A stretch of DNA of 64,000 nt, from assembly GCA_964016885.1 (NCBI GenBank), contig OZ024758.1, positions 19,654,001 to 19,718,000 on the forward strand, read 5' to 3'. A program made the position numbers and the translations under genes. Shown here in pieces: positions 1 through 64,000 of the stretch. This DNA is from Eledone cirrhosa (lineage: Eukaryota). Below the pieces are notes generated by a model. That model saw only the letters and a list, made by a program, of their open reading frames with translations. It was not told the origin of the DNA and ran no database searches. How positions within the stretch are numbered: the first letter of the stretch is position 1; the number at the start of each line of letters is the position of its first letter.

Positions 1-883
1 ACCGAAATGTTCAGGGGTCCTTTATTTTATATGGGAAGATTGTAGTTGTCAAGAGGATTGGTCAACATTTCTTATAAACACAATTAAGCCTATCATGGGA
101 GTGGGTGGGTGGTGGTGGTGGTGGCTGAACTCGCCTGTAGAGCAATGAGTGAGTGGGTGCAGCCGGTCAAGCGTTGAAAGTGATATCAATACAGCATATT
201 CTAAGGATTGTATATGAAATTAGGCCAGAGGAAGTAGGCGAAAAAGGATTTTGGAGAAAATAGAGGAGGGACGTTACAAGATATGTAAATCAATTTAGAT
301 GTGGAGGAAATAAAAAAAAATAAGAGGAAGATATATAAAAATATAAAATTGGATAGTAAAAAGTGATAAAAAAAACTGGGGTCTAAAGCAGCTGCTCTAT
401 TTAGTTGGTGTTGATTTTTCGGCCAATGCTATAGAATAGGTTAATAAGTTGAGAATAGAAGATACAAAATAAGAATTTTTGAAATGATAGAATTGGGTAG
501 TAAAAAGCAATACACAATCTCTGTGGTCGAACGCAGCTGCTATGATTAGTTAGTATTGCGTTTTCCGCCAGTGCTATCTTTAATTCACTAGGATGGGGGG
601 GGGGGGGCTGAGGCTACAGAGGCCCGGTGGGCTGCATCGGGGTAGGCAAAAGGGGGGAAAAAAGAAAGAGGAAGCAGATCGGGAGTGGAAGGAAGTGATA
701 GGAGGAGACAAAGGGTAGAAGAAAATAGAGAGGAAAGAAAAGAGGTACATCTACCTATGTAAGCTGGGGTTTCACCTATCTTATTCGGCAAGTGGGATGT
801 TTCAGCTATTGCCTTCCCACCCGGCTCGTTAGAGGGTTTGAGGGCGAGATAAGTCCTATGAAATCGGAGTCTACATGCGGTTA

Positions 884-923
<40 letters not shown>

Positions 924-965
924 ATTATAATCAGTTTTTTTTTCTGTTTCTTGTATCTCTCATTC

Positions 966-999
966 CTTCGATGAGAAACGAACGTTCGAAATGTTAAAG
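966..999 (+). ncRNA. Decayed hammerhead-like motif
   Basis: CTT-CGATGA (core missing one base)-GAA..TTC stem II-GAAA-TGT-TA-AAG; CTT/AAG could form stem I; lies in a short insert between TA/TG microsatellites. Confidence 0.3.
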
Positions 1000-1113
1000 C
1001 GCATTTCGTACAATATAATAAATATAACCATTGTACTACTGTGTCATTTCATGTTTCTCTTCCTTATTGCATTTTAAAATATGTGTGTGTATGCATGTGT
1101 TTGATATGTTGCT

Positions 1114-1149
<36 letters not shown>

Positions 1150-2107
1150 GGTGTAATATATATTTATATATACATTTTTTTTTATAATTGAAGATATGTA
1201 ATTACAATCAGATGTTATATATGAGGAATCAGGGACTTTACGCAGACATTTTGGTTTCTATATGAAAGATTTCTCTAAAATATTATTGTTTTTTACAATC
1301 AAATATGCATAAACATGTATTCGTAATTTAATTGTTAATGAAATAATAGTGCAGGAATTATTTGAATATAGACGATATTAATTTATTGTCCGTTTTTGTG
1401 TAAATTAATAGCTAAAATGTTTAAGGGATGATTTTCTTTAATGATAAAAAGCATTGTTTATTTAATGACATATGTCTATGAATATTTATAGTTTAAATGA
1501 AGGAATCCATTTCAATGAACATACTATAGTCTATATGCGCCAATATGTCGTAGAATCATTACATAAATATTGAAGTATATGAGCGGAGCGCTAGTAATTA
1601 ATTTGGCTAAACAGATAAAAACATACGCAAATATACATAAGCACACATTCACAACCACTAATATATATACTGGCATTAACACACACACACACACACATAT
1701 AGACATACGCACGCACATCCGTGCTTATGTATGTGTGTTGTCTCTGTATGTAGCTATGCATACATATGTGAATATATGTACGTATTAGTCTCTTGCGTAT
1801 GCAATCATCTTCTTGTCTCAACTTTTTCATTGAGGATTTCGATAAGTATTTTAATATTTTGACACGGTGTCAAATAGAATATAACATTTCTATTTCTCCC
1901 ATCTAATTAAATACATGATTAAATAAAAAAAAAAGGTGTCAACATATTAAAAATACATGTGATCGTAGTTTTATTATTTCATATATGAATGAGCGGGTTC
2001 TCTTACGATTTTAAAAACAATTTAAATTTTAAACATTGTTTCTTTGTCAGAATATACGCAGTATTTGACAGAATTAAAAAAGACAGAGTTATTTATGTTT
2101 TAGTGCA

Positions 2108-2285
2108 AATAATTGTTTCTACATTTGGTACGAGGCCAGCAATTACCTAGTGCATTACTGGTGCTTTATTTTATCGAACCCGTAAGGATGAAATATAGTT
2201 AACCTGGGTGGGATTTGAACTTAGATCATAAAGGGGAGTAAATCTGTTCTCCAAAGCATATTCCGACACTCTGCCGATACTGCCA
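2108..2285 (-). mobile_element. tRNA-headed Meta-domain-like SINE
   Basis: Reverse complement has TGGCAGTATCGG (A box), GTTCAAATCCC (B box), the central TTTCATCCTTACGGGTTCGATAAAATAAAG block and tail GTAGAAACAATTATT. A 3' fragment follows at 2293-2342. Confidence 0.85.
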
Positions 2286-2625
2286 TACTGTAAATAATTG
2301 TTTCTACTTTAGGCACAAGGCCAGCAATTACCCAGTGCATTAACTTCTCTCTGTGAGACAATATATATATTTATCTCAGTTGTAAAGACTATCTCTCTCT
2401 CTATCACCTTTCTCTATCACCTTTCTCTCCTCCTCGCTCATACTTCCTTATTATACTCCTACCCCAACATTCTTTACTCTCATCTCCTCCTCTTCCTTAC
2501 TTTTTACAACCCCCCCCCCCATCACTTTTTCCCAATCTCACACATCAATCTTAAATTATTTTTCATATGTTGATTTAAAACTTCACTATTCACAAGTGTT
2601 TTTTAAACTTCATATCATGTATCCC

Positions 2626-2696
2626 TATTGTATCTGATGAAAACGCAGATATCATCCCATGATGGCATTTGTTTTTGAAATGCGCATAATAAAATA
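2626..2696 (+). ncRNA. Type I hammerhead ribozyme, core intact
   Basis: Stem I TATTGTAT/ATAAAATA (7 of 8 pairs), CTGATGA 2634-2640, stem II AAACGCAGAT/ATTTGTTTTT capped by ATCAT-CCC-ATGAT, GAAA 2677-2680, palindrome TGCGCA, then TA (predicted cut after 2688). (TA)n starts about 40 nt downstream. Confidence 0.8.
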
Positions 2697-2724
2697 CTTG
2701 GAACTCTTTTAACCATCTTTTGAA

Positions 2725-2761
<37 letters not shown>

Positions 2762-2881
2762 GTAAATAAAAGAGAGATAATCACAGATATAAACATACAT
2801 GGCCTATTTAATTGTAAGAGACTACTTTGATTTTCTAACTCAATATATGCCCATGATATATATATATATATATATATATAT

Positions 2882-3222
2882 AACGGAGTTGTGGTAAGGA
2901 ACCAGACGGACCATAACGCACCACAGTACTCAATACTTAGGGTATTACAGTGGGTAATATGAGAAAATATGACCCCCTGTCACTTCTTTCCACCACCGAA
3001 TTTCAATTTCTTCTTTGTTCGTTTCTTTGTTTTTCCCCTTTCGCCTGCCTACCCCGAATCATCCCATCGGGTCTCTTTAACCTCAGTACCGCCACCCCAG
3101 TAACTTACATATAGCATTCGCCGATTACGTTATACTAACTATGCATAGCAGCTGTGTTAGACCCCAGAGATGTAGTATAAATAAAGTTAGATGATAAAAA
3201 TTAAAAAGAGTCATACTTTCTC
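2882..3222 (-). mobile_element. Short TA-flanked element, family shared with 7337, 35241 and 52308
   Basis: GTGGTAAGGAACCAGACGGACCATAACGCACCA..TACTCAATACTT recurs in the other copies; (TA)n on both sides; the right end carries a short inverted copy (GTCATACTTTCTC). Confidence 0.6.
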
Positions 3223-3235
3223 CTATATAAATATA

Positions 3236-3294
<59 letters not shown>

Positions 3295-4780
3295 GGAATA
3301 TCTATTATCGTGACCACAATCCGTTCATGGTATTTGAATTTAACGAATTTGATAGAATATAATAGGCCTGGATGAAATGTTTTGCCTTTCTCACCAGGCC
3401 ATTTATTCTACATATATATTAAATGTAATGTGCATATTGAAATCCTAGAAAGTTATTAATTATACCGGAAGTCTCTATACTAAAACAACTTTATTTCTCC
3501 GGGAATTTTAACGGGAAATATTTCATGCTCAAGTCCATTGAATCAATAAAATGTATATGGCCTTCCATTTTGAATTGACCTCTACCGTTTAAGTCCGCAG
3601 GCCTTTGATACCATATTTATAAATGTATTTGCCATTAATTGATAATCTCACACTTCAAATGTACATTTACTTTACATTACGTATATATGCTATTGTTTAA
3701 ACATAACAATGGAATTATACTTGACATTGCTTGACTTTCTAATATAAATTATGAAATATAATTAGACATGGTCAAAGTATTGTTGCGAGTGAATTACCAT
3801 GTACATGTGTTTCCTGGATAATACGATTACCAAACATCATCCAAAGAGACAATATACTGCATTTCCTTAGTTGGCTTCTGTAATAATTTATAAGGGAATC
3901 ACTTAAATAGAAGCAAGACATATAGATTGAGGAGAAGCATATTGTCAACTGCGACCCGCTATGCAAAGGAAGTCAAAGAACTGCTGGGGATTGTCCGGCC
4001 ACTTCATCGTCACACCAGTCACATTAGAGACCTCAGGCTTACACGAACTCCATAATGCCGAGCTCCACTAAAACATCAGAACTTCAGCAGCTCGTCTGAT
4101 GAGTTAGCTCCGAGAGGTGGGGTGACTGGTGCCGTATTTTCCGTTGGGTGGAGACCCAACACTTTTAATGACATTCACCTAAAGCTCATCACCATCATCC
4201 CACGTCCCATTATTCTGTGACCCTAGAGCCCGCTTCATTCCGTTTCCATTTTTGAATTTCTTCAAAAATATTTTTCCATCATTTTTGTTTTTTTCATTAA
4301 ATTCGAAATCGTAATGAAATAAAACGATTATAAGGAAATATTTCACTGAATGAAAGAATAATAGCGTGTATGGTACAAACCACTCAACAAATCAGAGGCA
4401 TTTCTGTCATTGTCCAAGTGGAATGAAAGAATCATTAACTATATTATATTAAAGTAAACACCATATTAATTTCAGGGTAATAAATTTCAAATATAAAAGC
4501 CACCTAACATATCAATAGTTAAATTAATGTTAACATTATTCGGAATTATTTAATAAACCACAAATCAGAATGTGCTATTTCTATTGGCGTTAAATATATG
4601 ATCGTGTCCGATATTTGAATGAATAGGACGGCAGTTTGTCGCATGTTCCAAACCAGCTGATATTGAAACAGCTTTATTGCTGCTGAGAAAAAATAAGACC
4701 AGATGTTGAAAAGATCATATCATCTTTGAAAAAGAACATCTCATCTCTGAAATATAATACTCTAAAAAGGATAGTGGCAC

Positions 4781-4895
4781 GTTATTTTATCGACTACGAA
4801 AGGATAAAAGGAAAATTCATCCTCGGTGGGATTTGAACTCATAGAGCAGGAACGAATAGCGTAAAGCATTCTATCCGACGTTCAAATGACTCTGA
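4781..4895 (-). mobile_element. Diverged SINE copy
   Basis: TTATTTTATCGAC..AAGGATAAAAGG..CCTCGGTGGGATTTGAACTC matches the SINE core and B box. Confidence 0.65.
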
Positions 4896-6353
4896 ATGAT
4901 TAATATAAATTGTTATGGCAAAACTATTTATAGGAAAATTTCGCATGATACTCGTTGTACCTCAGACCTCGGGGTTACATCAACAGCCTTTAGAAATGGT
5001 TCTATAAATAATGTTGCGATAGAAATGTAATCGATCATTAATATTATTAAATTTAGATTATTAATCATACCAGCAAGGACAGATGACACATTCAGGCACG
5101 TTTATGATTCACAGAAATCACTTGATAATTCCATGTTACTTAAATACACGTTTGCAAATATATTAAGGTAACAGAAGCTTAGAATTACGTGTGTATCTAT
5201 ATATATATACATATATGTGTATATATATATGTGTGTATATATACGTATATGTGTATAATTTGTATATGTGTATCTATTGTATGATATAGGAAGTAGTGGT
5301 TTAGACGTTTGCCCTATTATATTTATTACTTAATCTATGTAAAACGTATTTCAATTGTATATATATATATATATATATATAATATGTGATCATACTTTTT
5401 CCAGACCGTTTAATATGGTACCAGTACGTTTAACACATACTAGTGTGATAATACCATATCGGCAAATTTATTTTACCTATTTGTTCCATATATTATTTCG
5501 ATGTACATACGTAGACGACGCTGCACTAGGGAGGCGCTGAGTAATATAAGGTTGATTATTTCATTTGTTGCTTCCTTGGTCATTGTAACATAGAGATAAC
5601 TTATTCTACACAATGATTGTTTCGGTAATTATATTAGCCCTAAGCTTTTCAATGTCTCCTATTATTATAAATGCCAATTGAGAAATAAGAAATAACCTCA
5701 ATGGGAATAAATTAGAGAGTGGTTGCCAAGTGAATATATAGCTTCATATCAAACATTAATAATAATTTCAGAATCGTGATTCCCGCATTTTTTAAAGGGA
5801 TCATTTATTTGCTGTAAAGAAAACAGCTACCTCTTTAGGCTTTCACCATTTAATGACATATTAATATGTTATAACATTTATAATATTTATTTCAAATACA
5901 TAATCTCTCCATTAGTTGCTAAGTGCTATTAACCCTCCAGTGCCAATTGCCGAATCATGAACGTAACATTCATGAATTGGTTTAAGGAAGTATAAGGAGA
6001 ACGTAATTAGTTTCCGGTGTCGTAACAATAATTATAACAACGAAAACCATAACAACAATAATAATAGCATAAACTAAAATTATTCAGATATTTTATTTTT
6101 GTTGACACTATAATGTTCAAATCACTAATTGCCTATAACATTTATGCAGATAAATGTGTAAATTTGAATCTTGGGGCTATACAATTTTAGAACACGTGGT
6201 ATACATGTTTTGCCGATCCTTAACATACGAAAGAGGGATATTGAAAATATGAAATACTAGTTCTTGTTTTCTCGTTCAAATGTTATAGTCTTCTCAAATA
6301 TGACTCGCCTAAGGAAAAATACACACTAACACTCACGCAGATAGATATATACG

Positions 6354-6440
<87 letters not shown>

Positions 6441-6442
<2 letters not shown>

Positions 6443-6659
6443 GAAATGACAGGAGGCTGGATTTGTGTAAATCCTTGAAAGGTTTATTATACTATGATCA
6501 TTTCAATGACCGGGTTCCGTATGTATCCGGTGATATCATCAGGTATTCGAAATACAATATGTGAATGTAATAGATACAATCCATGGGTGGGGCAGAAATG
6601 ATCATAGTATAATAAACCTTTCAAGGATTTACACAAATCCAGCCTCCTGTCATTTCATT
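6441..6659 (-). mobile_element. HHR-bearing short element with 5' inversion, abutting (TA)n
   Basis: Perfect inverted repeat of about 64 bp, 6441-6504 / 6595-6658; the 3' end in HHR orientation joins the (TA)n at about 6357-6440. Confidence 0.75.
6489..6546 (-). ncRNA. Type I hammerhead ribozyme
   Basis: Minus strand reads ATAC-CTGATGA-[TATCACCGG..CCGGTCATT]-GAAA-TGATCA (palindrome)-TA-GTAT. Stem I ATAC/GTAT; stem II has two mismatches at its base. Confidence 0.75.
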
Positions 6660-6943
6660 ATAATATTTAACTCCGTAATAGCACCACCAACTACGAAAAC
6701 AAAGACGGTTGAACTGCTTTACGTTGAGTACTATCTATATTATTACATTACGATTGACCATACGGAATAGACCAGTGCTATACAGTGGTGAACCTCAAAA
6801 CTAAATATTTATATATATATAAACAATTAGTTATTTGGTTTGTTAATTTACAACACATTAGTACGTATAATAAAATAAATATAGTTTTATAAAGATATTT
6901 TCCATTTATTAGTATTATTGATAGTATATATATATATATATAT

Positions 6944-7140
6944 ACGGTGTCCCGAAAATGTATACATACTTTGAAACCTGTACAGACGATTTTTATTCGA
7001 ATGCTGTTGAAGTATGAATACATTTTTGAGTAGTTGCATGTAACTAAAATTGACAATATATTTCTGCATAAACGTTGTCATATATTGCTGCATCAACAGC
7101 GGCTGATTATCTGAAATACCGTTAACCCTCACCACCAACC
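6944..7140. mobile_element. Possible Tc1/mariner-type terminal fragment
   Basis: Starts TA|CGGTGTCCCGAAAA after TA repeats, resembling TA|CAGGGTGTCCC ends; no partner end or transposase seen. Confidence 0.3.
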
Positions 7141-7304
7141 GTAAGCATTTGGTAAACCATCAGCATTTAGAGACATACTTGCGTAGCACCAAATACTTCA
7201 ATTCACTATTGTGATATCATTGTGATTTGATATTCCAGGTAGATGCACTAAGATTATACTGCTTCAGTATAAATGTATATATATTCATGTGTGAATGCAG
7301 GTAC

Positions 7305-7336
<32 letters not shown>

Positions 7337-7338
<2 letters not shown>

Positions 7339-7462
7339 GAAATAGCAGTCGAAATGCCTTCAGCTCTGCCGTCGGGGCCAAATATTTTCCTATTATCCAC
7401 CGTACAAGTATTGAGTACTCTGGTGCGCTATGTTCCATCTGGTATCTTACCACACCTCCTTC

Positions 7463-7466
<4 letters not shown>
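7337..7466 (+). mobile_element. 5'-truncated copy of the 2882/35241/52308 family
   Basis: GAAATAGCAGTCGAAATGCCTTCAGCTCTGCCGTCGGGG..AAGTATTGAGTACTCTGGTGCG..CTTACCACA between two (TA)n tracts. Confidence 0.65.
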
Positions 7467-7509
<43 letters not shown>

Positions 7510-9117
7510 GTGTGTGTTTGTGTGAGTTGAATGTGTAAGTTTGTAATACATATTATAACACAGAGGTTCCTTGTGAATAATCATTTCCACACAACTATCA
7601 CATATGAATAGAAGTGTATTCAGCATTTACAATTTGATTGTATCAGTTGATTGTTGACGGCAAATATCTTATATACGAACTTGCATACATATAAACCTAT
7701 ACTCTAAAACATATTGATATCTATGTTAATCTCCTCCCAATAACTGTATTTTAATTCACAAGGGAGTTGCACAGACAAGAAAGCAGATATTAAAGCAAAA
7801 CAGAGACACTTGTAGGTTTATGTGGGTATGTTCCTTTTTACATGCATCTCTTTAGTTTATATTGTTATATACTGTATTGGGCGAATATAAATAGGATTGA
7901 GAGAGAAATGGAAACGAGTAAGAAACATCAAATTGATATATGTAACAATAAATGCTAACTAAAATCAGTAATTATAGAAATATATTCGAGTATTATATTG
8001 CGTTAGACCTAAGTCTGAGAACGGTAAGATTAATATGTTTCTCTCAAATATTTTTCATTACCGACAGCAAGTAAAATAAAATCGCTGTTAGGTCAATGGA
8101 ATATATTTTCTTATAGGTAAAAACAATGATAAATATTATAGTTTAATGTTTAAACATTAATATCAATCATGTTTATCGCTGGTTCTTGATAATACCTCTT
8201 TCCGTTTAGAGATTGTGTGATATGCAATACAATTCTACAAACTACATGCTGAAATTTAATAGAATATATAAGATATTTTGAATTCTGAAGATGTTAAATT
8301 ATCAATCCGAACGCAGGAAAACCCTAATAAATACATCATAAGTAACCAACATATATCATTAAACATATATAATCCAGATAATTATACATACATACGACCT
8401 GGGCGCGCGCGAAAATGCACGCAGGCACGCAATAAAATATGATTATACCGTATTTTACTAAATAGTTAGTATTTTTAGTTGGGATTTTGAAAATGCTTCT
8501 GAATGGAAAAAATGATGATTATGGACACACATGGGACAGGAACCCACTTCTTAGGTTTGTAGGACCAATGTGCTACCGTAACAAAATCTATCTATGTATA
8601 TATATATTATATATATCAGAAAATTAACACAGGGAGGACAAGACAACGAACGTAAATAAAGCAAAACCGAAAAAGAAATTTCAAAATATAAATATACAAA
8701 CGGACACAGAAGTTCATGGTTATATATATATATATATATATCCGTATGTGCGTGATGGTATTAACACAAGTATTTATAATGAATATAAATTTAATCTGTA
8801 TCAATTAAACGTTGTGTCGAAAAAATTACGTAATTCAAAACGAATAATTAACAACGAAAAGTCTATTAATTAGACAAATTATACAAATAACACATAATGT
8901 AAACAAAAACCACACAAAGTTATACATGTCGTGGACATAAATCATGAATTAAGAGAAAAAAGTATTTAAAAAAATAATTCATAAGATCGCAATCTAGTTT
9001 AAAAGAAGGAAAAAAATCGATTATAAAAATAATCAAATTCAATGAGAATTGCAGACAATAATCTGTCCGACAGGGCCGCGGGGCATCTACTGCTTCTGCT
9101 TCCATTTGCTTATAATA

Positions 9118-9310
9118 TTTATTTCTACTTTTGGCACAGGGCCAGCAATTAATCCAGTGCATTACTGGTACTTTATTTCATCGAGCCCGTAAGGATGAAA
9201 GGCAAAGATAACCTCGGCGGGATCTGAGTTCAAATCCCGCCGAGGTTAACTTTGCCTTGCATCCTTACGAGGTCGATAAAATAAAGTACCAGTGATGCAC
9301 TGAGTTAATA
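9118..9310. mobile_element. Two headless SINE halves fused head-to-head (palindrome)
   Basis: Minus-strand SINE body to 9223 runs into a plus-strand body starting at the B box (TCTGAGTTCAAATCCCGCCGAGG); arms about 9149-9223 / 9233-9309. Confidence 0.8.
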
Positions 9311-10289
9311 GTGAGAGTTGGAGAGAGCAGGAGAAACGGTCGGAGTTTGGTTCCCTTGTGTTTGGACAGTGTGTATATGCTTCACGGAAACATACTCACA
9401 ATGAAACAGTGACAGCGGGTGTTTGCTTCCTTTGTATTTAGACCTGGTGTATATATATGTATTTTGCAGACACACATTCACATTGAGGCAACATAATATG
9501 GCATTTACTCATACAATCCATTACATGATGTTTGGAATTTTAAAGTAGATATTTAAGTTCAAATTATATGGAGGATTTTTCTATGCACAATTGAAAGAAT
9601 TTTGAAACAATATATCACACTAAGAAAATATAAACATACCTTTAAACACATATATTCCATAATACGTACTGAATATAAAGTATTAAAAAAGTAGCCTCCC
9701 CATAAGTTATCTAGTAGTAGAGAGAATTGGCAGTTACTAGATTAAGTGCTGGTTGTATCACTGAATTAGTTTTATTGAAAATATATATGCAACTTGAAAC
9801 TAAAAAAAAAGAAAATAGAAGGAAAATGTATATCCCTTATTATTATTCAACAATCATTGAAATCCTCAAATAAACAATAACACAATTTACACGTCCCATG
9901 ACATATACTGTTTAATAAATGTCTGATTATCTCCCTACACCATATCAGCCCAGACATGTTGTCACTGTTGCTACTTGAGAAAAATACATATACAAACACA
10001 ATGTGATAATACATGGAGTAATACATTCAAGAAAATTCTTAGTTACATTGATCAAATAATTCTTTCGAAAAAGCCAGCACATTAATAAATAGTAAATATT
10101 TACTAAATGAGAAATTTAAACAATATCTGCTTCCAAACAATAAATGATTCGAAATATGCGAGAGTAAAAGATACAAAAGAAAAAAATTGAATCAACAATG
10201 TATTTCGTAGAACATTTGATTTCCTCACCATATTTACTTATAAGTATAAATCTGTGTGCATATGTATGCATTTAGGCAGGCATGTGCAT

Positions 10290-10329
10290 ATTTATATATA
10301 TATACATATTATATATATATATATATATA

Positions 10330-10384
<55 letters not shown>

Positions 10385-10517
10385 ATATATATATATATAT
10401 ATTGTATATATCTATATATATATTATCTATATATATATATATTATATATATATATATATATTGTATATATCTATATATATATTGTATATATATATATATA
10501 TTTATATTATATATATC

Positions 10518-10549
<32 letters not shown>

Positions 10550-10737
10550 ATATTATATATATATATATATTATATATATATATATATTATATATATATAT
10601 ATTATATATATATCTATATATATATATAATATATATGTATGTTATATATTATATATATTATATATATATATTATATTATATATATATATGTTTATATTAT
10701 ATATATCTATATATATATATTATATATATATATATAT

Positions 10738-10769
<32 letters not shown>

Positions 10770-12112
10770 ATATATATTATATATATATATAATATATATG
10801 TATGTTATATATATATCTATATATATATATATATAATATATATGTATGTTATATATTATATATATTATATATATATATTATATTATATATATGTATGTTA
10901 TATATTATATATATTATATATATATATTATATTATATATATTATATATATATATTATATATATATATTATATATATATATATTATATATATATATTATAT
11001 ATATATATTATATATATATATATTATATATATATATTATATATATATATTATATTATATATATATTATATATATATATTATATTATATATATTTATGTTA
11101 TATATTATATATATTATATATATATATTATATTATATATATTATATATTATATTATATATATTATATATATATATTATATATATATATTATATATATATA
11201 TATTATATATATATATTATATTATATATATTATATATATATATATTATATATTATATATATATTATATATATATATATTATATATATATATTATATATTA
11301 TATATATATTATATATATTATATATATATATATATTATATATATTATATATATATATTATATTATATATATTATATATATATATATTATATATATTATAT
11401 ATATTATATTATATTATATATATATTATATATATTATATTATATATATAATATATATATTATATTGTATATATATTATATATATTATATTATATATATAT
11501 TATATATATTATATTATATATATATTATATATATTATATTATATATATATATATTATATTATATATATATTATATATATTATATTATATATATATATATA
11601 TATTATATATATTATATATATTATATTATATATATTATATATATTATATTATATATATTATATATATTATATTATATATATTATATATATTATATATATT
11701 ATATAATATATCTTATATTATATAATATATATTATATATATATATATTATATATATATATTATATATATTATATATTATATATATTGTATATATATTTAT
11801 ATTTTATATATATATTATATATATTATATATTATATATATTGTATATATATTTATATTTTATATATATATTATATATATTACATATATATATTATATATA
11901 TATTTATATTTTATATATATATTATATATATATATATTATATATATATATTTTATATATATATTATATATATATTATATTATATATTATATATATATATT
12001 ATATATATATATTATATATTATATTATATATATATTATATATTATATATATATATTATATATATATATTATATATATATATTATATATATATATTATATA
12101 TATATTATATAT

Positions 12113-12145
<33 letters not shown>

Positions 12146-12264
12146 ATATATATATATTATATATACATATTATATATTATATATATATAATATATCATAT
12201 ATATATATATATTATATATATATATTATATATTATATATATATATATTATATATATATATATTA
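10290..12264. repeat. Interrupted (TA)n/(TAT)n array, about 2 kb
   Basis: Direct inspection; it generates the spurious Ile/Tyr ORFs. Confidence 0.97.
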
Positions 12265-12450
12265 TCTATATATATAAAACTGAGGTCGTCTGTCTGTCTA
12301 AAACCTTCGGCACACATCTCCTCTTAAACTGTACGTTCAAATTTCGGTGAAATTGCTACACTTATAGATGAAGGTCCGGCGGAACCATCGGTCAAATACA
12401 TTTTCAAATTGTTTTTGATTGGAGTCGTTAGCCTAATATTCTATTTAAAA
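12265..12450 (+). mobile_element. Non-autonomous Helitron-like 5' fragment
   Basis: A|TCTATATATATAAAACTGAGG..GTCTGTCTGTCT start; TCGGCACACATCTCCTC..GTACGTTCAAATTTC..GAAATTGCTACACTTATA is shared, inverted, with 54570-54630. Confidence 0.55.
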
Positions 12451-12527
12451 TAACCGAATGATTTCCAGCCCCGGAGTTTAAGAATGATGTAAATAAAATT
12501 GTAAACGAAAATGACAGGTTATTAAAA

Positions 12528-12648
12528 TAGTTGTTTCTACGTTTGGCACAAGGCCAGCAATTAAACAGTACATTACTGGTACTTTATTTTATCGACCCCG
12601 TAAAGATGAAAGGCAAAGTTAACCTCGACGGGATTTTAACTTTGCCTT
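12528..12648 (-). mobile_element. Headless SINE with short fold-back
   Basis: SINE tail and core up to the B-box edge, then TTAACTTTGCCTT, the reverse complement of the preceding AAGGCAAAGTTAA. Confidence 0.75.
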
Positions 12649-12877
12649 AACATAGTAAAAATAAATAGTGAAGATTTAGGCCAGTACATACGTATGCACC
12701 GACGAACATACACATACTTATACATACGCGCACACAAATACATACACACACACACACACGTGCGCGTGCGCGCGTGTATGTAAACCTTATGCATTTCTAC
12801 AGTATTTTCACCAAACTTCAGACATAGGTTACTCATGTACTCCTGATTGTCATGGACACTTTCATTTTTCCAAATAT

Positions 12878-13077
12878 NNNNNNNNNNNNNNNNNNNNNNN
12901 NNNNNNNNNNNNNNNNNNNNNNNNNNNNNNNNNNNNNNNNNNNNNNNNNNNNNNNNNNNNNNNNNNNNNNNNNNNNNNNNNNNNNNNNNNNNNNNNNNNN
13001 NNNNNNNNNNNNNNNNNNNNNNNNNNNNNNNNNNNNNNNNNNNNNNNNNNNNNNNNNNNNNNNNNNNNNNNNNNNNN
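12878..13077. other. Assembly gap (200 N)
   Basis: Run of exactly 200 N; a round value suggests a placeholder size. Confidence 0.99.
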
Positions 13078-13630
13078 TATATATTATTATATATCTATTA
13101 TTATATATATTATTATATATATATTATTATATATATATTAAATATATATTATTATATATATATTATATATATATATATTATTATATATTATATATATATA
13201 TATTATTATATATATATTATATATATATTATATATATATTATATATATATATTATTATATATATATTATTATACATATATTATTATATATATATTATATA
13301 TATATATTATTATATATTATATATATATATTATTATATATATATTATTATATATATTATTATATATATATTATATATATATATTATTATATATATATTAT
13401 TATACATATATTATTATATATATATTATTATATATATATTATTATACATATATTATTATATATATATTATATATATATATTATTATATATATATTATATA
13501 TATATATTATTATATATATATTATTATATATATATTATATATATATATTATTATATATATATTATTATATATATATATTATATATATATTATTATATATA
13601 TATTATATATTATATATATATATATATATA

Positions 13631-13668
<38 letters not shown>

Positions 13669-13831
13669 TTTATATTATATATATATATTATATATATATA
13701 TTATATATATATATATATATTATATATATATATATTATATATATATATATTATATATATATTATATATATTATATATATTATATATATATATATATTATA
13801 TATATTATATATATTATATATATATATATAT

Positions 13832-13894
<63 letters not shown>

Positions 13895-13955
13895 ATATTA
13901 TATATATATATATATATTATATATATATATATTATATATATATATATTATATATA

Positions 13956-14011
<56 letters not shown>

Positions 14012-14490
14012 ATATTATATATATTATATATATTATATATATATATATTATTATATATATATATTATATATTATTATACATATATATATATATATATTAT
14101 ATATATATATATATATTATATATATATATATATATTATATATATATATATATATTATATATATATATATAATATATTATATATATATATATATATTATAT
14201 ATATATATATAATATATTATATATATAAATATATATTATATATATATATATAATTTATTATATATATATATTATATATATATATATTATATATATATATA
14301 TAATATATTATATATATATATATATATTATATATATATATATAATATATTATATATATAAATATATATATTATATATATATATATAATTTATTATATATA
14401 TATATTATATATATATATATTATATATATATATATAATATATAATATATTATATATATATATTATATATATATATATTATATATATATAT

Positions 14491-14522
<32 letters not shown>

Positions 14523-14523
14523 A

Positions 14524-14563
<40 letters not shown>

Positions 14564-14570
14564 ATATATA

Positions 14571-14615
<45 letters not shown>

Positions 14616-14642
14616 ATATATATTATATATATATATATATAT

Positions 14643-14674
<32 letters not shown>

Positions 14675-14762
14675 ATTATATATATATATATATATATAAT
14701 ATATATATATATTATATATATATATATATATTATATATATATATATATATTATATATATATA

Positions 14763-14827
<65 letters not shown>

Positions 14828-14828
14828 A

Positions 14829-14873
<45 letters not shown>

Positions 14874-14902
14874 ATTATATATATATATATTATATATATA
14901 TA

Positions 14903-14947
<45 letters not shown>

Positions 14948-14979
14948 ATTATATATATATATATTATATATATATATAT

Positions 14980-15074
<95 letters not shown>

Positions 15075-15078
15075 ATAT

Positions 15079-15137
<59 letters not shown>

Positions 15138-15282
15138 ATAATATATTATATATATATATATATTATATATATATATAATATATTATATATATATATTATA
15201 TATATATATCTTATATATATTATATATATATATATATTATATATATTATATATATATTATATATATATATATTATATATATA

Positions 15283-15320
<38 letters not shown>

Positions 15321-15365
15321 TATATATATATTATATATGATATATATATATATATATTATTTATA

Positions 15366-15414
<49 letters not shown>

Positions 15415-15439
15415 ATATATATATAATATATTATATATA

Positions 15440-15512
<73 letters not shown>

Positions 15513-15638
15513 ATAATATATTATATATATATATATATTATATATATATATATAATATATTATATATATATATATATATTATATATATATATATAATATA
15601 TTATATATATATATATTATATATATATATATAATATAT

Positions 15639-15670
<32 letters not shown>

Positions 15671-15707
15671 ATTATATATATATATATATTATATATTTAT
15701 ATATATA

Positions 15708-15749
<42 letters not shown>

Positions 15750-15864
15750 ATATATATATATTATATATATATTATATAATATATATATAATATATATATA
15801 TATATATTATATTATATATATATATATTATATATATATATATATATATATTAATATATATATAT

Positions 15865-15898
<34 letters not shown>

Positions 15899-15920
15899 AT
15901 ATTATATATATATATTATAT

Positions 15921-15956
<36 letters not shown>

Positions 15957-16039
15957 TATATAATATATATATATATATATATATATTATATTATATATAT
16001 ATATATTATATATATATATATATATATTATATATTATAT

Positions 16040-16080
<41 letters not shown>

Positions 16081-16585
16081 TATATTATATATATATATAT
16101 ATTATATATATATATATAATTATATATATTATATATATATATATATATATATTATTTATATATATATATATTATATATATATATATATATTATATATATA
16201 TATATATATTATATATATATATATTATATATATTATATATATATATATTATTATATATATTATATATATATATATATATATTATTTATATATATATATAT
16301 TATATATATATATATATATTATTTATATATATATATATTATTTATATTATATATATATTATATATATTATATATATATATATATTATATATATATATATA
16401 TATATTATTTATATATATATATATATATTATTTTATATATATATATATTATTTATATATATATATATATATATTTTTATATATATATATATTATTATTTT
16501 TATATATATATATATTATTTTTATATATATATATATTATTTTTATATATATATATATTATTTTTATATATATATATATTATTATT
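13078..16585. repeat. Interrupted (TA)n array, about 3.5 kb
   Basis: Direct inspection; almost free of C and G. Confidence 0.97.
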
Positions 16586-16879
16586 ATAAAAACAAATAAC
16601 GAAACGAAATAAATTTCGTTTCGTTTGTAACTCACTTTTGTATGACTGACGCTTAAACAATTAAGTTAAAAATGTACATCCACATATGTATACTGAAATA
16701 CTAGTATGCATATGAATACACACACGTATACATATGTAGATGTACCGAGTTTTTCACTGGTCACTTTACTGTGAGTGTCCAGCTATTCTGTATGTAAACA
16801 CACAGACAAACCGGTTTTTAGAGTCATACTGGTTTTTGAGGAAACACCTTTCCTCTATTCTTCAGAAAGCCAGACAAGG

Positions 16880-16924
16880 AATATTGAACTAGTTTCGTTG
16901 TTGTTACAACTCATCAGCAATATT
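16880..16924 (-). ncRNA. Minimal type I hammerhead ribozyme, intact
   Basis: Exact reverse complement of 17743-17787. Confidence 0.9.
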
Positions 16925-17742
16925 TACCTATCTTCCGGCCTTTCTAGAGAATCGTAAAAGCACATATCGTTATATGCTTTTTCTATGAAAATTATTAGTG
17001 GGCAGACTAATTTGCATAGAGCGTGAGTACGTACCGGTTCAACGGAGACGATAAAAACAAATAACGAAACGAAATTAAATTTCGTTTCGTTTGTAACTCA
17101 CTTTTGTATGACTGACGCTTAAACAATTAAGTTAAAAATGTACATCCACATATGTATACTGAAATACTAGTATGCATATGAATACACACACGTATACATA
17201 TGTAGATGTACCGAGTTTTTCACTGGTCACTTTACTGTGAGTGTCCAGCTATTCTGTATGTAAACACACAGACAAACCGGTTTTTAGAGTCATACTGGTT
17301 TTTGAGGAAACACCTTTCCTCTATTGTCTGGCTTTCTGGAGAATAGAGGAAAGGTGTTTCCTCAAAAACCAGTATGACTCTAAAAACCGGTTTGTCTGTG
17401 TGTTTACATACAGAATAGCTGGACACTCACAGTAAAGTGACCAGTGAAAAACTCGGTACATCTACATATGTATACGTGTGTGTATTCATATGCATACTAG
17501 TATTTCAGTATACATATGTGGATGTACATTTTTAACTTAATTGTTTAAGCGTCAGTCATACAAAAGTGAGTTACAAACGAAACGAAATTTAATTTCGTTT
17601 CGTTATTTGTTTTTATCGTCTCCGTTGAACCGGTACGTACTCACGCTCTATGCAAATTAGTCTGCCCACTACTAATTTTCATAGAACAAGCATATAACGA
17701 TATGTGCTTTTACGATTCTCTAGAAAGGCCGGAAGATAGGTA

Positions 17743-17787
17743 AATATTGCTGATGAGTTGTAACAACAACGAAACTAGTTCAATATT
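17743..17787 (+). ncRNA. Minimal type I hammerhead ribozyme, intact
   Basis: AATATTG-CTGATGA-GTTG(TAACAA)CAAC-GAAA-CTAG-TT-CAATATT: 7-bp stem I, full core, 4-bp stem II with G10.1-C11.1, palindromic CTAG in stem/loop III; predicted cut after 17780 (GUU). Confidence 0.9.
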
Positions 17788-17810
17788 CCTTGTCTGGCTT
17801 TCTGGAGAAT

Positions 17811-18160
17811 TATATATATATATATTACTATTATATATATATATATATTACTATTATATATATATATATATTACTATTATATATATATATATTACTATTA
17901 TATATATATATATTACTATTATATATATATATATTACTATTATATATATATATATTACTATTATATATATATATATATTACTATTATATATATATATATA
18001 GTACTATTATATATATATATATAGTACTATTATATATATATATATAGTACTATTATATATATATATATAGTACTATTATATATATATATATAGTACTATT
18101 ATATATATATATATTACTATTATATATATATATATTATTATTATATATATATATATATAT
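17811..18160. repeat. Minisatellite of about 20 bp: (TA)n-TTACTAT / TAGTACTAT
   Basis: Repeated TTACTATT then GTACTATT units spaced by TA runs. Confidence 0.85.
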
Positions 18161-19382
18161 ACATGTGCAACCCCAATATCTACCTGGAGTTGCGATCGAT
18201 AGATAGTATTAGCAATTGGAAAGACCAACGGAAACATTGTTCCCTCGGTCCGATTTGATATACATGTGCAACCCCACTATCTATATATATCTATACAATA
18301 TATATATATATATACATGTGCAACCCCAATATCTATATATATATAATGTGTGTGTGTGTGTGTGTGTGTGCCTGCGTGTGTGTGTGTATGTGTGAATTCA
18401 ATGGAAATAATAACACCAGCGGTACAGTATATGAAAGAAATGTATTAATTTAACGTTTGCAATAGCAGGCAGCGGATATTAATGTTAACGGGTGATGTTA
18501 AGTTGGAAGTAAATGTATAGTGTAAGAAATATATATATATACAATGACACACAAACAGAAGCACCTACTTACAGACGCACATACAGAGAATACTTAGGAT
18601 TAAATAAGATTATTGATCCCATGTACAACATTCTCAATAATTATATTGCTTATTATACTTTACCTCTCGATAAACTGAAGTTATTTGCCAATGTCGAGTG
18701 AGAATCGATCAACATTTTTGTCAGTTTTTAACACTCCTCAGGAATCGCTAATCACAACTATCAAATATATATCATTTTAGACATTAGACAGGCAAGATTT
18801 AATTACAAATCACTAATGATGTGTGATTATTAAGACAAGTGTATAGCGACTTAATCTAGAATCAGTTTTATGATGAATATTTATTCTTGGTAGTAAACCG
18901 ACTATCTGTGTATAACTAATACCTCTTTCGAATCGTATAACGAATGAGAATTTATTAAAGTGTGACGAGGGAAGTTCGCAATTATAGGAAACAAATTAAA
19001 TTAAACAATTCTGTAAAAATTATATAGAAATAAAATATACCAACAAGCCACCTGATTTCTATAGTATTGATGAATCTACATAACTAATATTATCAGGGGA
19101 GTTAGGCTTCAACACAAGGAGGTGAAAAAGGTTTTCATTTTCATGAATGTCATTGTACGGAAGTTCTGTGTTCTTAATGGTCTTTACTAAATTTAATACC
19201 GTAAGAGTCTAATTAAGTTAAAATACACTAAAGTATATTAAATTTATAAGGGATGGGATTACTTGGATTAAGCAGCATTCCATGTCGATTTCATTTAATA
19301 TAACTTAATTTATTTTCATTTAATTTGATGTAATTTATTCTAATTAGACGCATCTCTCTCTCCAACACATTGTATATAAGAC

Positions 19383-19444
<62 letters not shown>

Positions 19445-20881
19445 CCTAACTGCCTGTGTGTTTGCTTTCATATTACGTAGTACTTTAGTATTTCGCAACT
19501 TATATATTATTTACATAAGACGCATGTTTCGCACTCAATCTGCTGACTCGATGCTCGCAACTGAATCTGGAATCGATAGCTTCTCAGAATCGTGGATCTT
19601 TTAATGTAATAGCATACATCAAACACCTGCATTATCCATGCCTCCTTTTTATAAGTACGCGCGAAACGATGTTTTGCGCCAGTTGAAACAATTATTATTT
19701 TAAAAGCTGTCGTAATTTTCGTTGCTGTTGAAATTGTGATTAATATTCATAGTGAATCTTTTTTTATTTTCCATCAATTAATTTGGCACGGTGAAAGAAA
19801 TTCATAATCAATACTTTTACTTGATTGCAACAAAACCACTCATGTATGACTTTTCTCTTTTCGGATTATCAAATTTAAGCAGAAAATCATGTTGAATAAC
19901 TTTGGTTCCGAAATAAATCCATTAGAATGAGAAACTAAACATACTATGGCTATATTTCAGCTTTTTACTTCACCATATTTAAATTTTTTTCAAAGAATAA
20001 TGAATAATATGCTAGTTGAGAATATCTCACATTTAAACAAGATAGCAAAAATGAAGCAATTTGATCAGAGAGCGCATGACTTACTTATTTACCGTTGGAT
20101 CAAAATCAATCTCAGCATCCGTATTCAAACTGGTCAGTATCACGCTAAATTCCACCATTACAAATTTTACAATTACTTTTAGAAAATTATCAATCAGGAA
20201 ATTGGTTCTTTCAGCCTTCTGAAAATTGCCAAATGAATAATTCAATCTAATTTATTTTCAAATTTACAAGGATGACTACAGGTATAGAATTTCGGGCATG
20301 ATTTATTGCTCAATTTAAAGAGATCCAGCAACAAATGCAATTTCAAACACCACATAATTTAACTGTAAGTTTTTTTCCAGGGTTGTAAAAATGCTTCACA
20401 AACATTTTCCTCGTGGAAATATATACGAGTACTTTAGGAATTATAGTCGCCTGTGATCGGAGATTTGTTACAGATACAGCCACTATTTCTCTGAGAGATC
20501 AGATCTCCAATGCAACGGATATGTCTGGAAAGAGACATCCCTCAGGACAGAGATGCAGTGGTAGAACCGGGGTAGGATGTTTGGTTAGCATACATGAACT
20601 TGGCCATTTATCCGAATCAATTGAAGACTGTTGCTTCTGACAGGATCCATTGTATGATCTTCTTGACGACTCTGACCTCATGAACGTCCTAGTAATGAGT
20701 GGGCGATGAAGACGAAGTAGAAGAAAATATAACGATGCAGTAGGAATCGGAGGTGAACAAGAACAGAGCACGGAGAAATGCTCAACATTAACCGTACAAG
20801 GACTAAATCCGAATCTATTTAATTTAATTATCAATTCACGTTTCATTAAATATAATTTCCCTCATCGCAAGGCAATAATTC

Positions 20882-21063
20882 ATAATTATTTCTACTTTTG
20901 GCACAATGCCAGCAATTATCCCAGTGCATTACTGGTACTTTATTTTATCGACCCCGTAAGGATGAAAGGCAAAGTTAACCTCGGCGGGATTTGAACTCAG
21001 ATCATAAAGGGCCGTAACTCTTTGCTGCAAAGCATGGCGTCCGACCCTCTACCGATACTGCCA
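20882..21063 (-). mobile_element. Full-length tRNA-headed Meta-domain-like SINE
   Basis: Closest copy to the local consensus: A box, B box, GCCTTTCATCCTTACGGGGTCGATAAAATAAAGTACCAG and tail. Confidence 0.9.
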
Positions 21064-22792
21064 AGAACAACCCGTTGACGAACTGAAACTATTAATACCT
21101 GATCGGCTGAAATGAAAAATATTTGTCACCACAAAAAAATGGATGCATTTAGTAGAATTAGCACACTTACGAATATTGGAACATGGAACTTGGTTATACT
21201 TTTATGTATGGACTTTTTTTATTTCTAAATATTTAAACAATAAATATTCTTATTTCCTCTAACAAGCAGGATATTTGTTTACTTAATGTATGTTAGAGAA
21301 AATAGAATTAATATGAATGAAACTTAGGACATCGTCGAAATTACATAGATTTATTGTTACGGATGAGCAAATGTAACCAGACATATCTTTAAAAATATGA
21401 CAAAAGCCATGTGGCATGGATTTAAAAAATGCTGATCATATTCTACTTGTTACTCACGTTATCTCAGGCATATTTAACTGACATATTCTTATAGCTAAGG
21501 TGTCTATAAATATCCATATTTCCGCTTTAAAGTTAGATGAATACATCAAGAAAAGCAGGCACTTTTATAAAGACCATACATATGGTCAACTCTTATTGTA
21601 TCTGTCAGCGTCTTGAATATCTACATTCTCTGGACGGCATATTATAGTATAACACATTAAGTTGGACACCATACTGATTCTGATCGTCAGCATCACATCT
21701 GATATCAATCCAGTTCAAAAATATATTCTCTCTGACACTCAAGCGTTTCTAAAACACAGCATATCATTTTCCAATCCCCTAATTCTACAAGGCATTTTAC
21801 AAAATATGAATAAAAAGAATATCCGTAATATGTGTATCTTGGGAAAATCATTTGTATTTTTGTTTTCATTAGATATCTGAGTGTCTTTAAGATTGAATAG
21901 AAAGCACTATGCAAGTACGAGATACTTAACAGTGATAGTATGGTTTTCAAAGATTGATTTCCATTGATCTCTGTTATTCCATTCTTTGATGTAAAAATTT
22001 CGACATCTTTGTTCATTATTTATGTATGGATACCTTTTTTTTCTGAAGCAGGATAACTTTGTAGCTGACGGATACATAAAACCAATAATTTCAAGCAGAG
22101 CTTCAATTGGAGAATAAAAACTAAATTTCACATCATCTGTGATTCTAGGATACACAACACGTATCTTACTTGGTGTCTCATGGCATCACCTTAACCCACA
22201 CACGCACATGTATATCTATATGTAAAAGGGTGAGCGTGTGTGTGTATTTATACTTACGTTTGTAGGTATGTTTACTATTCAATAACATCCAAGCCTATGC
22301 TGCATGAACACTACTGCTGGCAACCTACTAGACAATGGAAGGGAATTACTGAGGAGGGTGTGGAAATAGATCAGTGTACTTAAAGAATCAGGCAATTCAA
22401 TTTATCGTCCATCATCCTGGCACTTAGTGATATAATACAGTTGAATATTGTAATTTTAAACTTCATTTTTATCTGTTAAATACCAGCAAATTGCCTCGGC
22501 CCCCCTACACCAATCACTACCTTGTTAGTGGTAATGCACCTACGGTGCATATATATCTATCTCAAATATTCTATAGAGGTATGTGGGTTGGGATTAAACT
22601 AACATGCACGACTTTACCGAGGATCATGTTTCGAAGCTAGAACTAAATTGCATGCTGTCGCCTTGATGTTTTCATTCGTGTTTGCACATAGTCCTATAGC
22701 ATTAGTATGTTCGTGTACACGTGAAATAAAGATTACACACAACCACATATACGCTCAGTGCTGCACAGCCAATACGCGCCCACGTATGTATA

Positions 22793-22915
22793 CAGTGGCG
22801 GAGAGGGTCTAAAAAATATAGGTTGCCAGGAAATGAAAGGTGTCCTCCTGCATATAGAATGCTATCATTTAATTTTTATAATGAATAAATAACATTTTCG
22901 AAAAATACATATGGT
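22793..22915 (+). mobile_element. hAT-like left terminus
   Basis: Begins CAGTGGCGGA; about 120 bp are directly repeated at 23768-23885, with a partial internal copy near 22946-22995. Confidence 0.45.
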
Positions 22916-23071
22916 AAGAAAAGAGTGCTATCATATTTTTGGGATTGGTTGCCAAGAAATGAAGGGTGTCCACCTACATACAGAATGTTATTACAATTGA
23001 TTCTTGCGAAATCCAATTTCAATACTGACCAGAAGTCGACCCAAAATATTACTAATAGCACTAGGAAAGCG

Positions 23072-23429
23072 ATGAACGGCACCACATCTTATTGACTTTG
23101 ATTTTGAAAGTAGGTTTCTAAATTTACGTTAGACCTTTGTAGCAGTCTAGGTGGCCTAGTTGGTAGAATCATAGACGGTAGTGATCCTGATCCGAAGTCC
23201 TGCCCTGGTCGGGAGTACGATTCCCGGTAAACTTTTCAGTTTTGTTCTATGGGTTGTAAAATAAAAACTGAAAATGTTTACATGCACCTCTTGACCAGGA
23301 TTGAACCCAAGGCCAGGATCTCCACCGTCTCTAGTACCTGGCAATATGCCACAGAGACAACTACGAAATCTCATGAAAATTAATACTTATAAACCTACTT
23401 TTCAAACAAAGTGTTGTGGTGTCGTTCAT
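23072..23429. mobile_element. Imperfect inverted-repeat element with tRNA-like sequence in both arms
   Basis: ATGAACGGCACCACA / TGTGGTGTCGTTCAT, AAAGTAGGTTT / AAACCTACTTT and TTTTCAGTTTT / AAAACTGAAAA pair in nested order. A-box-like GTGGCCTAGTTGGTAGA (plus) and B-box-like GGGTTCAATCCT (minus). Confidence 0.6.
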
Positions 23430-23767
23430 GTCTTTCATAATGTTTTTCCTGCTACTTAACGGCGACTATTAACTTATTTGGTTGTTCTATAATCTACATC
23501 CCCGTTTTGATTCACATCTAACTAGACTATATTTTATCTTGTAGTCCATGTTTCATTTCTGCTGTACCTCATCTCTCCCGACACTCTCTCTCTTTCGCTC
23601 TGTGATATTTGAATCTACTGATTTGAGCTTACCTTATTTCTATATATTTTTTGCATGCCAGTTAGATTCAAACTTACAATGATTGGCATTATATAAATTC
23701 ATATATACATACCGCTAATTGACTTGACAGATGTATTTGACCCATTGATACCATATATATATATATA

Positions 23768-24009
23768 CAGTGGCAGACAAGGTCTAAAAATATTGGTTGC
23801 CATGAAGTGAAGGGTGTCCACCTACATATAGAATGTTATTTATTTTTTAAAATGAATAAAACACATTTTCAAAAGATACATAAGTGGAAACAAAAGAATG
23901 CAATCAAATTTGTGCGGAAAAGTATCGTACCTTCTCCAATAAAATATATTATGTATTTAGACAAATTCAGAGACTTTCAATAATCACCTTTCGTCTTTCA
24001 CACTCACTC

Positions 24010-24047
<38 letters not shown>

Positions 24048-24523
24048 GTGTGTGTGTATACACGACCTTCACCGTTAATTGATTTGATAGATGTATTTAA
24101 CTCATTGATACCAAATATTATGTGGTCAGTAGATCGTGTGTAGGTATATATATATATATATATATATAATGTGTGTGTGTGTGTTTGTGTGTGTGTGTCT
24201 AGATATGTATGGTTGCATCCATAAATGGAAACACAAAGCTTTAGATTTAGTAAAATGTACAACCAATGATTCCAGCTGTCATATATGTTGTTTTCTAGTA
24301 GTTCACTTGGGGATTTGGTTGACCAAATGCTCTGCTTAATTGCTTTATTTAATTTGTAAAAATATCATTCATTCTCTTAGATTTCAGGTATTATTTTTAA
24401 AGCAAAGCATTGGCCCCGAATATACTATGTTGGGCCCTGCAATGCTACTGTGGGCTCTTGCAATGGTACTGTGAGCGTCATGGGGGCCACTTGCCATTGG
24501 GCAACCTGGCAAGTCCTCCACTG
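23768..24523 (+). mobile_element. hAT-like non-autonomous element
   Basis: Ends CAGTGGCAGAC ... GTCCTCCACTG are imperfect TIRs; subterminal GGCCC/GGGCC repeats at 24412-24490. Confidence 0.45.
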
Positions 24524-24762
24524 ATATATATACAGTATATATATATATACACACACACACACACAGAGAGAGGAATGTATGTTTTCATTTTTGCTTATAT
24601 AGTCATACATCGAAATGTGTATGCCTGCGTAATTGTTCGTGTGAAACTGGGTGCGAGTGAACGTGTTTTTCTGTTTTGTGCGATTGTGTGTATATATATA
24701 TATACATATATATAAAATTAGTTTTTATTTCTCGCCATAGCACAGCCAACACATATACTATA

Positions 24763-24819
<57 letters not shown>

Positions 24820-25381
24820 AGAGAGAGAGAGTGAGCTATTTATTGATGCCAGGTCCAATTTCGTTGCCTTTGTTTCGGTGTCTGGATGATCTACATTAAA
24901 TAAATAAAAAGTGAATAAATACATAAAATTACTAAAACCCGTTTGAGTAGTTTCTATTTATATTACTTATTTGTCGAACGCACATCACAATTTAGATTTT
25001 GCCACTTTAAAATATATATTGAGCAAAAAATATATATTTACCAATATAATTATACGTATTATATAGAATTACCCAATATTCCAATATTGGTTGGTACTGT
25101 AGATTTATATAAACATATAGACATTCCAAAATTCAAAATAATTATGGATTTATAGTTCTTGCTATTATTTCGTAGATTCTTGACGATGTATATATATTCT
25201 ATATATTTGAAGTGCTTGTTAGTTTCTAGACATTAATAAAAGATATCGATTATATTTATCAGAAGGAGTCTCAGCATGCATCTGAATGTTAAATTTCGTC
25301 AGATTAATGTTACTTTGTGATGGCGATGTCTGCACTTGTAAATAAAAATGTATATTGAATTAGATTTGTCAGAATTAATAA

Positions 25382-25554
25382 TATAATTGTTTCTACTTCT
25401 GGCACAAGGCCAGGAATTATACAATGTATTACTGGTACTTTATTCCATTGACCCCATAAGGATGAAGGCAAAGTTAACCTCGGCGGGATTTGAACTCAGA
25501 CCATAAAGGACCGTAACTTTTTGCATGGCGCCCGATACACTATGGATACTGTCA
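25382..25554 (-). mobile_element. SINE copy
   Basis: Tail, core, B box and degenerate head match 20882-21063. Confidence 0.85.
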
Positions 25555-25805
25555 ATGCATGATTCAAAGTCACATCAACAAAATCTGTGAGATCAACACT
25601 CATTCGGGTTTTACGATTTTTATCAATCACACGTGCTGTTTCATATTCTAATACCAATATACTGACAAAAGAATAAGCAATAAGCTATATATTTTGTGTT
25701 TCAAATATCTGCTAGATAGCGCATTTTTCATTTCCTAGTATTTAATAGTAGTATACATCACACAGTATGTATTCATATACACCTCAGTTGTTCAACCACA
25801 CACGC

Positions 25806-25881
<76 letters not shown>

Positions 25882-26222
25882 CAGGTTAGTTGTCTGGAAC
25901 TAAGTATCGAAATTACAATGTGTCAGCGTTCAGACTGCCACCCTTTCTAACACATACACACAAACATATATATATATATACATTACCAATACCTAATGAG
26001 AGGGTGGGAGTAGCAGTATCATTAACAGCAGCATTAGGAGTTGTAAGAGGCTGCATATGGAGTAGGAACGCGGCCGAATGTCTGAAGCTGTGGGGACGGA
26101 AAATTGATATACAGTCTGTGTGTGTATATATATATATATATATTAAATGTATAAATTGATTTAGGAACTCAAAATATTCTCTTAACACAAGAAAGAGATA
26201 GTTCTGACCTGTATATTATAAT

Positions 26223-26497
26223 AGAATATAAAAGAAAAGCGAACACAGGTATATAGATATGTGTTCAAATCGTAATGGACCTGATTCGCTAAGGTGAAAA
26301 GAATACTAACTATAGACAATTGGGTTCGCTCCTCTCAATTTAAGAAAAAATTAACAACATAAATAAATACAAACCGGAATTGAGACAAGCGAACCCAATT
26401 GTCTATAGTTAGTATTCTTTTCACCTTAGCGAATCAGGTCCCTTACGATTTGAACACATATATCTATATATCTGTGTTCGCTTTTCTTTTATATTCT
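26223..26497. mobile_element. Inverted-repeat element related to the tail of the 38205 element
   Basis: Arms about 26223-26340 / 26378-26497; GTGTTC(A/G)AATCGTAA..GGACC..GCTA.GGTGAAAA.AATACTAACTA also occurs at 38248-38297. Confidence 0.7.
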
Positions 26498-28295
26498 CTC
26501 TCTCTCTATATATATATGCATTTGTATACGACTCTATTACGAATTTAAATGTCATTAATATCTATTTTCATTTTGTAACTCCACCATGTTTACTAATGTC
26601 AAAAATTTATATGAGGTTTTGTATTAATAGAATTTTTATAAGCATATATATATTTCATCATGTTTTGGCTTACCTCCTTATAAAGGTTAGCCTATTTCTA
26701 TGTCTATCTAAAATATTTATCTAATATAAAGTTAATTTTGCAAGTGAAACTCAACTTTCTAATTATATAATTTATAATGTTTATACCTACATATCCATAT
26801 TAATTTTATTTATTTTAAATATATATAACTTAAGGGACATCCTATATAGATATCTATATATATATATACAATTTTTTATACATATATATATACATACAGG
26901 CATTGATATATCAAATTTGAAGATACAGCAATTGAAGCAACTTTAAAACAAATTTAATTTTCTAAATGAGTTATAACAGAATCTTTTTGTTAATGTTCAT
27001 TGAAGACTATAAAGTCGTGCAAAACAAAATAACATTTTCAAGTGAAATAAAATTTAGTTATACATGGCTTCGCTCGAAGAATTATATATATATATATATA
27101 TTTATATAATTATGCATTCACCCCCCCCCCCCCCCCCCCCACACACACACACGCACATATATATAAAATCTATGTGTGCCTAGGTGCTTCTATGTGTAAA
27201 TTCTGAACCATTTATATAATTTAGTATTTTGTGAATTTGCTTTGAGGGAAATTAACATGTATGCATATATTCTATTTATTCTAAAGATTTGCTGAGTAAT
27301 CCTTAGTACTTTGTGAACACTATATCTAACATTATGTTTAATGTGCTAAATACAGTTTGAATGGCATATTCTAAACCACATACTGTATGTCTAATTTGGT
27401 TACTAGATTAGGACATTCCATTGCTGACGCGCAGGTTTACTGCTTTCAACATTTCTAGTGTGTGTGTAATATTTATGTATATCACTGTGTTTTATTTAAT
27501 GTTTAACAGTAAATGTTATAATTACTTTCTGATGGAATAGATTGTCACATTTCACGCGAATCCCCGAGTTGAAAGAGAACAGACTCTGTGCTGTAAAATA
27601 TTTATTTTTACTGCTGTTTTAGCTGAGCTGTTGCGTCTCGTGTTAAATCATATCACTGTTCAGCGTATACACGATAAATAGAACAAAAATTAAATCATAT
27701 TCACCCAAAATGTATGTGGCTAGTCTTCTATATAAGTTAGCATAAATATTGTTCCTCTGGGCATATAATCTCGTGTACATTCAAAGATTGCAAATTGAAA
27801 TATAATTCCATTTCTACTTCAATATGTTGTCATCAGTGTAGGAATACATATCGTTGTGTTTCGCTGTAAATAACAATCAGTATAATGCATACCTACGCTA
27901 TATTTATTCCCTTTAAATATAATTTAGTCCTTCCATTAGCCTGAACACCATTTTGAAATATATATAATGAATTCTGTGCATTCAACTATTGATATTTTAT
28001 GAATTTGACTTAAGGGCATGCTTTTTTGCATCCTCTCACTTTAATTTTTTTTTCAATGTATCTGATAGTTAGACATGTTAATATATACACTGCAGTGTAC
28101 ATAGTGTGTAATAAGATGAATGTCTTCCATATTCCTATGGAACAGTAACAATTTGTTGCACATTAAAAGCTGTTGCTGTTAAAGAAATCTAATTGATTTT
28201 GTTTTCACTTTCGTAATATAAAAAATACTCAATTAAAAAAAAAAAAAACACATCTGAATCGTTTAGAAAAAAAGCGTTCGTATGGAAATGGTGGA

Positions 28296-64000: not shown

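What the first reader, a model, noticed from the sequence alone, without database searches (positions are those of the whole stretch)
16586..17810. Candidate circular-RNA retrozyme: young 466-nt hammerhead monomer in tandem, inverted and terminally redundant copies
Seen: a 466-bp non-coding unit present as about 1.6 tandem copies on the minus strand (17325 to 16586) and one plus-strand copy (17324-17810) that starts and ends with the same 21 nt. Each unit has a perfect minimal type I HHR, only about four differences between arms are visible, and both ends run into TA arrays. Known: metazoan non-LTR retrozymes are tandem HHR repeats of a few hundred bp whose transcripts self-cleave to monomers and circularise. 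Inference: permuted start points plus terminal redundancy suggest reverse transcription around a circular or multimeric RNA, making this a recently active viroid-like mobile RNA. I do not know whether this family is already described.
Basis: partly seen in the sequence, partly recalled or inferred. Interest (0 to 1): 0.92.

Follow-up and report, generated by a model that had tools for sequence, protein, structure and literature searches.

The report
Hammerhead retrozyme with Penelope insertion footprint
This is one copy of a very abundant, protein-free 466-base repeat that carries a predicted self-cutting RNA motif and sits in TA repeats as two back-to-back arms; it is likely a known kind of parasite (an animal retrozyme) copied by a borrowed Penelope-type retrotransposon enzyme, probably from a small RNA circle, though cutting, RNA and circle are untested.

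Summary
In detail: a 466-bp non-coding unit as a 1.59-unit minus arm and a 1.05-unit plus arm, head-to-head, between (TA)n arrays, with four differences.

It belongs to a large family: 4,843 exact hammerheads, 1,995 exact end junctions. In 67 of 78 head-to-head junctions one arm ends at unit position ~302 and the other at ~228-233. Six of six two-armed coding Penelope-like (PLE) insertions in this genome follow the same long+short rule. No copy (0 of 110) runs into a PLE ORF. It is therefore an animal non-LTR retrozyme, likely mobilised by a PLE enzyme.

Near-invariant arrays of 20-38 units favour rolling-circle reverse transcription but do not prove it.

- The 21-nt redundancy is unique to this locus.
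- There is one hammerhead per strand, so this copy cannot release a monomer.
- Nothing supports viroid-like RNA replication.

No RNA data were available, and the helper PLE was not identified. The scan found this same kind of element before on other DNA, in this genome and others. Verdict: new member of a known kind; interest 0.45.

The parts
16586..17325 (-). Arm 1: 1.59 tandem units, unit positions 28->466->302 (position 1 = first base after the predicted cut). Its outer end is the family's major 'long' 3' end.
   Evidence: the same end joined to (TA)n occurs 1,995 times
17324..17810 (+). Arm 2: 1.05 units, positions 10->466->30. Its outer end is atypical and lies 2 nt beyond the inner start of arm 1.
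   Evidence: this end is found once in the genome
17743..17787 (+). Type I hammerhead motif; predicted cut after 17780 (GUU); palindromic helix III, predicted to work as a dimer
   Evidence: 0 of 16 core sites carry a variant common to 3 or more loci
16880..16924 (-). Identical hammerhead motif in arm 1; predicted cut after 16887
17324..17325 (.). Head-to-head junction of the two 5' ends, with a 2-nt microhomology
   Evidence: family junctions mostly lie between 8 nt of overlap and 9 nt of gap
17542..17616 (+). 'Tail' between the family's two usual 3' ends (positions 228-233 and 302). It holds a perfect 13-bp hairpin and is read through in this arm.
17790..17810 (+). 21-nt repeat of 17324-17344. 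It is the start of the next unit, not a terminal repeat of the family.
13078..16585 (.). Left degenerate (TA)n target array
17811..18161 (.). Right TA-rich array with a 23-bp period (15.6 copies)

Best explanation
This is one insertion of an abundant non-coding 466-nt hammerhead repeat (an animal non-LTR retrozyme) that is likely copied into TA microsatellites by a borrowed Penelope-like RT/GIY-YIG enzyme, probably from a circular monomer RNA. Steps: (1) Tandem arrays elsewhere in the genome would be transcribed, and neighbouring hammerheads would pair through the palindromic helix III and cut out 466-nt monomers that circularise (inferred). (2) A PLE enzyme would nick both strands of (TA)n, and each 3' end would prime reverse transcription on the same RNA, one at position ~302 and one at ~228-233. 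The two fixed ends, head-to-head layout, TA target and shared haplotype are shown; the enzyme is inferred. (3) Each cDNA runs a variable length, up to 29 units, and the two are joined by microhomology (layout shown; rolling circle inferred, about 0.6). In the window copy the second primer appears to have taken over where the first cDNA stopped (28 vs 30) and ran one unit plus 21 nt (inferred). With one hammerhead per strand this copy is predicted to be a dead end.
For: Ends: 67 of 78 head-to-head junctions have one long and one short end, 0 have two long ends, 1 has two short ends. In loci picked by the hammerhead or by BLAST rather than by an end, 19 of 24 two-armed loci fit. In-genome control: 5 of 5 two-armed coding PLE insertions of family F and 1 of 1 of family A (L118) have one long and one short end in (TA)n; tails are about 44 and 66 nt, against about 70 nt here. 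PMC11167929 shows a PLE starting at two internal sites and extending both strands. One template: arms of a locus disagree at 54 of 4,031 common polymorphic sites, against 28% between loci. Long at birth: L138_9 has 38 units and 1 singleton, L136_7 25.5 and 0, L059_60 19.7 and 0, L140_1 23.7 with 1 singleton and 1 shared variant, while an older array shows few block duplications beside 45 singletons (L162). RNA-level selection: z -9.4 for folding; common transmitted variants keep pairs in 29 of 45 cases, post-insertion singletons in 66 of 201 (p 1.5e-4); stem II of the hammerhead has a compensatory change (70 vs 35 loci); the cut triplet varies only GUU/GUC; a sister family keeps the core with different stems.
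Against: No RNA, cleavage or circle was seen. No sequence link to any of six sampled PLE families was found, so the helper is unidentified. Variants I first took as private to one locus are shared by sub-lineages (288 units, and 71 units in 7 places), so a homogeneous master array read as a linear multimer remains possible; one array of that lineage runs into N and has unknown length. Block duplications after insertion are real (L069, L073_74, L162, L181). Array length against singleton rate is not significant (rho -0.23, p 0.11, n 50). 5' ends do not pile up at the cut site (KS p 0.30). In PMC11167929 unprocessed RNA was the main substrate, and 8 of 9 Xenopus retrozyme dimers did not cut in vitro (bioRxiv 10.64898/2026.07.22.740005).
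Confidence: 0.72

Rival explanations
1. It is the same non-autonomous PLE-mobilised repeat, but the template is a long, uncut linear transcript of a homogeneous master array; circles, if made, are by-products.
For: In PMC11167929 hammerhead mutants still inserted and unprocessed RNA was the dominant substrate. Sub-lineage variants are shared among several arrays. The window's 28/30 junction (also L053 14/19 and L072 198/205; 3 of 10 atypical rows) resembles twin priming on one continuous RNA. 5' ends are uniform around the unit.
Against: It needs RNAs of 8-14 kb with up to 29 uncut tandem hammerheads, the arrangement in which such motifs are described as active (PMC4209133). A new variant would have to spread through a whole master array first, and none of the 7 places of the 71-unit lineage showed a mix with its parent type. 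The core is conserved (0 of 16 sites; about 0.04 by chance from 85 of 466).
Confidence: 0.2
2. The unit is the terminal repeat (pLTR) of an autonomous Penelope element not yet found, and the copies are 5'-truncated insertions.
For: The footprint is that of PLEs (PMC3846280, PMC8557442). PLEs are very abundant here: 10,597 GIY-YIG candidates, of which only 150 were scored. Xenopus retrozymes resemble pLTRs (24 of 57 families matched known TEs, nearly all PLEs; bioRxiv 2026).
Against: 0 of 110 loci continue into a PLE ORF; the two near cases are separated by TA tracts and a whole arm. Units abut with no insert in arrays of up to 29 units. No similarity was seen to the terminal regions of the six PLE families sampled.
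Confidence: 0.05
3. It is a DNA-level minisatellite or fold-back element grown by unequal crossing-over, or an assembly artefact beside long TA arrays.
For: Block duplications occur in older arrays. The unit is rich in hairpins. The window lies among long TA arrays with a 200-N gap about 3.5 kb to the left. The window's own junction was not checked against reads.
Against: About two thousand dispersed sites share the same 3' end. Two fixed ends lie on opposite arms. Structure-keeping changes favour the hammerhead strand. Contigs of a public run show many different minus/plus joints of this unit.
Confidence: 0.03

Closest known systems
Animal non-LTR retrozymes (Cervera & de la Pena 2020, PMC7229834; Li, Clavereau & Pollet, bioRxiv 10.64898/2026.07.22.740005)
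   Same: Non-coding tandem unit of a few hundred bp, low GC, one canonical type I hammerhead per unit, dispersed from monomers to multimers, PLEs present in the same genome.
   Different: PMC7229834 has no occurrence of 'inverted', and the parts of the 2026 preprint that I read do not describe head-to-head arms or two fixed start sites. The preprint favours growth of arrays by unequal crossing-over, whereas the youngest arrays here look long at insertion. No pLTR homologue was found here. RNA is not shown here.
Endonuclease-bearing Penelope-like elements (Penelope/Poseidon, Neptune; PMC11167929, PMC8557442, PMC3846280)
   Same: Head-to-head 5'-truncated arm, tail at one end only, two RT start sites, AT-rich or (TA)n target, hammerhead upstream of the start sites, microhomology at the junction.
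   Different: No ORF. The tail is about 70 nt rather than 30-40 nt (44 and 66 nt in two local PLE families). The hammerhead is the canonical form. Arms reach 29 units.
Non-autonomous Chlamys PLEs such as MRC1 (PMC8557442, passage read)
   Same: Non-coding, PLE-mobilised, multicopy head-to-tail insertions, microsatellite target.
   Different: That paper reports no canonical hammerhead in the N-terminal-endonuclease PLEs (Naiad/Chlamys), and non-autonomous Chlamys generally share 3' sequence with an autonomous family; here there is a hammerhead and no partner was found.
Viroids and viroid-like hammerhead RNAs (recalled)
   Same: Size, strong predicted fold, hammerhead.
   Different: A hammerhead on one strand only, genome-encoded, and no sign of RNA-to-RNA replication.

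Membership tests
Animal non-LTR retrozyme | Tandem unit of roughly 150-1000 bp with a type I hammerhead in each unit | tested here: met
   466-468-bp period across arrays; 26 of 60 loci have two or more hammerheads on one strand. The window copy itself has only one per strand.
Animal non-LTR retrozyme | No protein coding, no LTR structure, low GC | tested here: met
   Longest frame is 60 aa; family base counts give 35% GC; PBS and PPT were not searched for.
Animal non-LTR retrozyme | Dispersed, mobile copies | tested here: met
   1,995 exact end junctions on both strands; places on C1, C2, C3, C4, C6, C18 and C19.
Animal non-LTR retrozyme | Self-cleavage of the transcript | not testable with these tools
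   Only motif, conservation and covariation were examined.
Animal non-LTR retrozyme | Expressed as linear and circular monomer RNA | tested here: inconclusive
   None of the 6 runs listed is on record as RNA.
PLE-mobilised element | [quoted passage not shown] | tested here: met
   67 of 78 junctions are long+short; the control is 6 of 6 coding PLE pairs. The window copy is an exception (302 + 30).
PLE-mobilised element | Head-to-head inverted 5'-truncated arm and AT-rich microsatellite target | tested here: met
PLE-mobilised element | Sequence shared with the pLTR of an autonomous family | tested here: inconclusive
   None in six families sampled; only 150 of 10,597 GIY-YIG candidates were scored.
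Autonomous Penelope-like element | RT plus GIY-YIG ORF between pLTRs | tested here: not met
   No PLE match in the window; 0 of 110 loci are joined to one.
Viroid-like replicon | RNA-to-RNA replication, often with ribozymes in both polarities | tested here: not met
   The scan found a hammerhead only on the sense strand of the unit; replication itself is not testable here.

The most novel reading that the evidence does not exclude
These insertions are direct footprints of two-ended rolling-circle reverse transcription. A dimeric Penelope enzyme primes both nicked DNA strands on one 466-nt ribozyme-made RNA circle, at two sites about 70 nt apart, and writes up to 14 kb of repeats per arm in one event, sometimes swapping primers (this window) or circles (L142, L147). 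That would explain the head-to-head, one-tail structure of Penelope elements and make satellite-like arrays at birth. The helper would recognise the RNA by shape, without a shared pLTR sequence.
Probability: 0.4. Interest if true: 0.72.

Novelty: new member of a known kind. Interest (0 to 1): 0.45.

Why it matters
Retrozymes are known, and PLEs have been proposed as their helpers from co-occurrence and pLTR similarity. How PLEs make their tandem/inverted insertions is described as undefined (PMC8557442). This family gives thousands of young insertions whose ends match local coding PLEs, and arrays that look long at birth. Open PLE ORFs of 900 aa or more lie in the same genome, so both questions can be tested in vitro with a short RNA: circle or linear template, and one or two primers. 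The window copy itself is an atypical, probably inert member.

Tried and rejected
- Terminal redundancy as a family mark: rejected; 1 genomic match.
- 'Private variants prove a monomer bottleneck': my first reading, withdrawn after searches showed the variants at several sites.
- ADAR editing before reverse transcription: the A>G excess depends on the cut-off. A>G vs T>C was 9:5 (p 0.29), 15:6 (p 0.049), 23:7 (p 0.003), 6:5 in both arms (p 0.77) and 5:2 (p 0.28). C>T shows a like skew, which G-U tolerance explains. Not claimed.
- Simple fold-back of the first cDNA: not favoured; arm lengths are uncorrelated (rho -0.02, n 39), and in the window neither arm nests in the other.
- RT stops at the cut site: not seen.
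- Helper search: GIY-YIG family search, family F protein, variant-hammerhead pattern (1,702 matches, mostly the sister family among those listed), nhmmer over 88 PLE loci (output partly cut, the visible strong hits were retrozyme copies nearby and the rest TA-like sequence). No partner found.
- Expression: no RNA holder listed. laid contigs only. One 496-nt contig (466+30, depth 4.5) in run X5 fits a closed repeat but cannot tell DNA from RNA.
- Rfam miRNA hits come from the inverted junction and hairpins.
- An snRNA-type promoter as in newt satellite 2 is recalled only (searches gave no passage). The octamer is lost in a lineage that still spread.
- The window's own junction remains unchecked against reads, and the total hammerhead count over all variants was not obtained.

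Full report
Observation. Counting from the first base after the predicted cut (window 17781 = position 1), the minus arm reads 28->466->302 and the plus arm 10->466->30. The arms meet 5' to 5' at 17324-17325 with a 2-nt overlap, differ at 4 places in 1,228 nt, and end in (TA)n. The unit has no frame over 60 aa and folds far better than shuffles (z -9.4). There are two hammerheads, one per strand. Rfam finds nothing at gathering level and HH9 at E 1.3e-7 below it. The short palindromic helix III matches the canonical metazoan form that PMC4209133 describes as cutting as a dimer in multimers; two copies cofold at -7.2 kcal/mol. Neither strand of this locus holds two ribozymes, so it cannot release a monomer.

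Family. The genome is 3.0 Gb; that it is a cephalopod is a recalled impression and untested. The 45-nt hammerhead occurs 4,843 times exactly, control 0. The junction of position 302 with (TA)n occurs 1,995 times. The 227-233 junction occurs 591 times on the forward strand; the reverse count of 1,649 counts single sites several times. The window's position-30 end occurs once, so the 21-nt redundancy is a one-off.

Insertion footprint. I mapped 110 loci, mostly from the first third of contig C1. Of 78 complete head-to-head junctions, 67 have one end at 295-303 and the other at 224-235; 6 pair a long end with another position, 3 pair a short end with another, 1 has two short ends, 1 has neither, and none has two long ends. 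Sixty of the loci were picked by their 302 end, so only the partner end is a test there. Of those 60, 39 had a clean short partner. Seven more show a very short partner arm in the flank and one has both ends around an internal rearrangement. Three ran off the fetched region and 10 did not fit. In loci picked by the hammerhead or BLAST, 19 of 24 two-armed loci fit. 5' ends are uniform around the unit (KS p 0.30), arm lengths are uncorrelated, and over half of the arms exceed one unit (22 and 25 of 39). Both arms carry the same haplotype: 54 of 4,031 common polymorphic sites disagree within loci, against 28% between loci.

Control. The genome holds many RT+GIY-YIG elements. Family F ends in (TA)n at two sites about 44 nt apart (16 long, 13 short, 1 unclear of 30). 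Five of five two-armed F insertions and the one two-armed family A insertion (66-nt tail) have one long and one short end. This is the published PLE signature: a head-to-head inverted copy and a tail at one end (PMC8557442, PMC3846280), explained in vitro by two internal RT start sites and extension of both strands (PMC11167929). No retrozyme copy joins a PLE ORF (0 of 110), and I found no similarity to six sampled PLE families. The unit works like a non-autonomous PLE, and its helper is unknown.

Selection on the RNA. None of 16 hammerhead core sites has a variant common to three or more loci, against 85 of 466 sites overall (about 0.04 by chance). Stem II has a compensatory swap in 35 of 105 loci, and the cut base is U or C. 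Common transmitted variants keep predicted pairs in 29 of 45 cases, post-insertion singletons in 66 of 201 (p 1.5e-4); the structure was folded from the family majority, which biases this somewhat. A sister family about 65% alike keeps the core with different stems (17 of 82 pairs show double changes, mostly from that one family split).

Circle or linear multimer. For a circle: arrays of 38, 25.5, 23.7 and 19.7 units carry 1, 0, 2 and 0 variant sites, while an older array shows only a few block duplications beside 45 singletons (L162), so these arrays look long at insertion. An arm of 29 units would need about 14 kb of RNA with 29 uncut tandem ribozymes. Against: variants I thought private mark sub-lineages spread over several sites, so a homogeneous master is possible, and one candidate runs into N. 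Block duplications do occur after insertion (L069, L073_74, L162, L181). Length against singleton rate is not significant (p 0.11). PMC11167929 found unprocessed RNA to be the main substrate. I put the circle at about 0.6.

The window copy. Its unusual end (30) lies 2 nt from the inner start of the other arm (28). L053 (19/14) and L072 (205/198) show the same; that is 3 of the 10 atypical rows, noticed after the fact. The simplest reading is that the second DNA end took over the template where the first cDNA stopped and copied one unit plus 21 nt. This fits either template. The junction was not checked against reads.

Comparison and novelty. The family meets the sequence-level definition of animal non-LTR retrozymes (PMC7229834; bioRxiv 10.64898/2026.07.22.740005); cleavage and circular RNA are untested, and no RNA run was listed. 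Searches turned up no paper describing this family or head-to-head two-start-site arrays in retrozymes, but the library lacks most subscription papers. The scan itself has noted the same kind of element repeatedly: 91 findings in at least 18 genomes hold my search words, including a 310-nt family in this genome and 470-, 490- and 591-nt families elsewhere. These are unchecked AI notes, seen after my analysis.

Papers seen. bioRxiv 10.64898/2026.07.22.740005: parts 1-3 of 5, no supplements. PMC11167929: parts 1-2 of 4. PMC7229834: passages and the Discussion. PMC8557442, PMC4209133, PMC3846280 and PMC9977147: passages only. Newt satellite 2 promoter and L1 twin priming: recalled.

Verdict. A real, ordinary member of a known class, with a useful mechanistic footprint at family level. 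New member of a known kind; interest 0.45.

Noticed in passing
L007:116-574, L082:1941-2405, L123:8199-8709, L124, L107, L214-L242: An older sister retrozyme family, about 430-510 nt and about 65% alike, with the same hammerhead core and different stems. It also sits in (TA)n, and one subfamily holds a variable TA tract inside the unit. Most of the 100 listed matches (of 1,702) belong to it.
   Followed up: partly
L142 and L147: Arms made of two subfamilies: a homogeneous 3' block and a different homogeneous 5' block. In L142 the switch falls between positions 466 and 70, spanning the cut site; in L147 it falls at 110-139. Template switch, gene conversion or misassembly.
   Followed up: partly
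window 17650-17657; L059_60, L134, L135, L136_7: An octamer motif shared with the sister family. Three clustered A>G changes in one stem destroy it in a lineage that still spread to 7 places, so it is not required for mobility.
   Followed up: partly
L069, L073_74, L162, L181: Period-2, -3 and -6 block duplications inside arrays show growth after insertion.
   Followed up: partly
L113-L128, L274-L281: At least six RT+GIY-YIG PLE families, several with long open frames (900-1,096 aa). Family F has many near-identical copies and a minimal hammerhead just upstream of its frame. In families A, D and E the hammerhead-like stretch looks degenerate.
   Followed up: partly
L144, L146: Two copies outside TA arrays show what look like short target-site duplications.
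   Followed up: no
window 17811-18161; L081 right flank: Flanks often carry short periodic TA-plus-few-bases repeats, in L081 including pieces of the element's end; perhaps repeated priming or slippage.
   Followed up: no
window 56581-63600, 40739-41400, 42124-42949: A 7-kb TA-rich array, a 25-bp CA-rich array and a GAC/GAA-rich 43-49-bp array.
   Followed up: no
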